This document shows, one piece after another, positions 1-64,000 of a DNA stretch of 64,000 nucleotides. The DNA comes from Escherichia phage SKA64. The translations under genes were made by a program, and so were the position numbers. Numbering within the stretch: position 1 is the stretch's first letter; the number at the start of each line of letters is the position of its first letter. The notes under the pieces were generated by a model, which searched no databases, was not told where the DNA came from, and saw nothing but the letters and a program-made list of their open reading frames with translations. The stretch lies in sequence record OM362897.1, one strand, 5' to 3'.

Positions 1-95
1 ACAAGGAGATCGCCACCTGGTTGATCTATAAGCTCAACATGCAAGCCGGATGATTCGGCGGTTTTAACGGCGGTTAATACTGTTGCAATACTCAT
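1..95 (-). CDS. hypothetical protein (N-terminal part; continues past window start)
   Basis: ATG at 93-95 (minus) preceded by AGGAAGGG RBS; frame open to window edge. Confidence 0.35.
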   Translation of the reverse strand, partial: MSIATVLTAVKTAESSGLHVELIDQPGGDLL

Positions 96-116
96 AATCT
101 TTTCCCTTCCTGATGT

Positions 117-132
117 GGGGCGTTGCCGCCCC
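117..132 (-). promoter_or_regulatory. PeSL-like 5' leader stem-loop
   Basis: GGGGCG-TTGC-CGCCCC hairpin between promoter-like hexamers and RBS of minus-strand gene; no U-tract. Confidence 0.5.
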
Positions 133-140
133 TTTGTTGA

Positions 141-440
141 TTAGATCGCTGTTTCCAGTAGTTCGGCTAACGTCTTACCGCCTGATAGTTGGTCTAACGT
201 TTGCTCTTCTGGCAAGAAATTAGCGGATATTAAACCGACCTGGTTCCCTTTGTGCCAGTTAGCCTGACGGGTGATTCCATCCTTCAAGGATTTTACCGCC
301 ATTGTGCAACCATCGCCAAATGATTCATTTTTATGGTCCATCACTTCATAAGCGCCCAGCTTGCTGCTGTTAGGCACCATTAACGCAAATACATCACCAA
401 CAACCAGTTTTTCTACGGTAACAATAGCGATAGTTTCCAT
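141..440 (-). CDS. hypothetical protein (99 aa)
   Basis: ORF track; GAGGAAA RBS before ATG; own promoter and leader hairpin upstream. Confidence 0.6.
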   Translation of the reverse strand: METIAIVTVEKLVVGDVFALMVPNSSKLGAYEVMDHKNESFGDGCTMAVKSLKDGITRQANWHKGNQVGLISANFLPEEQTLDQLSGGKTLAELLETAI

Positions 441-458
441 TTTGTTTTCCTCATTATC

Positions 459-476
459 GGCGGCACCATTGCCGCC
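459..476 (-). promoter_or_regulatory. PeSL-like 5' leader stem-loop
   Basis: GGCGGC-ACCATT-GCCGCC hairpin 20 nt upstream of ATG at 440. Confidence 0.55.
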
Positions 477-487
477 CTACGCATTAA

Positions 488-516
488 ATATAAATTATCT
501 AAGAGATTAGATCAAG
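488..516 (-). promoter_or_regulatory. sigma70-like promoter (minus strand)
   Basis: minus-strand TTGATC-N17-TATATT directly upstream of leader hairpin. Confidence 0.5.
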
Positions 517-518
517 GA

Positions 519-710
519 TTATTTTGTAAAGATTACAGCTTCATCAAAATTTTCAACATAGTAAGCAAGTTTTTCATTTGCTGCAACCAGTTGTAAAAGT
601 TGGTCGTAAGATAATCCATTGATCCCCTCTTCGTTGTTTAAAGCCTCGATGATTTCATCAACGGGCGCAAAAAACATGTTATTCGATTCCAGGTAGGTGA
701 TAGTTTTCAT
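519..710 (-). CDS. hypothetical protein (63 aa)
   Basis: ORF track; AAAGG RBS; own promoter-hairpin cassette. Confidence 0.55.
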   Translation of the reverse strand: MKTITYLESNNMFFAPVDEIIEALNNEEGINGLSYDQLLQLVAANEKLAYYVENFDEAVIFTK

Positions 711-732
711 AATGTTTTACCTTTTTCGGGGA

Positions 733-748
733 GCGGCACCATTGCCGC
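733..748 (-). promoter_or_regulatory. PeSL-like 5' leader stem-loop
   Basis: GCGGC-ACCATT-GCCGC hairpin upstream of ATG at 710. Confidence 0.55.
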
Positions 749-760
749 CCTACGTGGTAA

Positions 761-788
761 ATATTAGCACACTGGCGATCTGTGTCAA
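761..788 (-). promoter_or_regulatory. sigma70-like promoter (minus strand)
   Basis: minus-strand TTGACA-N16-TAATAT. Confidence 0.55.
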
Positions 789-794
789 TACTTT

Positions 795-1181
795 TTATTC
801 AATATAAATCAAATTATCTTCACCAATGTAAGCCGACACGTTCGGCATAAACTTAGCTGCATTGGTTAGGCGGTTCGCCGTGTTAGTGGTGTATATTTCA
901 GGGCGATCCCAAAAGCCTACGCCGTGACCGTTACGGGTAAAATGTAAATCATTCCCGATCTGGTTGGCTGTTGCGCCGTCGCTCATTGCCTCAGAGATAG
1001 CGGCAAGATTAGCATTAATAAAGGCTGTTACATCCTGGGCGATCCGTTCGTCCGCGCTAGGAGAAAAATCATAATCGTCTAAGTTATCAATAAAATTACC
1101 TTCATGATCCCTTGCTGATTCAGCAAAAATAAAGGCTTCTTTATAGCCGTTGATGATTTCAATAATGATTTCTGTTTTCAT
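795..1181 (-). CDS. hypothetical protein (128 aa)
   Basis: ORF track; AAAGAGAGA RBS-like sequence before ATG. Confidence 0.6.
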   Translation of the reverse strand: MKTEIIIEIINGYKEAFIFAESARDHEGNFIDNLDDYDFSPSADERIAQDVTAFINANLAAISEAMSDGATANQIGNDLHFTRNGHGVGFWDRPEIYTTNTANRLTNAAKFMPNVSAYIGEDNLIYIE

Positions 1182-1195
1182 GTTGTGTCTCTCTT

Positions 1196-1300
1196 TTAGC
1201 CGATACCGTGGGAAGATAGGATCATGTTAGCCATAGTTGCAACCACTCCAACCGATAACGCCAGGCCCACTACTACGACCGTGAAAATTTTCTCTAACAT
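1196..1300 (-). CDS. small hydrophobic peptide (34 aa, MLEKIFTVVVVGLALSVGVV...)
   Basis: hand-translated; GAGGG RBS 8 nt before ATG; below ORF-track size cutoff. Confidence 0.35.
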   Translation of the reverse strand: MLEKIFTVVVVGLALSVGVVATMANMILSSHGIG

Positions 1301-1318
1301 GATTCTACCCTCATTAAT

Positions 1319-1342
1319 GGGCGTTGCCTTATTGCCCCGCCC
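1319..1342 (-). promoter_or_regulatory. PeSL-like 5' leader stem-loop (variant)
   Basis: GGGCG...CGCCC inverted repeat preceded on minus strand by TTGACA-N16-TAGAAT. Confidence 0.4.
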
Positions 1343-1381
1343 TACGAAATACATTCTACCCGATTTATAATTGTTGTCAAA

Positions 1382-1651
1382 TTATTTTTTCAAGCTTGAC
1401 CACTCAAAACACGGGGCGATCTCGTTAAAACTTGTGCCCTGTAAAGCACATAATTTTTTAGCAATAGCCGCCGTGACCTGGCGCTGTACGCGCGGATCTG
1501 CTACTGATTGGAGAAAGTAGGCGGCTTTATATGTGATCATGCTTTCACCTGTTTCCTTGTTAACATGATGCACTATTTTAGCCTTATCATCTTTTACCAG
1601 GATGTAACCGGATTCGATGGCCTTGATTGCAACGTCTAATGATATTTTCAT
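1382..1651 (-). CDS. hypothetical protein (89 aa)
   Basis: ORF track; AAGAGG RBS. Confidence 0.6.
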   Translation of the reverse strand: MKISLDVAIKAIESGYILVKDDKAKIVHHVNKETGESMITYKAAYFLQSVADPRVQRQVTAAIAKKLCALQGTSFNEIAPCFEWSSLKK

Positions 1652-1670
1652 GATTTACCTCTTTATTGAC

Positions 1671-1691
1671 GGCGGGGAATACTCCCCCGCC
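1671..1691 (-). promoter_or_regulatory. PeSL-like 5' leader stem-loop
   Basis: GGCGGGG-AATACT-CCCCGCC hairpin upstream of ATG at 1651. Confidence 0.5.
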
Positions 1692-1698
1692 TCATTAA

Positions 1699-1869
1699 TT
1701 ATTCTTCATCGTCGCCGTTATAGTATTCAATGCCATTTTCATCGGTTACGGTGATGTTAACGCCACCGATAGCAACACGATCACGGGCAAACGTCATAGC
1801 TTCATTTAAATCTTCAGACCAAAAAATATTGTGACCTTTGCGCGATACATAAAACATAGTCGGGATCAT
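1699..1869 (-). CDS. hypothetical protein (56 aa)
   Basis: track ORF 1699..1953 trimmed to internal ATG (1867-1869) because the 5' extension translates the leader hairpin; AGAAGAGAAA RBS-like. Confidence 0.5.
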   Translation of the reverse strand: MIPTMFYVSRKGHNIFWSEDLNEAMTFARDRVAIGGVNITVTDENGIEYYNGDDEE

Positions 1870-1890
1870 GATTTGTTTCTCTTCTGTTGT

Positions 1891-1914
1891 GAGCGGTGGA
1901 CCATTCCGCCGCTC
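1891..1914 (-). promoter_or_regulatory. PeSL-like 5' leader stem-loop
   Basis: GAGCGGTGG-ACCATT-CCGCCGCTC hairpin. Confidence 0.5.
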
Positions 1915-1954
1915 TATGTAATAAACTTTACTACGTTGTTTGCCTACTGTCAAA

Positions 1955-2239
1955 TTATTTTTTAATGTTTTGCCCTACAAAATTGATCACTTCCTTAAGC
2001 TGTCTCTCTGTCATGATCGTACCTGGTAACTCTTCTTTAATTTCTTCTGGTAAATAGATATTACCGCGCCAGGTTAACAAACAACCGTTTTGATCTTCGC
2101 AGATAGAATAAGAAAACATCCACTCGCAATCATTCTCAAGCTCCCAAAAACACAAAAAGTCTTCTTTCCCTAAGTTTTCAACGGTTAAGCATAATCCGCG
2201 ACGTGCTGCATAATTAGTTAGGCTTTTTGTAATTTTCAT
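1955..2239 (-). CDS. hypothetical protein (94 aa)
   Basis: track ORF trimmed to ATG at 2237-2239 (upstream extension translates hairpin). Confidence 0.5.
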   Translation of the reverse strand: MKITKSLTNYAARRGLCLTVENLGKEDFLCFWELENDCEWMFSYSICEDQNGCLLTWRGNIYLPEEIKEELPGTIMTERQLKEVINFVGQNIKK

Positions 2240-2260
2240 GATTTTTCTCTCTTCTTGTGA

Positions 2261-2276
2261 GCGGCACCATTGCCGC
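2261..2276 (-). promoter_or_regulatory. PeSL-like 5' leader stem-loop
   Basis: GCGGC-ACCATT-GCCGC hairpin. Confidence 0.55.
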
Positions 2277-2288
2277 CCTACAAGATAC

Positions 2289-2316
2289 ATATTATCAGAC
2301 TACGCGGACTTGTCAA
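2289..2316 (-). promoter_or_regulatory. sigma70-like promoter (minus strand)
   Basis: minus-strand TTGACA-N16-TAATAT. Confidence 0.55.
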
Positions 2317-2317
2317 A

Positions 2318-2428
2318 CTATTTTTTCTTTTTCTTTGCTTCCAACCGTCTAAGGTTACGGCTTGACTTATTGCGCAAGGCGCTTAGATCGTCGTACCCTT
2401 TCCATGCTTGCATATCTTTCGGATTCAT
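2318..2428 (-). CDS. small lysine-rich basic peptide (36 aa, ends KKKKK)
   Basis: AAGGGGG RBS 5 nt before ATG; C-terminal part of track ORF 2318..2590. Confidence 0.35.
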   Translation of the reverse strand: MNPKDMQAWKGYDDLSALRNKSSRNLRRLEAKKKKK

Positions 2429-2438
2429 GTTATCCCCC

Positions 2439-2717
2439 TTAACGATTATAAACATTATGGATGGCTTCAAAGGCAAGATGACCATAAGCCGCCAAATCGG
2501 GATTGATCCAAGCGTTATCCAACATCGTTTCAAGGACTGTGGAATCATCGTATAAAGCATCATAGAAATCTGCACGGATGATCGTTTCAATGTCGTCCGG
2601 TGTTAGTTTGTCGTTCAACTTGCACACTGTTTCAACGTCAACACCAATTTTCCAATTTTGTAAATTAGTGGTTAACATTGTTTTCATTTCTTCGGTTGTT
2701 AATTTAACGATGGTCAT
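2439..2717 (-). CDS. hypothetical protein (92 aa)
   Basis: ORF track; AAGAGAGAAA RBS-like; own promoter-hairpin cassette. Confidence 0.6.
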   Translation of the reverse strand: MTIVKLTTEEMKTMLTTNLQNWKIGVDVETVCKLNDKLTPDDIETIIRADFYDALYDDSTVLETMLDNAWINPDLAAYGHLAFEAIHNVYNR

Positions 2718-2738
2718 GATTTTTTCTCTCTTCTGTTA

Positions 2739-2760
2739 GGCGGGGCGCTTGTCGCCCCTA
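2739..2760 (-). promoter_or_regulatory. PeSL-like 5' leader stem-loop
   Basis: GGGGCG-CTTGT-CGCCCC hairpin. Confidence 0.55.
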
Positions 2761-2768
2761 TGTGATAC

Positions 2769-2796
2769 ATCTTATCAGGTTGATTCAGCTTGTCAA
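2769..2796 (-). promoter_or_regulatory. sigma70-like promoter (minus strand)
   Basis: minus-strand TTGACA-N16-TAAGAT. Confidence 0.55.
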
Positions 2797-2797
2797 A

Positions 2798-2959
2798 CTA
2801 TTTGTTAGCCGGATTATATGCCAGGACCGCGCCGCTTGCTTTCACACTTTCCGCTTCATAGTTGCGCAGATCGTTTTCTGTAAGATTGAGCGCGATCACT
2901 TCCTCGACTTCAACGCCAGCGACAAGGGCGATCTCTTTGATAATGTCTGTTATTTTCAT
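2798..2959 (-). CDS. hypothetical protein (53 aa)
   Basis: track ORF trimmed to ATG at 2957-2959 with AAGGTG RBS. Confidence 0.5.
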   Translation of the reverse strand: MKITDIIKEIALVAGVEVEEVIALNLTENDLRNYEAESVKASGAVLAYNPANK

Positions 2960-2969
2960 GGTGTGCACC

Positions 2970-3089
2970 TTATAAGATGATTGATAAGATAGTGACAACG
3001 AAAGCGATTATACTGATGGCAAATGTCATCTTTTTACCTTCGGATACTGCCGGATTCTCTACCGTGTATTCTACTGTGTACTTGCTCAT
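2970..3089 (-). CDS. small membrane peptide (39 aa, ...FAISIIAFVVTILSIIL)
   Basis: hand-translated; GAGAGGA RBS; stop overlaps RBS of next gene; paralogous to 7448..7552. Confidence 0.45.
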   Translation of the reverse strand: MSKYTVEYTVENPAVSEGKKMTFAISIIAFVVTILSIIL

Positions 3090-3112
3090 CGTGTAATCCT
3101 CTCGTTTGCTTT

Positions 3113-3125
3113 GGGAACTATTCCC
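3113..3125 (-). promoter_or_regulatory. PeSL-like 5' leader stem-loop
   Basis: GGGAA-CTA-TTCCC hairpin; minus-strand TTGCAA-N16-TATATT upstream. Confidence 0.45.
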
Positions 3126-3186
3126 GCCGCCCTATGAATTAAATATACACTATCTCAAAATGATTGCAAGCCTTTTTCTAAATTAT

Positions 3187-3471
3187 TTATGCAGTAAACA
3201 AACCATCATTTACAACGGCGGCGATGATCTCCCGTGCCATTGATTCAGGGAAAGGGGCGCTATAGTCCTGGCTTGTCTCATCGGTATCAGTGATCCAATG
3301 ATAAGCTAACGAGTAAAAGCCTTTACTAACTGTTTTCAGTGAGATGATGATCACTCGGTCAAGCTTATTGGTGAATGTTGCCGTTAATGTGTTACCATCC
3401 TGCGTCATGTTGGACAAGTAAGCGGGATCATTAATCAGGGAAAACATTAGCACGGTGTTAGCTTTACTCAT
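3187..3471 (-). CDS. hypothetical protein (94 aa)
   Basis: track ORF 3187..3501 trimmed to ATG at 3469-3471 (GAGGA RBS); extension overlaps hairpin. Confidence 0.5.
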   Translation of the reverse strand: MSKANTVLMFSLINDPAYLSNMTQDGNTLTATFTNKLDRVIIISLKTVSKGFYSLAYHWITDTDETSQDYSAPFPESMAREIIAAVVNDGLFTA

Positions 3472-3490
3472 GATTGCATCCTCAAAGGGG

Positions 3491-3508
3491 CGCGGCACCA
3501 TTGCCGCC
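3491..3508 (-). promoter_or_regulatory. PeSL-like 5' leader stem-loop
   Basis: GCGGC-ACCATT-GCCGC hairpin. Confidence 0.55.
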
Positions 3509-3518
3509 CTACACGATA

Positions 3519-3546
3519 ACTATAACACAATATAAAACAGGATCAA
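3519..3546 (-). promoter_or_regulatory. sigma70-like promoter (minus strand)
   Basis: minus-strand TTGATC-N16-TATAGT. Confidence 0.5.
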
Positions 3547-3749
3547 CCTTTATTTTTCCACGGTGTCAGCTTGTTAATCATTGGTGATAAATAGCGTTTA
3601 CCAACGTAAAACAGCACGCCAACTGATGCAACGGCGGCGATCTCATGCATAGCCGACGGGAAACGGGTATCATAATAAGATCCAATAATAGCAATAGCGG
3701 CAACGGCTGCAACGTCGATAATGATTTTTTCTTGTTTTGCGGTGATCAT
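3543..3749 (-). CDS. small membrane protein (68 aa)
   Basis: track ORF trimmed to ATG at 3747-3749; hydrophobic stretches AAVAAIAIIG and AAVASVGVLFYVG. Confidence 0.5.
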   Translation of the reverse strand: MITAKQEKIIIDVAAVAAIAIIGSYYDTRFPSAMHEIAAVASVGVLFYVGKRYLSPMINKLTPWKNKG

Positions 3750-3771
3750 AATATTTACCTTTTTGTATGGT

Positions 3772-3788
3772 GGGGGAACTATTCCCCG
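3772..3788 (-). promoter_or_regulatory. PeSL-like 5' leader stem-loop
   Basis: GGGGAA-CTA-TTCCCC hairpin. Confidence 0.5.
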
Positions 3789-3835
3789 CCTGATGTAATA
3801 CAGTTTAACAGGTCCGGTTATGGTGTCAACCACTT

Positions 3836-4021
3836 TTAAAGATATTTTATACTGATAACGTTTTCCGGTTTAACCTTGTTGTGATGTGCATCAACATAGA
3901 TCAAACCATCGTCAGAAAAGCCCAGGATCACGCCCTGCGCGATAAAACCGTATTCGTCACGGTAACGCACGGCTATTTTTAATGTTGCGTTGTAGGCTGT
4001 TTTAAGCTCGTTTAAAGTCAT
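3836..4021 (-). CDS. hypothetical protein (61 aa)
   Basis: ORF track; GAGGA RBS. Confidence 0.55.
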   Translation of the reverse strand: MTLNELKTAYNATLKIAVRYRDEYGFIAQGVILGFSDDGLIYVDAHHNKVKPENVISIKYL

Positions 4022-4040
4022 TTTTGTTTATCCTCTACAT

Positions 4041-4069
4041 GTAAAAAGAAAGGGCGCTTGGTGCGCCCT
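4041..4069 (-). terminator. rho-independent terminator candidate (minus strand)
   Basis: AGGGCGC-TTGGT-GCGCCCT hairpin followed on minus strand by TTCTTTTTAC. Confidence 0.45.
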
Positions 4070-4076
4070 TGTTATG

Positions 4077-4223
4077 TTAATTCTCTAAATCCATCCAATT
4101 ATATTTGTCACTCTTCCCGCGCTTTGTTTTATTGCGCTTGTCGCCTTTGCGGATCACTTCCTCATTCCAGGCCTTGCGGATCTTGGAAGATTGAATTTTT
4201 TCTGCACGATTAGATGTATTCAT
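4077..4223 (-). CDS. small basic protein (48 aa, Lys/Arg-rich)
   Basis: hand-translated; AAAGAGGAAA RBS; followed by terminator-like hairpin. Confidence 0.4.
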   Translation of the reverse strand: MNTSNRAEKIQSSKIRKAWNEEVIRKGDKRNKTKRGKSDKYNWMDLEN

Positions 4224-4242
4224 TTTGTTTCCTCTTTATATG

Positions 4243-4260
4243 AGCGGCACCATTGCCGCT
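4243..4260 (-). promoter_or_regulatory. PeSL-like 5' leader stem-loop
   Basis: AGCGGC-ACCATT-GCCGCT hairpin; minus-strand TTGACA upstream at 4291-4296. Confidence 0.5.
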
Positions 4261-4302
4261 ATATTATTAATTTAAACTGTTTTGTAAAATTGTCAAGGTT
4301 TA

Positions 4303-4656
4303 TCATTCATAAGAGCAAGCAAGGATCACGCCTGCAATATAAAGCCAATAATTTTCCCTTTCTCGTTGGATTTTATCATCGCTGCTATTCTCTTTAATGT
4401 ATCCCCAGGATGTTAACAAGCGATCAATTTCCCAATATTCGAAAGCGATATTAATATCTGATGGCAAACCTTGTAACCATGATGCTATTGCTCTGATAAT
4501 GTTATGATCGTAACGTTTTTGGTTATCGGTATACCAATACTCGGATTTAAAACAGCGCATCAATTCCGCGATCTTCTCTTTATCTTCTGTGATGCCATAC
4601 TTGCTATAATCAATTGAGGCCAGAATATAAAGTTTAATTGCATTTTGTGCTTTCAT
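4303..4656 (-). CDS. hypothetical protein (117 aa)
   Basis: ORF track; AGAAGAGAGA RBS-like. Confidence 0.6.
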   Translation of the reverse strand: MKAQNAIKLYILASIDYSKYGITEDKEKIAELMRCFKSEYWYTDNQKRYDHNIIRAIASWLQGLPSDINIAFEYWEIDRLLTSWGYIKENSSDDKIQRERENYWLYIAGVILACSYE

Positions 4657-4677
4657 GGTGTCTCTCTTCTGTTGTTG

Positions 4678-4694
4678 GCGGCACCATTGCCGCC
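4678..4694 (-). promoter_or_regulatory. PeSL-like 5' leader stem-loop
   Basis: GGCGGC-ACCATT-GCCGCC hairpin. Confidence 0.55.
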
Positions 4695-4733
4695 CTACTT
4701 GTTACATCTTACTGGATTTTTAAAACTTGTCAA

Positions 4734-4955
4734 TCATTTTTCTACTATCATTTGATACCCTGTTTCAACGTTAGAAAACACTGTTATCCCGTCCTGGCGT
4801 TCACTCATTAACATACAAGGCGCTAACATCCTTTCTACTGCCTTGCACTCGTTGTAAACGGCGGTTATATCTCCTGCTGCCTTGTCTTCTGTAGTAAATG
4901 TCTCATTTACGTAAACTTGACCAGCGACAACGGCGACAATAGCGAAAGTGATCAT
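4734..4955 (-). CDS. hypothetical protein (73 aa, N-terminus MITFA)
   Basis: ORF track; AAGGAAA RBS; first 18 nt identical to start of 5029..5196. Confidence 0.55.
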   Translation of the reverse strand: MITFAIVAVVAGQVYVNETFTTEDKAAGDITAVYNECKAVERMLAPCMLMSERQDGITVFSNVETGYQMIVEK

Positions 4956-4989
4956 GATGTTTCCTTGTTAGTAGTGGTTTCTCTTCTCT

Positions 4990-5012
4990 ATAGCGCCCAT
5001 TATAGGCGCTAT
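4990..5012 (-). promoter_or_regulatory. leader stem-loop (variant)
   Basis: AGCGCC-CATTAT-AGGCGCT hairpin upstream of 4955. Confidence 0.4.
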
Positions 5013-5028
5013 AACGAAAAGTCAACTA

Positions 5029-5196
5029 TTATTTTTTAAGGCTTAAAGTGCCTAGCTTATCAGCGTGACGCAGACCAGGGAAGATCCATTTTCCTGATTC
5101 ATCTTTCACCGGGGCTTTAAAAGTAGCGCCCAGGTTGGCGGCGTTAACTTTACGTGCAACGTTGCGAGCGGCTTCACGGGTAGCGAAAGTGATCAT
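5029..5196 (-). CDS. hypothetical protein (55 aa, N-terminus MITFATREAA)
   Basis: hand-translated; GAGGAAAA RBS; below ORF-track cutoff. Confidence 0.45.
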   Translation of the reverse strand: MITFATREAARNVARKVNAANLGATFKAPVKDESGKWIFPGLRHADKLGTLSLKK

Positions 5197-5220
5197 GATA
5201 TTTTCCTCTTCTCTTTGTTA

Positions 5221-5242
5221 GGCGGTGGACCATTCCGCCGCC
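5221..5242 (-). promoter_or_regulatory. PeSL-like 5' leader stem-loop
   Basis: GGCGGTGG-ACCATT-CCGCCGCC hairpin. Confidence 0.5.
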
Positions 5243-5288
5243 TTGATGTAATACAGTTTACTTTATTTTTGCAGTATTGCAAGCGGTT

Positions 5289-5504
5289 TTATGAAATAAA
5301 TGTCAAAGTAAAATCATAATCTTTTGACAGTTTATATTGCACCTTGTTACCGTATATGTCACCTTTACGTAAAGATCCACGGATACCGATAACATCCTTC
5401 ACGTCTTTTAAATTTTTCACGCCTGTAATGTCTTTGTTGAAATACTCGTCATCTGAAAATAAAACTTGCTTTGCATTTTTTAACAAGGTGCGGATATTAG
5501 CCAT
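5289..5504 (-). CDS. hypothetical protein (71 aa)
   Basis: track ORF trimmed to ATG at 5502-5504. Confidence 0.5.
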   Translation of the reverse strand: MANIRTLLKNAKQVLFSDDEYFNKDITGVKNLKDVKDVIGIRGSLRKGDIYGNKVQYKLSKDYDFTLTFIS

Positions 5505-5525
5505 TTTGATAATCTCTCTTACTAG

Positions 5526-5545
5526 GGGCGGCAATAGTGCCGCCC
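5526..5545 (-). promoter_or_regulatory. PeSL-like 5' leader stem-loop
   Basis: GGGCGGC-AATAGT-GCCGCCC hairpin. Confidence 0.5.
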
Positions 5546-5591
5546 TATGAATTACATTTTACTAATTTTAGTTGTCTTGTCAATATTATTT

Positions 5592-5819
5592 TTAGTTTAA
5601 TTGATCCAGGCATAACAGACGATCAACGTTGAGATCGGTCAGGCTAATCGTTGGCACCTGGTAGGATTCGATGTACTCAACGCTCGACCATTGCCCAAAG
5701 TTAGCGACCGCCCAGCTATTCAATGAGGAGTGAAGATCATCCCCTTTCTTCTCGGTGATAACTGCTACTACCTGGGAGATTCCAACCGTGCCGGATACGC
5801 GAACAATAACGATAGCCAT
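5592..5819 (-). CDS. hypothetical protein (75 aa)
   Basis: ORF track; AAAGG RBS. Confidence 0.55.
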   Translation of the reverse strand: MAIVIVRVSGTVGISQVVAVITEKKGDDLHSSLNSWAVANFGQWSSVEYIESYQVPTISLTDLNVDRLLCLDQLN

Positions 5820-5841
5820 AATGATAACCTTTCTTTGATTT

Positions 5842-5862
5842 GGCGGGAAACCATTTCCCGCC
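5842..5862 (-). promoter_or_regulatory. PeSL-like 5' leader stem-loop
   Basis: GGCGGGAAA-CCA-TTTCCCGCC hairpin. Confidence 0.5.
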
Positions 5863-5910
5863 CTATGCGATAAACTACACCAGATTAAAAAACGTTGTCA
5901 ACTGCTTTTA

Positions 5911-6150
5911 TTACATTCCTACCATAGCGGCACGGATTGCAGTTTTACTATACTTGAAACCATCAGGTGTATGAGTGATTCCATCCTGTTTTAATCTGTA
6001 GCACATCAGATCCGCCGCTTTATCTTTATTGCCGCACTCATTTATTAAACCTACAGCGTATAAGTATAACGATTCATCATTATTAATCCAAAGGCTTACA
6101 TTCCAATGAGTTTTATTTTTGTGACCGTTGTACATTTTAGATTTAGCCAT
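5911..6150 (-). CDS. hypothetical protein (79 aa)
   Basis: ORF track. Confidence 0.55.
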   Translation of the reverse strand: MAKSKMYNGHKNKTHWNVSLWINNDESLYLYAVGLINECGNKDKAADLMCYRLKQDGITHTPDGFKYSKTAIRAAMVGM

Positions 6151-6171
6151 GATGTTAATCTCTTTTTCAGT

Positions 6172-6193
6172 GAGGCGGGAACTATTCCCGCTC
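6172..6193 (-). promoter_or_regulatory. PeSL-like 5' leader stem-loop
   Basis: GCGGGAA-CTA-TTCCCGC hairpin. Confidence 0.5.
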
Positions 6194-6238
6194 TCGATAT
6201 AAGTATTATATGCTTTTTATTCGTGCTGTCAATGCTTT

Positions 6239-6604
6239 TTATAAATCTTTTTTACGTTTTACATCGCTTGCATGACTGTATACAGCGATCCCATTATCAC
6301 GGCAAAAGCGGGAAAGGTAGGCATAATTTGAAAACTCTTTACCTTCCAGGTTGATAACCTTGCTAAACTCTTCTAGGGCGACGGTATCAAAATGATCACC
6401 ATAGCCATATTGAAACGGAACGTTAACCACCTCGATCAGTTTACCGCCGATCTCAACGTCAACCATTAAAGAAAAATATGTATTACCGTAGGACCGTTGA
6501 AACCAGCGACGGGCGCTAATATGCACCGCCTCAATGCTGGATAATTCAATTTTAGCCGTGTTAGCCAGGGTAGCATAAGCGGAAACATTAATATTAATAG
6601 CCAT
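6239..6604 (-). CDS. hypothetical protein (121 aa)
   Basis: track ORF; start moved to ATG at 6602-6604 which has AAAGG RBS. Confidence 0.5.
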   Translation of the reverse strand: MAININVSAYATLANTAKIELSSIEAVHISARRWFQRSYGNTYFSLMVDVEIGGKLIEVVNVPFQYGYGDHFDTVALEEFSKVINLEGKEFSNYAYLSRFCRDNGIAVYSHASDVKRKKDL

Positions 6605-6626
6605 GATGATAACCTTTTTCATTGTT

Positions 6627-6647
6627 GGCGGGAAACCACTTCCCGCC
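6627..6647 (-). promoter_or_regulatory. PeSL-like 5' leader stem-loop
   Basis: GGCGGGAA-ACCAC-TTCCCGCC hairpin. Confidence 0.5.
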
Positions 6648-6692
6648 CTATGTGGTAAACTATACTAGAATTTTAAACAATGTCAACCGTTT

Positions 6693-7055
6693 TTATTCGT
6701 AAATTTTACCGCTTTCAGCCCATACCATAACGCGGCGCATACTATCCCAAGTGTTTTGATCCAGGTTTAAGCCGTGCAACTCTTCGGTACTTTCCAGACC
6801 AGGTACCGCCTTGTTGTAAGTCGCATATAAGCGCCCTTGATACTCATACGCCAGAGTAAGATCCGTTTGAATCATCTTTTTAAGCATAGCATTAAGCATC
6901 ATATTAGCGGCATGTTGATCACGTTTTAGCGGTAACATATCAATAAAGGCGCGATAAGCTGAAACATGAATATCAACCGTTTCACGTGGTAAATTTTTCA
7001 TGTCATCGCGGAAAGATACCAGATTAAACATGATAGTATTGATTTGCTTGCTCAT
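6693..7055 (-). CDS. hypothetical protein (120 aa)
   Basis: track ORF trimmed to ATG at 7053-7055 with AAAGGG RBS. Confidence 0.5.
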   Translation of the reverse strand: MSKQINTIMFNLVSFRDDMKNLPRETVDIHVSAYRAFIDMLPLKRDQHAANMMLNAMLKKMIQTDLTLAYEYQGRLYATYNKAVPGLESTEELHGLNLDQNTWDSMRRVMVWAESGKIYE

Positions 7056-7076
7056 TGTGTTACCCTTTTTTGTTTT

Positions 7077-7098
7077 GGCGGGGAAGTATTCCACCGCC
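7077..7098 (-). promoter_or_regulatory. PeSL-like 5' leader stem-loop
   Basis: GGCGGGGAA-GTA-TTCCACCGCC hairpin. Confidence 0.5.
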
Positions 7099-7155
7099 CT
7101 ATGTGTTACATCTTATCAGATTAAAAAACGTTGTCAAGAATATTTTTAGATAATT

Positions 7156-7437
7156 TTAACTGTATGATCCACATCGTTCGCAGTAGTGATCATCGTCGTC
7201 ATCAGCTACCTGGCTGATAAAGTGATCTACTTTTGCTTTTAGGTTATTATAATTATTTTCTACTTCCTTTAATCGCTCCTGATAGTATCCCAGGGCTTCA
7301 ATATACGCCGCCTCTTCTGTTTTTTCACGCATGGCTAAATTCATGCCGCGCGTATCATCATACAGCCAAAAACCATCGGTGCACTCACTCATTGAAAGGG
7401 TAGGGCTTAACTCTTTATGATTAATTACCTTGCTCAT
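7156..7437 (-). CDS. hypothetical protein (93 aa, C-terminal CERCGSYS)
   Basis: track ORF trimmed to ATG at 7435-7437 with AAGG RBS. Confidence 0.5.
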   Translation of the reverse strand: MSKVINHKELSPTLSMSECTDGFWLYDDTRGMNLAMREKTEEAAYIEALGYYQERLKEVENNYNNLKAKVDHFISQVADDDDDHYCERCGSYS

Positions 7438-7447
7438 AGTGTGCGCC

Positions 7448-7552
7448 TTATAGAATGATTGAAACAACAATTGCTACAGTGATCCACACTGGAACGGCTA
7501 ACAAAATAGCGTTAATCGTTCCAACCGTCAAACTATTTTCTTTATTAATCAT
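7448..7552 (-). CDS. small membrane peptide (34 aa, ...VWITVAIVVSIIL)
   Basis: hand-translated; AGAGG RBS; paralog of 2970..3089 with the same downstream junction. Confidence 0.45.
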   Translation of the reverse strand: MINKENSLTVGTINAILLAVPVWITVAIVVSIIL

Positions 7553-7579
7553 TGTAAGCCTCTTGCATAATTTCACTAT

Positions 7580-7599
7580 GAGCGGCACCATTGCCGCCC
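7580..7599 (-). promoter_or_regulatory. PeSL-like 5' leader stem-loop
   Basis: GCGGC-ACCATT-GCCGC hairpin. Confidence 0.55.
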
Positions 7600-7634
7600 T
7601 ACGTGGTAAATATTATGCCAGTGGCGGCGATATG

Positions 7635-8192
7635 TCAAAGACTATTTTCAAAGTTTTCTAGTGCGATCCTTTTTTCTTCCTCTGTTGGCTGATAATCAGG
7701 AAAAGCATCAACACACAACAACGGCGGGATCTCTTCGTACTCTTCCTCTTCCGTTGTCTCCTCGTCTTCCTCCTGGGCTATGGCTGCAATTTTGGCTAAT
7801 TTTCTTTCAGCTTGAATCAATTTACCATCAAGTACGTTTTTTGCCATATTGTAAGCGGTCCAGGTTATGCGCTTACTTTCTAATGCTTCCTCAAGCGCCG
7901 CTATCTTGCTGGGGTATTCATCCAGGACACGAAAAGCCGGATCAACTTTGTACAAAGGATTATCTTTCGCGCCGTCGCTCGCATCTTCCGCACTGGATAA
8001 ATCAGCGTTACCATTTGCCAGCCAGCCAGGGCGCACATAACGCGCTTTTACGTTGCCGTTACTACGTGCTAATCTGTTACCTATTTGCTCACCGCTATAT
8101 CCCGTGGATTCATCGATAAGATGATCGGTAATGATGCGCGGATCATCTGCTTCATGTTTTACCCAAGACTGGATCACATATTCGCGGCCCAT
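7635..8192 (-). CDS. hypothetical acidic protein (185 aa)
   Basis: ORF track; start set to ATG at 8190-8192 (AAGGTGG RBS 5 nt upstream); Glu/Asp-rich C-terminal region. Confidence 0.55.
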   Translation of the reverse strand: MGREYVIQSWVKHEADDPRIITDHLIDESTGYSGEQIGNRLARSNGNVKARYVRPGWLANGNADLSSAEDASDGAKDNPLYKVDPAFRVLDEYPSKIAALEEALESKRITWTAYNMAKNVLDGKLIQAERKLAKIAAIAQEEDEETTEEEEYEEIPPLLCVDAFPDYQPTEEEKRIALENFENSL

Positions 8193-8193
8193 A

Positions 8194-8451
8194 TTAACCA
8201 CCTTTTTTCAACAATTGGCATACTTTAAAAAGACTTGCTGAATCCTTGCAAGGGTAGAAAGATGTACGATAGTCACGTACGCCAACCTTGCGGATCTCGA
8301 TGTTCTCGCATGTTGTTTGATCAAAGATATTTATTTCATCATGCCCCCTTATATAAACATAGTGGGGATGTATTAACGCATATTTTGCTAATCTGTAAAA
8401 AGCGTTATCTTTGAACGCGATCACGTGACCTTTTAATTTGATGTAAAACAT
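8194..8451 (-). CDS. hypothetical protein (85 aa)
   Basis: ORF track; AAGGTGG RBS. Confidence 0.6.
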   Translation of the reverse strand: MFYIKLKGHVIAFKDNAFYRLAKYALIHPHYVYIRGHDEINIFDQTTCENIEIRKVGVRDYRTSFYPCKDSASLFKVCQLLKKGG

Positions 8452-8468
8452 TCTACCACCTTACAAAT

Positions 8469-8487
8469 AGCGGGAACTATTCCCGCT
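8469..8487 (-). promoter_or_regulatory. PeSL-like 5' leader stem-loop
   Basis: AGCGGGAA-CTA-TTCCCGCT hairpin. Confidence 0.5.
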
Positions 8488-8527
8488 TTATGTAACATAT
8501 TAACAAATTATTCGTTAATGTCAAGCC

Positions 8528-8800
8528 TTAAAGCAAAAACGCTACATCTTGCGCTTTTAGTGTAGTATCAACCATTTTCGGGCTTTTATAATCAACAAAG
8601 CGCGCGGTTTTTTCAATAGCGAAACCGAGATAATCTTGTTTATTGAATTTACATTCTTTCTTAAATGTTTCCCGCGCCACGGTGATCGCTGCGTCCAGGG
8701 ATAAACGCCCGTCAATGTTGATATTTGCGAAAGATCCGCCACCGCTCATAGGTTTACCAGTGGTGCCAGTTACGATCATTGTTGCGCTATATGATGCCAT
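8528..8800 (-). CDS. hypothetical protein (90 aa)
   Basis: ORF track; AAGAGAGAAA RBS-like. Confidence 0.55.
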   Translation of the reverse strand: MASYSATMIVTGTTGKPMSGGGSFANINIDGRLSLDAAITVARETFKKECKFNKQDYLGFAIEKTARFVDYKSPKMVDTTLKAQDVAFLL

Positions 8801-8821
8801 GATGATTTCTCTCTTCTGTTA

Positions 8822-8842
8822 GGCGGGGCGCTTGTCGCCCCT
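8822..8842 (-). promoter_or_regulatory. PeSL-like 5' leader stem-loop
   Basis: GGGGCG-CTTGT-CGCCCC hairpin, near-identical to copy at 2739-2760. Confidence 0.55.
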
Positions 8843-8884
8843 ATGTGATACATCTTATCAGGTTGTGGCTTGTTGTCAAGACTT

Positions 8885-9082
8885 TTATTCTATTCCTGCA
8901 ATCTGCTTAACGCGCTTGCATTTTGCAGTATGCTGATCTTCTGTAATTACTCCCATTTCTAACAGTGAATCAATGAAAGATAAAACCGTTTCATGATCAT
9001 CTTGGGGATGACTGAACTCAGTAAAACCGTTTACTATTACGTTGATTTGTCCAGCTTTCGCCACAATGTGCAATGTTGCCAT
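8885..9082 (-). CDS. hypothetical protein (65 aa)
   Basis: track ORF trimmed to ATG at 9080-9082 with GGAG RBS. Confidence 0.5.
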   Translation of the reverse strand: MATLHIVAKAGQINVIVNGFTEFSHPQDDHETVLSFIDSLLEMGVITEDQHTAKCKRVKQIAGIE

Positions 9083-9101
9083 GATCTTAACTCCAAATAG
9101 T

Positions 9102-9121
9102 GAGCGGCACCATTGCCGCCC
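9102..9121 (-). promoter_or_regulatory. PeSL-like 5' leader stem-loop
   Basis: GCGGC-ACCATT-GCCGC hairpin; minus-strand TTGACG-N17-TAATAT upstream. Confidence 0.55.
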
Positions 9122-9268
9122 TACGTGGTAAATATTATGCCGCCACCTGGCGAACGTCAACCACTTTTTCAATCTTTTTATTTTCTTTTTGCTTGCTATA
9201 TATAAAGGAAAGGGCTATCATCTTTCTACCGCGCCAACCAGGGCGCACAACAAAGAAAGGGCGACACC

Positions 9269-9535
9269 ATGACAAATACTACATTACACCTTATGCACTC
9301 ATTGGGCTGGCAAGGCGGCACGGTGCACCAGGTAGCAAGCGCAACGGGCTTAAAGGTTGAAACCGTTCTCAACCTATCAGATTATAAGGTCGAGGATAGT
9401 TATCAATTACAAAGTTACACGGGCGGTTTTACCTGGGCGCGTGAAGGTGGGAAAGAAAGCAATATACCACATTGGGGAAAAGGTGATATTCATTTTTGGC
9501 TAGGTGTCCTGACCTGGCAAGAAAACAAAAAATAA
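9269..9535 (+). CDS. hypothetical protein (88 aa)
   Basis: ORF track; AAAGGG 8 nt before ATG; isolated plus-strand gene. Confidence 0.45.
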   Translation: MTNTTLHLMHSLGWQGGTVHQVASATGLKVETVLNLSDYKVEDSYQLQSYTGGFTWAREGGKESNIPHWGKGDIHFWLGVLTWQENKK

Positions 9536-9537
9536 TC

Positions 9538-9566
9538 TTGACAAGCCCAGGGATCGGGCTTATACT
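9538..9566 (+). promoter_or_regulatory. consensus sigma70 promoter
   Basis: TTGACA-N17-TATACT; spacer is a GATC-centred palindrome AGCCCAGGGATCGGGCT. Confidence 0.65.
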
Positions 9567-9573
9567 GTTTTAC

Positions 9574-9790
9574 ATACAGAAGAGGAAGCGCCACCCCACG
9601 GCGTAAAGGCGGGGCTAACATACCAGGGGCACTGGTTGGAAGGTTGATCGCCGGTAGGCTGGGCGCTATATATTTGTAAAGAAATGTAAAGATAAAATAA
9701 TCGCTTGCTTTCCTGGGTGGATCTGTTATTCTTATTACATGGCGAGGGGACACGGGAGCGCGAGACAAACACCGCCCCTGCGCGTCATTC
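9574..9790 (+). ncRNA. candidate structured non-coding transcript (GC-rich leader)
   Basis: starts at consensus promoter; GC-rich islands with local hairpins (ACCAG-GGGCA-CTGGT at 9621-9635) in an AT-rich genome; no RBS-led ORF. Confidence 0.3.
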
Positions 9791-9797
9791 TCTAAAT

Positions 9798-9816
9798 GAG
9801 AATGATTATCATTTAC
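9798..9816. promoter_or_regulatory. Fur-box-like palindrome
   Basis: GAGAATGATTATCATTTAC matches 15 of 19 positions of GATAATGATAATCATTATC. Confidence 0.35.
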
Positions 9817-9855
9817 CTTATCAAATAAGAATCAATCTCATTTATAAACCTAAAT

Positions 9856-9874
9856 GCGAATCATTATCATTTGC
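9856..9874. promoter_or_regulatory. Fur-box-like palindrome (second copy)
   Basis: GCGAATCATTATCATTTGC; AAATGC...GCATTT inverted repeat. Confidence 0.3.
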
Positions 9875-9919
9875 ATTTCCATATGAGAACTCTTCTCATT
9901 CCCATCTGCATAAATTTTT

Positions 9920-9980
9920 GTAAACTTTAAATTTTGCTTTTGTACTTTCATTTTTGTAAAAGCAAAAAAACTTTAAATAC
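9920..9980. repeat. AT-rich direct repeat, copy 1
   Basis: about 58 bp, roughly 80% identical to 10058-10118. Confidence 0.55.
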
Positions 9981-10012
9981 TGTGGGCGCGCAAAATTTTT
10001 AAAATTTTCCTT

Positions 10013-10160
10013 GATTTTTGAGTTTTGTTTTGTATCTGACATTTTAAGATAATTTTCCTAAACTTTAAATTTTGGTTTTCAACTTTCACTTTTGTAAATT
10101 CTTAAAAAGTTTAAATAATTTGAGGGATTTTTGAGATAATAGGTAATGGGAATTTGAGAT
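10013..10160. repeat. iteron-like short repeats (GATTTTTGAG x3)
   Basis: GATTTTTGAG at 10013-10022 and 10126-10135, ATTTGAGAT at 10152-10160. Confidence 0.4.
10058..10118. repeat. AT-rich direct repeat, copy 2
   Basis: second copy of AAACTTTAAATTTTG...TTTTGTAAA...TTTAAATA block. Confidence 0.55.
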
Positions 10161-10246
10161 AACCTTTAATCTTATTGGCAGACCTTCAGGAACCCACTCA
10201 GATCGAATCCTAGTGATGCAAACTGAAAAAGACAAGGGTTTGTATA

Positions 10247-10296
10247 GGACAAAATAATAGGCTCTCTACGGTGCTGTAGGAGCCTTATTTCTGTGC
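10247..10296. terminator. bidirectional rho-independent terminator candidate
   Basis: AGGCTCTCTAC...GTAGGAGCCT hairpin (10259-10285) flanked by A-tract and T-tract; sits after minus-strand gene ending at 10341. Confidence 0.5.
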
Positions 10297-10340
10297 TACA
10301 AAGTGACGCCTTTGTTCTAAAAATGAAAAAAGTTAAAATA

Positions 10341-10883
10341 TCACAAATATCGTCTTTGCGGTATTTTGTCTGGGAAAAGTATTTCGATCAGTTTGTTATG
10401 ATATTTACCTAAAAGATTTTGCCCTTTCCAGTTGACCGGATTTAGCACCCCTGGTTCATACATTCCCATTCCAATACCGTAAACCTTATCGTAAGGACTT
10501 GCTTCAACAAACGTTTTGTATTGGTAAAGGTGTAAGTCTGCATACAAATCTGGATTCTGTACATATTTCAAGCATAAACCTCGCATAACAATACGCTCAC
10601 GGTTCTCTTCCCATACATTGTTATCAAAATCCGACACTGCCCTACCCATACGTTTGTAATAAGCCTGGATCTTCTCATCTTTCCGTATCAAACTATGAGT
10701 CAGAATAGCCTGTGCAGTGTTGTGATCATTAAAAAGCAAAGCTTTACGCCACATCATGTATTGTTCGACACAATTAAATGTCTGATTGTAACCTGGTTCG
10801 GTTTCTGTAAAGGGTGCAATATACCAATTACTAAAAACATCTTTATGTGAAAAGAAGAATACATAATCATCAGTTATTCGCAT
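10341..10883 (-). CDS. NADAR-domain protein (YbiA-like, putative ADP-ribose N-glycosidase)
   Basis: motifs FFFSHKDVFSNWY, EQYMMWRKALLF, YDKVYGIGMG resemble NADAR/YbiA family. Confidence 0.65.
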   Translation of the reverse strand: MRITDDYVFFFSHKDVFSNWYIAPFTETEPGYNQTFNCVEQYMMWRKALLFNDHNTAQAILTHSLIRKDEKIQAYYKRMGRAVSDFDNNVWEENRERIVMRGLCLKYVQNPDLYADLHLYQYKTFVEASPYDKVYGIGMGMYEPGVLNPVNWKGQNLLGKYHNKLIEILFPDKIPQRRYL

Positions 10884-11058
10884 TTTTCATACTCTCCAAA
10901 ATTTCACGTTGCCCTTGCTGATAGGCTTTCATCAGAACTACTTTAAGGTTTGTCTCCAAGAGGTCTTCATTGTAATTATACCGCTCCACAACATATGTCA
11001 ATTCATCATAAAGATCAAGAACGGGGTAGAATACAGGGTTATCTGCTAAACGTGCCAT
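10870..11058 (-). CDS. hypothetical protein (62 aa)
   Basis: track ORF trimmed to ATG with AAAGGAGAAA RBS. Confidence 0.5.
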   Translation of the reverse strand: MARLADNPVFYPVLDLYDELTYVVERYNYNEDLLETNLKVVLMKAYQQGQREILESMKNANN

Positions 11059-11071
11059 AGTTTCTCCTTTG

Positions 11072-11437
11072 TTAATCCATCCACCAGTAGCCATAAACTG
11101 CGTCTGCGTCGATGAGTTTGTGTTTGTTGTTCCGCATGTAGTCTAAGATAAGTAGACGTTTATTGTATCTGGAGAGATTATGACCCTCTTTTCCGCCATA
11201 GTCAAAATATTTTGCAAGATCTTTGCACTCAAACAAAATTAGTTCGGGAGTTTCTTCACACTGGTCTGTCTGGTACACTTGACGAATGATCATGTATACA
11301 TCATCGTCTTCCGCTAAATGCTCTACTGGTCCACATCCAGCAGGAACAAATTCATAGTCCCATCTGATCAGATGTTTCTCTACTGCTTCAAAGAAGTCCA
11401 TTCTTTCGTTGCGCATAATTTGAACGTCAACTAACAT
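11072..11437 (-). CDS. hypothetical protein (121 aa)
   Basis: ORF track; CAGGAGGAAAC RBS; start overlaps upstream stop. Confidence 0.6.
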   Translation of the reverse strand: MLVDVQIMRNERMDFFEAVEKHLIRWDYEFVPAGCGPVEHLAEDDDVYMIIRQVYQTDQCEETPELILFECKDLAKYFDYGGKEGHNLSRYNKRLLILDYMRNNKHKLIDADAVYGYWWMD

Positions 11438-12411
11438 GTTTCCTCCTGTAATATTCCACCATAAAGTTTATAAATGTTTTGTATTGATGCCATGCAAGAT
11501 AACTCTACTGTTTCTGTGTAGCCATCTGGCATAGCATATTTGCTCACTGCTTCCGTATCAAGAATACGCTTACAACGACTCTCTGCATCTTTGCACTGCT
11601 TAACAGTAGGGAAGTGCCACACTTGGTGTTGTTTCATAGTTAACACATTATGGCTATTTTGTTCTTTAATACGCCTATCGCTATCTTTAGTAATGCCAAA
11701 TTTCAAGGCACAGAGAACACCTTGTTCATCATAGACATAGTTAATGTAACATTGCTGTTGATTTTTGTTAGCACAATGCGGACAACCTTGACCCAGGTTT
11801 AATAAGCTATTAGCACTCCCTATATGCTCCCCGTGATCCTTACACCCATATTTAAACTTCCCTATTGATGAGGGTTTACTGATCCACTCTATCCAGATAT
11901 ATCCTTTACTTTCTAAACCTTTTCTCACTTTGTAGGTGATTTGTTCGTCTGTATAATGATAATTTTTAGAACAACGGCAAGGGAGACTCCCTCTTTTAAG
12001 GTTATTCCCTTGTGCATAAAACCTGCCATCACAGACGTGAGCTTGCACATATTCATCATGGGAACATTTAGGACATTCAACCATCCAGATAATACTCTTC
12101 CCTTTACGTTTGCCTGTATTGGTGAAGATAGTTCCAGGCTTAAACTTCCCTGTACTTATGAAATTTTGTATGTGCTGATTGTCTGGAATAGCTTTTGCTT
12201 TACTTATTTTATCATACACACAGGTAGGGCAACCAGTACCCCGTTTAAAGTTATAAAAACAGCATGTATTCCATTCATGACCATGACTACAACGTAGGAT
12301 CATCTTCGTATGCGCACCTTTAAACGGCTCTACGATACCTATAATGGTAATCCCCTTAGTTTCCGCTATTGGTTTACATTCTTCCATGTACTGTTCTAAC
12401 GTCTTTGCCAT
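11431..12411 (-). CDS. Zn-ribbon repeat protein with C-terminal GIY-YIG/T5orf172-like domain
   Basis: three CxxC/CxxH pairs; C-terminal YINYVYDEQG...KFGITKDSDRRIKE resembles GIY-YIG-like nuclease folds. Confidence 0.4.
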   Translation of the reverse strand: MAKTLEQYMEECKPIAETKGITIIGIVEPFKGAHTKMILRCSHGHEWNTCCFYNFKRGTGCPTCVYDKISKAKAIPDNQHIQNFISTGKFKPGTIFTNTGKRKGKSIIWMVECPKCSHDEYVQAHVCDGRFYAQGNNLKRGSLPCRCSKNYHYTDEQITYKVRKGLESKGYIWIEWISKPSSIGKFKYGCKDHGEHIGSANSLLNLGQGCPHCANKNQQQCYINYVYDEQGVLCALKFGITKDSDRRIKEQNSHNVLTMKQHQVWHFPTVKQCKDAESRCKRILDTEAVSKYAMPDGYTETVELSCMASIQNIYKLYGGILQEETC

Positions 12412-12440
12412 CTCTAACGATCCTCTCTCTCTATTAAACT

Positions 12441-12475
12441 AAAATCAATATAACAAAACCCGCCGAAGCGGGTTT
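12441..12475 (-). terminator. rho-independent terminator candidate (minus strand)
   Basis: AAACCCGC-CGAA-GCGGGTTT hairpin followed on minus strand by TGTTATATTGATTTT. Confidence 0.55.
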
Positions 12476-12491
12476 AATAAATCTCAACTTA

Positions 12492-13631
12492 TTAGAACAC
12501 GCTACCTAATGTGGTGGAACGTTGTGTTACAGGCTCCAGCACCACTCGCAGAGTGTTTCCTGGTGTAGTGCTCATCACCAGAATCTTACCACCTTCAATC
12601 AGATCACAAGTTAGACCATCAGCAGTTGCACATAGATCAATATGTGGATCACCATCTTCATCCAGGATAACATAACTGTTGGTTTCCATTGCTTCCACTT
12701 CATCATCTTTCAAACTTTGTAGATAGATGTTCAGGGAACAAGCACCCGACAAAAACTTAGTAGGGGTGAAGTCGTGCCAGTTATTGATCCAATTCACCTT
12801 CAAGGTTTTGCCATTAGCTACGATAGAAGCCACATTCCATTTAGCATCGTTCCCTAAAGAAATACCCATCATTTCAAGACATTCTTTAAAAGTCATTTTT
12901 GGATAGAAATTCAATTCTTCTACAATGCCTTGAATAACATCGAAAGACAACTCTGTGCTAACATCCCATAAACGTTGGAAGTTATCTACGTGCTTTTTAT
13001 TTACCAAGTTCTTATCCAAGTAATCTAACATAGTTTCACTAGACAGTTTATCGTAATTGAAACTGTAGTAGATACGACTAGGACGGTTTACAAAATATTC
13101 CGAGATATAGCCACTATTTTTAGTGAGGATGTAAAGTTTATTTCCACTTCCTGTTCCATCCAACAAGGTCAACAGTGCTTCCTGATCTTCTTTCTTAGCG
13201 TACACTTTATCAAACTCGTCAAATAAAACAACAGCACGATCTGTAATTTTACTCATAAATTCTAAGAATCCAGCGTCTGTGTAAGGCTGTGTCACCAAAA
13301 TGGTTGGAATACCTAAACCTTCTGTGGACATTAGGGACATGCTAATCAGTTTAGCTAACATCGTCTTACCACTGCCCTTTGTCCCTGTCAGTAACACCCC
13401 AGTATTTTTACCTTCTTTACTACGACGAGCAAATGTTTTAATAACATGTGCGGCGCGGTCTTTAGTTTCCCCATAAAGAGTGTTCGGAAGAGAGAAACTT
13501 TCGCCACGCACTAAAGAGTAGTTACCGTGCGGATCGCAGTTGACAACCCAAACTCCAGCAGGAAGTTTATTAGCTTCAACACCATATTCCTTATTTACAA
13601 CAGCCACATCTCCAAAAATAGTGTATTTCAT
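12492..13631 (-). CDS. AAA+ family ATPase
   Basis: Walker A GTKGSGKT, Walker B VVLFDEFDK; 379 aa. Confidence 0.65.
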   Translation of the reverse strand: MKYTIFGDVAVVNKEYGVEANKLPAGVWVVNCDPHGNYSLVRGESFSLPNTLYGETKDRAAHVIKTFARRSKEGKNTGVLLTGTKGSGKTMLAKLISMSLMSTEGLGIPTILVTQPYTDAGFLEFMSKITDRAVVLFDEFDKVYAKKEDQEALLTLLDGTGSGNKLYILTKNSGYISEYFVNRPSRIYYSFNYDKLSSETMLDYLDKNLVNKKHVDNFQRLWDVSTELSFDVIQGIVEELNFYPKMTFKECLEMMGISLGNDAKWNVASIVANGKTLKVNWINNWHDFTPTKFLSGACSLNIYLQSLKDDEVEAMETNSYVILDEDGDPHIDLCATADGLTCDLIEGGKILVMSTTPGNTLRVVLEPVTQRSTTLGSVF

Positions 13632-13987
13632 TAGAACGTTTCTCCTTTTAAAATAATTACTGTAAACTTTGCAGTTTTTTCACTCTTAATATTCTTGATT
13701 AATAAGTACTCTCCTCCAGGTGCATCTTTGTATTGTTTAATAGCTACTATTTCATTTTTGCAAGTAGCTATAATCGAATAAAAAGGACGTTCCGTGTTAT
13801 CTTCTTTTCCTGTATATGCCTCAACATCTTTGCACTCTTCTAGAACACCATTCCCAGGTGTATAGTAAAACTTGTTGCCTGTGATCACAACATCTTTACC
13901 AATATCCGTTTTAACTGCTACAAATTTTTGAGCATAAGTGGTGAAGCTTACGGTAGCCAGCAATGTGGCTAAGATTAATTTTTTCAT
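13631..13987 (-). CDS. secreted/periplasmic protein (118 aa)
   Basis: start set to ATG at 13985-13987 (AGGAGGGAAG RBS); signal peptide MKKLILATLLATVSFTTYAQ. Confidence 0.55.
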   Translation of the reverse strand: MKKLILATLLATVSFTTYAQKFVAVKTDIGKDVVITGNKFYYTPGNGVLEECKDVEAYTGKEDNTERPFYSIIATCKNEIVAIKQYKDAPGGEYLLIKNIKSEKTAKFTVIILKGETF

Positions 13988-13998
13988 AAACTTCCCTC

Positions 13999-14163
13999 CT
14001 ATTCCCACAACATACAAATCGCAGCGACAAACATATTAGCAATAGCCGCACCAAGAACTATAAACATCGCCAGTTCAGAACAATATTCACCAACCAGAGG
14101 GGATACTATTGCACAGAGTAATCCCAATGTCAAACACAAGTTGATGATGAAGTTTAAAATCAT
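13999..14163 (-). CDS. small membrane protein (54 aa)
   Basis: hand-translated; TAAGGAGAGAAT RBS; two hydrophobic segments. Confidence 0.45.
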   Translation of the reverse strand: MILNFIINLCLTLGLLCAIVSPLVGEYCSELAMFIVLGAAIANMFVAAICMLWE

Positions 14164-14172
14164 ATTCTCTCC

Positions 14173-14337
14173 TTACAACCAACCTTTTGCCTGATAGCCT
14201 TTAGAAAATCCATCTTCCCATTCTTCGAATTCCTTTTTGTGTGTCATTGGACAATATGGATTTACTTTATTAAACATACCAAACTTGAACCCTGCGGTAT
14301 ACCCCTTCTTAAAAGCTATTGATTCTAAAGAGATCAT
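14173..14337 (-). CDS. hypothetical protein (54 aa)
   Basis: track ORF trimmed to ATG with AAGAGGAGAAAG RBS. Confidence 0.5.
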   Translation of the reverse strand: MISLESIAFKKGYTAGFKFGMFNKVNPYCPMTHKKEFEEWEDGFSKGYQAKGWL

Positions 14338-14350
14338 ATTCTTTCTCCTC

Positions 14351-14602
14351 TTAGAACTCGACAATGATTTTGTCTAAGTGTTCTGCTTCAACTTGGGATA
14401 ATGTTAACACCTGCACCAAACCTCTGTCAATACCAATTTTAATGACTTGCAAATAATTACCAAAAAGATCTGATAAAGAAATAGCATGTTCCGTAACTAC
14501 AATAACTTCATTACCTTTAGTGTATTCTTTCCACACCCGACCACATTTATAAATGTAATCTTTTTGATCTTCAGTAATCATTTTAGGTTTGATACTTAAC
14601 AT
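14351..14602 (-). CDS. hypothetical protein (83 aa)
   Basis: ORF track; start overlaps upstream stop (TAATG). Confidence 0.55.
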   Translation of the reverse strand: MLSIKPKMITEDQKDYIYKCGRVWKEYTKGNEVIVVTEHAISLSDLFGNYLQVIKIGIDRGLVQVLTLSQVEAEHLDKIIVEF

Positions 14603-14940
14603 TACATACTCCCGTATTCTGGTTCAATATTATGTTTACGACAAATGGTATCCCAACGTTCATTACCAAAACTTCTTCCATGTAGAGCGTTAAATGCGAA
14701 ATGCTCTGCCAACCACAATACTACATCATCAGGATCTGTGTCAAGAGGAATTCTAAACTCTCGATCATAACGCATACGCAGAATAAAATCCTTATCATCT
14801 TCAAGGAGATACATGTGACTTTTAGCCCGTGATGCCAAATCAAAGAAAGGAGGCTCATCTTTCCAAATGTGACGCTCAACTTCAACACCATGATCAACTA
14901 CCAGAGTAGCGATCACCTCTCTCATTTCTTTACTAAACAT
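14602..14940 (-). CDS. hypothetical protein (112 aa)
   Basis: track ORF trimmed to ATG with GGAGG RBS. Confidence 0.55.
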   Translation of the reverse strand: MFSKEMREVIATLVVDHGVEVERHIWKDEPPFFDLASRAKSHMYLLEDDKDFILRMRYDREFRIPLDTDPDDVVLWLAEHFAFNALHGRSFGNERWDTICRKHNIEPEYGSM

Positions 14941-14950
14941 ATTACCTCCA

Positions 14951-15127
14951 TTAACCAATTAGTTCAACCGATTTGCAAATGTAAATCCAAACTGGAGTGA
15001 GCATAAGAGCTATACCGAATACACAATTCCACTTAATTCCCATTTCCTCTATTAGAGACATGATTAAGCCAACAGCACTAATAATCAGATAGATCCCTAA
15101 GAAAGCCATTGTGAAGAATTCAGACAT
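14951..15127 (-). CDS. small membrane protein (58 aa)
   Basis: track ORF trimmed to ATG with GGAG RBS; hydrophobic helices. Confidence 0.5.
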   Translation of the reverse strand: MSEFFTMAFLGIYLIISAVGLIMSLIEEMGIKWNCVFGIALMLTPVWIYICKSVELIG

Positions 15128-15129
15128 AT

Positions 15130-15486
15130 TTAGCTCCAAAGATTATCAAAATAACTAGCGAATAAAAGACGGCCCTCTAATCGTGCCTTCCTTTGATCTT
15201 CAGCATACACGATTTCTGGATTACCACTATCAATAAAAGCATTCTCCATCTTTTCTAAAATATTTAACCACTCTCTTCTACCTGTCTCCTCTTCTTCATC
15301 TGTATACGGCGCACTTCTATTTGGATACAAAACACGCATCAGTTTAGTGGGGATCATGACAAACGTGCTATTGTTTGCCTTCTCACGGAAGGCTTTAATT
15401 CCTGCATAGATTACCTTCCCCAAAGCTGCATCCAAATCCATCAGGTCACTTTCTTCTATTTGAATTTCATCGTGTACAATTTTCAT
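15130..15486 (-). CDS. hypothetical protein (118 aa)
   Basis: ORF track; GGAGAAGG RBS. Confidence 0.6.
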   Translation of the reverse strand: MKIVHDEIQIEESDLMDLDAALGKVIYAGIKAFREKANNSTFVMIPTKLMRVLYPNRSAPYTDEEEETGRREWLNILEKMENAFIDSGNPEIVYAEDQRKARLEGRLLFASYFDNLWS

Positions 15487-15770
15487 CGTGCCTTCTCCCG
15501 ATCTGCATCTAATTTCAACAAGAAAGCTGTATACTCTTCCGAACCTTGGTGTAAAAACATGCGATAAGAGCTTACCAGTTTCTTGGTCGTTGTATAACGT
15601 TCCATTTCCCCAACAACACCTCCACCTAGTGTGTAGAGCACAATACCTTCAACTCCAACATGGGTTACTACTTCAACCAAGTCTGTGTTATCCCAATGAT
15701 AGTTAGGTGACACAATAAGATCGCCAACTGCCAGTTTAATGTTTGCTACTTCATTTTGTGAATAATACAT
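15483..15770 (-). CDS. hypothetical protein (95 aa)
   Basis: track ORF trimmed to ATG with AGAGGAGGA RBS. Confidence 0.5.
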   Translation of the reverse strand: MYYSQNEVANIKLAVGDLIVSPNYHWDNTDLVEVVTHVGVEGIVLYTLGGGVVGEMERYTTTKKLVSSYRMFLHQGSEEYTAFLLKLDADREKAR

Positions 15771-15807
15771 TTGGTCCTCCTCTCTTAATTGATGGAAGTA
15801 GTATACC

Positions 15808-16299
15808 TTACCACATAATCTCGCGCAACTCTTTTTCTTCTTTAAAATTACGTAAGTTTTCCAGTGCACGATTTAGGTCTTCTTCCGTCTCTGCTTTCTG
15901 GACTTTTTCCATCATTTTCGCAACAATATTTTTCTTAACTTGCAAATCTGGAACAGGTATACGTTTTTCCATTTCATAAGCTTCTCGTTTATGACGTTCC
16001 TCCATCTCTGCTTTTTCTTTCACCCAATCCGCCTCGTCCATTGCACCTTTGCAGACACAAGTGTAACCTTTAATAGTATAATCACCATGTTCAATACCAG
16101 GTTGAAGAGCTAAGGCTTCATTACCACAATACGCGCACAACGGACGACCTGGCATTTTCAAAGTTTTGGTAGCCTTAGCGCCACATTGACTATCCCAGCT
16201 TGTTTTATAACTGGAACCGTTGTCTCCGTGAGAACGACCAACCAAGAAGTTACGGAAGAAACCCATAGCACGTTCGTCAATGTAATCAGGGTAAGCCAT
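15808..16299 (-). CDS. Zn-finger protein (163 aa)
   Basis: ORF track; CAYCGN...CVCKG cysteine pairs; AAAGGAGAA RBS. Confidence 0.6.
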   Translation of the reverse strand: MAYPDYIDERAMGFFRNFLVGRSHGDNGSSYKTSWDSQCGAKATKTLKMPGRPLCAYCGNEALALQPGIEHGDYTIKGYTCVCKGAMDEADWVKEKAEMEERHKREAYEMEKRIPVPDLQVKKNIVAKMMEKVQKAETEEDLNRALENLRNFKEEKELREIMW

Positions 16300-16311
16300 T
16301 ATATTCTCCTT

Positions 16312-16605
16312 TCACATTAAGACACGTTTTGTGTCGATGGGTGCATTATCAAACATGTTAAGAACATTGTCAAGCAGTTTTACTAATTCATTTGTAATTT
16401 GTTCTTTTGAACGGGAGGAAGTGAGCACTTTGCTTTCACCAACGATATGCATAACTTTTATAGGAGCGTCTAAAATGATGTTGTGTTGACGATCCTCTTC
16501 AAAAGAAGCCAACCATTTCTCATTGTTACCGTGCAAGGCTACAATCACACCAAAACCGTTAATTGTTTCAGAAATATTCTTAGTTGCTAAAGTAATGTTC
16601 ATCAT
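16312..16605 (-). CDS. hypothetical protein (97 aa), first gene of minus-strand operon
   Basis: ORF track; AGAGAGG RBS; divergent promoter region upstream. Confidence 0.6.
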   Translation of the reverse strand: MMNITLATKNISETINGFGVIVALHGNNEKWLASFEEDRQHNIILDAPIKVMHIVGESKVLTSSRSKEQITNELVKLLDNVLNMFDNAPIDTKRVLM

Positions 16606-16629
16606 CTACCTCTCTTGTTAATGTTCATA

Positions 16630-16657
16630 CATGATACCTGAAAATAATTTCAGATCA
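16630..16657 (-). promoter_or_regulatory. sigma70-like promoter (minus strand, divergent pair)
   Basis: minus-strand TTGATC-N16-TATCAT. Confidence 0.45.
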
Positions 16658-16660
16658 AGT

Positions 16661-16688
16661 GTTGACATGCTTTTTAGTCCTGTTAAGA
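16661..16688 (+). promoter_or_regulatory. sigma70-like promoter (plus strand, divergent pair)
   Basis: TTGACA-N16-TAAGAT, 31 nt before ATG at 16720. Confidence 0.6.
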
Positions 16689-16719
16689 TCAACTCATACA
16701 AAACGAGAGGAGAAAACAA

Positions 16720-17148
16720 ATGCAAAACATGACTTGGACCGAAGCTAAAGAAGCGATGCAGAATGGCAAACGTGTGAAGCACGAATACTTCTGTAGTGAT
16801 GAGTGGTTTGAGATGCAATACGGTGTTATTCTGGATGAGCATGGCTACAATATGTCAAACTGGTTCCGAGGGGAAGCTTGGCAAGAACAGGGTTGGTTTG
16901 TAATTGAAAAAGAAGACAGTAAGGAAGAAGGCGTGTTGTCTAATGTAGAACGCGAGATGAGGGAAACAAAGATACCTGCTTTGGATTTTGTATACCTGGA
17001 AGAACTTGTGGCAGCATCTTTTGTAGCAGGAAACCTTTGGAATACACCTGTTAGCCGACTGGAGAACCAAAATAACCCGTCTGCTCGTAATCACAAGCTT
17101 TATAAGGGTAAAGGTCACAACAAATTAAAGAAAGGAAAGAAGAAATGA
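16720..17148 (+). CDS. DUF2829-like protein (Tad2-like candidate) with basic C-terminal tail
   Basis: N-terminus MTWTEAKEAMQNGKRVKHEYF and GEAWQEQGWFVIEK resemble DUF2829 pattern; ends KLKKGKKK. Confidence 0.4.
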   Translation: MQNMTWTEAKEAMQNGKRVKHEYFCSDEWFEMQYGVILDEHGYNMSNWFRGEAWQEQGWFVIEKEDSKEEGVLSNVEREMRETKIPALDFVYLEELVAASFVAGNLWNTPVSRLENQNNPSARNHKLYKGKGHNKLKKGKKK

Positions 17149-17294
17149 TCTACAAAAACAAGTTCACTGGTTGTCTCCGTAAATTTATCGATAAGAAAGG
17201 GTTTGTTTCTCTTGACAAGGGTGTTACGTGGGTGCAAAATGGCACTTCAGAACAACTGATCAAGGCTTTACCTTACTATGAGGAGGTTTTATGA
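17145..17294 (+). CDS. hypothetical protein (49 aa)
   Basis: hand-translated; AAAGGAAAGAAGAA RBS; ATGA overlaps at both ends. Confidence 0.4.
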   Translation: MIYKNKFTGCLRKFIDKKGFVSLDKGVTWVQNGTSEQLIKALPYYEEVL

Positions 17295-17551
17295 CACTTT
17301 ATCACGTAACTACAGAAGGCGACTGTGAAGGCCGCACTACAAAAGATTTGGGGTATGTTGAAGCAGATTCACCTGAACATGCTATCAAATACCTGCATTC
17401 CATCGGGAAGTATGCGGGTTATGAGTATACTATCTACGAGGTTGAAATTATTAACCTTATACAAGTGGCAACTCCTATGGCAGAGTTGAAACATCTTAAG
17501 GCAAAAGTAAGACCTGGTGTAGTGTCCGATTACAAAGGGGAAGTAAAGTGA
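17291..17551 (+). CDS. hypothetical protein (86 aa)
   Basis: ORF track; GAGGAGG RBS. Confidence 0.6.
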   Translation: MTLYHVTTEGDCEGRTTKDLGYVEADSPEHAIKYLHSIGKYAGYEYTIYEVEIINLIQVATPMAELKHLKAKVRPGVVSDYKGEVK

Positions 17552-17760
17552 GTGGATGGATTAAAGTATCTGGTACCGAGAATGTTCCTATCGGAGAGTG
17601 GCTTGTAATCATGGCAAACGGCAAGAAGGGATTCTGTGAAGTTAACAAAACACGCAATGGCACGATAGCTGTTATCAATGGTCATTTTTATTTTGACTTG
17701 GCACCTGTGATCGCATACCATGCACTACCAACATATGAAGAGGAGATTAACAATGGCTAA
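17548..17760 (+). CDS. hypothetical protein (70 aa)
   Basis: ORF track; start overlaps upstream stop. Confidence 0.55.
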   Translation: MSGWIKVSGTENVPIGEWLVIMANGKKGFCEVNKTRNGTIAVINGHFYFDLAPVIAYHALPTYEEEINNG

Positions 17761-18076
17761 CAAAGAACCACACGTATATACTGCACTGGTAAAGCACTTG
17801 AACAAAGAACGTAACAGGATCATTGCAGATTATCGTAAATTTAAACGTAGTAGTCTAAATCGTAAATACATGCCACATGCAGCTTTTGACGCTACACGTG
17901 CAGTATTTCGTGCAAAGATTGCGGAAATGGATAATCTGCTTAAGCTTGCACGATTATCTATTCAGGCATCCAAAGTAACAGGGGTCACTCACTTCTTTGA
18001 CTTCGATACTAAAGCACTATATGCACCAGAAGCAGGTGAACAATTGATTTATCTACTTACCAAAAATAAGTGTTGA
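17753..18076 (+). CDS. hypothetical protein (107 aa)
   Basis: track ORF trimmed to ATG at 17753 with GAGGAG RBS. Confidence 0.55.
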   Translation: MANKEPHVYTALVKHLNKERNRIIADYRKFKRSSLNRKYMPHAAFDATRAVFRAKIAEMDNLLKLARLSIQASKVTGVTHFFDFDTKALYAPEAGEQLIYLLTKNKC

Positions 18077-18148
18077 CTTTTTTCAAAAAATATGCTACCC
18101 TAACCCCGAAGGGTCGAGCGATAGCGAGTATAGATTATGTAATAGATT

Positions 18149-18228
18149 AATCTCTATCGTTAGATGTTCGAAGAATAGAGATTTAAGTACTTGTTCTTAT
18201 CGGTAGATGATCGTAAGATCAAGAACAA
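18149..18228 (+). promoter_or_regulatory. tandem pair of stem-loops with conserved loop core TAGATG
   Basis: AATCTCTAT-N17-ATAGAGATT (18149-18183) and TTGTTCTT-N22-AAGAACAA (18191-18228). Confidence 0.4.
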
Positions 18229-18245
18229 TAATAGGAGAGTATGTT

Positions 18246-18443
18246 ATGTTAGTCAGTGAAATACTACCTGACTCTAATGGTAATCAGATCACTGTTGATT
18301 GGTTTCCTGGTACTGGTACACTAGATCTAACTGCTGAATGGTCTGGTGATATTTATGGAGAAGGTGTATTATCATTGTCTACAGAACAAATGATCATCCT
18401 TCGTGACTTCTTAATTAGTTTAGATCTAGGAGAAAACAAATGA
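18246..18443 (+). CDS. hypothetical protein (65 aa)
   Basis: track ORF trimmed to ATG at 18246 with AGGAGAG RBS. Confidence 0.5.
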   Translation: MLVSEILPDSNGNQITVDWFPGTGTLDLTAEWSGDIYGEGVLSLSTEQMIILRDFLISLDLGENK

Positions 18444-18709
18444 GTAAAACTTCTGTTGAGTTTATCGAGAAATCCCCTGTTCCAAAGTTATACCGTTTAT
18501 CTGAAATTGAACCTATGTCTGTTTTCTACTACTACGATTCAGAAGTAAGTGAACAAGAACGGGACTACTACTTAGCTACAGATACAGGTGCAGTGTGCTT
18601 AACAGGTTCTCGTGCAGGAGAATACATTGTGACTAGTCGTTTTAATGAAGCAGATTACTGTTGGGCTAAGGTTGAAACTAAGATTGTCATCAACATCACT
18701 AATCATTAA
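18440..18709 (+). CDS. hypothetical protein (89 aa)
   Basis: ORF track; GGAGAAAACAA RBS. Confidence 0.6.
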   Translation: MSKTSVEFIEKSPVPKLYRLSEIEPMSVFYYYDSEVSEQERDYYLATDTGAVCLTGSRAGEYIVTSRFNEADYCWAKVETKIVINITNH

Positions 18710-18731
18710 GACTAATCTGACAAAGAGTTAC

Positions 18732-18761
18732 TTGACATGTGCAAAGCTCTTTGTGTAGAAT
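18732..18761 (+). promoter_or_regulatory. sigma70-like promoter embedded in inverted repeat
   Basis: TTGACA-N18-TAGAAT; ACAAAGAG...CTCTTTGT inverted repeat spans the -35. Confidence 0.55.
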
Positions 18762-18791
18762 AAAGATTCACTTACTAAGGAGATTTTATAA

Positions 18792-18989
18792 ATGGCTACA
18801 AAGAAACAGAAAATGAAATGTCTTACTCTCACTGAACTGGGTCAAGCTTCCAACTGCGTTACTGTTGGTAAGATTTATTCTACAGTTCTTGATAAAGACA
18901 ACAACAGTTTTACTTTCAAAGATGATAACGGAAACCCTCAAGTTGGAATCTACCCTTCCTGTGCTTTTGGTACTTGGGAAAAAGTGTAA
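18792..18989 (+). CDS. hypothetical protein (65 aa)
   Basis: ORF track; TAAGGAG RBS. Confidence 0.6.
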   Translation: MATKKQKMKCLTLTELGQASNCVTVGKIYSTVLDKDNNSFTFKDDNGNPQVGIYPSCAFGTWEKV

Positions 18990-19032
18990 CTAATTAGAGG
19001 GTATACTTGTAAACAAGATTAAGGAGGCATTT

Positions 19033-19206
19033 ATGGGAGATAAACAAAGTAACATCCGTTACGCGCTTTATGGAAGAATGGGTGCAGATTGTGAATGGAT
19101 GCTTCTGTCGCAACGTATACCCTCTTACAAAGAGGCTCTTGAAAAAAGAGACTATTATAAACAAACATGGCGTTTTGTCATTTGTAAACACTATTTGGAG
19201 GCGTGA
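19033..19206 (+). CDS. hypothetical protein (57 aa)
   Basis: hand-translated; TAAGGAGG RBS; preferred over track ORF 19070..19294. Confidence 0.45.
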   Translation: MGDKQSNIRYALYGRMGADCEWMLLSQRIPSYKEALEKRDYYKQTWRFVICKHYLEA

Positions 19207-19514
19207 TGAGTACATTATCATTAGCAGTTACGGTGCACCAGTATTACGAAGAAGCTGTAAAAGATTCAGAAAACCCATCTACATTAGTATTTGAAGATCG
19301 GACTGGTCTTAAATGGGTAGAATATGGGGATGAACTCTACTTTTGGTATCCACAAGGTTGCACAAGTAATTCTAATTTGTATAGTTATGAACTGGAGTAT
19401 CGTGCGCCTGTAGACGAAGATGACAATTACATCATGTATTATGTTAATAATGGTTGCGGTGAAACGTTTAATGTAGTATTCTCTAAAGCCTTGAAGTCCG
19501 ACGAGGAGATGTAA
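19206..19514 (+). CDS. hypothetical protein, paralog A (102 aa)
   Basis: ORF track (ATG at 19206); tandem paralog of next gene (TLSLAV...YEL(E)YRAP..DD.(Y/F)IM). Confidence 0.6.
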   Translation: MSTLSLAVTVHQYYEEAVKDSENPSTLVFEDRTGLKWVEYGDELYFWYPQGCTSNSNLYSYELEYRAPVDEDDNYIMYYVNNGCGETFNVVFSKALKSDEEM

Positions 19515-19819
19515 TGCAGCACAATACGACTTTAAGTTTGGCAGTTGCAGCCCACATGCTGTACAATGATTCTGTGAAGGATGAGTTGTCGCCTGTGAGT
19601 TTAGCTTTCTATCTGATAGACAGGGATTGGATGTTCTCTGGTGAGGATGAAATCTACTACGTAAATTCACGCGGTTTTATTGAAAGTTTTGAACTTGAAC
19701 ATCGTGCACCAACAGCAGAAGATGATCGTTTTATTATGTTTTGTGTAAAAGATGGTTACGGAGAGGTATATGACGTAGTATTCTTCAAAAACCGACAGAA
19801 GACTGAAGAGGAATTCTAA
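19514..19819 (+). CDS. hypothetical protein, paralog B (101 aa)
   Basis: ORF track; AGGAG RBS. Confidence 0.6.
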   Translation: MQHNTTLSLAVAAHMLYNDSVKDELSPVSLAFYLIDRDWMFSGEDEIYYVNSRGFIESFELEHRAPTAEDDRFIMFCVKDGYGEVYDVVFFKNRQKTEEEF

Positions 19820-20182
19820 ATGAAAAGGCTACTTTGTGTCCTGATGTTGATGATTGCCACCAATGCTACAGCCGCCCGTGATGGTTTCAAGATTGGGGTG
19901 GAAGGTAGCCAATTCTTCACTTGGTATGGTGGTGAAGCTGTCTACCAAGTGGATGATAAAAAGTATAACTGCAAGTTTGATCGTATAGATCGTGGAGTGG
20001 ATAATTGGGGTGACGCTTACAAAGCCACAGGTTTCTATTGCACAAAAGATTTATATATTACAGTCAAAGAACCACAAGACAATAGAAAGGTGTTGTTCAT
20101 TGTGGTAAACCCTGCTAAATTTGAAGAACGTAAAGCTTACTATGCAGATATGTTCATTGAATACAAAAAGGAGGAAAAATGA
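19820..20182 (+). CDS. secreted protein (120 aa)
   Basis: ORF track; signal peptide MKRLLCVLMLMIATNATAA. Confidence 0.6.
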   Translation: MKRLLCVLMLMIATNATAARDGFKIGVEGSQFFTWYGGEAVYQVDDKKYNCKFDRIDRGVDNWGDAYKATGFYCTKDLYITVKEPQDNRKVLFIVVNPAKFEERKAYYADMFIEYKKEEK

Positions 20183-20541
20183 GAGAAACAATCGTAGATG
20201 TTGTTATTAATGGTCAACGTTATGTGCCTGTTGTAGAGAAAGCTGAACCAGATGCTTTAGATGTTGTTTTTGAAGACGATGATCTTGGCACTGTTACTGT
20301 ACGTGAATATTTCAGACGACTGCTCTCTACGCTTTGGGAAGAAGAAGATAGTTTCAGTGGAAAACGCCCTTTCGGTAACTCTTGCTGGCAGTTCGATTTG
20401 ATTATTGGTTTGATCGATGCTGGGTACCTGGAAGGTAAAGTTTATCGTGACGAAGATGGTGGTATAGAAGATACCGACTATGATCGTGAAGAAGCAGATA
20501 AGCTCATCCAGGGTCTGATCGCACGTATGTGTTTAGGTTAA
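20179..20541 (+). CDS. hypothetical acidic protein (120 aa)
   Basis: ORF track; AAGGAGGAAAA RBS. Confidence 0.6.
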   Translation: MRETIVDVVINGQRYVPVVEKAEPDALDVVFEDDDLGTVTVREYFRRLLSTLWEEEDSFSGKRPFGNSCWQFDLIIGLIDAGYLEGKVYRDEDGGIEDTDYDREEADKLIQGLIARMCLG

Positions 20542-20542
20542 T

Positions 20543-20911
20543 ATGAAGGTATTAAACTTTTACCATTTAGGCAAAACAATCCCAGAAGGTGCTGTTTATA
20601 TTGGTAGAGCAATGCCACACATGGGGCTAAAAGCCTCCAAGTTTGCAAACCCTTTTAAGTTAAAAGATGATGAACCACGAGGATCAACTATACAAAGGTA
20701 TAAAGAGTGGTTGTGGGAGCAAATTCGTTGTGGTAAGATCACTCTTGAAGATTTATTAGAGTTAGAAGGGAAAGATTTAGTTTGCTTCTGCTCACCTCAA
20801 CCTTGTCATGGAGATGTATTGGTAGCAGCCGTAGCTTGGGCTAGAAAAGAGTGGGACAAAAGGCATCCTACTTATGTAGACAATTATTGGATTTGGGAGG
20901 AGAATTTTTGA
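20543..20911 (+). CDS. DUF4326-like protein (122 aa)
   Basis: ORF track; CFCSPQPCHGDVL motif typical of a conserved phage family of unknown function. Confidence 0.45.
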   Translation: MKVLNFYHLGKTIPEGAVYIGRAMPHMGLKASKFANPFKLKDDEPRGSTIQRYKEWLWEQIRCGKITLEDLLELEGKDLVCFCSPQPCHGDVLVAAVAWARKEWDKRHPTYVDNYWIWEENF

Positions 20912-21261
20912 AAAATATTATTGATGTGGATGTGTTTGGTATCACAACACTACAAGACAAACAAGCAACATTGTATTATCATAAAAAAGAGGACCAAGCT
21001 TACATCTACATCGGGGCAGAAAAGTTTGGTGTCGGAGATATGGTTTTAAATGTTGAAGGAGATCTTCCTTTAGAACAAAAGTTGAAAGTTTTTCGTTTCA
21101 CAGGAGATGTTAAACTAGACGGCGTTATCGCAATCCTACAAGAAGACCATTATTATATGGTAACTTTCGTTACTCCTGCTTTCTCTGGCCTTAATGGAGA
21201 AGAAGCTCTTAATGATGTTATTATCTTAAAGATTGGTAATGCTTTAAACGATGTAAACTAA
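20908..21261 (+). CDS. hypothetical protein (117 aa)
   Basis: start set to TTG at 20908 after GGGAGGAGAA. Confidence 0.5.
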   Translation: MKNIIDVDVFGITTLQDKQATLYYHKKEDQAYIYIGAEKFGVGDMVLNVEGDLPLEQKLKVFRFTGDVKLDGVIAILQEDHYYMVTFVTPAFSGLNGEEALNDVIILKIGNALNDVN

Positions 21262-21275
21262 AGGAGGGAGTGAGT

Positions 21276-21785
21276 ATGTTCTTTGATGCAAATTCTCTTT
21301 TTGTATCTACAGCAGGGCAGTCTGCTGTTAATGCAGAATTTGAGGAAAGAGAAGAATGGATTGATAATCACAACTACGATCCAAGTAATTTAAACTGGTG
21401 CAGTTTGGATGTTGGTAATCTTAGTAGAGATAATGCACTTAGAGCATACTACTCTGTATATACTGTTGACAATCTTTATCAATACTACGTGTTTCGTAGT
21501 CTTATTGTTAATCTTAATTTAGCTGGACGTTTAAAGAACAATAAGGCATTCACATTGGGACATTATATTCCCTTCCGTAAAGGTGGTGTGCATTTCCCAT
21601 GTAATTGGATTATTCAAACACGAAAAGAAAACAGTTTAGCAGGAGACACCATGCCAAGATTTAAAGATAAGTGGACATGGGAAAAACAAATGGGGTACAT
21701 TAATGCACATTTGCCACCTAATCTAAAAGAACCTTACGCCAGCAGAGCTAAGGAAATGATGAGGATTGTCAAGAGTTTTTATTAA
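21276..21785 (+). CDS. HNH-like endonuclease domain protein
   Basis: AAGGAGGGAG RBS; C-terminal GHYIPFRKGGVHFPCNWIIQTRKEN resembles HNH motif. Confidence 0.4.
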   Translation: MFFDANSLFVSTAGQSAVNAEFEEREEWIDNHNYDPSNLNWCSLDVGNLSRDNALRAYYSVYTVDNLYQYYVFRSLIVNLNLAGRLKNNKAFTLGHYIPFRKGGVHFPCNWIIQTRKENSLAGDTMPRFKDKWTWEKQMGYINAHLPPNLKEPYASRAKEMMRIVKSFY

Positions 21786-21799
21786 GAGAGGAGAAATAC

Positions 21800-23392
21800 G
21801 TGTCTACACAATTGAGTTTTACACCTACTGATGAACAATACGCTATTGAAAGCGGGTATAAAGAAAATCGTTTCGTTACAATTCAAGCTAAATCTGGATC
21901 AGGTAAAACGTCAACACTGTATATGTTGGCTAATGGCACAAATGATAGTATTCTATATTTGGCATTTAACAAAAGTATGGCAGAGGAAGCTCGACGTAAA
22001 ATGCCACCCAATGTTATGTGCCGAACGCTACATTCTATCTGTTACCAACGTCTTCCACAAAACCTTCGACACAAATTGTCTCGTCCAGAAGGTCAATATG
22101 TTAACGTAGCTGGAACTGGTAGCGAGATTGCCAAAAAATTCAAGATTCAGAACTTGATTGATAAGAATGGTAAAGTGCTACTGACTCGTGCAATGATCGG
22201 GTTAATGGTAAAACAAACTTTAGCTAAATATGAGTTTTCTGACGATGAACATATTGGACATAAACATTTTCCTAAAGTGCATATGTCAGATCTTAAACGT
22301 AAGAACATCAACGAACAAAAACTTATTAACGAAGTTGTTAAATATGCGAAGCAACTTTGGCGTGAGCGTATCGATCCTAAATCAGAAACCATTATGACTC
22401 ATGACACCTATGTGAAACTCTTTGAATTGAGCAAAGAAGACTTAGGATACGATATTATTTTTGGAGATGAATTCCAAGATGTTAACCCTGCATTCCTGTC
22501 TATCCTTCGCAATGCTAAATCGGCTAAACGTATTGTTGTTGTGGGTGATGAATTTCAGAGTATTTATCAGTTCCGTGGAAGCCAGAACATGATGAAGCAA
22601 ACGGCTACATATGGGGTTGAGTTGCCTCTGACAGCTTGTTTTCGCTTTGGTCCTAAAGTTGCGGACATTGCTAATGCGATCCTTTCTGATCGTTCACCTC
22701 TGAAGCATCCGCTGGTAGGCAAAGGTTATGATACTGTCACTGGAAGTTTTCATTCTGATGTGGTAGATTATAGTAAACCTTACACCATTATTTTCCGTAA
22801 GAATTTGACTCTGTTGCTCGAAGCTATGGACCGAATCGCTAACGGAGAAGAGATTATTATTAACGTAGATACCAAAGATTTCATTTCTATGGTTGATAGT
22901 GTTAATGCTTTACGTAGAGGCGATTTGGACAAAGTTAAGCATGAGACAGTTCTCCCTTACACTTCTTGGGAAGAATTTGTAGAGTGTGCAGAATCAGATC
23001 CTGATGCAAAAAGACTTTTAAACATTGTTGTTTCTGGTAAAGCTAATAATATTGCATACACTTTACGTATGCACCGTAACTCTCCAACAGCTAAAGTTAC
23101 TTTAACTACAGCCCACAAATCAAAAGGTTTGGAGTGGGATCAGGTTATTGTTGCAAATGACTTCCCTTCCAATTATGATAAGAAGGGTGAGTGGGTAGGT
23201 CTTGAAGAATCAGAACGAAATCTTCTGTATGTTGCACATACACGTTGTATTAAATGTCTGCAATGGAACCGGACTGTTCAAGAGATTTTAGACATGCATC
23301 GTTTAGGTAAGAGCACGGCTCCTGTATCCGAAGAAGATAAGCTTATAGCTGCCCTTGCTCGTAAGATTAATCAAATCAGAGAGGATCGTTAA
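21800..23392 (+). CDS. UvrD/Rep-type SF1 DNA helicase
   Basis: GTG start after GAGAGGAG; Walker A AKSGSGKTS, motif II GDEFQD, motif III VVGDEFQSIYQFRG, motif VI TTAHKSKGLEWD. Confidence 0.8.
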   Translation: MSTQLSFTPTDEQYAIESGYKENRFVTIQAKSGSGKTSTLYMLANGTNDSILYLAFNKSMAEEARRKMPPNVMCRTLHSICYQRLPQNLRHKLSRPEGQYVNVAGTGSEIAKKFKIQNLIDKNGKVLLTRAMIGLMVKQTLAKYEFSDDEHIGHKHFPKVHMSDLKRKNINEQKLINEVVKYAKQLWRERIDPKSETIMTHDTYVKLFELSKEDLGYDIIFGDEFQDVNPAFLSILRNAKSAKRIVVVGDEFQSIYQFRGSQNMMKQTATYGVELPLTACFRFGPKVADIANAILSDRSPLKHPLVGKGYDTVTGSFHSDVVDYSKPYTIIFRKNLTLLLEAMDRIANGEEIIINVDTKDFISMVDSVNALRRGDLDKVKHETVLPYTSWEEFVECAESDPDAKRLLNIVVSGKANNIAYTLRMHRNSPTAKVTLTTAHKSKGLEWDQVIVANDFPSNYDKKGEWVGLEESERNLLYVAHTRCIKCLQWNRTVQEILDMHRLGKSTAPVSEEDKLIAALARKINQIREDR

Positions 23393-23644
23393 ATGGCGGG
23401 GTATCACATAACAGACATTAAGAAACAACCTTATGGCAGCATAGAAAAGATTAAAGAGGAAGTAGAAGAACTTTTTGATGCTGTTGAGCAGGATTGCAAA
23501 ATAATGCAACTTGTTGAATTGTCAGATATTATAGGTGCTGTCGAGGGAGTTTTAGAACAACAGTTCCCAGATATGACTTTACAAGATTTAATCATTATGT
23601 CCAACATTACTAAACGTGCGTTTCGCACAGGAGGAAGGTCATGA
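23393..23644 (+). CDS. small acidic protein, MazG-like candidate
   Basis: ORF track; EEVEELFDAVEQD resembles MazG-type EExxE motif; weak. Confidence 0.3.
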   Translation: MAGYHITDIKKQPYGSIEKIKEEVEELFDAVEQDCKIMQLVELSDIIGAVEGVLEQQFPDMTLQDLIIMSNITKRAFRTGGRS

Positions 23645-24198
23645 ATACAGGTGTGATTGCCGAAGCCATCCAGAGTTATGGACGCTTTGCTGAAATGTTA
23701 GATGTTCCTTATTTAGTGGATGCAGATATTTTGGCATTCACACTGCCACCTGGCAAAGAAGATGCTCCTTTGGGGCATCCTAATGGGAAGTTTTATGTTG
23801 CCAGTGCCGAGCAATCATTCTTGCAAATGGAAAAGGATGGCTACGAGTTTATCGCTGGTCATCCCTACATGGCCCTGACACCATGTTACCGCACAGAGGA
23901 AGTGTTGGATGATTTTCACTTCAACATCTTCTTGAAGCTGGAGTTGATTGAGTTCTATCCCAGCTTTGGTGAAGTGAAAGAGTATGCCGAAGAAATGCGA
24001 TACTTCTTCTGGACCTACTACAAAGTCCAAACAAGAATTGTAGAAACAGAAATAGGGCTTGACGTGGAAGACATGAATGGTTTAGAATTAGGGTCATTCG
24101 GAACAAGATTGTCCCCACAAGGTCATCCATATATTTATGCAACAGCCATAGCCGAACCTCGTGCATCTATGGCAATTAACAGGAGGAATCATGATTAA
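23641..24198 (+). CDS. hypothetical protein (185 aa)
   Basis: ORF track; GGAGGAAGG RBS. Confidence 0.6.
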   Translation: MNTGVIAEAIQSYGRFAEMLDVPYLVDADILAFTLPPGKEDAPLGHPNGKFYVASAEQSFLQMEKDGYEFIAGHPYMALTPCYRTEEVLDDFHFNIFLKLELIEFYPSFGEVKEYAEEMRYFFWTYYKVQTRIVETEIGLDVEDMNGLELGSFGTRLSPQGHPYIYATAIAEPRASMAINRRNHD

Positions 24199-25579
24199 TA
24201 AATTTGCCCGTAAACAGGAAGTTGCTGAAGCAGCACGTCGCGCTGGTGTGTATGACAAATTGTGTGAAGGTATTGTGAAGGTGTATGGCTGGGAGGGAGA
24301 AGATGATCCAACCTGTTCAGGTGATTTTGCAATGAACGATATGACCTTCCCATATATTTCCTACAATGCCTCCACTGGTGAAATAAACGGTGTAACCAGC
24401 ACCAGTGTTGATCGTTATCCAGACGCAGAACAAACCACAGGAGGTTACATGTTAGATCTGATTCTTAAGAAATCAGGGTTATTGGGAATCGAAGACGTTT
24501 TCGTAGATGCAGATAGTTTATCATTAGGAGATGTTGTTAAACTACTGGTAGACTTTAGATTTGCAACAGGTAAAAGCTTCTGGAAGCCAGAAGATGCTGA
24601 ACGTTTGAAGACAATCGATCCAAGTATGTATGAACTGCCACAATATAAAGATAAACAATTCCGCAAGGTTATCTTCTTTGATCGTCAAGCAGGCTTAGAT
24701 GCAATGCATATTGAAGTTGGGGATTTACCACGCCCACACTCTGCTGCTACTGGTGATCGCGGCCTTGTAGAAGTCACGGCTCAAGAATTTAAAAATATGT
24801 TTGCTGCGAAATACGATGAAGCTGCGCCTGTGCCAAGTATTGAGGAGCAAGAGGAAGAACAGTTTGTAGCGGAAGATACTGCATTTGAATATCTGCCGAA
24901 CACAGGTGTTATGCCTTCAGAAGATTTCGTGCAGGTTCGCTTCAACAATGGTCAAACAGATGTTGCTAAGGGAACAGTATTCACTTGGAATATCGACAAT
25001 CTGGAAGAGTGGGCGATTAAAGAATACTTCATTCTCCCGCGCACGGCAAAATACAACTATAATAATGGTGGACACCGCCCTTGTGGTGGTCACGTAGAAG
25101 TTCTCTTTCGTGACGGAACTACGGATAGTGGATCGGCTACGCATTTCACTTGGGGTCATGTTGGATATGATCGGGATATTGTTGGTTGGCTTCCAACTAA
25201 CAACCCTAAACCACGTTACCGTAAGCCTCGTAAGAAGCCTCCGGTAGGTAAGAAGAGTGTCGTTCGTGTCCTCTACACTACACAACAGACATACACATTT
25301 AAAAATGTGGTTGATGTGCAAGTAACCGAGGAGCGGGTTTATATTCAATATGATCGTGAAGTTACAGAGGGTATCAAAGAATCGGTTACTACCGAAATTG
25401 AAAATAAGCTTGTTATGGCTATCATTGTGGAAGAAAGTAAAGTAGAGAACGGTAAAGCCTATACTGTTCGTGATAGCTTCTTGCGTAATATCGATGGAAC
25501 TTGGGATTATAATGGACACGATGGGACCGCTGTAAAGAACGGTAAGATCATGGGAAGACAATTCCTCTCCAAACGATAA
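24191..25579 (+). CDS. hypothetical protein (462 aa)
   Basis: start set to ATG at 24191 after AGGAGGAATC. Confidence 0.6.
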   Translation: MINKFARKQEVAEAARRAGVYDKLCEGIVKVYGWEGEDDPTCSGDFAMNDMTFPYISYNASTGEINGVTSTSVDRYPDAEQTTGGYMLDLILKKSGLLGIEDVFVDADSLSLGDVVKLLVDFRFATGKSFWKPEDAERLKTIDPSMYELPQYKDKQFRKVIFFDRQAGLDAMHIEVGDLPRPHSAATGDRGLVEVTAQEFKNMFAAKYDEAAPVPSIEEQEEEQFVAEDTAFEYLPNTGVMPSEDFVQVRFNNGQTDVAKGTVFTWNIDNLEEWAIKEYFILPRTAKYNYNNGGHRPCGGHVEVLFRDGTTDSGSATHFTWGHVGYDRDIVGWLPTNNPKPRYRKPRKKPPVGKKSVVRVLYTTQQTYTFKNVVDVQVTEERVYIQYDREVTEGIKESVTTEIENKLVMAIIVEESKVENGKAYTVRDSFLRNIDGTWDYNGHDGTAVKNGKIMGRQFLSKR

Positions 25580-25585
25580 AACTTA

Positions 25586-25610
25586 AAGGCGCACTTTGCG
25601 CCTTTTTTGA
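25586..25610 (+). terminator. rho-independent terminator
   Basis: AAAGGCGCA-CTT-TGCGCCTTTTTTGA. Confidence 0.7.
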
Positions 25611-25679
25611 TTTTCCTCAAAGCTTTTTTCGGTTGGAAGAGGTAGAATAATAGTTCTACTCACAAAATAAGGATTAATA

Positions 25680-27494
25680 ATGAAAGATTTGTACCAAGAT
25701 GTTTTTTCTTTTTTAGATCGCACTTCAGAAACATACACTAGAGAGAATGCAAACAAACCTTCCCACCTCGTTAACACACATAGGGATCTCTTGGCGGGGA
25801 TTTTAAGCAAACATATGGCAATGACACAGATACTGCCAAAAAACTTGTCAGAATGGCATACAGAAGGTTTTGGACATATTCACGACTTGGATTATCTGCT
25901 CTCTCCTCTTACAAACTGTTGTCTTGTTAATTATCAAGATATGTTAGAAAATGGTTTTAAGATCGGTGCCGCACAAATAGAAAAACCAAAATCTATTGGA
26001 GTAGCTACCACAGTGCTAACTCAAATCATCCAAGCTGTTGCCTCCAGTCAGTATGGAGGTCAGACGTGTGCGCACATTGATAAAGGTCTTAGTCCTTATG
26101 TTGAAGCTAGTTTCCTTAAAAACATGGAGATAACCAAACGTCGCTACGGTTGTTATGCAAGGAAAGAAGCCCTAGAAATGACCGAACAAGATGTATACGA
26201 TGCTATGCAAACTCTCTTGTATCAGGTTAATACTTTAATGAGTGTTAATGGACAATCTCCTTTTATTACAATCAGTATGGGTCTGGATACCTCTGTTTTT
26301 GGCAGAATGATCACAGCTAACTATCTTAAAGTGCATAGTAATGGTCTAGGCAAAGATCATGTAACGCCTGTATTCCCTAAAGTTATTTTCTTTTTACAAG
26401 AAGGTGTTAACATGAAACCTAGTGATCCTAACTATGACCTTAAGCAACAAGCTTTGGCATGTTGTGCTGATCGTATTTATCCAGATTTTATTTCTGTTCC
26501 TTTGAACAAAGAAGTTACGGGATCAGCAGATGGCACTGTTACGAGTATGGGTTGTCGTTCCTTTTTGTCGTACTATGCCACCGAACAAGGAGAAAAATAC
26601 GATGGACGATTCAACCTTGGAGTAGTTTCTATCAACTTACCTCTGATCGCTGCGGAAGCGAGAAGTAAAGGAGAATCTTTCACCGATCTTCTTAATAAAC
26701 ATATGGAGATAGCCTACGATGCTCACATGCTACGTGTAAACCGTATCAGACATACCAAAGCATCTGAAAACCCTATTCTTTTCATGGAAGGGGCTTTAGC
26801 TCGTTTAAATGCCAACGATGAAATTGGTGTTTTGTTTGAAGGTGGTTATGCTTCTATTAGTATTGGTTATGTAGGTCTTGCCGAAGCTTTGGAAATCCTT
26901 TATCCAGAAGAAAAAGATAAAAAGGAACTTGGTAAAAACATTCTGCAACATATGAAAGATGTGTGTGCTGTGTTTAAAGAACGATCTAATTTGGCGTTTA
27001 GTCTCTATGGAACTCCAGCAGAATCTTTGTGCTATAAGTTTGCAACAGCTTTAAATGAAAAATACCCAGGTTTGGTAGAAAGAGACTATCTTACTAACTC
27101 TTTTCATCAACCTGTGTGGTTGGTAACAAACCCTTTTGAAAAATGGGATTATGAAGCAGGTTTTGCACAGATTAGTAATGGTGGTAACATAAGTTATGTC
27201 GAAACACCAAACTTAAAGAATAACTTAGAAGCTTTGGAGACTTTAGTAGACTACGCTTATGAACATATTCACTATTTTGGTATTAATCAGCCCGTGGATC
27301 AATGCTTTAAGTGTGGTTTTCATGGGGAATTTAAGGCAACGGCTAAAGGGTTTGAGTGTCCTGATTGTGGCAACCATGAAGAAGAAACTATTTCTGTAGT
27401 TAGACGTGTGTCAGGGTATCTTTCTGCCCCTAACTCACGCCCTTACAACAAAGGTAAAATGCAGGAAGTTTTGCAAAGGGAGAAACATCTTTGA
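25680..27494 (+). CDS. nrdD: anaerobic (class III) ribonucleoside-triphosphate reductase
   Basis: 604 aa; C-terminal Cys4 ribbon CFKCG...CPDCG and glycyl-radical motif RRVSGYL. Confidence 0.85.
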   Translation: MKDLYQDVFSFLDRTSETYTRENANKPSHLVNTHRDLLAGILSKHMAMTQILPKNLSEWHTEGFGHIHDLDYLLSPLTNCCLVNYQDMLENGFKIGAAQIEKPKSIGVATTVLTQIIQAVASSQYGGQTCAHIDKGLSPYVEASFLKNMEITKRRYGCYARKEALEMTEQDVYDAMQTLLYQVNTLMSVNGQSPFITISMGLDTSVFGRMITANYLKVHSNGLGKDHVTPVFPKVIFFLQEGVNMKPSDPNYDLKQQALACCADRIYPDFISVPLNKEVTGSADGTVTSMGCRSFLSYYATEQGEKYDGRFNLGVVSINLPLIAAEARSKGESFTDLLNKHMEIAYDAHMLRVNRIRHTKASENPILFMEGALARLNANDEIGVLFEGGYASISIGYVGLAEALEILYPEEKDKKELGKNILQHMKDVCAVFKERSNLAFSLYGTPAESLCYKFATALNEKYPGLVERDYLTNSFHQPVWLVTNPFEKWDYEAGFAQISNGGNISYVETPNLKNNLEALETLVDYAYEHIHYFGINQPVDQCFKCGFHGEFKATAKGFECPDCGNHEEETISVVRRVSGYLSAPNSRPYNKGKMQEVLQREKHL

Positions 27495-27961
27495 ATTTTG
27501 CAGGATATGAACCTGTAGATCTTATTAATGGCGAGGGAGTTAGGTGCTCCCTCTGGGTTAGTGGTTGTAGCCACGGTTGTCGTGGCTGTTTTAACCAAAA
27601 AGCCTGGTCTTATTCTTATGGGAAACCGTTCACTCACGAAAATGTAGAGCAAGTTTTAAAAGATTTGTCAAGACCGTTTGTAAAAGGTTTAACAATTTTA
27701 GGAGGAGAGCCATTAGATCCACAGAATATTTACAATGTTAAAAACCTTATAGAAAAGGTTAGAGACGTTTATGGGTCAAGCAAAGATATAATGGTGTATA
27801 CAGGGTATACTTTTGAGGAAGTGCCTTTGTATATTAAAAATCTTGTTGACATTATTGTAGACGGAAAGTATGAAATAAACAATCCAACTACAAAACCTTT
27901 CAGAGGGTCAGATAATCAAAGATTATGGACCAAAACGGCAAGTGGTTGGCAATCAGATTAA
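27491..27961 (+). CDS. nrdG: anaerobic ribonucleotide reductase activating protein (radical SAM)
   Basis: CSHGCRGCFN cluster near N-terminus; TTG start overlapping nrdD stop. Confidence 0.8.
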   Translation: MNFAGYEPVDLINGEGVRCSLWVSGCSHGCRGCFNQKAWSYSYGKPFTHENVEQVLKDLSRPFVKGLTILGGEPLDPQNIYNVKNLIEKVRDVYGSSKDIMVYTGYTFEEVPLYIKNLVDIIVDGKYEINNPTTKPFRGSDNQRLWTKTASGWQSD

Positions 27962-27974
27962 CTTAGGAGGTTTC

Positions 27975-28166
27975 ATGGTTACATATTTTGCTGTAGGAGA
28001 TAGAGTAGGGACGGCAGGAGAACTTTTGAAGAACAGTGATCGGGACGTTAAGGACATTCTTGCAACCCTTGTGGATATTTTACAAAGAAAAGAGTTGCTT
28101 TCTGATCGAGATGTTGCTAAATTACTTGATATCGGAGGAGATGAACTTCAAAGACTTCCATTTTAA
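27975..28166 (+). CDS. hypothetical protein (63 aa)
   Basis: track ORF trimmed to ATG at 27975 after TTAGGAGG. Confidence 0.5.
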   Translation: MVTYFAVGDRVGTAGELLKNSDRDVKDILATLVDILQRKELLSDRDVAKLLDIGGDELQRLPF

Positions 28167-28181
28167 GTGAGGAGATAAGTA

Positions 28182-28787
28182 ATGCAACATAGTGTAGTAG
28201 TCAACATGCCGAATAGTGGGGATAAATCTTTTGGTGTCCCTGCTAAAAAAGTGTGGAAAGCCCATTTTCATCTTACTTTATCTAACGTTAGTTCTGAAGA
28301 GTTGATGAAAGCAGCTAAGATTATTGGTGCCAAATGCACAACAATTGATTTACATCGGGATACAAAGTCTCAACGTGATCGTATGTTAACAAAGTATCAA
28401 AGCGATCTCGACACTACTTTAATGTTGCAGTGTGTAGAAAAACTTGAGAATGCAGGTTTCAATGTTGTTCGTTACAAACTGGAACGAATGTTTAAACATG
28501 TTGCCTGTGTTCTTTTCATGGATCTAAGTAAAGAAAATTACGGAGAAGTTCACATTAAGACTTCAGCAAGTGATCCCGAAGTAGAAACAAACTTCTTCCG
28601 TATTTCTTCTAATGCTGAAGAAATTGATTACCGATTTTATAATGCTCGCTTATATTCCGCAGAAGATAAGTTGCGTTTCAATGAAGCGTATGATATGCTC
28701 TTGAACAGTGGGATACAGATAAAAGGCTACCACATAGAACAAGTGGTAGTGGACAGTAATCTTAACTTAGACGCATGGTGGGCTTAA
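28182..28787 (+). CDS. hypothetical protein (201 aa)
   Basis: ORF track; GAGGAGA RBS; single HLTL motif, no confident family. Confidence 0.55.
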   Translation: MQHSVVVNMPNSGDKSFGVPAKKVWKAHFHLTLSNVSSEELMKAAKIIGAKCTTIDLHRDTKSQRDRMLTKYQSDLDTTLMLQCVEKLENAGFNVVRYKLERMFKHVACVLFMDLSKENYGEVHIKTSASDPEVETNFFRISSNAEEIDYRFYNARLYSAEDKLRFNEAYDMLLNSGIQIKGYHIEQVVVDSNLNLDAWWA

Positions 28788-28788
28788 T

Positions 28789-29445
28789 ATGACTATTAAA
28801 CATATCTCTTTTGATGTATGGAACACACTGATCACAGCAAACTCCAATTACGCAGACATGCGAGCCTGGACTATCGCAAAATATGGAGATATTACGGAAG
28901 TTGAAGCAAGAGCAGCTTATAAAAAGATCAAAAAGGAACTGGATAATGCAGCACTTCAAGGCAAAGCCGAGTGTGCAGCATACGCCTGGGAAAGACTTGG
29001 TTCTGAACTTGGGATAACGCCTTGGAAGTCTGCAAAGCTTCGTTTCGAGTGTGAACAGTGGTTCCTTAAGTTTCCACCACACGTAGCCGTAGATCTGCCG
29101 ATGTACTTGCTGTATCTTTCTGGGCGTTATGATTTGAGTATTAAGAGCAATACCAACTTCATATCAGGGGATATTCTGCGTCGTGCTTGTAAGTTTGATA
29201 GTTGGAATTGTTTTGAGTTCACCCATTTCTCGGATGAAGCTTTACTTTGTAAACCAGATCCGCGATTCTTTGCTCGCACGCTCACGTATTCTCCGATCCC
29301 TCTGTTAGGGCACGAAGTGTTGCACGTAGGCGATAGTGAAGAATATGATGGAAAATGTGTTGACTTAGGGTTTAACTTCTGTCATATTAAGAACCCTAAC
29401 GACTTACTAGAGAAACTTAAAAGAGGAGAAATTGTAAATGCGTAA
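28789..29445 (+). CDS. HAD-superfamily hydrolase-like protein
   Basis: motif I FDVWNTL (dehalogenase-type DxYGT-like), motif IV VGDSEEYDG. Confidence 0.55.
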   Translation: MTIKHISFDVWNTLITANSNYADMRAWTIAKYGDITEVEARAAYKKIKKELDNAALQGKAECAAYAWERLGSELGITPWKSAKLRFECEQWFLKFPPHVAVDLPMYLLYLSGRYDLSIKSNTNFISGDILRRACKFDSWNCFEFTHFSDEALLCKPDPRFFARTLTYSPIPLLGHEVLHVGDSEEYDGKCVDLGFNFCHIKNPNDLLEKLKRGEIVNA

Positions 29446-30265
29446 TCAAACTCAAATTTTTGCAAATAAATTTGATGACCTGGAAACTGCTACTTTTGAT
29501 ATCCAAGATTATTCAAAATTGAAATTTGGTAGTAACCAAGCTGCGCGTCGTATGGGTAAAGAATTGGCACTTCAGTTTTTTGCTCAAGTGGCAATGAAAC
29601 ATATTGGGGAACAATTTGTTATCATTCCTTCTCCTTACAACCATGTGCATAATGCTGCAACAATGATGACAGATCATTTTATTAATTACTTCAATATGTT
29701 GCAAGCACAATATGATCAAGGTCGTTCAGCAGAACTGGACATTATTCATCGTAAAGTTAGCTATATCAACGATTATGGTTTCTTGGATAAAGCTAGTCGT
29801 AAGAAACTTATTGATGGGGATACATTCTACTGTAACAAAGAATTCTGGGGTGATAAGAAGCTTGTGTTTATTGATGATGTAAATATCACTGGAACTCATG
29901 AAGACAAACTGATTGAGATCCTTGATGAAAATCAAGTTAAAAATGATGTTTACTTCTTGTATTTTGCAAAATACGAAGGTAATCAAGCAGATACCGAAGC
30001 TAAACTGAATTTTAATTATATTAATACACCAGAAGCGTTTGTTAAAATGATTAATGAAGAACGTGATGCACAGTGTCTTGTTCGTCCTATTAAGTATCTT
30101 ATGGGCCAAAATCACGAAGACTTCAAAATCATTCTTAGCCAATTACCACACTACTATGTAGAGCAACTTTTCTTCGGATGTTTGGGAGAAGGTTACAACC
30201 GAATTTCAAAGTATGCCGAAAACTTTGAATTCTTGGATCGTTACACAAAACAACACATTCTGTAA
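29438..30265 (+). CDS. phosphoribosyltransferase (type I PRTase fold)
   Basis: PRPP-binding motif KKLVFIDDVNITGT. Confidence 0.6.
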   Translation: MRNQTQIFANKFDDLETATFDIQDYSKLKFGSNQAARRMGKELALQFFAQVAMKHIGEQFVIIPSPYNHVHNAATMMTDHFINYFNMLQAQYDQGRSAELDIIHRKVSYINDYGFLDKASRKKLIDGDTFYCNKEFWGDKKLVFIDDVNITGTHEDKLIEILDENQVKNDVYFLYFAKYEGNQADTEAKLNFNYINTPEAFVKMINEERDAQCLVRPIKYLMGQNHEDFKIILSQLPHYYVEQLFFGCLGEGYNRISKYAENFEFLDRYTKQHIL

Positions 30266-30278
30266 TAAGGAGCTAAAA

Positions 30279-30752
30279 ATGCTTAAAATGAAAACAGGTA
30301 ATCTTATTGATGCCGCTAAAGCAGGTGAAGTAACTGTTATTGCTCATTGTTGCAATTGTATGTGTAATATGGGGGCAGGTATTGCCCCACAAATCAAACG
30401 AGCATTTCCTTACGCATATGCAGCAGACTTAGACACAATGGCTGGTGATCAAAGTAAACTAGGTTGTTTTAGTTTAGGGGTGCCAGACGAACAATCAGAT
30501 CCTTTGGTATATAATCTATACGGGCAGTATCGTTATGGATACAATGCTAAAGGTCGTCAGTTGGACTATGATGCACTTTACGATGCACTAATAGCTATGG
30601 CTAACGATTTGCTTCTCCGTGACCAAAAATGTAAGATCGGCTTACCTATGATTGGCGCTGGATATGCTGGAGGTAATTGGGCTATCATCCAAGTGATGAT
30701 TGAAGAAACTTTAGTAAAAACAGGTCACGATGTGACTATTTATAAACTTTAA
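30279..30752 (+). CDS. macro-domain protein (ADP-ribose binding/processing)
   Basis: start at ATG 30279 after TAAGGAG; N-terminal segment NLIDAAKAGEVTVIAHCCNCMCNMGAGIAPQI and C-terminal LPMIGAGYAGGNW resemble macro-domain signatures. Confidence 0.5.
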   Translation: MLKMKTGNLIDAAKAGEVTVIAHCCNCMCNMGAGIAPQIKRAFPYAYAADLDTMAGDQSKLGCFSLGVPDEQSDPLVYNLYGQYRYGYNAKGRQLDYDALYDALIAMANDLLLRDQKCKIGLPMIGAGYAGGNWAIIQVMIEETLVKTGHDVTIYKL

Positions 30753-30764
30753 GAGGAGATTAGT

Positions 30765-30986
30765 ATGGGTGTTTTTGCAGGTATTGTTGCAGTGGTAAGC
30801 TTTTTTGTTATTGCTTTTATGCTTAGTTTGATTCCAGCTTGGTTACTGTTGCTGGCTTACAACTATGTTGCTGAAGTTATGGGTCATGCAGATATCACTG
30901 TCCCAGTAACCTTCTGGACCGTGGTTTGTGTTTCGTTTATTCTGGCTGTATTACGAGGAATCTTTTCCTCTCATTCAACAAAATAA
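30765..30986 (+). CDS. small membrane protein (73 aa)
   Basis: ORF track; GAGGAGA RBS; two hydrophobic helices. Confidence 0.6.
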   Translation: MGVFAGIVAVVSFFVIAFMLSLIPAWLLLLAYNYVAEVMGHADITVPVTFWTVVCVSFILAVLRGIFSSHSTK

Positions 30987-30989
30987 GTG

Positions 30990-31017
30990 TTGACATAGTT
31001 CTTAAAAAGAGTAAGAT
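30990..31017 (+). promoter_or_regulatory. sigma70-like promoter
   Basis: TTGACA-N16-TAAGAT. Confidence 0.6.
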
Positions 31018-31029
31018 ATATCACATGAA

Positions 31030-31048
31030 GCGGGGAATAGTTCCCCGC
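31030..31048 (+). promoter_or_regulatory. PeSL-like 5' leader stem-loop (only plus-strand copy)
   Basis: GCGGGGAA-TAG-TTCCCCGC between promoter and AGAGGAGAAAAG RBS. Confidence 0.55.
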
Positions 31049-31065
31049 AAAGAGAGGAGAAAAGA

Positions 31066-32040
31066 ATGCAACTTGGTTTCCCCATTATTGATGTAGTTGT
31101 TTTAGTTGGTATTTTAGCATTGTCTATTGGTATCGATTTCTTTGGTCACAAAGAAAATAAAGAAATTTCATTCAAATCCGCAGTTGATTGGTCGATCTTT
31201 TGGATTGGTGTATCATTAGCTTATTATGGTTTTGTATACTTCCAACATGGTGCCGATTTTGCTAACTTGTTTTTAAGTGGATATGTGTTGGAAAAATCTT
31301 TGTCGGTAGATAACTTAGTAGTATTTGTAGCAGTATTCGCAAGTTTTGGTATTAAAAGCACACACTTGCAGCACAAGATTCTACTTTGGGGTATTGCAGG
31401 TGCGATTGTCTTCCGAGGTGTGTTTGTAGCAGTAGGCACTTACTTGTTAAGTTTGGGCTGGTATGTTAATATCTTCTTCGGTGCGGTCATCCTTTTCTGT
31501 GCAGCTAAAATGGTATTTGCTGGAGATAATGACGCAGAAGTTGATTACTCTAAACACTGGGCTACCCGTATTGTTCGTAAACTGTTCCCTGTATCTAATA
31601 AAATGGATGGGGAGAAGTTCTTCACAATCGAAAATGGTGTTCGTGTAGCAACTCCAGCTTTGGTTTGCGTATTCGTGATGGAAATGGTGGATGTAATCTT
31701 TGCAGTAGATTCGGTTCCAGCGGTGATCGCAGTGACACAAGAACCCCTACTTGTATTCTCTTCGATGTTATGTGCAATCTTAGGTCTACGTGCTCTGTTC
31801 TTTGTTCTTAGTGTCGCACTGAAGTATCTGGTTCACTTGGAGAAAGCAGTTATTGTGGTTCTGGTGTTTGTAGGCGTTAAACTGATGTATCACCCGTTTG
31901 CAGAAACATTGCATGAGAAAATGAGTTTCCTGCCAGCACATATTGATCCAACTATTAGTATGTATATCGTGCTTGGTACTTTGGCCCTTGGTGTTATTGC
32001 AAGCTTTATCTTCCCTGAAAAAGAAGAAGCTACTATTTAA
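31066..32040 (+). CDS. TerC/Alx-family integral membrane protein
   Basis: multi-pass membrane protein; LSGYVLEKSLSVDNLVVFVAVF and FGAVILFCAAKMVFAGD blocks resemble TerC/Alx family. Confidence 0.8.
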   Translation: MQLGFPIIDVVVLVGILALSIGIDFFGHKENKEISFKSAVDWSIFWIGVSLAYYGFVYFQHGADFANLFLSGYVLEKSLSVDNLVVFVAVFASFGIKSTHLQHKILLWGIAGAIVFRGVFVAVGTYLLSLGWYVNIFFGAVILFCAAKMVFAGDNDAEVDYSKHWATRIVRKLFPVSNKMDGEKFFTIENGVRVATPALVCVFVMEMVDVIFAVDSVPAVIAVTQEPLLVFSSMLCAILGLRALFFVLSVALKYLVHLEKAVIVVLVFVGVKLMYHPFAETLHEKMSFLPAHIDPTISMYIVLGTLALGVIASFIFPEKEEATI

Positions 32041-32045
32041 TAAAT

Positions 32046-32070
32046 GAGCCTCCTTCGGGAGGCTATTTTA
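32046..32070 (+). terminator. rho-independent terminator
   Basis: AGCCTCC-TTCG-GGAGGCT followed by ATTTTAT. Confidence 0.65.
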
Positions 32071-32082
32071 TAGGAGAGACTT

Positions 32083-32433
32083 ATGAGTAATTTTGATGAA
32101 ATTCAAGAACTTGTTTGGGATTTATCTGGTGATGTGGATTACATTTCAGATTATCTTTCAAAAGTTTACCCTGGGGTAAGCGTTATGATTGTGACCAAAG
32201 ATCCAATTAGTTTGCCTCCCAATGTTGTAGCTTGTTGTGGAAGTGGTTCAGGAGAAGTAGAGCCTGTATCTCGTTGGGAATTAACTAAAGCTGTTTCAAA
32301 ACGAAACGGTGAAGTTTTGAATATTGATATTGAGCAAATATGGACTTCTCCAGCAGCCAAATGGAATGATCCAAATGGTTGGGATTTGTTCTTCTGGGAT
32401 AATGAGACTGATGATGAGGTGTTTTTAAAATGA
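32083..32433 (+). CDS. hypothetical protein (116 aa)
   Basis: ORF track; AGGAGAGA RBS. Confidence 0.6.
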   Translation: MSNFDEIQELVWDLSGDVDYISDYLSKVYPGVSVMIVTKDPISLPPNVVACCGSGSGEVEPVSRWELTKAVSKRNGEVLNIDIEQIWTSPAAKWNDPNGWDLFFWDNETDDEVFLK

Positions 32434-32675
32434 AATACTTGTTGGTTGTGTTTGAAAATATCTGTTTTGCAATAGGGTTGTTTGTTGTAATTTTTGTATT
32501 GACAAGCGTAATCAACGGCAGTAAAGTGAGTTTATACCGAGATGGAGAGCAACTTTATTGCTTCTCTGGAGATTTCAAACACAGATGTATTAATAGCCAA
32601 AACGAGGAAAGCAAATATGAAAAAACTAGCCCTGATTTTAATTGGTTGTATCTTTTTAACAGCTTGCGAGGATGA
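32430..32675 (+). CDS. small membrane protein (81 aa), overlaps next gene
   Basis: ORF track; ATGA start overlap; hydrophobic N-terminus; 3' end overlaps lipoprotein gene by 59 nt. Confidence 0.35.
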   Translation: MKYLLVVFENICFAIGLFVVIFVLTSVINGSKVSLYRDGEQLYCFSGDFKHRCINSQNEESKYEKTSPDFNWLYLFNSLRG

Positions 32676-33054
32676 AACAAATCCTGCACAATACCAACAA
32701 CCTCCTCAACAATACGCTCAACAAGGATCTGACGGAGATACAACTATTATCAACAATGGTGGCGGTTCTAGTAGTAGCGGTGTTGGTGAGTTTGCTACAG
32801 GTATGTTGTTAGGGCATATGATGAGTGGCGGTAGTAATCGTAGCAGTGGGGATTATAACGATAACAGAACGATTATTAATAAGCATTATAATACACCTAA
32901 ACCGAAAACTAATTTTTATGGTAAGCCTAAACAAGAGATAAAAACTTATGAAAAGCCGAGACAAACTTTTAAAACAAATAGTAGCTATACAACTCGTAAA
33001 TCTTACAATAGCCCTTTAAGTAAAAAGAGTTCATCTCGTAGCAAGCGACGTTAA
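32617..33054 (+). CDS. lipoprotein with Gly/Ser-rich linker
   Basis: start ATG 32617 after GAGGAAAG; signal peptide plus lipobox LTAC; GGGSSSSG low-complexity segment. Confidence 0.6.
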   Translation: MKKLALILIGCIFLTACEDETNPAQYQQPPQQYAQQGSDGDTTIINNGGGSSSSGVGEFATGMLLGHMMSGGSNRSSGDYNDNRTIINKHYNTPKPKTNFYGKPKQEIKTYEKPRQTFKTNSSYTTRKSYNSPLSKKSSSRSKRR

Positions 33055-33068
33055 TAAGGAGAAAAACA

Positions 33069-33662
33069 ATGACAATTTCTATTCGTACTTCCATTACAGG
33101 TGTTAAAAGTTTGCCTAATGCTTTGCAAATCACACGTGCTTTGAGGGATACGTTCTCTGCTGTGGATGAGCATAAGATGCTCGATAATCTCTCAAATTGG
33201 CCCTATTTTCATTATTTTAAAAATGAAGACGACGAGTTTATAGACGCTGTTTCTTACGGTTATGATTTCGGTAAGGAGGTTTCCCCTGAAGAATTTGTAG
33301 CTACGGTGTTCCCAAACGGTTTGCCTACTCGCAGTAAACGTAAAAAAGGACCAAAAAACAAGAAACGTGCTACTAATAAAGCTACCATTTTCTTTACTGA
33401 TGGCACACAATATACGATTAAAGACTTTGAAGAGGTATCTTATACAGCAGGTGGGAGTCTTTCTTTCTACACCATCAAAAAACAAAACTATACGTTCAGC
33501 CATGTTTCTAACATGATTGAAATGTTAGTAGAAGATATTGAAAGCGTGGCTGTGTTAGGTATGCATAAAAGCTTTTTAATTACAAATATTTCAGATTTCA
33601 GTGCAAGTTTATCTGGCCCTGATTTTGAAGCCACGACCACGCATTTCGCTTTTAAGGTGTAA
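33069..33662 (+). CDS. hypothetical protein (197 aa)
   Basis: ORF track; TAAGGAGAAAA RBS. Confidence 0.6.
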   Translation: MTISIRTSITGVKSLPNALQITRALRDTFSAVDEHKMLDNLSNWPYFHYFKNEDDEFIDAVSYGYDFGKEVSPEEFVATVFPNGLPTRSKRKKGPKNKKRATNKATIFFTDGTQYTIKDFEEVSYTAGGSLSFYTIKKQNYTFSHVSNMIEMLVEDIESVAVLGMHKSFLITNISDFSASLSGPDFEATTTHFAFKV

Positions 33663-33665
33663 GTT

Positions 33666-34256
33666 ATGCATACCGAGAGAGACTTGCAACTCTTGTGGTG
33701 GGAAGTGATGCAGGAAATAAAAGAAGATTTTCCTGTTTACTACAACATGTTACGTGAAGCAGGATATAAAGCTTGTGTTAGAAACAAAGTGAATAACTCT
33801 TTCGGTTGGTGCAACTACCGAGATAAAATTGTTGTTGTAAATTGGCACTTGCATAAGAACTCCACAAGAGATATGATCGTGGATACAATGAAGCACGAAA
33901 TTGCTCATGCTATTGATGGTTGTATGGGTAAGTTTAGTAGGCACGGTGCTCATTGGCAAAAACTGGCAGCAGAATTAGGGGCTAATCCTAAAGCCACTTC
34001 CAAAGAGCCGTTGAACCACGAATATAAATATGTTCTTGTTCTGGTAGATAGGTTTGCGACAAGATGTGTTAGAGGTTATAATCGTAAACCTAATCGCATG
34101 TACCCAGGTAAGCAACCTAATATGTGGTTGAAATCAGATAAAGAAGGGACCGAAGGAAAATTATGGTTGTATAAATGGGACGATTGGGTTAAAGTAGCTA
34201 AAGAGTACGGTGTTTCACCATATATAAGAGATGCAGAAGAGGAGAATGAAGAATGA
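33666..34256 (+). CDS. SprT-like zinc metalloprotease domain protein
   Basis: HExxH motif in MKHEIAHAIDG followed by HGAHW. Confidence 0.5.
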   Translation: MHTERDLQLLWWEVMQEIKEDFPVYYNMLREAGYKACVRNKVNNSFGWCNYRDKIVVVNWHLHKNSTRDMIVDTMKHEIAHAIDGCMGKFSRHGAHWQKLAAELGANPKATSKEPLNHEYKYVLVLVDRFATRCVRGYNRKPNRMYPGKQPNMWLKSDKEGTEGKLWLYKWDDWVKVAKEYGVSPYIRDAEEENEE

Positions 34257-35365
34257 CAAGTCCATTTTTAAAAGCAGCTACTGGTGGTCAGAAGAAGCCT
34301 GAAATGAGCGTATTTGCTGCAACAACAGATGCAAGTAAATCTGTATTCGCTCCAAGCGTGTTAGATGCCAGTCCTGTTTATGCACCAGCGGCACCGCAAG
34401 AAGTTCCAGTTTTGCCTTCTATGACCCGACAAGAGATTGAAGAGATTGGGGCAGAGGCAGGAACAACCTTGCGTTCCTTGAATGCCGAGGTGTTAAAACA
34501 TCAACGTAGTAATCAAGGCGATCAGATGAGTGAACGACTCACAGCTTTGATTAAACAGGCAAAACAACTTGATCCAAACTCTATTAAACAAAGCAAGGGT
34601 ATTACTAAACTCATTAAAAAAGTTATGGGTATGAAAGAAGACCTGTTCGGGGAGTTTGATAATGTTAATAACCGTATTGAAGAGTTGGTAAAGAACCTTC
34701 AAATGGATATTCGCAAAGAAGAAGATTCCTTGGTATATCTTGAAAAGCTACATCAAGCTATTGGACAATATGCTGCAAGTTTGAACCGAGATATGCAGCT
34801 TCTAACAGCAACCTATGAAAAAGAAGAACAAGCTTTGGCTGCTCTTCCAGAAGATGCAGTAGAACAGCGACAAGTGATCCGAGATACTTTGGATCTTCTG
34901 GAGATTCGTATTGCAGATTTAAAAGCATTGCGCCTACTGTGTGTCCAAATGGGACCGCGTGTACAAGGTATGCAAAAAGTTTCTGCAAGCTTAATGCGAT
35001 CTGCGCGTAACATAGTAAATAATGTTATTCCTGCTTACTCTGCTAACTTCTCAATGTATATCGAGAGCTTACGTCAAATGAAAGCAGCAGAGACGCAGAA
35101 TAACGTTCTTGATGAATTTAACCTGGCAATTAAACTGGGTAGCGATCTTGCCACACAGAATCAGATCGAAGCAGCAGCACTGGCTAACCGTCAAGTGTTG
35201 GATATTGAAACTCTGCGTCACGATCAGGAAAACTTGGTTAAGATGCTGGAAGAAACTAACCGCATCAATACGGAAGCCCGTGCTGCTCGTGTTGATTATA
35301 TTAATGAAGTTCAATCTCTGGAAGACGGGATGGTAGCTGCTGTGAAACGAGGGCTTGGTAAATGA
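34253..35365 (+). CDS. coiled-coil protein, TelA-like candidate
   Basis: 370 aa, largely helical with heptad-like repeats; assignment is contextual (sits in Ter-type cluster). Confidence 0.3.
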   Translation: MTSPFLKAATGGQKKPEMSVFAATTDASKSVFAPSVLDASPVYAPAAPQEVPVLPSMTRQEIEEIGAEAGTTLRSLNAEVLKHQRSNQGDQMSERLTALIKQAKQLDPNSIKQSKGITKLIKKVMGMKEDLFGEFDNVNNRIEELVKNLQMDIRKEEDSLVYLEKLHQAIGQYAASLNRDMQLLTATYEKEEQALAALPEDAVEQRQVIRDTLDLLEIRIADLKALRLLCVQMGPRVQGMQKVSASLMRSARNIVNNVIPAYSANFSMYIESLRQMKAAETQNNVLDEFNLAIKLGSDLATQNQIEAAALANRQVLDIETLRHDQENLVKMLEETNRINTEARAARVDYINEVQSLEDGMVAAVKRGLGK

Positions 35366-35559
35366 GAATCCGTATCTATATAATTGATGAAGACATTGGT
35401 GTCCGTTATGATGACGAAAAACGATTCGCACCGATGGGAGGCATATATCCCCCAAGTGTTCTAGCAGTTTGTCGTGATTGTTATATTTATGAAGGTTGTC
35501 GTAACTTCCGTAAATTCGAACTCCTTGCAGATATTGACTTCAATGAGGAGGAGGAGTAA
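35362..35559 (+). CDS. hypothetical protein (65 aa)
   Basis: ORF track; overlapping start/stop. Confidence 0.5.
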   Translation: MRIRIYIIDEDIGVRYDDEKRFAPMGGIYPPSVLAVCRDCYIYEGCRNFRKFELLADIDFNEEEE

Positions 35560-35732
35560 TGAAAATATTACGAGTGAATATTGAAACTGCTTGGTGTGGA
35601 TGCAATGAGGTTGTGGATATCGAAATTGAAGATGATATGTCTCAAGAGGATATAGAAGATCTTGCACACGAAACCTTTCAGGATTATTGTAATTACGGGT
35701 TCCATATTTTAGAGGAGGAAGAAGATGTATAA
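35559..35732 (+). CDS. hypothetical protein (57 aa)
   Basis: hand-translated; GGAGGAGGAG RBS; start overlaps upstream stop, and stop overlaps the next start. Confidence 0.4.
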   Translation: MKILRVNIETAWCGCNEVVDIEIEDDMSQEDIEDLAHETFQDYCNYGFHILEEEEDV

Positions 35733-36123
35733 TCCAACAGGTATTCTTTTAAAACTTACAGTAACAGACCCTACTCTTTTCATCAAGTTAGCAAGTGGTG
35801 AAGTTTATGAAGTAATGAAAGATGATGACGGTTGGTGTTATCTTTGTGGCTACTTCCTCTGTGATGCAGAAGAGTTAGAATCCATTGTAACTAAAGGTTT
35901 TTATGAAGAACCAGGGTTCCGTGTGGAAACTACGCAGAAACCTGATACCATTACGTTGACTCGACAGGAACTGATCACAATCATTGAAGATGCTTTTATT
36001 GATGGCTGGAATACACAAGATAATGACTGGGGTGGACCCGAAGCTTTTCTGGAACATCATAAAGCTTATGGAGAATTTTGTGAAACCACTGTAGCTCTTG
36101 ATAATCTGAAGGAGGGTTTGTAA
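35725..36123 (+). CDS. hypothetical protein (132 aa)
   Basis: ORF track; GAGGAGGAAGAAG RBS. Confidence 0.6.
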   Translation: MYNPTGILLKLTVTDPTLFIKLASGEVYEVMKDDDGWCYLCGYFLCDAEELESIVTKGFYEEPGFRVETTQKPDTITLTRQELITIIEDAFIDGWNTQDNDWGGPEAFLEHHKAYGEFCETTVALDNLKEGL

Positions 36124-36686
36124 TGGGTTGTTTTAGCTTTTTGTGCAAAGAATCGGGCAAAGCTGCCCTTTCTACTTCTTTCGACGGATCACCTTGCTAC
36201 CTCTTTCTTTTGAAGGACGGTGTTGTTATTGAAGAGATGTATGGCAACTATGATAGTTATGGTTGTGTTTTCTCTGGAAAGGAGGATGAAAATGGTGTTC
36301 GTGAACGATTTGAATGGGCTATGGATTGGAGTAAGGTTTGTGATTTGATGCATTCCTCAAATCCAAGAGACGGTATCGCTATGGTGCTGGAAGAGTACTT
36401 TACAGGTGAAATCCCTACAGAACAATCTGACGGAGATCCTAACCAAGGTTGGGGTGATGGTGAAGAAGATCCAGATTGTTTTTTCAGCACAGAAAAGAAT
36501 AAGTTTAAACGTGTTGACAACCCTTATCACAAAGTGCATAATACTCTCATTGAAACAGAAGATGACAAGATGGAAATTGAAGAAGATGATCCTCTTGTAA
36601 CACTTCCTATAAGTGAGTTACAAAAGATCACTAAGGAAGCTTACGATTTGGGCTTCAAAATTGGTAGAGGAGGTATGCGTGTTTAG
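36123..36686 (+). CDS. hypothetical acidic protein (187 aa)
   Basis: ORF track; GGAGGG RBS. Confidence 0.6.
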   Translation: MGCFSFLCKESGKAALSTSFDGSPCYLFLLKDGVVIEEMYGNYDSYGCVFSGKEDENGVRERFEWAMDWSKVCDLMHSSNPRDGIAMVLEEYFTGEIPTEQSDGDPNQGWGDGEEDPDCFFSTEKNKFKRVDNPYHKVHNTLIETEDDKMEIEEDDPLVTLPISELQKITKEAYDLGFKIGRGGMRV

Positions 36687-36957
36687 ATTCAATATTCAAG
36701 AAGAAAAAAGTCAAGATTTACCTATTGCTTTCGAAGATCTTGACGTAGGGGCAACATTCATGTATTATGATGCCTATGAAGACGCAGGGTTGGATACGTA
36801 CCGTAACTTGGTGTTCATTAAAAATTCCACAAACAGTGCGATTTGTATTAATGGATCACTAGCACAACGAGGCTATACTCATTGCATCCCACCAGATACA
36901 AATATGGTGGAAGTAGATTTAGAAGTTACCAATATTACACTTAAGAAGGAGAAATAA
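36679..36957 (+). CDS. small protein, paralog 1 (92 aa)
   Basis: GTG start after AGAGGAGG; paralog of 37979..38248 (DLDVG.TF.Y...). Confidence 0.5.
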   Translation: MFRFNIQEEKSQDLPIAFEDLDVGATFMYYDAYEDAGLDTYRNLVFIKNSTNSAICINGSLAQRGYTHCIPPDTNMVEVDLEVTNITLKKEK

Positions 36958-36958
36958 T

Positions 36959-37753
36959 ATGTCCGAGAAAATCAGCCTGAAAAAACGTCAAGAAAACCTT
37001 GCTTTCTCTCTGAAAAAGAATAAGAACCTGAATGAAGGTAAGATTGTTCTTCGTGTAGCATGTGCTCTAGATATTTCTGGTAGTATGCATGGTCTATATT
37101 CTAGTGGGGTAGTGAGTGATTTTGTAGGTAAACTGCTTCCTTTTGGTATGTTGTTCGACGATAATCAACAAATTGATATGTGGGCCTTCAATACGAGTTC
37201 CCAAGAGCTTACTCCAGCAACAGCAGACGTTTACGACGACTATGTTGGTAAATGTATGCGTAATGTTCGTATCGGAGGTGGAACAAATTACGCCCCTGTA
37301 ATGGCAGATATCTACGATGAGTATTTTGGCACTGTTACCAAATATATTACCACTAAACAAGTGGTACAAGAGGAGGCTCCAAAGAAAGGCTTCTTTAATC
37401 GTCTGCTTGGTAAAACTGAAACAGTGTCTGTAGAGCGTGAAAAAGTTGTAGCTGTATCAGAACCAGGTGCTGACGTTACCCCTGGTGTTGTATTCTTCCA
37501 GACGGATGGTGAGAATGGTGATCCTAGTGCTGTTCGTCGTCTTATCGAAGAGAATAAGAATAAACCTATTTATTGGTTCATGGTTGGCGTTGGTAATGAG
37601 AAGTTTGGCTTCCTGAAAGAACTGGCAAATGCTTATGATAATGTTGGTTTTATTGGCATTAAAGATTTAGACTTGACAGATTCAGAGCTTTATGACAAAC
37701 TCTTATCTGAAGAGTTCGGAGAGTGGGTTGTTAAAGTAGGTGCTAAAAAATGA
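36959..37753 (+). CDS. von Willebrand factor A domain protein (TerY-like)
   Basis: MIDAS motif DISGSM; N-terminal ISLKK/FSLKK repeat shared with TerD gene. Confidence 0.7.
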   Translation: MSEKISLKKRQENLAFSLKKNKNLNEGKIVLRVACALDISGSMHGLYSSGVVSDFVGKLLPFGMLFDDNQQIDMWAFNTSSQELTPATADVYDDYVGKCMRNVRIGGGTNYAPVMADIYDEYFGTVTKYITTKQVVQEEAPKKGFFNRLLGKTETVSVEREKVVAVSEPGADVTPGVVFFQTDGENGDPSAVRRLIEENKNKPIYWFMVGVGNEKFGFLKELANAYDNVGFIGIKDLDLTDSELYDKLLSEEFGEWVVKVGAKK

Positions 37754-37998
37754 TCGACGAGCTTGCCTCTCAAGTCATAGAAAATTATTGGCGCGAGAGA
37801 GAAGCTTTCATTATGCGCAGTCTCAAAGAGTATTTCATTGGGACTGTGCGAATGGAAGATATTGTAAGTAGAGTGGAGATTCATGTATGGCCCGATTATG
37901 AAGAATGGGTTGACAAAGAAAATGAAAATGCTATAATTCTTCGTATATACAAACCGGAGATAACATTAGGAGGAAGAAGTGTTAAACTTCGAAATTGA
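37750..37998 (+). CDS. hypothetical protein (82 aa)
   Basis: ORF track. Confidence 0.55.
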   Translation: MIDELASQVIENYWREREAFIMRSLKEYFIGTVRMEDIVSRVEIHVWPDYEEWVDKENENAIILRIYKPEITLGGRSVKLRN

Positions 37999-38248
37999 TG
38001 AGCAAAAAGTAAATAAACGATGCCTTACCATTAAAGATTTGGATGTAGGAGATACTTTCGTCTATGAAAATGCATTTGACGAAAATGGTTTAGACCTTAG
38101 TGAAATCATTGTTTATTTAAAAGTAGATGATGGGGAAAATGATTATTCTGCTGTAGAACTAAACCATCATGCACAATTAGTATCAATCCAAAGCACATCT
38201 AAGCTTTTGGAAGTAGAATTGACTGTAACTGGTATTACACTTAAATAA
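37979..38248 (+). CDS. small protein, paralog 2 (89 aa)
   Basis: GTG start after GGAGGAAGAA. Confidence 0.5.
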   Translation: MLNFEIDEQKVNKRCLTIKDLDVGDTFVYENAFDENGLDLSEIIVYLKVDDGENDYSAVELNHHAQLVSIQSTSKLLEVELTVTGITLK

Positions 38249-38263
38249 TAGAGGAGACAAAAG

Positions 38264-38866
38264 ATGACTGATAAAATTTCCCTGAAAAAAGGCTCTAGCG
38301 AAAAAATTTCCCTGAAGAAGGTTGCTCCGGCTCTGAAAGAACTGCGCCTGGAATTCTCTTGGAAGTCTGATTCTAAACTGGATCTGGATGTAAGTGCACT
38401 GGTTTGTCGTCACAATGCCGCTGGCAATCCTGAAATGCTGTCTGCACGTCATCTTGTTTGCTATGCTAACAAGTTTGATCCTGAACGTTCTACCTTCGCT
38501 GGTGACGATGTTCGTGATGGCACTGGCAGCATGGAGCAGATCGATATTACTCTGGCTAAAATCTCTCCTGATGCACAAGAGATTGCCTTTGTTCTGACCA
38601 TTGATGATGATACAGGTCTGAAACGTTTTGGTCATGCTTCTGAAGGTATGCTTAAAATCTTCGACTCCGAGCGCAATGTGGAAATTCTGGATTTTGACTT
38701 CCTGGCTCCTGAAGTAGCTGGCAACACAATCTGCCACGTGGCTTCCTTGGTTCGTGAAGATGGGGAATGGAAGCTGAAAGCATATGGTGTAGGCAAAGCT
38801 GGTCTGGATATTTGTGATGTGGTGATGGCCTTCGGTGGTAAAAAAGAATGGTATGAATGTCCATAA
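38264..38866 (+). CDS. TerD-domain protein
   Basis: ISLKKGSSEKISLKK...LDLDVSALVC N-terminus and GEWKLKAYGVGKAGL C-terminus resemble TerD family. Confidence 0.8.
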   Translation: MTDKISLKKGSSEKISLKKVAPALKELRLEFSWKSDSKLDLDVSALVCRHNAAGNPEMLSARHLVCYANKFDPERSTFAGDDVRDGTGSMEQIDITLAKISPDAQEIAFVLTIDDDTGLKRFGHASEGMLKIFDSERNVEILDFDFLAPEVAGNTICHVASLVREDGEWKLKAYGVGKAGLDICDVVMAFGGKKEWYECP

Positions 38867-38885
38867 TAATTAACAAATGATTTTG

Positions 38886-38912
38886 AGGGGGAGAAATCCC
38901 CCTCTTGCAATA
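38886..38912 (+). terminator. rho-independent terminator candidate
   Basis: GAGGGGG-AGAAAT-CCCCCTC then TTGCAAT. Confidence 0.5.
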
Positions 38913-38933
38913 AAGCCTCTATCGTGTTATACT
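38905..38933 (+). promoter_or_regulatory. sigma70-like promoter
   Basis: TTGCAA-N17-TATACT ahead of lysin gene. Confidence 0.55.
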
Positions 38934-38965
38934 AGAAATTCGTTAACTTAAAAAGGAGGCAAAAT

Positions 38966-39487
38966 TTGCTGATAAAAAACTTTGTAACAGTTGCGTTACT
39001 ATCCTTAACTGCTTTTACATTTACACCTGTTGTGGCGAAAGCCGAAGCTGCAAACGTAAAAACCGCTAAAGTAGTTCACAAATGTACAAAGCAATATAAT
39101 GATAAAATTCTATTAGCTTGTGCAATTTACGCAGAAGGTCGCGGTCTGGGTAAAAAAGGAATGAATGCCGTTGGGAATGTGGTAATCAACAGAAGAAATG
39201 ATACCTACTTCCCTAACACAGTCAGAGGGGTCTTGTTCCAGAAAGGGCAATTCTCATATGCGAAAACTTTTAACGTAACAGAGAAAGATAAGTGGCAGGA
39301 AGCAAAAGCAATAGCGGAGCGTTTACTTTATTTAGAGAAACATTTTCCTGAATTGCGGTCTGTTTTAGATGTTACTAAAGGTGCTCTATACTTCAAGAAA
39401 CGGAATATAAGGACACACTGGGAACGTGATATGCGTCTTGTTTATCGAGATAAAGTGCATGGTTTCTATCTACCAAAGGGGAGTTAA
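38966..39487 (+). CDS. SleB-like cell-wall hydrolase with N-terminal signal/anchor (endolysin candidate)
   Basis: TTG start after AAAGGAGG; hydrophobic N-terminus; AIYAEGRGLGKKGMNAVGNVVINR and VLFQKGQFS resemble SleB-type hydrolase. Confidence 0.65.
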   Translation: MLIKNFVTVALLSLTAFTFTPVVAKAEAANVKTAKVVHKCTKQYNDKILLACAIYAEGRGLGKKGMNAVGNVVINRRNDTYFPNTVRGVLFQKGQFSYAKTFNVTEKDKWQEAKAIAERLLYLEKHFPELRSVLDVTKGALYFKKRNIRTHWERDMRLVYRDKVHGFYLPKGS

Positions 39488-39488
39488 A

Positions 39489-39773
39489 ATGCAAGAAGAT
39501 AATACTGTTGTTGTAGCAAGTTACCTGGTTGTCGGTCTTACTGAAGAGGATGTATACTACACCCGTAAGCATTTAGAAGCATACGCTACTTTGTTTATGG
39601 AAGATGAAAAGGATGTAGATAAATATAGCATTGACATGATCAACGACAGTATTTATCCTTGTATGGTTCTTAAAGTAGATGCTGTGTTGTGGGAGCGTTT
39701 TGCAAGGACTCATGATGCTGTAGAATGCTCCGCAGTAATGTCTCAAAACAACATTTTAGGGGAGATTCATTGA
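39489..39773 (+). CDS. hypothetical protein (94 aa)
   Basis: ATG at 39489 after GGGGAG; C-terminal part of track ORF 39426..39773. Confidence 0.5.
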   Translation: MQEDNTVVVASYLVVGLTEEDVYYTRKHLEAYATLFMEDEKDVDKYSIDMINDSIYPCMVLKVDAVLWERFARTHDAVECSAVMSQNNILGEIH

Positions 39774-40003
39774 TGGGAGAAGTCATTGAAGTCAATTTTC
39801 GCACTAAACAGAAAGTGCAAAAATATGTCGTTATTAAAAACATTTGCGTTGTCTGCTTCAATACAGTAATATACGACTCACGACGCGGAGAAAACGAAAA
39901 TGAACCTTACATTGAAATTTCTAAGAACAAAGGTCAATGTATTTGTAAGAACTGTGCAGTAGCTATTAAGGAGGTTGTAAATGAAAACGCTTGGGACCAA
40001 TGA
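39773..40003 (+). CDS. Zn-ribbon protein (76 aa)
   Basis: ATG at 39773 (TGATG overlap); CVVCF...CKNC. Confidence 0.5.
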   Translation: MGEVIEVNFRTKQKVQKYVVIKNICVVCFNTVIYDSRRGENENEPYIEISKNKGQCICKNCAVAIKEVVNENAWDQ

Positions 40004-40172
40004 AACTGGCGAGATCTCTCTTCAAGAAGTGACAAACGACAAACTGATTAAACTACGGGACGTAGCCCGTGACCATCTCCAAGAATCTTTTAAAGAATAT
40101 ATGGAAGCACGAGATCGTGTGATTCAGATCCAACAAGAAATGATTAAACGTGGGATTGTAGCTGACAGTTAA
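39981..40172 (+). CDS. hypothetical protein (63 aa)
   Basis: ORF track; TAAGGAGG RBS. Confidence 0.55.
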   Translation: MKTLGTNETGEISLQEVTNDKLIKLRDVARDHLQESFKEYMEARDRVIQIQQEMIKRGIVADS

Positions 40173-40188
40173 TATAACGGAGGGGAGA

Positions 40189-40752
40189 ATGATTTATTAT
40201 ATTACTCCCTATCTGACAGGAAATATCGGCAAGGCTATCAATGAAGCCATTGCCGTTCTTCCAGATGATAGTTGGGTGTGTTTAAGAGATACCGATACAA
40301 TGTTCCTCCTACCTGATCAACCATCTATGCTTGAAGAGCTTGTTATGTCAAACCCGCCTTTTGATGTAATAGGTGCAACTTGTAACAGGTTAGGTAGTGG
40401 TTATCAGCTTTTCTCTAACCAAATTAACGATGATCCCGATATTCTAAACCATATAGAATATGCTAAGATTGCAAGAGAATATCATAAAGTGAGTGTTGAA
40501 GAAGTTCCTTTCGGAACACCTCTGGCAGGTTTCTTTTTGCTTTTTAGAAAATCATTGTGGAATGAAATTCCTTTCGAAGAAAAATCTATCCAATTCGACT
40601 TAATTTTCTCTCGCACTTTACATGAAAAAGGAAAGAGGTTAGGATTGATGCGGGGAATGTATCTGTTTCACATTTACAGATTAGGTCAAACAAATCCTCA
40701 ACGGTCTATACATCATTTATTACACTGTCATGATCACAGTAAAACTATTTAG
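40189..40752 (+). CDS. putative glycosyltransferase-like protein
   Basis: ORF track; GGAGGGGAGA RBS; LRDTDTMF possible DxD-like motif; weak. Confidence 0.35.
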   Translation: MIYYITPYLTGNIGKAINEAIAVLPDDSWVCLRDTDTMFLLPDQPSMLEELVMSNPPFDVIGATCNRLGSGYQLFSNQINDDPDILNHIEYAKIAREYHKVSVEEVPFGTPLAGFFLLFRKSLWNEIPFEEKSIQFDLIFSRTLHEKGKRLGLMRGMYLFHIYRLGQTNPQRSIHHLLHCHDHSKTI

Positions 40753-40760
40753 GAGAGAAA

Positions 40761-41444
40761 ATGGAAAATATTAAAATCGGAGTGGGTGTTATCACTGTAG
40801 GTGTCCGTCCACTTAAAGACTACCTTGTAACAGATCCACGTGCAGATTTTCGAGTATTCAACGATCCAGATCGTAAAGGTGTAGCTTATGCCAGGAATGA
40901 ACTTATGCACCAGTTTTATGAAGAAGGTTATGATTATTGGTTTATTTTTGACGATGATTGCTACCCAGTCATGGAGGGATGGGAAACATACTTTGTAGAT
41001 CAAGCTGTCTCTGGAGGATGGGATTTCTTTGGTATGCCGGAGTATTTCAAAGATAAAGTTGTTGGAAGCAAAGGAGAAGTTATTCTCTGGGAACTTGCAA
41101 TGTGTCAATTTGCAATGTATTCTCGTGCCGTTGTTGAGAAGATGGGTTATTTCCGTCCTTACACTCACGGTTATGGTTTTGAAGATGCTGAATGGGGACA
41201 CCGTTTGCAAGCTGCTGGTTTGAATCATGGTATTCAGGCAACACCTTGTCCACTTCGTATCATGGCTTATATCCACCCAGACGATGTTTTTGGAAACAAT
41301 CCTATGCCTTTTGCTAACCTGACAAAAGAAGAGAAAGAGGCTGCTATTGGGATTAACTGGGAAGAATATAAAGCATCTTTAGAGGATATTAAAAATGGGA
41401 AAATCCGAATTTCCTATGAGGAGGCACTAGCACATGTCAAATAA
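40761..41444 (+). CDS. family-2-like glycosyltransferase (GT-A fold)
   Basis: GVAYARNELMHQF, DxD-type FIFDDDCYP, GYGFEDAEWGHRL. Confidence 0.55.
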   Translation: MENIKIGVGVITVGVRPLKDYLVTDPRADFRVFNDPDRKGVAYARNELMHQFYEEGYDYWFIFDDDCYPVMEGWETYFVDQAVSGGWDFFGMPEYFKDKVVGSKGEVILWELAMCQFAMYSRAVVEKMGYFRPYTHGYGFEDAEWGHRLQAAGLNHGIQATPCPLRIMAYIHPDDVFGNNPMPFANLTKEEKEAAIGINWEEYKASLEDIKNGKIRISYEEALAHVK

Positions 41445-42381
41445 AAAATGGTCTAAACTAAAAATTGATGCAAAACCTCACAGCGGTTGTGACTATCATC
41501 GTATTGTTATACCATTTAACAACAATAATATTCAACCTAAGAAAGATGTTGTTGTGTTTAACCGTATCCACTCTAAAGGTGCAGAATACGTTTTATCTTT
41601 GAAACGTCAAGGTGTTAAGGTTGTTGTAGACTTAGATGATTTTTACCAACTTAATCCAGAACATTATTTAGCAAGTCTATACGAGTCAAACACTCATGCT
41701 ATTGTAGCTATGGTTAAGCTTGCTGATGTGGTTATTGTGACTACGGAATATTTGGCATATAAGATCCGTCACTTAAATAGGAATGTTGTTGTGATCCGAA
41801 ATGCACTTCCTTTTGATAGCGGACAATTCACTTTGTCAAATGATCGTTCATCCGGTACCCCTGTTGTATGGGCTGGCGGTGCTAGTCACGAACCAGACTT
41901 ACGACTAGTCTCTAATACTTTCGATGATGAACTTCTTACTATTGCGGGATATGAAGCATCACAAAGCATCACGGGACAAGAGTGGATTAAGATTCGCAGA
42001 AATTTACCAAATGCCAAATATAAAGCCGCTGTAAAAGATTTAGATAATTACATGAGTGTTTACGAAAGTCATGCTATTGCTATAGCTCCTTTGGTAGATA
42101 ATGATTTTAATAATTGTAAAAGTAATCTCAAAATCCTGGAAGCTGGAGCAAAAGGTATTCCAATTGTTTGTTCTAAGGTATTACCTTATTTTAACCCTGT
42201 AGATGCTCGCGCTGTTGCTTACGCAGAGAATAAAGCAGAATGGCATTACGAAATTGTTAAGCTTCTTCGCAATCCAAACTATCGGGAAGATCGTGGCTTG
42301 TTCTTGGCTGAACATGTTCGAACACATTATAATCTGGCAGATGCAAACGAGTTGCGACGCCAGGTTATTGAAAGTTTGTAG
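41434..42381 (+). CDS. putative glycosyltransferase, paralog 1
   Basis: ORF track; shares CD(Y/F)HR(I/V)V(I/L)P, LDD, VWAG, APL(V/I)DN.FNN.KSNLKILEAGAKG with next gene. Confidence 0.4.
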   Translation: MSNKKWSKLKIDAKPHSGCDYHRIVIPFNNNNIQPKKDVVVFNRIHSKGAEYVLSLKRQGVKVVVDLDDFYQLNPEHYLASLYESNTHAIVAMVKLADVVIVTTEYLAYKIRHLNRNVVVIRNALPFDSGQFTLSNDRSSGTPVVWAGGASHEPDLRLVSNTFDDELLTIAGYEASQSITGQEWIKIRRNLPNAKYKAAVKDLDNYMSVYESHAIAIAPLVDNDFNNCKSNLKILEAGAKGIPIVCSKVLPYFNPVDARAVAYAENKAEWHYEIVKLLRNPNYREDRGLFLAEHVRTHYNLADANELRRQVIESL

Positions 42382-42388
42382 GTGAAGT

Positions 42389-43333
42389 ATGGGACAAATA
42401 ATTCTTGACAATCGTAACGGAATCAATTATAGTGTCTGCGATTTCCATAGGGTAGTGCTGCCTTACTCAAGGCAGTTCTCTTCACAACCTAAACACAACG
42501 TTTTCGTTTTTAACGGAGTGCCAACAAAAGGTAAAGAGGGCTTTTTAGCCCTTAAAAACCTAGGCTTTAAAATGGTTATGGATTTGGATGACTCTTTAGT
42601 TATTCCAAAAGGACACATGTTAGAAGGTATTTTTGAATCAGGTATTCGTGAACATTTAAAATGGTTTTTAGAGCACAGCGATCTTGTTACAACTACGACA
42701 CCTGCTTTGCAAGTTGAACTTTCACAATACAATGATAATGTGCACATAATCCCTAATGGTCTTCCTTACGATGAAGGTCAATTTGTGTTGACCCGTGATC
42801 GCTACTCCAAAACTCCATTAGTCTGGGCGGGAAGTGAAACACATAAACAAGATTTGGCTATCTTGCCCGATTTTGGTAAAGATCTTACGATATGTGGTTT
42901 TCGTAGGGATTCTGAAGTTTTAAGTAGTCGTGAATGGTCTGTGATCAGAGAAAATGTAGCACCAACTTGTGTTTATGAAGGTGTAAGACCATATGCCAAC
43001 TACATGGAATCTTACGATGGTCATCAAATCAGTCTTGCGCCATTGATTGATAACGTGTTTAATAATGCAAAAAGCAATCTTAAAATTCTTGAGGCAGGTG
43101 CTAAGGGTTTACCTTTGATCTGTTCTCCTCGTGAGAATTATCATACACAAGAGTTTAAAGATTTGTTATTCTTTGCTGAAACGCCTTCCGAGTGGAAAGA
43201 TATTACGGAATACTTATTAAGTGCTCCCGATGTTTGCATGGAGAAAGGATTAGCATTAGCTAAGTATGTCAGGACTCATTATCACATTGATGTGTTGAAT
43301 GAGCGTCGTAGACTTTTATTTGAGGAGCTATAA
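42389..43333 (+). CDS. putative glycosyltransferase, paralog 2
   Basis: ORF track; tandem paralog of 41434..42381. Confidence 0.4.
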   Translation: MGQIILDNRNGINYSVCDFHRVVLPYSRQFSSQPKHNVFVFNGVPTKGKEGFLALKNLGFKMVMDLDDSLVIPKGHMLEGIFESGIREHLKWFLEHSDLVTTTTPALQVELSQYNDNVHIIPNGLPYDEGQFVLTRDRYSKTPLVWAGSETHKQDLAILPDFGKDLTICGFRRDSEVLSSREWSVIRENVAPTCVYEGVRPYANYMESYDGHQISLAPLIDNVFNNAKSNLKILEAGAKGLPLICSPRENYHTQEFKDLLFFAETPSEWKDITEYLLSAPDVCMEKGLALAKYVRTHYHIDVLNERRRLLFEEL

Positions 43334-43611
43334 TGATTAACACTTTTGATTTTGAATACACCACTCGTAACGGGAAAGCTTTAGTCGTGGAGGTGGATTA
43401 CTATTATGAAGAGCCTAACCCGCTTTCTCGTGAAAGTGATTGGGATTACCACGGAGGGCTTTTAATTGACGGTATTCGTTTTTATGAAGGCTCTACAGAA
43501 GTTTTTGAAAAAGATTTAAATGTGACTGTAGCAGAAATTGCTTTCCAATTTAGAAAGCATATGGAAGAACTAGAAGCAGAATATATGATGGAGACTAACG
43601 AACCATTTTAA
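43333..43611 (+). CDS. hypothetical protein (92 aa)
   Basis: ORF track; GAGGAG RBS. Confidence 0.6.
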   Translation: MINTFDFEYTTRNGKALVVEVDYYYEEPNPLSRESDWDYHGGLLIDGIRFYEGSTEVFEKDLNVTVAEIAFQFRKHMEELEAEYMMETNEPF

Positions 43612-43623
43612 CAGGAGAACAAA

Positions 43624-45402
43624 GTGTCGCACATTATAACTAAATATGGATTTGATGTTGATCTTAGCAAGGAAGGGCATACAGGTTGTCCGCGCTGCAT
43701 GAAAAATGGCAAGGATCGCTCTCGTAATAACCTGATGGTTTATGGATTAGATTCTAATGGAGAGCATAAAGGTGCTAAGTGCTTTGCGTGTGAATACACT
43801 ATTCCTAGCGTAGAATGGTTACGAGAAAATGGTGAAGTTTTAGAAGAAGAGGAGGAGATTGTGGGTTCGGAATTTAATAAACAGATTCATCGTAAAATTG
43901 TTCAAGAAACATCAACCAACCCACGTGGTTATCGAGGCATTAAAGAAAAAGTTTCATCTTTCTATGGTGTTCGTTATGAATACCGTCAGGAAGGGGATCA
44001 GATGGTAGTAGAAAGTTGTTTATATCCAACTACTATCGGTAAAGAGTTGGTTGGTTTTAAGCGTCGTATTCATCCTAAAGATTTCAGTAAACCTATTGGT
44101 CAAGTAGGTAAAGATGTAGATCTTTTTGGACAAATTCGTTTTGCAGACCGTTCTCATACTGTGGTAATTACAGGTGGTGAACACGATGCTCTGGCAGCTT
44201 ATCAAATGCTGTCTGAAAACTTGGACAACAAATATGAACTTCCAGCAGTAGTTAGTGGCACAACTGGTGAAACCAGTATGTATAAACAAGTTCAGGCACA
44301 ATATCCTTTCTTTGAAAAATTTAAGAAGATTATTGTTTGCATGGATAATGACAAAGCAGGTAATGAGGCATTTGAAAATATTGTTAAGGTGCTGCCTCGT
44401 AACAAAGTCTACCGTATGCAGATGGATCTTAAGGATGCCAATCAGTATCTGGAAGAAGGTCGTGCAAAAGATTTCGTAAAAGCTTTTTGGAGTGCTCGTC
44501 TATACACCCCAGCAGGTGTTTATGCTTCTAATGTCTTGTATGAAGCTGCATTAGAATGCTTGGAATCCAAGATGATTACCTTGCCTCCTTTTATGCGTGT
44601 TGCTGCAAATATGCTGGGTGGTGGTTTAGTAGAGGAAGAGATTACAGTCATCCTGGCAAAGACCAGTATCGGTAAAACTTTGATGGTGAATGAGATCACC
44701 AAACATATTATTGTTGCACACCCAGAACATACCCTAGGTATTCTGTCCTTGGAAGCAACTTATAAGAAATATTCTCGTAACCTGTTGTCCTCGTTCCTGC
44801 ATATTCCTCTACACAGGAAAACACCGGAAGAGAAATTTCAAATCTTGGAAGAGAATAAAGAAAAAATCTTAGATTTTTACGAAAGAGAAGATGGATCGCC
44901 ACGTTTTTATGTGTGTGATGATCGTGGAGCAGATGTGGAGTCTATCAAAGAAAAAGTTTTGGAGATGATCATCTATTTTGGAGTAACAATTCTTGTTATC
45001 GACCCTTATTCTGATTTGCTTTCTGGTATGGATGTTCAAGCCCAGGAAGAGTTAGCAACATGGTTGAAGCGCATCATGAAAGAGTATGCTATAACTATTA
45101 TCGTCATCTCACACGTTAAGAAATCGGCTAATGGTGGCAATGAACACTTAACAGAGGACGATGCAATGGGTAGTAGTTTCTTGGCTAAAGGTGCTGGTAT
45201 TACCTTGGCTTTGGAACGAGATAAAGCCGCTGAAGATCCTGTAGAACGTAATACGACTCATTGCTTTATCCTAAAAAACCGTGAGTTCTCGGAAACTGGT
45301 CCGGCAGGGCAGTTTTACTATGACATTAGAACTGCAACTCTGCATGACAAAGAGCAGTATTTCAACAATCCTGCTAATTTGCCTACGGATAGCAACTATT
45401 AA
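43624..45402 (+). CDS. T7 gp4-type bifunctional DNA primase-helicase
   Basis: GTG start; N-terminal Cys4 Zn-ribbon (CPRC...CFAC), TOPRIM acidic motifs (ITGGEHD, CMDNDKAG), helicase P-loop AKTSIGKT. Confidence 0.85.
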   Translation: MSHIITKYGFDVDLSKEGHTGCPRCMKNGKDRSRNNLMVYGLDSNGEHKGAKCFACEYTIPSVEWLRENGEVLEEEEEIVGSEFNKQIHRKIVQETSTNPRGYRGIKEKVSSFYGVRYEYRQEGDQMVVESCLYPTTIGKELVGFKRRIHPKDFSKPIGQVGKDVDLFGQIRFADRSHTVVITGGEHDALAAYQMLSENLDNKYELPAVVSGTTGETSMYKQVQAQYPFFEKFKKIIVCMDNDKAGNEAFENIVKVLPRNKVYRMQMDLKDANQYLEEGRAKDFVKAFWSARLYTPAGVYASNVLYEAALECLESKMITLPPFMRVAANMLGGGLVEEEITVILAKTSIGKTLMVNEITKHIIVAHPEHTLGILSLEATYKKYSRNLLSSFLHIPLHRKTPEEKFQILEENKEKILDFYEREDGSPRFYVCDDRGADVESIKEKVLEMIIYFGVTILVIDPYSDLLSGMDVQAQEELATWLKRIMKEYAITIIVISHVKKSANGGNEHLTEDDAMGSSFLAKGAGITLALERDKAAEDPVERNTTHCFILKNREFSETGPAGQFYYDIRTATLHDKEQYFNNPANLPTDSNY

Positions 45403-45425
45403 GGGCTTCGGCCCTTTTATTAAAA
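45401..45425 (+). terminator. rho-independent terminator
   Basis: AAGGGC-TTCG-GCCCTT then TTATT. Confidence 0.65.
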
Positions 45426-45432
45426 ATACCTG

Positions 45433-45461
45433 TTGACAACTTTACGGAAGGGACTTATACT
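45433..45461 (+). promoter_or_regulatory. consensus sigma70 promoter
   Basis: TTGACA-N17-TATACT. Confidence 0.65.
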
Positions 45462-45494
45462 TGTCTCATCAACCAAACAAGAGGAGAAGTAAAA

Positions 45495-45926
45495 ATGCGT
45501 ATGACAATCGATCTGAATGCAAAAGTTAAAGCTGCTGGTGCTCTGGGTGCTGGTGTTATTAAACACAAACAAGCGTTGGCATTTGCCATCCCACATATGA
45601 TTGTTGAGGATCATCCTGAAGAGTTTGCTGTAAAAGTTGTTGAGAACAATGTCTCTGTTATTGAACATCTTCCAACTGGACGTTCTTACCGTGTTGTTTC
45701 TTCTAAAGGTTTCCGTTTCGATGTAAGCCCTTCTTTCACAAAAGGTGCTGGTCGTAGTAAAGTGGGTATTCTTTCTTACAAATATTATATCGATAAAGTT
45801 GCAGATGGTGTCGCATTCTGTCGTGTAAGTGAAGGTAAAGTAGATATCATCTTTAAAAATACCAAAAACATGGTTATTTCTGACGATGGTAAAGTTGACC
45901 TCACTATTGAGTTCGCTAACAACTAA
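45495..45926 (+). CDS. hypothetical protein (143 aa), likely abundant
   Basis: ORF track; strong promoter and GAGGAGAAG RBS. Confidence 0.6.
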   Translation: MRMTIDLNAKVKAAGALGAGVIKHKQALAFAIPHMIVEDHPEEFAVKVVENNVSVIEHLPTGRSYRVVSSKGFRFDVSPSFTKGAGRSKVGILSYKYYIDKVADGVAFCRVSEGKVDIIFKNTKNMVISDDGKVDLTIEFANN

Positions 45927-45935
45927 GGAGGACTA

Positions 45936-46730
45936 TTGAGCAAGTTGAATACACTTGATCAATATTACACTAACCCCGCTTATGCGGGGTTCTTATGTGA
46001 TAAGATCAAAGAAATTTTTGGAGAGGAAGCTAACTACGTAGAACCATCTGCGGGAGAAGGAGCTTTCTCTTCTTGTTTTAAAAACATAACTTCTTTTGAT
46101 ATTGACCCTAAGTTTGAAGATTGTATTGAGGCAGATTTTTTAGCTCAATCTGTTGAGTCTGTTGGCAGTGTAACTGCTTTTGTCGGTAATCCTCCGTTTG
46201 GAAAAAATGCCAGTCTTGCCATTAAGTTCTTTAACCATTGTGCTGAAATGTTGGATAACGAAGGTGGTATTTGTTTTATCTTGCCTCGCACATTTCAAAA
46301 AATCTTTTTTGCACACAAACTAAATCCCCACATGCATCTTCTTTACGAAGAAGAATGTCCAAAAGGATCTTTTATTCTTCATGGAGAACCTTGGGATGTT
46401 CCTTGTGTATTCCAGATATGGATTAAACGCAACGAGAAGCGTTCTCCCGTTGTTTTAGGAGAGAATCGACTGTTCGTATTAGGTAACAGTAAAGACTACG
46501 ATATAGCCGTTAGGAGAGCGGGAGCAAGTGCAGGTAAAGTGTTATCAGAAGAGGATTCTTTATCTGAAGCATCTACCTATTTTTTAAAAACCTTGACTTC
46601 TGATCTTAAAACGCGTATCATTGAGGCTTACCCGTTACTTAAAGCTGAAGCTAGTAAAACTGCGGGAGTAAGAAGTTTAAGTTTAAAAGAACTTCAGTGG
46701 GTTCTGGAGAACATTAGAAAGGAGGAATAG
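45936..46730 (+). CDS. DNA N6-adenine methyltransferase (orphan)
   Basis: TTG start after AAGGAGG; motif I EPSAGEGAF and motif IV VGNPPFGK. Confidence 0.65.
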   Translation: MSKLNTLDQYYTNPAYAGFLCDKIKEIFGEEANYVEPSAGEGAFSSCFKNITSFDIDPKFEDCIEADFLAQSVESVGSVTAFVGNPPFGKNASLAIKFFNHCAEMLDNEGGICFILPRTFQKIFFAHKLNPHMHLLYEEECPKGSFILHGEPWDVPCVFQIWIKRNEKRSPVVLGENRLFVLGNSKDYDIAVRRAGASAGKVLSEEDSLSEASTYFLKTLTSDLKTRIIEAYPLLKAEASKTAGVRSLSLKELQWVLENIRKEE

Positions 46731-49327
46731 TGAGTAAGTTTACATGGGATATTGAAGCAAACGGATTGTTGAATAATGACACTATTGATTATTTAGCTAG
46801 TCCTTATCGTCTCAAAGACACATTTCAAATGCACTGTATTGTCTTAGAGAACCATGAAACAGGAGAAATAGTAGCTTTCCACGATGGCCCTAAATACATC
46901 TTTGATGGGCGTCCTTATGAAGAGTCAGATGGTAAATACACATATGTTCTTAAAGAGTATGTGGCGCAAGATTACACACATTTTCAACTAAAAGATTTCC
47001 CAGATTTTATTAATCATGAAGGTTATTTTAAAGACAAGCCTGAATATCTGGTTGAAATGGCTGTGGCTCACAACGGTATCAACTACGACTGGTTGGCTAC
47101 AAAACTGTTTTATGGATTAGATTACAGTGTTAAATATAATACGTGGGGCAAAAATAAGGTAAAACTTATTGACTCCTTGATTTTGAGTAAAGTGTTAAAC
47201 CCAGATCGAAAGATTGAGGGCAAATCAGGACATAGCTTGGCAGCACTTTCTCGAAAAGCAGGTGGTGATGTAAAAATAGATTTCCGTAAAGAGATCCCAG
47301 AAGAAGATCGATTTAAGACTTTTGCTGCGGATATGCTTTATTACTGTATCTATGACAACAAAGCCAATACGAGCGTATATAATTACCTTATGGAAGAATG
47401 GGGTGATTATGATAAATGGGAAGGTCCATTTGAACTTGAACAACGGGTAGCAGACATTATTACACGCCAGGAACACCGTGGGTTTGCTTTTAACATGAAA
47501 CAAGCAGAAGAGAACCTTGCTTTTTTGGATGCAGAAATGGAGCGTCTTCGTTTACTCGTTGAGCCTATTTTGCCACCTAAACCAGCAACAAAAGGTTATC
47601 TTAAGGCTTTTATTCCACCTAAGTTGCAAATTAAAAAGAACTTAGAGCCAACTAACCATATGATCAATTTTGCTAAGAAACATGATGGTCATTTGGAAGA
47701 GAGGGATGGCGATTGGTGGTTAGTTATGTTGGGGAAAGAGTGGAAACTGCCAGTTGCAGCAGATGAGCCTCTATGTGATCCTAACATTCCTGCAACATTG
47801 AACGATACAACCCATATTAAAAACTGGCTTGTAGGATTAGGTTGGGTACCGTCTGAATATAAAGATAAAGACTTGACTCTTAAATCTGGCACCAAGATTA
47901 AAAAGAGCGAGGAAGAACTTCAGAAAGGTATTCGAGCTTACGTTGAGCAAACTCTATCTTCTAATTTTTGTCAGGATCGTTGTGATCATCTGGAGTGCAC
48001 ACCGGAAACCCTGGAAAGGAAGATTCAAGAGCGTATAGCAAAAGGTAAAGGTCGCGGTCTTAAAGTATTGACTAACCCATGTTTTACCAAAGGTCAGGAA
48101 AAAGAAATTTGTCCTAACCTGCAAGCTTTGGGTGAGAAGTTTCCTTATGCTACACAGATTGTAGAATACTTAACGTATAAACATCGTAGGAACTCTATTT
48201 TAGGTGGCGGTGCTGATTGGGAAGAAGATGAAGAAGATCAAGAATACGATAAAGGTTTCTTAGCCGCAGTAAGGGCGGATGGGCGTATTCCTACCCCAGC
48301 CGCTACATGTGATGCTGCAACCTCTCGTATGAAGCATAGATCTGTAGCTAATATTCCTCGTGTCACATCTTTGTTTGGATGGGAGATGCGTAACTTGTTT
48401 GGTGTAGAGGTTCCTAAATACTTCCAGATCGGCTACGACTTCGACTCTTTGGAAGCAAAAATTGAATCACACTACTGTTGGCGGTACGAGCCGGAGCCAC
48501 ACGAATATTGTAACGCTCTGTTGTTAGAGAAACCTAACGATGTTCACACAATGATGGCAAAACGTATCACTGAAACTATTGGACGTAAATTTGAACGTAG
48601 TCCTGCTAAATCTGTTAAGTATGGTATTACCTATGGTGCACAAGCCGACAAGGTTGCTAAAACAATTGGTAGCGATAAGTTTACAGGTCAATTAGTGTTT
48701 GATGCTTTCTGGGAAGCTGCATTCCCATTGGCGCGTCTTAAAGAACGTTTAAACGATTTCTGGGTTAAGACTGGTAAACAATATGTTTTGGGTATTGACG
48801 GTCGTAAGGTTCCTACTCGTTCTGCTCACGCGATTCTTAACTCTCTGTTCCAAAGTGGTGGGGTTATCTGTGCTAAACGTGCAATGGTTATTTATGACGA
48901 CATGATCGAAGAAGAAGGACTAAGTGTTGACTTCTTTAAAGATGACTGGAAGAATAAAGACTTCGTGCAACAAATGATTGCATATCACGATGAAGCCCAG
49001 CTTGAAGTTTCTCGTAACCTCGTAGAATTTAAATGGTTTTCACCTGAATCATTAGGTTGGAAGAAAGTAGACGATCCTGAAGAACAAAAGAAAATTGATA
49101 AAGAATGCCTTGCTAAAGTTGAAGAATGGAAGCATAATAAGGAAAAAGAGACGGGACAAATTTGGGCTAACATTCATGAATCTCCCAAAGGTGGATGGTT
49201 TACAGCCTATAGTCGGGCAGGTGAACTTGCTGCCTTAGCTGTTACTAAGGCTGGAGAATTTTACAATCTTAATGTTCAGCTTACTGCCGGATATGATGTG
49301 GGTAATTCCTGGGCATCCTGTCATTGA
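46730..49327 (+). CDS. T7-like family A DNA polymerase
   Basis: 865 aa; 3'-5' exo motif FTWDIEANGLL at N-terminus; GIDGRKVPTRSAHAILNSLFQSGG and C-terminal NSWASCH parallel T7 gp5. Confidence 0.9.
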   Translation: MSKFTWDIEANGLLNNDTIDYLASPYRLKDTFQMHCIVLENHETGEIVAFHDGPKYIFDGRPYEESDGKYTYVLKEYVAQDYTHFQLKDFPDFINHEGYFKDKPEYLVEMAVAHNGINYDWLATKLFYGLDYSVKYNTWGKNKVKLIDSLILSKVLNPDRKIEGKSGHSLAALSRKAGGDVKIDFRKEIPEEDRFKTFAADMLYYCIYDNKANTSVYNYLMEEWGDYDKWEGPFELEQRVADIITRQEHRGFAFNMKQAEENLAFLDAEMERLRLLVEPILPPKPATKGYLKAFIPPKLQIKKNLEPTNHMINFAKKHDGHLEERDGDWWLVMLGKEWKLPVAADEPLCDPNIPATLNDTTHIKNWLVGLGWVPSEYKDKDLTLKSGTKIKKSEEELQKGIRAYVEQTLSSNFCQDRCDHLECTPETLERKIQERIAKGKGRGLKVLTNPCFTKGQEKEICPNLQALGEKFPYATQIVEYLTYKHRRNSILGGGADWEEDEEDQEYDKGFLAAVRADGRIPTPAATCDAATSRMKHRSVANIPRVTSLFGWEMRNLFGVEVPKYFQIGYDFDSLEAKIESHYCWRYEPEPHEYCNALLLEKPNDVHTMMAKRITETIGRKFERSPAKSVKYGITYGAQADKVAKTIGSDKFTGQLVFDAFWEAAFPLARLKERLNDFWVKTGKQYVLGIDGRKVPTRSAHAILNSLFQSGGVICAKRAMVIYDDMIEEEGLSVDFFKDDWKNKDFVQQMIAYHDEAQLEVSRNLVEFKWFSPESLGWKKVDDPEEQKKIDKECLAKVEEWKHNKEKETGQIWANIHESPKGGWFTAYSRAGELAALAVTKAGEFYNLNVQLTAGYDVGNSWASCH

Positions 49328-49345
49328 TCTAACGTATTGTTTTAT

Positions 49346-49368
49346 AAGGGGCTTCTGCCCCTTTATAG
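49346..49368 (+). terminator. rho-independent terminator candidate
   Basis: AAGGGGC-TTCT-GCCCCTT then TATAGG. Confidence 0.5.
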
Positions 49369-49377
49369 GAGAAGATA

Positions 49378-49568
49378 TGAGTTACGATTTAGATTATTTT
49401 GGTATGCCTTACCTACCAGATGAATTTGAAGGTGAAGAAGAACGTGAATGGGACGATGGGGATATCCGTTGTTGGTCTTGTGGTAAAGATATGTCTTATG
49501 AACAACATATGCACAATGATGGTTTCTGTATACATTGTTATAATGAAATTGATCTGGAGGAAGATTAA
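49378..49568 (+). CDS. Zn-ribbon protein (63 aa)
   Basis: ATG after ATAGGAGAAG; CWSCG...CIHC. Confidence 0.5.
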
Positions 49569-49726
49569 TGGGAAATGGTATCATGATTTGCTATAAAATT
49601 GTGCGTATTGTCGGAGACGAAGTTACCACTCGGTATTTTATGATAGAGTCTCAAGCCGATGAGGTTTACAATGACTGGCTTGAAAAGGTGGATACGATTT
49701 TGTATCTAAAGAAACTTTCCGTTTAG
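49568..49726 (+). CDS. hypothetical protein (52 aa)
   Basis: hand-translated; GGAGGAAG RBS; TAATG overlap. Confidence 0.4.
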   Translation: MGNGIMICYKIVRIVGDEVTTRYFMIESQADEVYNDWLEKVDTILYLKKLSV

Positions 49727-49744
49727 AAGTATAAGGAGAAAACA

Positions 49745-49963
49745 ATGCGTAAATTAGTGAGCTTTAATGTTTCAATTCTTGTTGATGAACAAAATGAAGA
49801 TGTTATTAAAGGTCTTGCAAATAAGATTGCAGGTGGAATGACGGAAGCTGAAGTGTGGGAAGAATGCGCTCGACTTTATGAGGAAGGTGTTATTGAGGTC
49901 TTGGGGGATGAGATTAATATGGACGATGTTGTAAAAGTAACTGTGGAGCGTATCAATGACTAA
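49745..49963 (+). CDS. hypothetical protein (72 aa)
   Basis: ORF track; TAAGGAGAAAA RBS. Confidence 0.6.
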   Translation: MRKLVSFNVSILVDEQNEDVIKGLANKIAGGMTEAEVWEECARLYEEGVIEVLGDEINMDDVVKVTVERIND

Positions 49964-50549
49964 ATCAAAACAAATCAATATTGCCAAAGAAATTCTTACC
50001 ATACTAAAGATCGCTGATCCTAATTCTGTCTTGGCTGGCGGTGCTGTTCGTGATTGGCGTATTCTTGATATTGCTGGACGTGATCTGGATTTCTATACAT
50101 CCCTTCCTGCACATCGGACTGAAGAACAAATACAAGGATTAATTGCATCTGCTTTAATGGGAACCAATATTCGTAAACTAGGAAACAAAGAGGCTTCTGA
50201 CAATTATGAAGGTGTTACTGGTCTTAAACACGTTTTTGAGTTTGAACGTGATGGTCAGCTTTGCAACCTTATGATTATGGAACCAAGCGTAATGACAACC
50301 TTTCTAAATGAGTTCGATCTGTCCATCTGCCAGGCTGCATTTGATGGGAAGGACTGTTATTATTCTAAAGATTTTGAAACAACCTTGGAAACAGGGATCT
50401 GCTTCTTGCACAAAGATGTTAGAGAAGATGCCAAACATGTTATTAAAATTGCTACACGTTTCCCATATCTTCGTTTTGTGAAAGAGGTTAAGGTTCCACG
50501 TCCACCTCAAGTAGATACCAGATTGGAAGAAGATGATATTCCTTGGTAA
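49956..50549 (+). CDS. minimal nucleotidyltransferase of the CCA-adding/poly(A) polymerase head-domain type
   Basis: LAGGAVRDWRILDIAGRDLDF matches GGxVRD...DxD signature of tRNA nucleotidyltransferases; only 197 aa. Confidence 0.55.
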   Translation: MTKSKQINIAKEILTILKIADPNSVLAGGAVRDWRILDIAGRDLDFYTSLPAHRTEEQIQGLIASALMGTNIRKLGNKEASDNYEGVTGLKHVFEFERDGQLCNLMIMEPSVMTTFLNEFDLSICQAAFDGKDCYYSKDFETTLETGICFLHKDVREDAKHVIKIATRFPYLRFVKEVKVPRPPQVDTRLEEDDIPW

Positions 50550-50556
50550 TTAAAGC

Positions 50557-50586
50557 TTGACAATATTAAACATTTTATGATAGGAT
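50557..50586 (+). promoter_or_regulatory. sigma70-like promoter candidate (near-leaderless)
   Basis: TTGACA-N18-TAGGAT ending 8 nt before ATG at 50595. Confidence 0.35.
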
Positions 50587-50594
50587 AGCATTCA

Positions 50595-50987
50595 ATGACT
50601 GAACGTTCTAAGATAGCTGTTGAAACTGTTTATGGAAACTATACCAGTTTGACACTAGTTGAGAAAAATGTTGTAGGTCTTGACAACTCTTTTTATTTTC
50701 AAATTTTGGTTATTCAAGGTGGAAACAAGAAGCTAACTGCTCGTGTCGAAACATCTGAAATAATTGAAACCACTGTTACAAACAAAGAATTCATTTCACT
50801 GCAAGATACAATCCGAAACGTTATAGACGAAGAAGGCAAAGCTGCCACAATTAAACTCGGAGGTTTCCCAGTGCAAATAGTTCATTTTCCTAATGGTGAA
50901 ATTGGAGTTGGAATAGGTAAAGGTAAATACCTGTTAGAGCAAGATGATATGGAAAGACTCCGCTCTTTCTGTGCAAAATTAATGTAA
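50595..50987 (+). CDS. hypothetical protein (130 aa)
   Basis: ORF track; weak RBS. Confidence 0.5.
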   Translation: MTERSKIAVETVYGNYTSLTLVEKNVVGLDNSFYFQILVIQGGNKKLTARVETSEIIETTVTNKEFISLQDTIRNVIDEEGKAATIKLGGFPVQIVHFPNGEIGVGIGKGKYLLEQDDMERLRSFCAKLM

Positions 50988-51003
50988 TGTAGAGGAGATA
51001 ATA

Positions 51004-51891
51004 ATGTCCGTAATTAATACTGAAACTGATCGTAAAGGCAAAACCGTAACTTATGCAACTGGTATCGTAGACTACGTTAAACTGGATAAATTCGCTGAAC
51101 CTAAAACCTTCCATTGGGAAGGAAAAACGATTGTTTCAACTCACCGAGCTTCTCTTGTTCTGAAAGAGAAAGGTGCTAAACCAGATGAGAAAGGTGTTTG
51201 GATTTCTCTTGGTGACATTGAACTGAAAGAAGGTTATGAAAACCTGCAAGTCAAAGAAGGTGATAATTGGATCACTATTGAAAAAGGTGTAGAAGTAAGT
51301 ATTGATATTGATCGCGTTGATAATAAAGGCGGTAAAACTTACTACAATACTAAAAAATCTCGTATTACAGTATTGTCTACCGATGGTGTTCAGAAGTCTA
51401 ACAAATCTTCTGGCAATAAAGGTTCCAACGATGCTGCTCCTAAGCAGTCCTATAAAAAACGTGATACCGTAGGTCTGGAAACTGGTCACGCAGTAAATGG
51501 TGCACTGGAACTGATTCGTAATGGTGTTAAAGGCGATGCTTTCGATATCGCTGGGGTTGTTCAATCTGCAACTGTCACGCTGAAATCTGAAATTGCTGAA
51601 TCTCGTGGCGTTGATATTAATGATTATGATCTTGGGGCATCTGTTGGTCACGCTATTCTCAATGCTTGTAAAGACCATACCATTAAGACTGTCTCTGTAG
51701 AAGATCTGATTGATTCTGCTCGTAAAGTTCTGGCTCTGTCTGATAAAGTTGCTGCTGCCATTCGTGGTTCCGCAGAACAACCTAAGAAAGAAGAGAAGAA
51801 AGAAGTTAAGAAACCTGAACCACAACCAGAACCAACTCCAAGCAATCAAGAAGAACCTCCAATGGACTTCGACGATGATATTCCGTTCTGA
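51004..51891 (+). CDS. single-stranded DNA-binding protein candidate
   Basis: C-terminus MDFDDDIPF identical to the acidic tip of bacterial SSB; Pro/Glu-rich linker before it. Confidence 0.55.
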   Translation: MSVINTETDRKGKTVTYATGIVDYVKLDKFAEPKTFHWEGKTIVSTHRASLVLKEKGAKPDEKGVWISLGDIELKEGYENLQVKEGDNWITIEKGVEVSIDIDRVDNKGGKTYYNTKKSRITVLSTDGVQKSNKSSGNKGSNDAAPKQSYKKRDTVGLETGHAVNGALELIRNGVKGDAFDIAGVVQSATVTLKSEIAESRGVDINDYDLGASVGHAILNACKDHTIKTVSVEDLIDSARKVLALSDKVAAAIRGSAEQPKKEEKKEVKKPEPQPEPTPSNQEEPPMDFDDDIPF

Positions 51892-51924
51892 TCTTATTGA
51901 TTTATAAAGAGTTTTTATAAAAGA

Positions 51925-51956
51925 AAAGGGAACCTTTGCTGGTTCCCTTTTTTATT
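51925..51956. terminator. bidirectional rho-independent terminator
   Basis: AAAAGGGAACC-TTTGCT-GGTTCCCTTTTTTATT between convergent genes. Confidence 0.7.
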
Positions 51957-54630
51957 AGTCGTAATATTTCAAACCTGTAATGAACTTCGATCCCCAATCC
52001 GCACTTGCGGCGGTGAACGTCAACATCCAAGTTGTAGCTGTACCAGTGAAGACCTCTCGTTGCACAGTACCATCAGTGTGGTAAATGTCCACGCCAGTAT
52101 GTCCATTCTTAGGAATAGTGAAGGTAACAGCACTGGTAGTGTCTCGTGCATAAGAACAAACAAATGGTGTCCCCGCCCAAACTGGATTTGTCATATCGCC
52201 CATCTCAAGCTGTGGAACCCAAGCAATAAGACCTGCCGTACCATCTCCTGCGAAAGTGTCTGATCCACTTGCATTCAAAGCTATAATCTCATAGGTTATA
52301 GATGCTTGTTTGGCAACTGTCACTTTGTGTAGAATTACACGATACCAACCATTCCCCATATCGATTATGTTTGCATCTGCACCTGTAAATGTTCCAGCTA
52401 CAAGATCATAAGTCCCTTCGTTAATCTCATCTCCTGAAGTCAATTTGAGTTTCACTTTAGTGATCCCATCTGGCTTCAAGAATACGGATGCCGCCCAGTG
52501 CTTACCTGCTGTAATATCAGAAGCTGTATTCACTGCTGATAAAATATGTTGTCCTGAAGTTGTAGAAGGTGTTAACTTGTAAGTGTTAGCTGTAGTTCCA
52601 ACCGGAGAGTTGATTGTTGATGCTGTGACTGTCAAGTTCGTCTTCAACCACGGGGAAGCTGTTGTCAAGTTATTGTTGATAAAGATATGTGTACGGTTGG
52701 CTGCTACAACACGTCTACCTTGTGGAGTTGTACCAACATATTCTAAAGGTGCTACGGGAGCAGAACTCTCTGTAGGTACAAGGATATCTCCAGAAGCCCT
52801 GGCATAACGGTTACTCCTGTTGACCTTTACATCCGCCGGAATAGTTTCTTGCGTCAAATCATAGTCCATCACAATCACCACAGCATTCACTGTGAGATAA
52901 GAACTATCTTCGGCAGTTACCACACCTTGATAAGTTGCTCTACAACCGATACGACAACCTCCATCAGCAACCGCTGTAATAACGCCTGTAACGGGGTCAA
53001 CTGTTGCTACCGTAGGGTCATTAGAGAAATACTCAACAACCATACCAGGTAAGCTTGCTGCTCCTGTTGGCGTTATTTCTGCTACCATTGTTTGTGTTGT
53101 TCCTACATCCATCGCAGATAAGCTAGGAGTGTAAACGCTCAATGTTGAAGCATATCCTCCAGAGGTATCTGATAAAGTTGTTCCTTCGGCGTTTAAGGCT
53201 GTCATACCTGCATCAAAACCACCTTCTGCATGGAAAGTCATTAAACCAGTAGATGATATTGTCATGTTTGCAGGGGCAGAAGAAGTGTATTTAATATTGA
53301 AAAGTTTACCTCCTTCTGGGCTAACAGAATGTGTCAACTGTTTAGTTCCACCTACAATACAAATTCCTAAAGAATCTGTAGTTAAGCCAGTTGCCAGAAT
53401 ATCACCCGTAATCACGGAGCTTGCTATTGGTGTGAATTTATTATAGTTTAGACCGCTATTGAACAGATACGAGGCTTTCCCATCTTTCCAAATACCGGAA
53501 TAATACATATCTCCATTATAAACGAAAAAGGTTCCTTGATAACCTAATTGGTTAGTAACATCCATATTCAGCGTATGAACGCTTGTGAGCTTGTTTATAT
53601 CCCAAGAACCCACTCCTTCAGGTTTAACTGGTTTTCCCACTTGGAGTGGATCTCCGCTCGCAGAATCATACCCCAAACCTAAGTTTGCAGTGTAGTTCTT
53701 ACCAATAGCCCACAAGGAATTATTGATCCCAACGAAAAAAGAGTGGCGGCTTGGTGGAAACTTCCATGTTGAGAAACCTGCTGCAAAGGTATCCAGTTTA
53801 GTGTAGGTTGTTTCTGTATTAGACCTAACATATAAGTAGTTTACTGTACCCGTGCCACCGGAGGTATCTCCTACAACTATTGTCTGGGAAACTGTATTGA
53901 TGTAATCTTTGACATACACTGTTTCAGTAGCGGATATCTTAGCATTGACAAAAGCTGTTGTTGTGTTATTATTACCTGCTAAACCTTTACTAGCTCCACA
54001 AACACGCAAGGTTCCCACATTGTTGACATAAGAGCATTGGTTGTAACCTGCATCAAAAGCAACTGCTGCACTTGTTATCTGACGAGGAGTAGAAACTTCG
54101 TTAGTAGTACTTGCACCTAAACTACCTACTGTGTTTTGACCAGATCCGTAAAGAACACCACTATTCATTAACCAGAGAGTGTTGTTATATCCTCCCTTAA
54201 CCTCTTTAAGATTGGCTAAAGAGATAGTCCCTGTTATTACAGATGGAAAGCTGGTCCAAGTAGTTACACATGCGTCCGTACCACCTGCTGCTATAGATCC
54301 TACCAATCCTGCTGTCAATCCTGAATATTGCCATCCCCCACTGTTAGTTTTAATAACAAAACAACGATCTGCGGTAAACACATCCGCTACTACAGTAGAA
54401 GCTAAGTGGAAATTATTGAATCGTGCACTACGAGTTCCATCTGCAATTTCACCAAAAAGGTTTGCGCCTTGAGTAAACAATCTACCATCATTAAGCAAAA
54501 TTGCTAAACTGCTATTAGAATTACCAGCATTATCTGGGTAATCTAAAGTGATTACTTTTTTAACAATACCCGCTGGCAGAGGAACGACACCAGTGCTGGT
54601 CATAATAGTAAATATTGGAATTGGAAACAT
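51955..54630 (-). CDS. tail fibre / receptor-binding protein (891 aa)
   Basis: ORF track; TATGGAGGG RBS; Gly/Thr/Ser-rich, follows fibre genes. Confidence 0.5.
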   Translation of the reverse strand: MFPIPIFTIMTSTGVVPLPAGIVKKVITLDYPDNAGNSNSSLAILLNDGRLFTQGANLFGEIADGTRSARFNNFHLASTVVADVFTADRCFVIKTNSGGWQYSGLTAGLVGSIAAGGTDACVTTWTSFPSVITGTISLANLKEVKGGYNNTLWLMNSGVLYGSGQNTVGSLGASTTNEVSTPRQITSAAVAFDAGYNQCSYVNNVGTLRVCGASKGLAGNNNTTTAFVNAKISATETVYVKDYINTVSQTIVVGDTSGGTGTVNYLYVRSNTETTYTKLDTFAAGFSTWKFPPSRHSFFVGINNSLWAIGKNYTANLGLGYDSASGDPLQVGKPVKPEGVGSWDINKLTSVHTLNMDVTNQLGYQGTFFVYNGDMYYSGIWKDGKASYLFNSGLNYNKFTPIASSVITGDILATGLTTDSLGICIVGGTKQLTHSVSPEGGKLFNIKYTSSAPANMTISSTGLMTFHAEGGFDAGMTALNAEGTTLSDTSGGYASTLSVYTPSLSAMDVGTTQTMVAEITPTGAASLPGMVVEYFSNDPTVATVDPVTGVITAVADGGCRIGCRATYQGVVTAEDSSYLTVNAVVIVMDYDLTQETIPADVKVNRSNRYARASGDILVPTESSAPVAPLEYVGTTPQGRRVVAANRTHIFINNNLTTASPWLKTNLTVTASTINSPVGTTANTYKLTPSTTSGQHILSAVNTASDITAGKHWAASVFLKPDGITKVKLKLTSGDEINEGTYDLVAGTFTGADANIIDMGNGWYRVILHKVTVAKQASITYEIIALNASGSDTFAGDGTAGLIAWVPQLEMGDMTNPVWAGTPFVCSYARDTTSAVTFTIPKNGHTGVDIYHTDGTVQREVFTGTATTWMLTFTAASADWGSKFITGLKYYD

Positions 54631-54640
54631 TTAAACCCTC

Positions 54641-54669
54641 CATAAAAAGAAAGCCCCTTTCGGGGCTTC
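54641..54669 (-). terminator. rho-independent terminator candidate (minus strand)
   Basis: GAAAGCCCC-TTTC-GGGGCTTC followed on minus strand by TTTTTATG. Confidence 0.45.
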
Positions 54670-54671
54670 TG

Positions 54672-56321
54672 TTATCGTGTTACAACAACCATGTCCACGA
54701 TATCACCCACACCAGGATACGTTAATTGCAAAATTGTTACTGCGTTAGCAGTAGTTGCTATTTCTGTATCATTTAGTGCTCCATAAGACGCATCTAGTGT
54801 AACCGTGTGTCCCGTTGTATCTTGAATCAAATAAATCATTGCTGAAAACGCTTTAGGTTTTGTAGAGCCAGTGACACCAGGCCATGCTCCAACTGTCAGA
54901 GCGTCAGTTACTGTAACAACATACATATTGGAAGTTCCAGAAGGAGTCCAAGATGCTCCAGAGTTGGCAGTAGTTGTTTCAAGTTCCATGAAACCTGCTG
55001 TAACTCTAGTTGGTGTTATAGCTTCCGTAGGATCTGATCCTGATATTTCGATCCAGTTTCCATCAGAACGACCATACGTCAAGCCGTCTTGAGGGGCTTC
55101 TGGTATACTAGGAAGAGTTCCTATAAGTGTCCACGTAGAAGAATCTGTTTTCTTAAACACTGCTCCAGTGGTAGTATTGAAGGCGTAATCATTGATAACA
55201 CCGTCTCCTGCGACTGGATTAGTTGTTGCTACAAACCACTGTGCGCCGTCCTTACCGTTGGTCCCATCAGTACCGTTGGTTCCGTTTGTTCCAGGATCAC
55301 CCTTATCTCCTTTATCCCCTTTTTCACCTTTGTCGCCTTTAATACTTCCCATGTCAACAAAAGATGCGGAATTGGTGTCTTGATCGTAGGTATAGATGTA
55401 AAGATTACTAGTGTCTTCAGTTAAGTAAGCATCACCATAGTTATTGTAAACAGGGAGAGCTTCACTGTTCGGAACATGACCTTTAGCTGTAATTGATGTT
55501 CCTCCGAGACTGCCAACATTCATCCATTCCGTAGCATCTTGGACCCAAACATACAAATCATTATTAATTTTATATGCATCACCTACTTCTCCCGTCGGAG
55601 GAAGTTCAGCTTCGCTGTTCAGAACCCCGATAATCTCTAAGCCTGATCCTGTTGCGCCTACTGGTCCTTGTGGACCTAATTCGCCTTGTGGACCTCGCTC
55701 TCCTTGATCACCCTTGTCTCCTTTTGGACCTTTAAGCGAGGCAATAAAATCTACTTCTGTCCCTTCATTACCAGCATCCAGCCAACTTTGATATGCAGAT
55801 TTCCCTTCATCTCCATCTGTTCCATCTAGACCGTCTTTACCTGCCTCACCTTGTGGACCTTGAGGACCAACAATATTACCCATGTTGACCCAAGCTGTCC
55901 CATTAGAGACATAAAGATTACCACTGATAGAATAAGCTTGGCTTACGTTTTCAGAGTTAGGTTGTGGTAAGTTACTTGTAGAAGGCAAATCTCCACGATA
56001 ATCAAAACCGTTGGCGTTAACACCAGGTGCTCCCTGTGGCCCTGTAGGACCAACATCGCCTTTATCACCTTTTATAGAGGTAAGAAAATCATAAACAGAT
56101 CCTGTATTACCATCTGCCAACCATACCTCGTAAGCTGATTTACCTTCTGGTCCAAGAGAAGAAATAAGTTTCCAAACAGAACCATCCCAAGCGTAGATTA
56201 CATCGCCTACGATATAACCATCCCCTGCAACGTTACCTGTAGATGGTAGTTCACTAGTGCTTGCTAATGATCCTTTAATATTGAGTTGAGCACCAGTATC
56301 CCTTTCAAAGAGGCAAGCCAT
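54672..56321 (-). CDS. collagen-like tail fibre protein (C-terminal portion; frame broken at 5' end)
   Basis: Gly-X-Y runs (GDKGDVGPTGPQGAPG, GPQGPQGEAGKDGLDGTDG, GDKGEKGDKGDKGDPGTNG); ATG lies inside a 77-bp tandem repeat. Confidence 0.55.
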   Translation of the reverse strand: MACLFERDTGAQLNIKGSLASTSELPSTGNVAGDGYIVGDVIYAWDGSVWKLISSLGPEGKSAYEVWLADGNTGSVYDFLTSIKGDKGDVGPTGPQGAPGVNANGFDYRGDLPSTSNLPQPNSENVSQAYSISGNLYVSNGTAWVNMGNIVGPQGPQGEAGKDGLDGTDGDEGKSAYQSWLDAGNEGTEVDFIASLKGPKGDKGDQGERGPQGELGPQGPVGATGSGLEIIGVLNSEAELPPTGEVGDAYKINNDLYVWVQDATEWMNVGSLGGTSITAKGHVPNSEALPVYNNYGDAYLTEDTSNLYIYTYDQDTNSASFVDMGSIKGDKGEKGDKGDKGDPGTNGTNGTDGTNGKDGAQWFVATTNPVAGDGVINDYAFNTTTGAVFKKTDSSTWTLIGTLPSIPEAPQDGLTYGRSDGNWIEISGSDPTEAITPTRVTAGFMELETTTANSGASWTPSGTSNMYVVTVTDALTVGAWPGVTGSTKPKAFSAMIYLIQDTTGHTVTLDASYGALNDTEIATTANAVTILQLTYPGVGDIVDMVVVTR

Positions 56322-56454
56322 TGTGCTTCTGTTCCAACAAAACCATTATCAAGTGCGATCTGATAAGCCGATTTACCCCTTTCAAAGAGGCAAGCCATTG
56401 TGCTTCTGTTCCAACAAAACCATTATCAAGTGCGATCTGATAAGCCGATTTACC
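56301..56454. repeat. perfect 77-bp tandem duplication (2 copies)
   Basis: 56301-56377 identical to 56378-56454; 77 is not a multiple of 3. Confidence 0.9.
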
Positions 56455-56772
56455 AGCTTCAGGTATTGTTTCCGACAGATCATCAATTTGTTGCTGCATT
56501 GCCGTAAACTTGGCATTGATAATTGCTATGTCATCAGCGGTCCCAACACTTTGCCATGCAAGGGAAGAAATACCACCTGTGGTGGCTGGCGTAGAGTTTG
56601 CTGGAACTACTTTAGGAAAAGTTCCTTTCCATTGGTAATAATTCCCTTCTGCTGCTAACAGCAAAACTTCACGGGAATTACGTAATGTAAAACCTGCCTC
56701 AAAGCTGCGACGTTTTCGATAAGTAGCTTCTACCAGATCGGCTATCGCACTATTAGGTCTTGTTAAATTCAT
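56305..56772 (-). CDS. tail fibre N-terminal fragment (155 aa), reads into the 77-bp repeat
   Basis: AGGAGAGATAA RBS; ends in GKSAYQIALDNGFVGTEAQWLASLKG motif that recurs in downstream collagen-like ORF, then out-of-frame tail. Confidence 0.45.
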   Translation of the reverse strand: MNLTRPNSAIADLVEATYRKRRSFEAGFTLRNSREVLLLAAEGNYYQWKGTFPKVVPANSTPATTGGISSLAWQSVGTADDIAIINAKFTAMQQQIDDLSETIPEAGKSAYQIALDNGFVGTEAQWLASLKGVNRLIRSHLIMVLLEQKHNGLPL

Positions 56773-56808
56773 TTATCTCTCCTATCATTAGACCATTCTA
56801 TTGGAAGA

Positions 56809-56827
56809 AGAGGGGAGATTCCCCTCT
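56809..56827 (-). terminator. hairpin, weak terminator candidate
   Basis: AGAGGGGA-GATT-CCCCTCT between tailspike and fibre genes; poor U-tract. Confidence 0.25.
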
Positions 56828-56833
56828 ATTCCA

Positions 56834-59800
56834 TTAGGTTGTTGGCACATCTACTACTGGCGTTGGGCGAATAACCGCAGTATTACCTACAGAAACATTA
56901 CTGGAATCATTAGGTATGGTTTTAATTCTAACTCCAGCACTTGTAGGCGTTACAATTGGATCTGCAATGTCTATTTTAACTGGGTTAGTCCACGTATCAT
57001 TATCTTGATAAGGTGCACGAGTAATAACTGTGTCCAAATCTGCTCCACCTACGCCAGCACCAGGAATACGAATACGTGTCCCTGCTGACAGAGGGTAATG
57101 ATACAACCAAGAAGCATTTGTTGCTGTCCCGTTAGGAGTCAAGTTCTGTGTCAGGAAGGTATCTCCTGCCTGTGTAGCTCGAATACCGAAAGCTGGGATA
57201 TCTGGAATATATGCCCCACTTGTTGTTACAAGGAAGAACGTATTATCCGCCTTGACTATCATATCACCTTTGTCAAACTCTTTCCCTGTTGGGAAATGCA
57301 TTCCATCAATGTTTCGACTAGGATTAGGCTCTAAGTAATAAACTTTGCCCGTTGTCCCTACAATAGCTCCAATACCACCTGCGATATTGGTATACATATT
57401 AGCTTCAACATTACAGTTGACACGATGAATATCCGAGTAACGGCAACGGCTCCACTGTGGACGACCAGTAACCATCGTCTTGCCATCTGGGTAACAGTTT
57501 ACGTTAACCATTTCAAGAACAGATTTTTCTCTACGGAAGAATCCATCATAAAATGTCCCTGGACCAGATTCAGGTTGACCAACACAATCGAAGATATTAC
57601 AGGTGATGTTAGACATTGAAAGCCAAGAAGCTATACCGAACAACTGCAATGCAGCGCAACGAATATTTTCAAAGCTAACTCTGTTTTCATAACCTGGCCC
57701 AGCGGAAACTCCCGCAAAAACACGCCCAGTTTTGGTGTGAATGTTACGAACAGAATAGTTAAAGCATGGGTTTGAAGGTCTACCCTGTGCCGGAACTACC
57801 GGATTACCCTCTTCGTCCAGAACTGCGTTAGTTCCCCACTCCAAATAAATCATACGGATATTACTTGCAAGTGTGCTACCGTCTGTTTTAGGCTCTCCGT
57901 AAACACCGTCAATCGTAAAATCTTTACTTCCATACATTACAACTGCGCCAGTTGCCAAACCTGTCCCAACAGATACGGTCTGGTCTGGATCGCCATGAAT
58001 GTTTTCGATAGAGATATTACGACCAACTTCTACGTGGACAATCTGACGACAACGTTTTGCAAAAACGTTACGAATTGTAATATTCTTACAATATTGATCA
58101 TCAGGGATTCCGTAACCATATGGTCCTTTACCAGCTACACCGATACCGATACCCCAGTTGGACAGAGGAATAGGAGCGTTAGTCCCATCGATATTAGACA
58201 GGTAAATATTCTCAATCACACAACCATCGTCATAATGTTTATTGATGACGTTCAGTTCTATTGCATCACCTTGCATGTCCATGAAGGTAAGGTTACGGAA
58301 GACACCACGTGTTACTGGTTCCCCTGTTCCTTGTTGAAGGATGCCATACAACCCGTTTTTAAAAGTACAGTTATCAATTTCAAAAGTACCTGATATTGGG
58401 TTGCCTTGGAATACCAAGCTACCAACTTGACCTGCGCGAGGAGCACCGTCCCACAAACAATCGAACATGCGCACAGCACCACCCCAATACATAACACGAG
58501 AGTTACGGAAAGTTGTGCCTTCTACTGTAGCATTTTGCACACGATAGTCGCGTTGACCACGGAACACACCCCCACGCAAAGTGATACCTTGAATATCAAA
58601 AGAGCTTGTCGTGAAAGTCATATCGCAACCGTAAGCATCGAGAATCTTGCTTTTCGAAGCTTTTGCTGCTAACAGTGCCGCCTGGAAAGCTGCTTCTGGT
58701 GTGGTATAGGTAGTTGTATTGTTAGCAAATTCTGACAAGTAGACAACATCGAATAAATCGTTGTATGTTCCACCACGAGGGGTTAACAGTCCTTCCGTAT
58801 TAGTTAGAACCCATGCGTTTGGACCTAATCCACCGCTTGTCTCTAATGTGTCAGAGGCCAAAATACTTTTTGGTAAACTTCCAGCCCAACGATAACGACC
58901 AGCACCACGTCCAATCGTCTGATTTTTAGCTGTCAGGGTTACGTTATTACCAAAGCTTGTAGGCAAATGGACAAATTGTCCACGTTCAACAGCCAGTGCG
59001 GAAAGATCTACAGATCCCCCAGAATAAGTCATTACTCCAGAAACAGACAAAGATGTTAAAGTTCCTGTGATGTTAGGAGGTAATGTGTAGGAAGACTGTG
59101 CTACCGGATCATACAGAGCTTTAATCCCTGTTAACGATTGCCCTGCTGTTGCGTAAGCCACCTCATCATCTAACAAACCATATTTACGAGCAATAGTTTG
59201 CAGAGGGACTTTATCCATGCTTTCTGTTAGTTCTTCCGTTTTTGTTTCTAAACTAACAAGACGGTTCTCTAGATTAGGATCTGTATCTGCTGAAGCTACG
59301 ATTTTACCAATATAAGCGAAAAGCTTGTTTGGCAGTCCTGTTGCAGGATCGTGTCCCAAAGGTTCAGATAAGATGATCTTACTATCTTCTATACGGAAAG
59401 CTTCCCCCAGAACCTGAATAACACCATTGATCGTAACAATAGCACTATCAAAGATGTAAGGAGGACTGATTACTGTTTCATAACCAGTTGCACCAGAATA
59501 TACCCAAGGTGTGACTTCTGTTGCCAATTGTTCTGTCTTCAATCCCCACAATACCCAGTTGTTATCTCCTACTGGAGTACCTTGCATAGGGATTGGGTTT
59601 ACCAATGTAGCATTAGGAGCATAATAATAACCGCTCAATACCCCATTCTGAAAATAACGAAGTTGGTTAAAAACTGTTTCGTTTGTGCCTTGCGCCCAAT
59701 CCAATGGGCTTTTAAAGAAAAAGTTGTCAACAAGGGCTTTTCTCAGGGTTGGTATCAACCCTGATTCTGTTTCAATACTCTCTGTAGCACTTCCATTAAT

Positions 59801-59887
59801 AACATCATGGAGTTGGTTAGATGAGAAAATAACCAGGTCTACGCCCTGTTCGAGAGACGTTGCTGGATATGTTGGGAATGTTGCCAT
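56834..59887 (-). CDS. tailspike / tail fibre with beta-helix-like repeats (1017 aa)
   Basis: ORF track; repetitive N/G/T-rich strands (NCTFKNGLYGILQQG, NITIRNVFAKRC) suggestive of parallel beta-helix. Confidence 0.5.
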   Translation of the reverse strand: MATFPTYPATSLEQGVDLVIFSSNQLHDVINGSATESIETESGLIPTLRKALVDNFFFKSPLDWAQGTNETVFNQLRYFQNGVLSGYYYAPNATLVNPIPMQGTPVGDNNWVLWGLKTEQLATEVTPWVYSGATGYETVISPPYIFDSAIVTINGVIQVLGEAFRIEDSKIILSEPLGHDPATGLPNKLFAYIGKIVASADTDPNLENRLVSLETKTEELTESMDKVPLQTIARKYGLLDDEVAYATAGQSLTGIKALYDPVAQSSYTLPPNITGTLTSLSVSGVMTYSGGSVDLSALAVERGQFVHLPTSFGNNVTLTAKNQTIGRGAGRYRWAGSLPKSILASDTLETSGGLGPNAWVLTNTEGLLTPRGGTYNDLFDVVYLSEFANNTTTYTTPEAAFQAALLAAKASKSKILDAYGCDMTFTTSSFDIQGITLRGGVFRGQRDYRVQNATVEGTTFRNSRVMYWGGAVRMFDCLWDGAPRAGQVGSLVFQGNPISGTFEIDNCTFKNGLYGILQQGTGEPVTRGVFRNLTFMDMQGDAIELNVINKHYDDGCVIENIYLSNIDGTNAPIPLSNWGIGIGVAGKGPYGYGIPDDQYCKNITIRNVFAKRCRQIVHVEVGRNISIENIHGDPDQTVSVGTGLATGAVVMYGSKDFTIDGVYGEPKTDGSTLASNIRMIYLEWGTNAVLDEEGNPVVPAQGRPSNPCFNYSVRNIHTKTGRVFAGVSAGPGYENRVSFENIRCAALQLFGIASWLSMSNITCNIFDCVGQPESGPGTFYDGFFRREKSVLEMVNVNCYPDGKTMVTGRPQWSRCRYSDIHRVNCNVEANMYTNIAGGIGAIVGTTGKVYYLEPNPSRNIDGMHFPTGKEFDKGDMIVKADNTFFLVTTSGAYIPDIPAFGIRATQAGDTFLTQNLTPNGTATNASWLYHYPLSAGTRIRIPGAGVGGADLDTVITRAPYQDNDTWTNPVKIDIADPIVTPTSAGVRIKTIPNDSSNVSVGNTAVIRPTPVVDVPTT

Positions 59888-59890
59888 TAA

Positions 59891-60226
59891 TTACCCCTTA
59901 TTCTGTGTACGTTTAACTATGTCATCTAGCATCATTTGGATAGTCGCATTCTTGAGGTCCATAATCTTTTCAATTTTTTGCTCAAGGGTGTTGTTATTTG
60001 CCATTAATGTAGAGTTAATTTGATTTAGCATCTGGGTAAGTTCGGCTTTAGTTGCGTAAGTTGATTCAACAAAGACCAACTTCTTCTCTAGCTCTCGACT
60101 TTTCTCCTCCATTTCCTCAAGATCAGAGCCGAATTTATCCATTTTTTGTTTGAAAAAGAACCAGATGACTCCGATTAAAGGGATTATTGCATCCTTTGCA
60201 AGTCCCCATGCTTCTTGAAATTCCAT
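59891..60226 (-). CDS. membrane-anchored coiled-coil protein (111 aa)
   Basis: ORF track; hydrophobic IIPLIGVIWFFF then helical region. Confidence 0.5.
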   Translation of the reverse strand: MEFQEAWGLAKDAIIPLIGVIWFFFKQKMDKFGSDLEEMEEKSRELEKKLVFVESTYATKAELTQMLNQINSTLMANNNTLEQKIEKIMDLKNATIQMMLDDIVKRTQNKG

Positions 60227-60235
60227 AGTGATCCC

Positions 60236-60781
60236 TTATTCCGTCGGTAATGTAGGCCAATCTATAGTGTAAGGATAATCTTTTTGAAGCGGAACACGAT
60301 TTAGTTTAACCACATAAACTTGAAGATTTTTAAGATAAGCTAATTCTTCTTCAGTAGCCATTTCTAAATCTTTAGCATACTGTAAAGGTGTTATAAGTGC
60401 TACCGCTGTTTCTTGTAAAGAGCGAATTTTTGCACTAGCTTGTGTCATCAACTCTTCACGGGAATACTCTTTATCCTTAAGAGTCAAAGTTTCTAAATCC
60501 AGAACCTTGTTTCTAATATCCTCAAAAGTGTCTATATTAAAGTCCACTTGTGCTATAGAAAGATCTTCAGGGCAAAGTAATGTAGGATCAGTGTTCCAAA
60601 ACACAATACGATTTTGATCGTCAAAAACGACTTTCATTTTATCGTTATTGAATTCTGTGCTACGTAAATCATACCAATCGTAACCTTGATCGCAACGAAG
60701 AAAAAGAATGTTCTCTACTTCTACCAATTCTTTTAGTTCGGGATCTTCGGGAATATATCTTTTAAAATTTGTAAATATCAT
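60236..60781 (-). CDS. tail fibre assembly protein (Tfa family)
   Basis: C-terminus ITPLQYAKDLEMATEEELAYLKNLQVYVVKLNRV...DWPTLP resembles Tfa chaperones. Confidence 0.75.
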   Translation of the reverse strand: MIFTNFKRYIPEDPELKELVEVENILFLRCDQGYDWYDLRSTEFNNDKMKVVFDDQNRIVFWNTDPTLLCPEDLSIAQVDFNIDTFEDIRNKVLDLETLTLKDKEYSREELMTQASAKIRSLQETAVALITPLQYAKDLEMATEEELAYLKNLQVYVVKLNRVPLQKDYPYTIDWPTLPTE

Positions 60782-61843
60782 TTAGCCTCCGATATCGTAC
60801 CAGTTTCCGTTAACGTTGCGCTGGAGGCGTTTGAAATAAACCCCACCGATGTTATCCGCAGAACTACGCCCTGTTTCCTGGACAATAATACCAGAAAGAA
60901 CATAACCAGAAGAACAGATATAAGTCCAAGAAACTTCGTTCCCTGGTGGATAATACACACCTTGGCTAGTGTAACGAATATCTCTTACAAAGGTTCCGTT
61001 AGCATAATTGTAGTTGTTTGTAATCTGACTTTGATGATTACTTTCTACATTGTTTATACGGGAAGAGAGGTTGCTGTTAACACTATTCAGGTTGTTTTGA
61101 ACAGTGTTAATATTCGTCTGCAATGTGTTCTGAAGAGAAGTCAAACGAGAATTCAGATAATCTAAGCGAACTAAAGCATTTCCGTTAGAAGTATCTTGTC
61201 CACTGTTTGATCTTGGACTGTCTATTAGAACATAACCTGCATCATATAAACGAACACCTGCTGATACACTACCTGTGCTAGGATTTCTACGATAAATATA
61301 AAGCTGACCTCCACTTTGGTATTCGGCAGAAATCTCACCATTAGTTTGTCCTGCAAAGTTTTTGAAAAACAGTGTCGCAGGATCTGTTGTGGAAGTACCG
61401 TTAACATAAACATCACCACCATAAATAGCACCACCCGCATCACGTTTTACCAACACGTTTGGTGTTACTGTTGAACTAGTGGCATCTGTAATGTTTGCCG
61501 ACAAGTGATTATGACTGTTATCTTGAACTTGGATAGATAAAGTAACTTCTTTATTACCATTCCAAGTAGCCTCACCAGTAGCATCACCTGCCATTGTAAT
61601 CTTAGTTCCAACTAAAGGCAAGTAAGTATCAGGTAAAGTTGGAAGAAAGTCATCCACCAAATAGCGAATCCATAAACCGATATTATTAAGAATCCAGTTC
61701 ATTTCTTCGCAAGTCATGATTTGACCATAATCCATACCAACTGTGCGGATGGTTTCTTTAGGTCTAATTTTGTTTGTGTTTAAAGTTCCTGGGAGCGTTA
61801 CAGTTTGTGTAGCCCAGTCAGGATAATATATTGGCTTCGCCAT
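60782..61843 (-). CDS. tail fibre protein (353 aa)
   Basis: ORF track; immediately upstream of Tfa gene; N/S/T-rich repeats. Confidence 0.6.
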   Translation of the reverse strand: MAKPIYYPDWATQTVTLPGTLNTNKIRPKETIRTVGMDYGQIMTCEEMNWILNNIGLWIRYLVDDFLPTLPDTYLPLVGTKITMAGDATGEATWNGNKEVTLSIQVQDNSHNHLSANITDATSSTVTPNVLVKRDAGGAIYGGDVYVNGTSTTDPATLFFKNFAGQTNGEISAEYQSGGQLYIYRRNPSTGSVSAGVRLYDAGYVLIDSPRSNSGQDTSNGNALVRLDYLNSRLTSLQNTLQTNINTVQNNLNSVNSNLSSRINNVESNHQSQITNNYNYANGTFVRDIRYTSQGVYYPPGNEVSWTYICSSGYVLSGIIVQETGRSSADNIGGVYFKRLQRNVNGNWYDIGG

Positions 61844-61852
61844 TTAAACTCC

Positions 61853-62482
61853 TTAATCTATTTGCTTGAGAAGCGTACACATGCGTCCTGTTTCATCCCC
61901 AGTAGATTCCATGTACAGGGAACCTAAACCACCAATACCATGAGGCGGTTTGGTAGCATAATAAGAACTAAAACCAAAAGCTGATCCTGCTTTTGCTCCA
62001 AGACGGTAGCTACTAATAATAGGGAAAACACTTAGCAACTGCTCTAAAGCTTGATCAGATTGAAGACACAGGTTGTAGAAAAACACATCAAAGGTTTTAT
62101 TCAAACCTACGTAAGTATTAAGCGTTTCACGCTCTGTTCCTGTGAAACGGGCGAAGATATCAATTATGTCACCACGAGTCCCCGATGAGGCTACGCGGTA
62201 AGCCCTGATTTTTAATATTGTTCTATACTCTTCATCATCAGAGCCATTACGTTCGATCCCCATTTCTTCTCCTAAGATATCTAGGTATTTGCCTGTGGCT
62301 GTGGAGATCAAGCGGTGTTTAGCAAGATAGATCATTGCCTGATCTATCTTTTGCTTTTCACTGGATACGATGTAGAGGAGCTTGACAATGTTAGGAGAAG
62401 ATTTAAAATCTTCAATCAGAAGGTTTTTAACATCTTCATTGATACTGGCCCAAGTTGTTACATGGTCAACACTCACTGCCAT
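61853..62482 (-). CDS. baseplate protein (P2 gpI-like position)
   Basis: ORF track; between J-like and fibre genes as in P2-type J-I-H-G order. Confidence 0.45.
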   Translation of the reverse strand: MAVSVDHVTTWASINEDVKNLLIEDFKSSPNIVKLLYIVSSEKQKIDQAMIYLAKHRLISTATGKYLDILGEEMGIERNGSDDEEYRTILKIRAYRVASSGTRGDIIDIFARFTGTERETLNTYVGLNKTFDVFFYNLCLQSDQALEQLLSVFPIISSYRLGAKAGSAFGFSSYYATKPPHGIGGLGSLYMESTGDETGRMCTLLKQID

Positions 62483-62484
62483 TT

Positions 62485-63972
62485 TTACACTCCATACTCG
62501 TAAGAAATGTTATCAAGGTCAAAAGAAGGGACAACATTATAAGCAGGAACTATATTATTCTCTGTATATTTACTGTCATCCTCAGTATTAAGTTTAACAT
62601 AAACACGAAGAGAAGTCAAGCGTCCAAAAGCAAGTGCTGCATAAATAACACCTTTGATTTGATCGTTCGTTACTGAAGAACCTAACTCAAAGTAAGCTTG
62701 CAGGTTTTGTAAAGCTTCTACGATGTTTTGTTTTTCTGTTCCACTTAAAGTTGTTCCGTTGACAGTTTGATAAACAAGTTTTACGGAATACGTAGCAGAA
62801 GCACCAGGAGAAAAACGAATAATTTCTTGTCCTCCGTCTTCTGTTGTAACAGTTATGTTGGTTGTTCCATGTGTCAAACTGTTGATTGGTTTAGTTTTGT
62901 AAATAACTTCAGCAACTTCTTCAGCACTCCCTCCATAAACTATAGTCTGGAAAGTCATAGCTGGAGCATGTTCTTGATCATGTAACGTAGGGTTATCATA
63001 AATCTTCACCTTAGTAACACCATCTGTAAGTAGCAGAGCTTTCACAATAGCTGCTCGTGTCCCTGCGTTAGCTTCATCAACGTTGTCATTGAAACGAGAG
63101 CGGAATTCTGCGTCTGTCTCAACATCTCGACCAGGAGAAAATGAATAGAAGTTACCACTGTCAAGATAACCTGTAAAGGTAGAAGATATCCCTGTAATAG
63201 ACTCCACACCAACAGGATTGTATCCTTTCTCTGCTGCAACTACCGGAATCTCACTCCACTTGGTTCCAACCGGAACACTAGCATAAAATTTAATGGGAGT
63301 TACCAGTCCCACTGGCGTATCACTGGTTAAAGAAGTAAAACCAACTGATAAGTTACCCGAATCAGAAAATACAAGACTACGATCAGCTTCTGTTAAATTC
63401 GCCTTGATAAAAGTTTCAAGATCTGTTATAAATGTAGAAGAACCAGGTGCAAGTGTTTTACTGTTTAGTCCTCCGTCTACCGCACTTTGTGCATAAAAAG
63501 TAATATTTGGAACACCTGTAGCAGTTGCATTAGCACGAGAGATTTGATAAGCTGCAATCTTAGCATTCAACATAGTTGGTGTGCTAACATAGTAGTTCAT
63601 ATCACTATCAGAGTTGAAGTAAATATCCGTGCCTAACTCATAAGTCCAAGCTGCTTTGTTATTACTCTTAACATAGGCATAACCTGTACTTGCTGCTGCC
63701 CCTGCTCGATAGAAACCGCGTTTAGAAAAGATTTCGTCAAGATAAATACCTTCTGCACCATCCAGTGTTTGAGTATTATAAACCCCTTGCATACCTTCCC
63801 ACAATGTGTAATCTGTGTATGCAATTATTCTAAACAGTTGTCCGATCACAGTATCTTCCGAAGTGGCTGCATCTGCACCAAATGTGTTTTTTACTGCTGT
63901 CATGTAGTTGTTTAAAACATCGTCAAAAGTCGGGATTACAAATCCCGCATCTGTCAAACCATATTCGTCCAT
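62485..63972 (-). CDS. baseplate J-like protein
   Basis: 495 aa; position and size; internal RDVETDAEFRSRF block as expected for baseplate J-like proteins. Confidence 0.55.
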   Translation of the reverse strand: MDEYGLTDAGFVIPTFDDVLNNYMTAVKNTFGADAATSEDTVIGQLFRIIAYTDYTLWEGMQGVYNTQTLDGAEGIYLDEIFSKRGFYRAGAAASTGYAYVKSNNKAAWTYELGTDIYFNSDSDMNYYVSTPTMLNAKIAAYQISRANATATGVPNITFYAQSAVDGGLNSKTLAPGSSTFITDLETFIKANLTEADRSLVFSDSGNLSVGFTSLTSDTPVGLVTPIKFYASVPVGTKWSEIPVVAAEKGYNPVGVESITGISSTFTGYLDSGNFYSFSPGRDVETDAEFRSRFNDNVDEANAGTRAAIVKALLLTDGVTKVKIYDNPTLHDQEHAPAMTFQTIVYGGSAEEVAEVIYKTKPINSLTHGTTNITVTTEDGGQEIIRFSPGASATYSVKLVYQTVNGTTLSGTEKQNIVEALQNLQAYFELGSSVTNDQIKGVIYAALAFGRLTSLRVYVKLNTEDDSKYTENNIVPAYNVVPSFDLDNISYEYGV

Positions 63973-64000
63973 TAGTCATCCTCTTTGGTAGATTGTGATC

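What the first reader, a model, noticed from the sequence alone, without database searches (positions are those of the whole stretch)
45936..46730. Orphan DNA methyltransferase between primase-helicase and DNA polymerase
Motif I (EPSAGEGAF) and motif IV (NPPF) indicate an amino-methyltransferase with no adjacent restriction enzyme, a typical phage anti-restriction or epigenetic strategy. Target specificity is unknown.
Basis: partly seen in the sequence, partly recalled or inferred. Interest (0 to 1): 0.4.

Follow-up and report, generated by a model that had tools for sequence, protein, structure and literature searches.

The report
Phage GTAC methylase with nuclease-like partner
The gene is a real, already annotated phage DNA adenine methyltransferase, but it is probably specific for GTAC and sits next to a restriction-enzyme-like gene, so it is likely not a lone "orphan".

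Summary
The window is a phAPEC8-like E. coli myovirus (99% identical), where this gene is already annotated as a "putative DNA N6-adenine methyltransferase". Structure prediction, a restriction-modification (R-M) profile match and gene context in bacteria all support a gamma-class (M.TaqI-like) N6-adenine DNA methyltransferase, not an RNA methylase.

Three things go beyond the existing annotation.
1. **Target is probably GTAC.** Bacterial homologues are followed by three unrelated restriction-enzyme families, one being R.PabI, whose characterised members all act on GTAC. These partner types are interleaved in the methylase tree.
2. **The neighbour looks like a restriction enzyme.** The upstream 143-aa ORF (45495-45926) has a PD-(D/E)XK nuclease fold and is a remote homologue of one of those partner families. 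It lies beside the methylase in seven sampled phage groups. Its canonical catalytic residues are replaced.
3. **GTAC counts track the module.**
   - This window: observed/expected 0.31.
   - E. coli: 0.94.
   - phi92, which lacks both genes: 0.81.
   - A sister lineage with the nuclease-like gene but no methylase found: 0 of about 90 expected sites.

"Orphan" is therefore only partly supported. No experiment has tested the specificity or the partner's activity.

The parts
45433..45461 (+). Sigma-70-like promoter (TTGACA, 17 nt, TATACT) upstream of the three-gene unit
   Evidence: It matches 11 of 12 consensus positions. It coincides with the 'putative host dependent promoter' annotated in phAPEC8. 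No terminator-like site was found up to 49700. The match is to a consensus only; function was not tested.
45495..45926 (+). 143-aa restriction-endonuclease-like partner gene (phAPEC8 gp077, PHROG 9938)
45925..45931 (+). Shine-Dalgarno sequence AAGGAGG, five bases upstream of the TTG start
   Evidence: Read directly from the sequence. It overlaps the TAA stop codon of the upstream ORF.
45936..46730 (+). Gamma-class N6-adenine DNA methyltransferase gene (264 aa; phAPEC8 gp078)
   Evidence: It is 99% identical to the phAPEC8 gene annotated 'putative DNA N6-adenine methyltransferase'.
45954..45971 (+). Motif X (LDQYYT, aa 7-12)
   Evidence: D8, Y11 and T12 are nearly invariant in the family. The motif aligns with LEQYPT of METTL5 and Ta1320.
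46041..46067 (+). Motif I, the SAM-binding loop (EPSAGEGAF, aa 36-44)
   Evidence: E36, P37, A39, G40 and G42 are invariant.
46188..46199 (+). Motif IV, the catalytic NPPF (aa 85-88)
   Evidence: N85, P86 and P87 are invariant. The equivalent N87 of M.HpyAXII is essential for activity (PMC2588503).
46326..46727 (+). C-terminal target-recognition domain (aa 131-264)
   Evidence: It co-aligns with the recognition domains of MmeI, M.BseCI, M.TaqI and CamA. It is conserved family-wide without large indels: Q160, R169, R194, G196, G200, G244 and S247 are at least 90% conserved, including in the R-M-linked bacterial members.
46730..49327 (+). Family A DNA polymerase (context); its start codon overlaps the methylase stop codon
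   Evidence: Pfam DNA_pol_A and PHROG 17. The one-base overlap (TAGTG) and the internal AAGGAGG are seen.
43624..45402 (+). Primase-helicase (context)
   Evidence: Toprim_2 plus DnaB_C domains, and PHROG 239.

Best explanation
The ORF encodes an active, M.TaqI-like (gamma-class) N6-adenine DNA methyltransferase. Its target is most likely GTAC, giving GTm6AC. It is one half of a two-gene module descended from a bacterial type II restriction-modification system. The other half is the upstream 143-aa protein, which has a restriction-endonuclease fold. The two genes and the DNA polymerase appear to be transcribed together from a host-type promoter, so the enzyme would be made while phage DNA is replicating. 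The methylase then marks the few GTAC sites left in the genome (66 in this 64-kb window against about 200 expected). That shields them from GTAC-directed attack by host restriction enzymes, and possibly by the phage's own partner protein.

Shown here: the fold, the motifs, the family membership, the gene linkage and the GTAC statistics. Inferred: DNA as the substrate (from homology and context), GTAC as the target, the timing of expression and the protective role.
For: **DNA methyltransferase**
- The AF2 model has pLDDT 94.
- The top Foldseek hits in the PDB are M.BseCI, M.TaqI and CamA.
- The protein matches the PADLOC MTase_II model at E 1.6e-36 over its full length.

**Restriction-modification ancestry**
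- Relatives were found at 295 places among 185,579 species genomes; 79 loci were examined.
- In these, the homologue is followed, usually with overlapping stop and start codons, by one of several small ORF families:
  - c1, in 15-16 loci, matching PADLOC REase_II PDLC03460 (E 1e-12 to 1e-14).
  - c8, in 4-5 loci, matching PDLC03550.
  - c70, in 2 loci, matching Pfam R.PabI at E 8e-16.

**GTAC as the target**
- Every characterised R.PabI-family enzyme acts on GTAC and is blocked by GTm6AC (PMC10273834, PMC2588503).
- The methylase linked to an R.PabI homologue is 35% identical to the phage protein over its full length.
- The partner REase families are interleaved in the methylase tree. For example, a c8-linked methylase is 58-60% identical to c1-linked ones and 46% to a PabI-linked one. 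Swapping partners like this requires a shared target.
- The recognition-domain motifs are conserved across the whole family.
- In host DNA flanking the bacterial loci, GTAC is the most depleted 4-bp palindrome for c8 loci (0.48) and c24 loci (0.45), and the second most depleted for c1 loci (0.80).
- In phages that carry the methylase, GTAC observed/expected is 0.31, 0.28, 0.46 and 0.53. It is 0.81 in phi92, which lacks the module, and 0.94 in E. coli.
- A syntenic sister lineage has zero GTAC in every one of eight loci from six contigs, for example 0 observed against 90 expected.

**Operon**.
Against: - No methylation data or biochemistry exists for this protein or any close relative. Literature searches found none.
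- The GTAC assignment depends on only two R.PabI-linked loci plus indirect statistics.
- The recognition domain is only about 30% identical between the phage enzyme and the R-M-linked bacterial enzymes, and specificity can change at that distance.
- A genome that methylates GTAC has less need to avoid it, so strong GTAC depletion could equally be read as evidence that the sites are not protected.
- The Pfam Eco57I match is below the gathering threshold (15.6 against 25.3 bits), and NCBIfam gives nothing.
- By sequence alone, the catalytic domain is nearest to the RNA methylases METTL5 and Ta1320.
Confidence: 0.6

Rival explanations
1. A complete phage-borne restriction-modification (or toxin/antidote-like) module. 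The 143-aa partner acts on unmethylated GTAC DNA, either cutting it through a non-canonical active site or binding it tightly. It is used against the host chromosome or competing phages. The methylase exists mainly to protect the phage's own DNA from this partner. Lineages that lose the methylase survive only by removing every GTAC from their genome.
For: - The partner has a PD-(D/E)XK fold and is homologous to a genuine REase family.
- It is under purifying selection: the family comprises 34 clusters at 50% identity, with K83, G84 and R87 invariant in 33 of the 33 members aligned.
- It is linked to the methylase in both gene orders across seven sampled phage groups.
- GTAC observed/expected follows a graded series: phi92 with no module 0.81; partner plus methylase 0.28-0.53; partner alone 0.00, meaning 0/90 and 0/81 with no GTAC in any of eight loci from six contigs.
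- In the lineage with no GTAC of its own, a GTAC-directed protein can only act on foreign DNA.
- E. coli DNA is rich in GTAC (observed/expected 0.94).
- Most family members keep an Asp at position 58 (20 of 33) and a Lys at position 66 (27 of 33).
Against: - The positions that align with the D...ExK residues of the c8 family hold V, K/R and V. In the E. coli-phage branch, position 58 is His rather than Asp.
- The protein gives no direct hit to any nuclease profile.
- Phage contigs that carry the methylase without the partner (L003, L004) also show low GTAC, although the counts are small. Host pressure alone can therefore produce depletion.
- Total avoidance of a host restriction site is known in other phages (my recollection).
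- The methylase could lie elsewhere in the sister lineage's genome, since only 20 kb was searched.
Confidence: 0.35
2. A true solitary anti-restriction methylase. The neighbouring ORF would be functionally unrelated (a relic or something else), and GTAC depletion would result only from host restriction systems.
For: - The gene has been annotated this way since 2012.
- The partner's canonical catalytic triad is lost.
- Methylase homologues occur without the partner in other large phages such as GAP32, L003 and L004.
Against: - The partner is kept next to the methylase in seven sampled phage groups, in either gene order and in different genomic contexts. A decaying relic would not be expected to persist this way.
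- The partner's conserved residues argue for a function.
- phi92-like phages infect the same host species but do not avoid GTAC.
Confidence: 0.25
3. An RNA m6A methyltransferase of the METTL5 / COG2263 type acting on host or phage rRNA or tRNA.
For: - In a profile search of PDB sequences, the best hits are Ta1320 (E 1e-4) and METTL5 (E 1e-3), ahead of M.TaqI (0.5).
- JGI names some homologues 'predicted RNA methylase'.
- The phage genus encodes tRNAs (PMC7552041).
Against: - The similarity to METTL5 covers only the Rossmann domain (153 residues).
- The additional 130-residue C-terminal domain aligns with the recognition domains of DNA methylases.
- The protein matches type II R-M methylase profiles over its full length.
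- Homologues are operonic with three restriction-enzyme families.
- The distribution in bacteria is sporadic and often associated with IS1595 elements, not housekeeping-like.
Confidence: 0.03
4. An epigenetic regulator (Dam-like). Methylation would time phage transcription, replication or packaging rather than provide protection.
For: The gene lies in the replication gene block and is translationally coupled to the polymerase.
Against: - The target motif is strongly depleted rather than positioned. There are only 2 GTAC sites across the primase-helicase to polymerase stretch, 43624-49327.
- The family's ancestry lies in R-M systems.
- A syntenic sister lineage (about 70% nucleotide identity) does without both the methylase and the motif.
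Confidence: 0.07

Closest known systems
M.TaqI and other gamma-class N6-adenine DNA methyltransferases (M.BseCI, CamA, the methylase part of MmeI; Pfam Eco57I PF07669)
   Same: It shares the Rossmann catalytic domain, the motif order X-I-IV, an (N/D)PP(Y/F) catalytic loop and a C-terminal recognition domain. The best whole-chain structural matches are to these enzymes.
   Different: It is much smaller: 264 aa against 380-550. Sequence identity is only 11-19%. The Pfam score is below threshold. The recognition domain is a compact version of about 130 residues.
M.HpyAXII / M.PabI / M.CviQI: the characterised GTm6AC methylases that partner R.PabI-type or CviQI enzymes
   Same: It has the same predicted product (GTm6AC), the same gamma-class layout and the catalytic Asn at nearly the same position (N85 here, N87 in M.HpyAXII). 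Members of its family are also followed by an R.PabI-family gene in the same M-then-R order.
   Different: It belongs to a different family. A Campylobacter M.PabI homologue aligns only over aa 6-95 (hhalign 97%), with no similarity in the recognition domain.
Solitary phage methylases such as T4, T1 or P1 Dam and the BASEL Drexlerviridae methylases
   Same: They are phage-encoded adenine methylases thought to counter restriction (PMC8594841).
   Different: Those enzymes target GATC or similar motifs, which are not depleted in their genomes, and they have no nuclease-like neighbour. That statement rests on my general knowledge. Here the predicted target is one of the two most depleted 4-mers, and a restriction-enzyme homologue is adjacent.
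Virus-encoded restriction-modification systems (Chlorella virus CviQI and others; phage P1 EcoP1I)
   Same: In these, a virus carries both R and M genes, with R used against host or foreign DNA and M protecting the virus's own DNA. CviQI also recognises GTAC. These points are from my general knowledge; PMC2588503 mentions M.CviQI as a GTAC adenine methylase.
   Different: Here the R-like protein lacks the canonical catalytic residues and its activity is unknown. The host is a bacterium and the virus is a lytic myovirus.
METTL5 / Ta1320 (COG2263) RNA m6A methyltransferases
   Same: They share an NPPF catalytic motif, an N-terminal L(D/E)QY.T motif and a very similar Rossmann domain.
   Different: They are single-domain proteins of about 200 aa with no recognition domain, act on rRNA and are not linked to restriction enzymes.

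Membership tests
Gamma-class N6-adenine DNA methyltransferase (M.TaqI-like) | Class I Rossmann-fold SAM-dependent methyltransferase domain | tested here: met
Gamma-class N6-adenine DNA methyltransferase (M.TaqI-like) | Motif I glycine-rich SAM loop and motif IV (N/D)PP(Y/F/W) | tested here: met
   EPSAGEGAF is aa 36-44 and NPPF is aa 85-88, both invariant in the family.
Gamma-class N6-adenine DNA methyltransferase (M.TaqI-like) | Linear order X-I-II-III-IV...VIII followed by a C-terminal recognition domain | tested here: met
   The motif positions follow this order. The C-terminal 130 residues co-align with the recognition domains of MmeI (246 aa aligned), M.BseCI (231), CamA (236) and M.TaqI (218).
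Gamma-class N6-adenine DNA methyltransferase (M.TaqI-like) | Score above the curated threshold of the Pfam family (Eco57I PF07669) | tested here: not met
   15.6 bits against a gathering score of 25.3. NCBIfam gives no hit. Full-length matches to the PADLOC MTase_II models do reach E 1.6e-36 and 4e-28.
Gamma-class N6-adenine DNA methyltransferase (M.TaqI-like) | Transfers methyl to N6 of adenine in double-stranded DNA | not testable with these tools
   This is inferred only, from homologues that are operonic with type II restriction enzymes.
Solitary (orphan) methyltransferase | No cognate restriction-enzyme gene adjacent or elsewhere in the genome | tested here: inconclusive
   The adjacent ORF 45495-45926 has a PD-(D/E)XK fold and is homologous to a partner REase family. 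However, its canonical catalytic residues are replaced.
Type II restriction-modification system | Adjacent, co-oriented methylase and endonuclease genes | tested here: met
   The two ORFs are 9 bp apart on the same strand and share a promoter-like site. The linkage recurs in seven sampled phage groups.
Type II restriction-modification system | Endonuclease with an intact catalytic motif (for this fold, D...(D/E)xK) | tested here: not met
   The columns aligned with the c8 family's D, E and K/R hold V, K/R and V. The family-wide pattern is D/H58...K/R66 instead.
Type II restriction-modification system | Cleavage of unmethylated target DNA and protection by the cognate methylation | not testable with these tools
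   The only evidence is indirect: GTAC is absent from the lineage that has the R-like gene but no detected methylase.
M.PabI / M.HpyAXII family (GTm6AC) | Homology over the whole protein, including the recognition domain | tested here: not met
   hhalign against a Campylobacter M.PabI homologue aligns only aa 6-95.
M.PabI / M.HpyAXII family (GTm6AC) | Cognate partner of an R.PabI-family restriction glycosylase | tested here: met
   This holds for family members, not for the phage gene itself. In L054 and L052 the methylase is followed by a Pfam RE_R_Pab1 protein (E 8e-16). The L054 methylase is 35% identical to the phage protein.
METTL5 / COG2263 RNA m6A methyltransferase | Single-domain protein of about 200 aa without a nucleic-acid recognition domain; housekeeping distribution | tested here: not met
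   The protein has an extra conserved C-terminal domain. Its distribution is sporadic and linked to mobile elements and R-M genes.

The most novel reading that the evidence does not exclude
Lytic enterobacterial myoviruses (phAPEC8-like, rV5-like and their marine and metagenomic relatives) may carry a domesticated type II R-M module. Its restriction-enzyme-derived protein, with a rewired active site, would attack or block unmethylated GTAC DNA belonging to the host or to rival phages. The phage would protect itself either with the GTAC methylase plus site depletion, or, where the methylase is lost, by purging every GTAC from its genome.
Probability: 0.35. Interest if true: 0.75.

Novelty: new variant of a known kind. 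Interest (0 to 1): 0.55.

Why it matters
On its own the methylase is routine and already annotated. What matters is the combination found here.

- **A testable specificity.** GTAC is a concrete prediction for a methylase family with about 2,400 members, spread across rV5-like, phAPEC8-like and many uncultured phages, several of which are therapy candidates.
- **The "orphan" label may hide a partner.** A remote restriction-enzyme homologue sits next door and is invisible to Pfam and PADLOC.
- **A natural comparison across lineages.** The series runs from no module, to both genes, to the nuclease-like gene alone, and the phage's own GTAC content tracks it from normal to zero.

If the partner acts on GTAC DNA, this would be a virus-carried restriction-like weapon in common coliphages. 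It would also be a clean example of two alternative routes to self-immunity: methylation or site loss. If the partner is inactive, it is still an unexplained, conserved ex-nuclease.

Tried and rejected
- **RNA methylase idea.** I followed it because Ta1320 and METTL5 are the best sequence matches in the PDB. I rejected it on the extra recognition domain, the R-M profile match and the restriction-enzyme neighbours.
- **PF26055.** This family is precomputed on some homologues, but I could not reproduce or name it with the Pfam copy available, even at E 10.
- **Membership of the M.HpyAXII/M.PabI family.** Rejected, because only the catalytic domain aligns.
- **phi92 gp160 as an equivalent of the 143-aa ORF.** It is unrelated. 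The phi92 gp155 methylase is also unrelated (motif IV lies near its N terminus).
- **Direct profile searches of the 143-aa protein** against Pfam, PADLOC and PDB-derived sequence profiles gave nothing. Only profile-profile comparison and the fold search were informative.
- **The c1 restriction-enzyme family** has no match to PDB sequences or plasmids. It shows no similarity to gp077 (3% probability).
- **Literature.** I searched for methylome or RsaI-digestion data on rV5-like and phAPEC8-like phages and found none.
- **Host copies.** There is no DNA-level copy of the module in 5,426 complete E. coli genomes.
- **BASEL restriction sensitivity.** It does not bear on GTAC, because the six systems tested were EcoKI, EcoCFT_I, EcoRI, EcoRV, EcoCFT_II and EcoP1_I.
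- **Model coordinates.** I could not inspect them, so the spatial clustering of E38, D/E50, H/D58 and K/R66 in the partner model remains unchecked.

Full report
**1. The observation**

The ORF 45936-46730 (+) exists and encodes 264 aa from a TTG start. AAGGAGG lies at 45925-45931, and the TAG stop shares one base with the GTG start of a family A DNA polymerase. EPSAGEGAF (aa 36-44) and NPPF (aa 85-88) are present. The window is a phAPEC8-like Phapecoctavirus, an E. coli myovirus of about 150 kb. The 7-kb region around the gene is 99% identical to phAPEC8. In that phage the gene is gp078, annotated "putative DNA N6-adenine methyltransferase". Other records call it hypothetical, or "DarB-like anti-restriction". 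One detail was missed: a 143-aa ORF (45495-45926) lies between the primase-helicase and the methylase.

**2. What the protein is**

Curated libraries are nearly blind to this protein.
- Pfam gives only a sub-threshold Eco57I match (15.6 against 25.3 bits).
- NCBIfam gives nothing.
- PHROG 5172 is labelled "unknown function".

The family is large, with 2,422 homologues of about 250-290 aa, and it is conserved along its whole length, including the C-terminal half.

By sequence, the catalytic domain is closest to the RNA methylases Ta1320 and METTL5, so I tested an RNA-methylase reading. The AF2 model (pLDDT 94) argues against it.
- MmeI, M.BseCI, CamA and M.TaqI align over 218-246 of the 264 residues.
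- The top Foldseek hits in the PDB are M.BseCI, M.TaqI and CamA.

The motif order (X, I, IV, then a C-terminal recognition domain) is that of the gamma class. PADLOC's R-M-derived MTase_II model matches over the full length at E 1.6e-36.

**3. Context in bacteria**

A scan of one genome per species found relatives at 295 places among 185,579 species, a sporadic distribution. I examined 79 loci. In many of them the methylase is followed, with overlapping stop and start codons, by a small ORF from one of several unrelated families:
- c1, about 215 aa, in 15-16 loci. It matches PADLOC REase_II PDLC03460 at E 1e-12 to 1e-14.
- c8, about 160 aa, in 4-5 loci. It matches REase_II PDLC03550 and has a clear D-x(9-10)-E-x-K/R motif.
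- c70, in 2 loci. It matches Pfam R.PabI PF09522 at E 8e-16, above threshold.
- c24, in 3 loci, unidentified.

An IS1595 transposase often sits just upstream. The family is therefore the modification half of mobile type II R-M systems. That settles DNA as the substrate as far as sequence analysis can.

**4. Predicted specificity**

- All characterised R.PabI-family enzymes (R.PabI, R.HpyAXII, R.CcoLI) excise adenine from GTAC and are blocked by GTm6AC (PMC10273834, PMC2588503, PMC4615327).
- The methylase linked to an R.PabI homologue in L054 is 35% identical to the phage enzyme from end to end.
- The partner types are interleaved in the methylase tree. A c8-linked methylase is 58-60% identical to c1-linked ones and 46% to a PabI-linked one. 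The second PabI-linked methylase groups with other c8-linked ones. Exchanging restriction partners requires a common target.
- The recognition-domain motifs (VP..FQ.W, RRVG..AG, T.G.RS) are conserved in all of them, including the phage protein.
- GTAC is the most depleted 4-bp palindrome in host DNA flanking the c8 loci (28 observed, 59 expected) and the c24 loci (23 observed, 51 expected). It is second most depleted at c1 loci (167 observed, 209 expected).

I therefore predict GTm6AC, with a probability of about 0.65. The family is not the M.HpyAXII/M.PabI family, because only the catalytic domain aligns. M.RsaI is an m4C enzyme (PMC6256690).

**5. The neighbour**

The upstream 143-aa ORF (gp077, PHROG 9938) has no profile hit of its own. 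Even so, it lies next to the methylase in seven sampled phage groups.

| Lineage | Arrangement |
|---|---|
| This window / phAPEC8 | R-like then M |
| Klebsiella phage 05F01 | R-like then M |
| rV5-like FFH2 | M then R-like, in a different genomic context |
| Metagenomic L091 | R-like then M |
| Marine TARA L095 | R-like then M |
| L097 | R-like then M (M cut by the contig end) |
| L108 | R-like then M |

- The family profile hits a c8 restriction enzyme (E 1e-4), and the c8 profile hits gp077-family members in return (3e-7).
- With 33 family members, hhalign against c8 gives 97% probability, E 1e-10, over 110 columns. Controls against c1 and against the methylase give 3% and 0.4%.

The methylase is thus flanked by a descendant of its ancestral restriction enzyme.

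The catch is the active site. At the columns where c8 has D, E and K/R, this family has V, K/R and V. The family keeps the PS..KG.GR loop (K83, G84 and R87 invariant) and has its own pattern: D at position 58 in 20 of 33 members (H in the E. coli-phage branch) and K at position 66 in 27 of 33. The family is small, with 34 clusters among 1.84 billion proteins, and it is clearly under selection. Whether it cuts DNA cannot be decided here.

**6. GTAC content tracks the module**

Expected counts use a second-order Markov model.

| Genome or contig | R-like gene | Methylase | GTAC observed/expected |
|---|---|---|---|
| This window | yes | yes | 66/211 = 0.31 |
| phAPEC8 (31 kb) | yes | yes | 0.28 |
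| Klebsiella phage 05F01 | yes | yes | 0.46 |
| FFH2 (rV5-like) | yes | yes | 0.53 |
| phi92 (sister genus) | no | no | 0.81 |
| E. coli K-12 (100 kb) | - | - | 0.94 |
| Sister lineage L099 / L100 | yes | none found in 20 kb | 0/90 and 0/81 |

- In this window GTAC is the second most depleted of all 256 tetranucleotides. It is also 8 standard deviations below dinucleotide-preserving shuffles.
- phi92 has instead an unrelated methylase, gp155.
- The sister lineage is syntenic and about 70% identical in nucleotide sequence. Its order is primase, gp077-like gene (50% identical), an unrelated 112-aa ORF, then the polymerase. It has no GTAC in any of eight loci from six contigs, despite hundreds of GTA and TAC trinucleotides.

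This independently points to GTAC as the sequence the module concerns. It also fits a model in which the R-like protein is harmful to unmethylated GTAC DNA. The alternative is that host GTAC restriction alone drives both depletion and methylase retention. Two methylase-only contigs also show low GTAC (10/22 and 4/11), so the alternative is not excluded.

**7. Expression and role**

A near-consensus sigma-70 promoter (45433-45461, 11 of 12 positions) precedes gp077, and no terminator-like site follows before the end of the polymerase gene. Together with the overlapping stop and start codons, this suggests co-expression with the replication genes. That is inference, not demonstration.

BASEL data show that Vequintavirinae and their relatives are exceptionally sensitive to six tested R-M systems (PMC8594841). 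None of those systems targets GTAC. The methylase is therefore not a broad shield, which fits a narrow specificity.

**8. Verdict**

- The ORF and both motifs are confirmed.
- The methyltransferase call is right and already known.
- "Orphan" is only partly supported.
- "Specificity unknown" is replaced by a concrete GTAC prediction.

The methylase itself is a new member of a known kind. The conserved pairing with a rewired restriction-enzyme homologue, and the relationship with GTAC depletion, make the module a new variant worth a bench test. Everything beyond fold, homology, linkage and counts is inference.

Noticed in passing
L099 1-20432, L100 1-19104 (also L093, L094, L101-L104): A metagenomic sister lineage of this phage is syntenic and about 70% identical in nucleotide sequence. 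It has not a single GTAC in any of eight loci from six contigs (0 observed against 90 and 81 expected in the two longest). It keeps the nuclease-like gene but has a 112-aa unknown ORF where the methylase should be.
   Followed up: partly
window 40186-43333: Four consecutive glycosyltransferase genes (phAPEC8 gp071-074) lie just upstream of the replication genes. The literature notes a dTDP-rhamnose pathway in this genus. What gets glycosylated is unknown, and relatives of these phages remain sensitive to restriction.
   Followed up: no
window, whole 64 kb: GGCC (observed/expected 0.30), CCGG (0.42) and CTAG (0.46) are also strongly depleted. GATC (1.08) is not.
   Followed up: partly
window 46730-49327: The DNA polymerase gene is uninterrupted here. 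In several relatives (EF1-1, ESCO5, ukendt, phi92) it matches in two pieces spanning 3.3-3.6 kb. This suggests an inserted element (intron, intein or homing-endonuclease gene) in those genomes.
   Followed up: no
L089 25513-26244 (phi92 gp155): phi92 lacks this methylase and its partner. It carries an unrelated methylase with motif IV (DPPY) near its N terminus. In phi92, CATG rather than GTAC is the most depleted palindrome (0.42).
   Followed up: partly
L105 20419-21192 (Klebsiella phage 05F01): The methylase homologue is annotated as a 34-aa ORF plus a 200-aa 'DNA methyltransferase'. A single 258-aa alignment covers 20419-21180, so the start codon appears to have been miscalled.
   Followed up: partly
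GenBank MG0656xx records (hits H37, H77, H81, H85, H142): Records named 'Campylobacter phage' carry sequence nearly identical to rV5-like and phAPEC8-like E. coli phages. They are probably mislabelled or derived from mixed lysates.
   Followed up: no
L001 776-7404; L009, L010, L036, L080 upstream of the methylase: In bacteria the methylase-plus-restriction-enzyme pair often sits directly downstream of an IS1595-family transposase. In Poseidonibacter it lies inside an island that splits an amino-acid permease gene, next to a type I hsdM/hsdS pair.
   Followed up: partly
window 1-64000: There are no tRNA genes and no Rfam family matches anywhere in the window, although this phage genus is reported to encode 10-13 tRNAs elsewhere in the genome.
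   Followed up: yes
window 31060-35359: By correspondence with phAPEC8 gp052-057 and with the Pfam hits on L099, this stretch encodes tellurite-resistance-like proteins (TelA/TerD type) in a lytic phage. Their function there is unexplained.
   Followed up: no

Follow-up and report, generated by a model that had tools for sequence, protein, structure and literature searches.

A phage protein of the PHROG 4477 family with the exact C-terminal tip of E. coli SSB on a divergent body with a predicted OB fold

Can a phage protein that ends exactly like E. coli SSB be an SSB itself when the rest of its sequence does not resemble one? The question is raised by a gene in a 64,000-nucleotide stretch of DNA from Escherichia phage SKA64 (OM362897.1), referred to here as the window. 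The gene product has the ending ...PSNQEEPPMDFDDDIPF. Its reading frame begins with ATG and ends with a TGA stop codon at 51889-51891, and the start is corroborated by the N-termini of homologs (MSVINTETDRKGK). At 99% identity, the region matches phAPEC8-like phages (Phapecoctavirus, Stephanstirmvirinae), and tblastn detected the gene, identical or 99-100% identical, in 57 phage records. Over its whole length, the 295-aa protein matched phrog_4477, a family of 'unknown function' (E 2.7e-97). In GenBank, the gene is mostly called hypothetical, and the same exact protein is named SSB in a few records. The probability that the frame arose by chance, or belongs to a gene in decay that ends like SSB by accident, is practically nil: the ORF is preceded by a strong ribosome-binding site, 337 phage records carry it intact and conserved over its full length at identities between 100% and ~30%, its structure prediction is confident, and the last two residues of its product are invariant. 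This conservation already refutes such an origin. The features of the locus are collected in Table 1.

Table 1. Positions of the SSB-like gene, its domains and its neighbors in the window, and of related elements in other phages
Feature	Position	Strand	Basis or remark
SSB-like CDS, 295 aa, PHROG 4477 family	51004..51891	+	Stop included; ORF list, translation, homologs
Shine-Dalgarno GAGGAG	50992..50997	+	6 nt before ATG; read from sequence
Residues 1-128, predicted OB-fold beta barrel, putative ssDNA-binding domain	51004..51387	+	
Residues 129-152, disordered basic S/N/K/G-rich linker, pI ~10	51388..51459	+	pLDDT <50 at 133-149
Residues 153-256, conserved four-helix domain, family signature	51460..51771	+	AlphaFold2, alignment
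Residues 257-283, disordered K/E/P-rich linker	51772..51852	+	pLDDT 44-64
Residues 284-295, EPPMDFDDDIPF, identical to E. coli SSB tip	51853..51888	+	PDB sequence search
Several glycosyltransferase-like genes	5' part of block, before primase/helicase	+	
Primase/helicase	43624-45402	+	
Dam-type methylase (methyltransferase)	Between primase/helicase and DNA polymerase	+	
DNA polymerase A, 865 aa	46730-49327	+	
Small ORFs, nucleotidyltransferase, 130-aa ORF	Downstream of DNA polymerase A, before SSB-like gene	+	
GC-rich hairpin with T-runs on both strands, terminator	51924..51951		Detected on minus strand
Tail-fibre gene	51955-54630	-	Convergent, sharing the hairpin terminator
Endonuclease gene in relatives	L001:4905-5399; L003:3968-4396; L005:4171-4713; L007:4236-4814 (Bas58)		
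C-terminal extension in relatives	L001:4883-4933; L003:3925-3975; L005:4114-4161; 43 IMG/VR loci L012-L054		

The C-terminus of the protein reads ...SNQEEPPMDFDDDIPF. The initial annotation had recognized the last nine residues as the protein-interaction tip of bacterial SSB. Searching every chain sequence in PDB bore this out and extended it, as the last 12 residues, EPPMDFDDDIPF, are the C-terminus of E. coli SSB (PDB 1eqq) and of the closely related SSB 7f2n. The expectation for an exact 12-residue C-terminal match is ~20^-12 per ORF, placing it far beyond chance. As in bacterial SSBs, the acidic tip D-F-D-D-D-I-P-F follows a disordered linker. P294 and F295 are invariant in an alignment of 54 family sequences, and D290/D292 are conserved at 96%. 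All 120 of the homologs listed carry an acidic ...[ILVC]PF motif, which forms the very C-terminus in 103 of them and is followed by a short extension in the other 17.

The same annotation had proposed host-partner mimicry, with the tip grafted onto a phage-specific domain for ssDNA binding. We considered a recent horizontal transfer of the tip from E. coli ssb and rejected it: the tip-coding bases share 84.6% nucleotide identity (33/39) with the chromosomal ssb gene, as is seen when the same peptide is encoded with synonymous changes, and the tip is found family-wide. It is ancestral to the PHROG 4477 family rather than recently grafted, because nearly all members, down to ~25-30% identity, end in acidic ...[ILV]PF. 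Distant members (P0134, P0244, P0149, P0154, P0139, P0143 and others) end in other tips, namely ...EEPPPF, ...SDDPPF, ...DDDLPW and ...GLDF. The variants ...EEPPPF, ...DDPPF and ...DDLPW, which we take to resemble the SSB tips of other bacterial phyla, hint that the tip tracks the SSB of the host. Tail-less family members of ~190 aa hint that it is dispensable in some lineages.

To sequence methods, the body of the protein is not an SSB. Hmmscan against Pfam gave no SSB match at E <= 1, the PHROG SSB families aligned to residues 247-295 only, and the family profile searched against all PDB sequences matched SSB in the tip only, as did a single-sequence PDB search. None of 131 family members matched PF00436 and no Pfam model was matched consistently; one distant member weakly matched PF01336, an OB-fold nucleic-acid-binding domain. 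In comparison with E. coli SSB (PF00436; PDB 1eqq, 1kaw), the protein has no detectable sequence similarity outside the tip, its linker is K/E/P-rich rather than G/Q/P-rich, and an extra conserved four-helix domain lies between the OB fold and the linker.

An AlphaFold2 model built with the family alignment had a mean pLDDT of 82. Residues 1-125 are all-beta (pLDDT ~90), and four helices span residues 156-172, 179-201, 208-223 and 232-255 (pLDDT ~93). The tail is disordered from residue 258 and includes the tip, with pLDDT values of 44-64 in the residue blocks 251-295 and below 50 at 258-271. Across the 54 aligned sequences, the K/E/P linker before the tip varies in both length and sequence. 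Foldseek of the model against PDB returned nothing at E <= 1e-3, and a structure search of BFVD returned uncharacterised phage proteins only. The solved structures nearest to the barrel are overwhelmingly nucleic-acid-binding OB folds, among which the ssDNA-binding ones are nearest, and the similarity to SSBs is moderate. The model thus points to an OB fold in the body that is too divergent for sequence methods. Its conserved basic and aromatic positions (K41, H47, W66, K84, W89, Y113 and Y114) would fit a nucleic-acid-binding surface. Bacterial-type SSBs (PF00436) are homotetramers that bind ssDNA of any sequence. Of their other hallmarks, the OB-fold domain was found as a prediction and the disordered linker with its acidic tip was present, whereas the match to the family profile was absent.

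These results qualify the statement that the N-terminal 250 residues do not look like a canonical SSB OB fold, which is right for sequence (no SSB match in Pfam; SSB matches confined to the C-terminal part in PHROG and PDB), although the AlphaFold2 model does contain an OB fold. Structure prediction, proposed at that time as a check, yielded the OB fold together with a conserved four-helix domain and the disordered tail with its tip. The earlier interpretation is supported in part and largely right: an exact tip does sit on a body without SSB sequence, but that body has a predicted OB fold and the tip is not a recent graft.

OB folds also serve as protein- and oligosaccharide-binding modules. 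If the barrel were a protein-binding module, it might bind the phage primase/helicase and polymerase together with the helical domain, while the tip bridges to host factors, and the protein would be a replisome adaptor without ssDNA binding. The similarity to SSB structures, which is only moderate, and the uninformative structural neighbors of the helical domain would be in keeping with an adaptor, but the nearest structural neighbors of the barrel are overwhelmingly nucleic-acid-binding, long forms of the family add a second small barrel as in multi-OB SSBs, and the phage would be left without an identifiable SSB. We consider this function very unlikely.

The unusual element of the protein is its four-helix domain. 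This is the most conserved region in the 54-sequence alignment, above the OB fold, with the signature RDxxGxETGHAxNGA ... T190, K194 ... YDLGASVGHAxLNA. Conserved residues in its first half are R153, D154, G157, G161, H162, A163, N165, G166, T190 and K194, and further on Y208, G211, V214, G215, A217, L219, N220 and A221. Its structural neighbors are unspecific, comprising designed helical repeats, RuvA domain III and sigma region 2. An internal duplication of the domain (GHAxNGA versus GHAxLNA) was considered and dropped; BLASTP of the two halves found nothing, and the likeness is a short motif resemblance only.

We found 137 homologs at 99% to ~30% identity in a large protein database, and they fall into two size classes, ~275-324 aa and ~364-425 aa. 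A second small beta barrel in the linker region is present only in the long forms (364-425 aa) and absent in all forms of 275-324 aa. In the model of a near-identical long form, P0077, this is an extra five-strand barrel of ~60 residues (~residues 179-240) positioned between the OB fold and the helical domain, which accounts for the size difference between long and short forms. A profile of the helical domain retrieved 157 clusters from 1.84 billion representative proteins. Nearly all of these are 180-420 aa long, beginning with the beta domain, continuing with the helical one and closing with an acidic ...PF-type end; in ~15 short relatives (~190 aa), the protein stops once the helical domain is complete, without a tail. 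By these searches, PHROG 4477 is a small, phage-restricted family without a Pfam model. The 295-aa protein resembles its members in the tip and in both the beta and the four-helix domain, carries the motifs RDxxGxETGH and GASVGHAxLNA, and can be classed as a short-form member of this PHROG 4477 or Bas52_0087-like family. The label 'SSB-like' is already in use for the family, both in a bioRxiv preprint of April 2026 (10.64898/2026.04.29.721553) and in the annotation of some GenBank entries; a short-form member with domain boundaries is added here.

Genetic evidence within the family exists for Bas52_0087 (QXV84166.1, Vequintavirus RudolfGeigy) only. BLASTP aligned this protein with the 295-aa protein over the OB domain (35% identity, E 8e-13) and over the helical domain and tail (33% identity, E 9e-16), and both genes lie downstream of the DNA polymerase. 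Bas52_0087 is longer (408 aa) and has the extra small barrel, which the 295-aa protein lacks, and its C-terminus reads QYSFDDDIPF instead of EPPMDFDDDIPF, the difference lying before the tip. On the basis of Phold and AlphaFold2, it was called 'SSB-like' and credited with two OB folds and the C-tip FDDDIPF (10.64898/2026.04.29.721553). In the same study, mutants of Bas52 (Vequintavirus) escaping the reverse-transcriptase defence DRT10 (UG17) both carried substitutions in Bas52_0087, D252V and Y351C. Bas52_0087 was required to trigger DRT10, a defence with a genetic link to the ssDNA exonuclease SbcB, and the authors propose that Bas52_0087 interferes with this host exonuclease; expressed alone, it was neither toxic to the host nor able to trigger DRT10 (10.64898/2026.04.29.721553). 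Stephanstirmvirinae are also restricted by DRT10 (10.64898/2026.04.29.721553).

Because D252 aligns to the near-invariant D154, and Y351 to ~A249/A250 at the end of helix 4, both DRT10-escape sites map, by alignment and model, to the helical domain and not to an OB fold. Since DRT10 also restricts Stephanstirmvirinae, it is plausible that the 295-aa protein triggers DRT10, and its homology to Bas52_0087 predicts that substitutions of D154 would let these phages escape this defence. A wider interpretation is possible, if rather doubtful: a distinct class of phage SSB, not yet modelled by Pfam, would be defined functionally by the four-helix domain and not by the OB fold. The helical domain would set its oligomeric or cooperative state or bind a specific partner, and would be sensed by DRT10-type defences, with the exact host tip as a swappable host-matching module.

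The SSB-like gene is the last of a plus-strand block that holds replication genes, and the plus-strand sequence of the hairpin behind it is AAAAGGGAACCtttgctGGTTCCCTTTTTTATT. A position downstream of the DNA polymerase is also seen in the distant relatives L003, L005 and Bas52. In the complete genome of ESCO37 (99% identical, 290 features), no further gene is annotated as SSB and no other ORF has an SSB-like ...IPF tip; the sole other match to the tip pattern is a 361-aa ORF ending in ...DDEELDF, at the annotated ribonucleotide reductase beta subunit. A tblastn search of ESCO37 and the 64-kb window with E. coli SSB (query sequence entered by hand) detected only the tip of the SSB-like gene. 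These searches support, but do not prove, that the 295-aa protein is the only SSB of the phage, as a second, equally divergent SSB would escape them. A literature search for an SSB of phAPEC8 or Phapecoctavirus found nothing relevant.

Taken together, we think it probable that gene 51004-51891 encodes the phage's own SSB, with predicted ssDNA binding and a host-type tip that would engage SSB partners of the host. This conclusion is drawn from the exact tip, the confidently predicted OB fold, the position in the replication block with its terminator and the searches that found no other SSB, and also from the homology to the DRT10 trigger Bas52_0087 and the existing SSB labels in GenBank. The divergent N-terminal OB fold would coat ssDNA at phage replication or recombination intermediates, a step suggested by the predicted fold, the conserved aromatic and basic residues, the gene position and the lack of another SSB. 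The four-helix domain may mediate self-association or another essential contact, since it is the most conserved region and both escape substitutions of the homolog fall there. The flexible K/E/P linker would present the C-terminal EPPMDFDDDIPF. SSB-Ct docks into pockets of SSB partner proteins. From this established behavior and the identity to the host tip, we infer that the phage tip would dock into the corresponding pockets of ExoI/SbcB, RecQ, RecJ, PriA, RecO, Pol III chi and others, and would bring these partners to phage ssDNA or draw them away from host SSB by competition. Several points weigh against an SSB function: the helical domain, not the OB fold, is best conserved; ~15 short relatives (~190 aa) have no tail at all; and among 120 close relatives, 17 have a ~15-residue extension under which the terminal carboxylate would be buried.

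The competition for partners might also be the main role of the protein. As a decoy that presents many copies of the host SSB tip, it would titrate SSB-interacting enzymes, above all ExoI/SbcB, RecJ and RecQ, from host SSB, with ssDNA coating secondary or absent; phage DNA ends would then be protected, or host DNA transactions shut down. A 12-residue identity to the host tip exceeds the needs of an acidic ...PF tail, and conservation is lower in the OB fold than in the helical domain, both of which favor titration. Against it, Bas52_0087 alone has no effect on host viability, making it less likely that essential SSB partners are strongly titrated, the gene is part of a replication block with no other SSB found in the ESCO37 genome, and the predicted OB fold keeps its conserved aromatic and basic residues. 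We regard a decoy function as unlikely; it would in any case be compatible with a true SSB and not exclusive of one.

phAPEC8-like and rV5-like phages are common coliphages that are used in therapy cocktails, and their replication proteins are mostly annotated 'hypothetical'. With the probable own-SSB assignment, gene 51004-51891 gains a reasoned function and precise domain boundaries, and candidate functional residues can be named: W66, K84 and Y114 for the OB fold and D154 for the four-helix domain, along with the C-terminal 8 residues. A Phapecoctavirus protein is also connected with Bas52_0087, the DRT10 trigger and the one protein of the family that has been studied genetically. T7 gp2.5 and T4 gp32 are phage-specific OB-fold proteins with an acidic tail and a terminal aromatic residue, and the 295-aa protein, with its predicted OB fold, would share this plan; the tail is established to mediate partner binding in gp2.5 and gp32, as summarised in the DARNA preprint. 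In T7 gp2.5, the tail has a terminal Phe and binds the polymerase and helicase of the phage. The SSB of phage HK620 is a bona fide tetrameric PF00436-type protein with a diverged tip, NDYPPF, whereas the 295-aa protein has a non-canonical body and the exact tip; the HK620 tip recruits a partner to SSB-coated ssDNA, and binding of Sak4 needs the last 6 residues (PMC5928155). The protein described here adds another phage case, an exact host SSB tip on an unrelated body, and bears on which host SSB partners phages need.

Canonical SSB-Ct binding needs a free terminal carboxylate (C-terminal Phe). In the 17 of 120 listed homologs with an extension past ...DDDIPF, the extension consists of AP[IV]GLQY and 7-10 mostly hydrophobic residues, ~15 in total (for example, APIGLQYPALLNCM), so that the peptide takes the form ...DFDDDIPFAPIGLQYGRNFLHCF versus the plain ...DFDDDIPF. 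An extension past the terminal Phe should block or mask canonical SSB-Ct binding, and the tip could be masked in some phages by this conserved sequence. Named phages with the extension include Vibrio phage Val-yong3. A degenerate DNA pattern for IPFAP[IVM]GLQY found 43 IMG/VR contigs with at least four unrelated ORF body types, canonical SSBs included. The APIGLQY codons differ synonymously among the loci examined, which suggests constraint on the peptide. A full-text literature search for the extension motif retrieved no paper.

The 3' end of the SSB-like gene is immediately followed or overlapped by an endonuclease gene in several phages, Phapecoctavirus and Vequintavirus among them; its product belongs to phrog_2340 and matches HNH and endonuclease VII more weakly. 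Such a gene follows or overlaps at the three examined loci with the extension. It is absent at 51891-51955 in the window, where the stop codon at 51889-51891 ends an 'empty' allele. This arrangement suggests that the phrog_2340 gene is a homing endonuclease targeting the conserved tip-coding sequence, with the 51004-51891 locus as a cleavable 'empty site'. We rejected a group I intron as the basis of the read-through past IPF, as there is no 3' exon and the endonuclease gene is followed by the terminator and the convergent tail gene. An obligatory tie between the extension and the endonuclease was also rejected; other genes lie downstream at most of the 43 IMG/VR loci.

Several observations concern the neighborhood and distribution of the gene. 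The 130-aa ORF at 50595-50987 (phrog_16560, annotated as unknown function) ends 16 nt before the SSB-like gene and is preceded by a promoter-like site at 50557-50586 (TTGACA, 18 nt, TAGGAT, with an upstream TG). As a family-wide partner this ORF was discarded: it has a homolog in L003 (33% identity, E 1e-15), and no homology to the neighbor in Bas52 was detected. MG065650, labeled 'Campylobacter phage' with the host Campylobacter jejuni, carries the SSB-like gene at 99.7% identity to coliphages, and MG065645, MG065644 and MG065658, with the same labels, carry it at rV5-like identity to coliphages; the organism or host labels of all four records look doubtful. Just upstream of the primase/helicase, 40189-43333 holds four consecutive glycosyltransferase-like genes, two of which are tandem phrog_7162 paralogs and one of which weakly matches the T4-type HMC glucosyltransferase; from sequence, they may form a DNA or surface sugar-modification module. 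The DNA polymerase of 865 aa compares with one of 1189 aa called in the near-identical contig L001 (L001:1-1740), and the polymerase CDS of Bas52 is annotated as a join of two pieces (L008:1-2803), suggesting that the polymerase gene of some relatives carries insertions (intein, intron or homing element).

Follow-up and report, generated by a model that had tools for sequence, protein, structure and literature searches.

Collagen-like tail fibers are already familiar from the phAPEC8-like phages of E. coli. The closest described counterparts of the gene considered here are gp087 of phAPEC8 (YP_007348547.1) and its orthologues in other members of the genus Phapecoctavirus. In phAPEC8, 10C3_SA_NWU, PNJ1809-36, and Mt1B1_P17, this stretch is occupied by one coding sequence (CDS) of 2025 nt, encoding 674 amino acids and labeled "tail fiber protein". 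A literature search on a collagen-like fiber in Phapecoctavirus gave no matches. As for fibers in general, phAPEC8-like phages encode three sets of lateral fibers (PMC8594841).

A second group of precedents concerns the assembly of phage genomes, and it is equally relevant. Across 751,567 contigs, the lengths of direct terminal repeats peak at 55, 77, and 99 bp, which are values of the assembler k; the repeats arise when a circular template is cut open by the assembler, so that the same k bases stand at its two ends (CheckV, PMC8116208). The length 77 has been recognized as the SPAdes overlap on phage contigs, where one copy was removed by hand (PMC9409062), and circular scaffolds with 77-bp overlaps have been described as well (PMC5671560). 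Likewise, artificial overlaps of 127 bp have been removed from SPAdes phage contigs (PMC5923482).

The DNA under study is a stretch of 64,000 nt from Escherichia phage SKA64 (OM362897.1), hereafter the window, and it belongs to a Phapecoctavirus, that is, a phAPEC8-like E. coli myovirus of the Stephanstirmvirinae. Its fiber stretch is matched by 70 phage records, with 63 of the matches covering 80% or more of the length and identities reaching 99.6%. The best relative of the source genome is 99.1% identical. The fiber gene is flanked by an Ig-like "tail protein" gene and by a colanidase tailspike gene, in the same order as in phAPEC8 and ESCO37, and it shares with the gp087 orthologues both these neighbors and the domains (Tail_spike_N plus collagen). 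Unlike them, it is interrupted by 76 additional nucleotides and reads as two open reading frames (ORFs). Elsewhere in the window, from position 1 to 24000, the relatives are only 90–97% identical and mosaic, so that the few 1-nt differences seen there are not informative as private indels. The features of the fiber locus, with the evidence on which each was placed, are as follows.

54672 to 56772, minus strand: the underlying tail-fiber gene, orthologue of phAPEC8 gp087 (2025 nt and 674 aa in relatives).
56305 to 56772, minus strand: upstream ORF of 155 aa (ORF list, Pfam, frames).
54672 to 56321, minus strand: downstream ORF of 549 aa (ORF list, Pfam, RBS, frames).
56300 to 56376: copy 1 of the 77-nt unit, plus strand CCCTTTCAAAG...GATTTAC (Tandem Repeats Finder, copy identity, node coincidence, toy de Bruijn graph).
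56377 to 56453: copy 2 of the 77-nt unit (Tandem Repeats Finder, copy identity; 76 nt absent here from six of six aligned relatives).
56300 to 56302: homopolymer CCC, GGG in gene sense, adjoining the repeat; CCCC/GGGG in every relative (alignment, reconstruction).
56226 to 56302: divergence node of the inferred bubble at k = 77, the last 77-mer common to the 3-C and 4-C alleles; not a biological feature.

The repeat itself is simple to describe. Tandem Repeats Finder places at 56300..56454 an array of period 77 with 2.0 copies, 100% matches, 0 indels, and a score of 310. String comparison gives 56301–56377 and 56378–56454 as the same letter for letter, with the period-77 identity reaching one base further left, and so agrees with the initial annotation, which had reported two identical 77-bp copies within the fiber coding region. 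The copies are arranged head to tail and abut directly, with no spacer between them, and the unit has 1–2 nt of G microhomology (G/GG) at its flanks. This array is the only tandem repeat scoring at least 60 in the 64-kb window, which excludes chance as its origin. The copy–copy junction of the window reads ...TTGAAAGGGGTAAATCGG..., a pattern also given as ...CTCTTTGAAAGGGGTAAATCGGC..., and a single-copy layout would be ...GAAGCTGGTAAATC..., followed by one copy and then by ...GAAAGGG(G)ATACTGG....

What does this array do to the gene? The 155-aa ORF comprises residues 1–132 of the native fiber, followed by 23 out-of-frame residues (VNRLIRSHLIMVLLEQKHNGLPL) that come from copy 2 in gene sense, and it closes at the TGA at 56307–56305. 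It contains Tail_spike_N at aa 12–77 (Pfam PF18668, E = 5e-20) and then a GKSAY...SLKG motif. The 549-aa ORF opens with seven out-of-frame residues (MACLFER) and continues with native residues 133–674, which hold the collagen Gly-X-Y runs (Pfam PF01391) and the distal part. Its start codon, ATG at 56321–56319, is accidental and falls within the repeat, in copy 2 in gene sense; it lies 14 nt upstream of the stop of the upstream ORF. The coordinates of the two ORFs, their different frames, and the location of the second ATG inside the repeat had all been read correctly in the initial annotation. The recurrence of a GKSAY...SLKG motif had been seen there as well. In the form GKSAY...S[LI]KG, the motif is found at aa 107 of the upstream ORF and at aa 60 and 173 of the downstream one, each time followed by Gly-X-Y runs. 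In the window as written, the predicted N-terminal Tail_spike_N module is thus parted from the rest of the fiber. The gene beneath the repeat is most likely the ordinary, already known 674-aa collagen-like tail fiber of phAPEC8-like coliphages, most likely built of an N-terminal Tail_spike_N, three modules made of GKSAY...SLKG plus Gly-X-Y, and a distal part.

This arrangement is private to the window. Among the phage records matching the region, 60 of 60 carry a single copy of the unit and GGGG (a query of 148 nt spans 149 nt in each). The copy–copy junction was searched for in one piece in INPHARED, IMG/VR, the JGI metagenomes, and the GTDB genomes, and none of them contained it. The 3-G allele is likewise absent from the 60 phage records, from IMG/VR, and from the JGI metagenomes and GTDB genomes; as a positive control for this search, the wild-type pattern does match an IMG/VR contig. 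Finally, neither the 155-aa nor the 549-aa aberrant protein has an exact match on record in the collections searched, a gene-position index among them.

The exact size of the lesion is instructive. The fiber stretch measures 2101 nt in the window versus 2025 nt in the relatives, a net gain of 76 nt and not of 77. By alignment, the window differs from the wild type by a clean tandem duplication of 77 nt and is one base short in the adjoining C4/G4 run. The relatives read ...TTGAAAGGGGATACTGG... at the site, and the window reads ...TTGAAAGGG|GTAAATCGG...TTGAAAGGG|ATACTGG.... Written on the plus strand, with K standing for 73 nt, the wild type is GTAT-CCCC-K-CC-AGCTT and the window is GTAT[CCC-K-C][CCC-K-C]C-AGCTT. 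A one-step duplication of the wild type does not yield this string: it would give either a period of 76 with a GGG junction, or a period of 77 with GGGG kept distally, and neither is what the window contains.

Reconstruction of the gene leads to the same description. When one copy is deleted and the run is left at three G, the frame is still broken, because one homopolymer base is missing. The initial annotation had rightly stated that the frame stays broken after one copy is taken out; the missing base had gone unnoticed there. When one copy is deleted and one G is restored, the single uninterrupted ORF that the window as written lacks is recovered: its 674 aa are 100% identical to those of the fiber of vB_EcoM_10C3_SA_NWU (WIL78709.1), and the corrected gene differs from that orthologue at 4 nucleotides, all silent. 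In the 3-G background, genes with one, two, or three copies each terminate prematurely. A mutual compensation of the 1-nt deletion and the 77-nt duplication was considered and discarded: the net shift is +1, and three copies bring the length back into frame but hold stops in copy 2 and copy 3.

How, then, did a perfect 77-nt duplication and a 1-nt contraction come to lie side by side? The answer may be found in the graph on which the sequence would have been assembled. At k = 77, the first 77-mer that the 3-C and 4-C alleles have in common, i.e., the convergence node, is 56300–56376, and this is exactly the repeat unit. The window is obtained when "...GTAT + node" is joined to "node + CAGCTT...". 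This coincidence was explored with a toy de Bruijn graph at k = 77, for which a single-copy version of window 50000–62000 was circularized and supplied with both the 3-C and the 4-C allele. The graph has exactly two branch nodes, 56226–56302 and 56300–56376. When its long unitig is extended through the 3-C arm, the resulting contig starts and ends in the same 77 nt. Rotated without trimming, this contig equals window 50000–62000 exactly (12,001 nt). With the 4-C arm a different sequence is obtained, and the window is not reproduced.

These observations suggest the following course of events. The phAPEC8-like genome would have assembled as a circle, most likely in a de Bruijn graph assembler working at k = 77; the candidate is SPAdes, whose default k goes no higher than 77 for reads shorter than 250 nt. 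The reads would have held 3- and 4-base variants of the C/G homopolymer in the fiber gene, and the graph would have formed a bubble there. Opening of the circular path at the branch node of this bubble would then have given a contig with one and the same 77-mer at either end, reached via the 3-C arm. In the original contig, copy 1 (56300..56376) would have been the final 77 nt and copy 2 (56377..56453) the initial 77 nt. Finally, the contig would have been rotated, or two contigs joined, with the 77-nt overlap left untrimmed, resulting in an internal tandem duplication with a 1-nt contraction next to it. The length of the repeat, its perfection, its position, and the adjacent loss of one base would all follow because a single homopolymer ambiguity fixed the opening point and trimming was then omitted.

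In the public records of Phapecoctavirus, the fiber gene is found anywhere from ~7 kb to ~146 kb across different records of ~150 kb, some of which are flagged as circular; this indirect evidence indicates that genomes of this genus are routinely opened at arbitrary points and behave as circles in assembly. In addition, the cut point coincides with a private indel, which argues that the reads were heterogeneous at the run, since otherwise the match would be an accident of about 1 in 150,000. The comparison with the k-mer terminal overlaps (77 or 127 nt) described for SPAdes contigs of circular or permuted genomes shows likenesses and differences. Shared are the length of 77, the perfect identity, and the circle-type genome. 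The known overlaps sit at contig ends, whereas the copies of the window are internal and in tandem, so that a later untrimmed rotation or join is required; moreover, the break point at a homopolymer bubble, with its 1-nt contraction, is unlike the usual terminal overlap.

On these grounds, we hold it to be very probable that the duplication is an assembly artefact, namely, an untrimmed contig overlap of k = 77 at a homopolymer bubble, and that a single copy is most likely what the phage DNA contains. The initial annotation had left three options side by side: an artefact, a recent duplication, and a switch prone to slippage. Strong support for the first comes from a repeat length that equals a default assembler k (55, 77, 99, or 127), from copies that are perfect and abutting, from their absence from the assemblies of relatives, from the break at a branch node of a genome that assembles as a circle, and from the toy graph. 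The other two fare differently, and they deserve to be weighed in turn.

Could the duplication be real? A recent 77-bp duplication may have arisen in the sequenced stock by slipped-strand or unequal exchange at the G/GG microhomology, together with a separate 1-nt deletion in the G run. The two changes would have inactivated or split the fiber gene, and a bottleneck during plaque purification, on a host for which this fiber is dispensable, would have fixed them. The duplication is, after all, present in the sequence as given, the microhomology does flank the unit, and the surrounding assembly is otherwise clean. In addition, the loss of one fiber could be tolerated by a phage with several lateral fiber sets (PMC8594841), so that arguments from viability do not count against a real lesion. 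However, two independent events abutting to the base are needed, because a simple duplication would add 77 nt and keep GGGG. The second lesion is not even compensating: the net +76 shifts the frame by +1, and copy 2 in gene sense then holds a stop. A real event would also have had to match by chance both the default k of an assembler and, exactly, a branch node at k = 77, and it would have left its trace in this record only among the phage records, viral contigs, metagenomes, and genomes searched. For these reasons, a genuine mutation appears unlikely. A related candidate, a true 77-bp direct terminal repeat at the physical ends of the genome, was rejected: it is implausible inside a conserved CDS and absent in the relatives.

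Another proposal, the slippage-prone switch, is that the locus is an on/off contingency site, with fiber expression toggled by the copy number of the 77-mer or by the length of the G run. Precedents for such behavior exist in Campylobacter phages, whose receptor-binding genes have hypermutable poly-G tracts of about 9 or more nt. What the window has in common with them is a G run in a fiber gene, of a length differing from that of relatives, and the two run lengths that the artefact requires in the reads could themselves reflect real heteroplasmy. The resemblance stops there, because the run of the window counts 3–4 nt, far below the known hypermutable tracts, and both its length and the copy number are invariant in the 60 relatives. 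The length of the unit, 77 nt, is not divisible by three, one frame of the unit has a stop, and, given the early termination with one, two, and three copies in the 3-G background, no change of copy number reaches an in-frame state. A switch is therefore not supported, and we consider it very improbable.

It is similarly hard to credit a stock in which both lesions are real and coexist with the wild-type allele. Such a population would make a 155-aa stub and a 549-aa collagen-like part, with low-level re-initiation or +1 slippage, and would display its fibers heterogeneously; the chance of this is very slight.

Lastly, the split gene might be expressed exactly as it is written, either by re-initiation at the ATG at 56321, which overlaps the end of the upstream ORF, or by a +1 frameshift of the prfB type at CUU UGA (56310–56305). 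The upstream ORF ends in ...CCU CUU UGA A, so that ribosomes slipping by +1 would continue in the downstream frame (L-ERDTGAQ...) without meeting a stop in between, and the predicted product would be a full-length fiber with an insert of 25 residues. The hexanucleotide CUU UGA is indeed common to this site and to the +1 site of prfB (RF2); unlike the latter, the site in the window has no Shine–Dalgarno-like stimulator 3 nt upstream of CUU. Both the shift site and the ATG, moreover, were created solely by the duplication and are conserved nowhere, the ATG pairs weakly with the anti-Shine–Dalgarno sequence (−3.3 versus −7.3 kcal/mol at the native start), and the 549-aa product would be devoid of the N-terminal Tail_spike_N domain, so this reading can be given hardly any credence.

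If the duplication is an artefact, is the 3-base run one too? To place this run in context, private indels were surveyed over the conserved ~40 kb of the window against six relatives, using affine gap costs. Only two were found: the fiber homopolymer and a contraction from A5 to A4 at 49683–49686. The latter shifts the reading frame over the final 16 codons of a small conserved CDS, which has 52 aa in the window versus 55 in the relatives; among the matches listed, A5 is present in 60 of 60 records and A4 in none. With just two private indels in this comparison, the idea of a generally error-ridden assembly was dropped. That a sequence otherwise so clean should have two private homopolymer contractions, both of them frameshifting, suggests that homopolymers were under-called. 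The 3-base run may be miscalled, may come from a minority variant, or may be a genuine frameshift carried by the stock. The removal of bulges by an assembler normally keeps the majority allele; consequently, the 3-C run may be the true majority, and the fiber gene would then be frameshifted even after the overlap has been trimmed.

The main value of these results is that of a sequence-quality flag: the genome is probably 77 nt too long, a conserved tail-fiber gene is mis-annotated as two ORFs, and at least one further suspicious homopolymer frameshift lies at 49683. This matters to whoever compares receptor-binding proteins, predicts host range, or compiles a dossier for phage therapy, because a truncated fiber would be wrongly inferred from the sequence. 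The case also offers a diagnostic that can be reused in other genomes. An internal perfect tandem repeat of 55, 77, 99, or 127 nt, abutted by a private homopolymer indel, is a signature pointing to a de Bruijn contig that was opened at a bubble and kept its untrimmed overlap. As for the phage itself, if the 3-G allele is a real subpopulation, fiber loss would be ongoing during propagation, a matter of modest practical interest.

Several other features of the window and of its relatives, some of them within the fibre gene and others well outside it, are described here. Two sites lie in the fibre gene itself:

56305-56310, minus strand: CUU UGA, at the terminus of the upstream ORF
55273-55281: 9-nt unit CCGTTGGTT, which spans three codons in the collagen Gly-X-Y stretch

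The CUU UGA that closes the upstream fibre ORF corresponds to the +1 frameshift core of prfB, and slippage by +1 at this point would lead into the downstream fibre frame. This motif is most likely accidental, since it is created solely by the out-of-frame reading of copy 2, the second unit of the tandem duplication, and since no Shine-Dalgarno stimulator accompanies it at this position. The CCGTTGGTT unit is present in the window and missing from phage ASO2A; it sits inside period-9 arrays detected by TRF at 55255-55341, and the fibre CDS measures 2016 nt in ASO2A as against 2025 nt. The collagen repeat here varies naturally in copy number and stays in frame.

A comparable division is reported for phage BME3 (Justusliebigvirus), whose tail spike is described as shared between a 102-aa and a 552-aa CDS, the short N-terminal piece being 100% identical to Phapecoctavirus ZCKP1 (PMC12210895). 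Like the fibre gene of the window, this is a split between an N-terminal stub and a distal part, and a further one within the phage group. The BME3 arrangement could be real modularity, or it could be one more frameshift artefact.

Another site emerges from the comparison with relatives:

49683-49686, plus strand: second private homopolymer contraction, within the ORF 49568..49726

Here the window has AAAA, while AAAAA occurs in all six aligned relatives and at the matching site in 60 of the 60 listed phage records. The contraction shifts the reading frame over the final 16 codons of a short, conserved CDS, phAPEC8 gp081/ESCO37_00075, which encodes 52 aa in the window versus 55 aa in the relatives. 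It is probably of one kind with the C-run at 56300, be it an error or a mutation.

The relatives' records have peculiarities of their own:

29480, 36396, 53856 and 54282 (window positions): private single-base differences of phage BI-EHEC
22536-25868 of OR062526.1: annotated DNA polymerase CDS of vB_EcoM_10C3_SA_NWU

The four BI-EHEC differences fall in conserved genes and in non-homopolymer context, and the record (OL505078.1), which has no annotated features in the compared 40-kb stretch, looks to be of lower quality. As annotated, the polymerase CDS is 3333 nt in 10C3 versus 2598 nt in ESCO37, phAPEC8, P3322 and ASO2A; together with the interruption of the 10C3-window alignment at window 48476/48478 (∼48477), this suggests an in-frame insertion of ∼735 nt in 10C3, possibly an intein or homing element. 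The listed matches also include Acinetobacter phage vB_AbaM_ABPW7, Campylobacter phage B15, Klebsiella phage ZCKP1, and Dompiswa phage TSP7_1, which share 96-99% identity with E. coli Phapecoctavirus genomes over the regions searched; given this near-identity to E. coli phages, their host labels are surprising.

Finally, variation among the compared phages is visible at three places:

35545-35560: GAG/GGA trinucleotide run, …GAGGAGGAGGAGTAATG, directly ahead of a stop and a start
∼23760-25210: first mosaic block, phAPEC8 gp042/gp043 region
∼30760-31970: second mosaic block, gene for a TerC-like membrane protein

In the trinucleotide run, ESCO37, phAPEC8, and BI-EHEC vary by a single unit of 3 nt; this in-frame variation is microsatellite-like and falls at the end of a gene or at a ribosome-binding site. 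The first block matches phAPEC8 and is strongly divergent from ESCO37; the second matches ESCO37 and is divergent from phAPEC8 and ASO2A. Judged from these alignments, the mosaic pattern indicates recombination between lineages.
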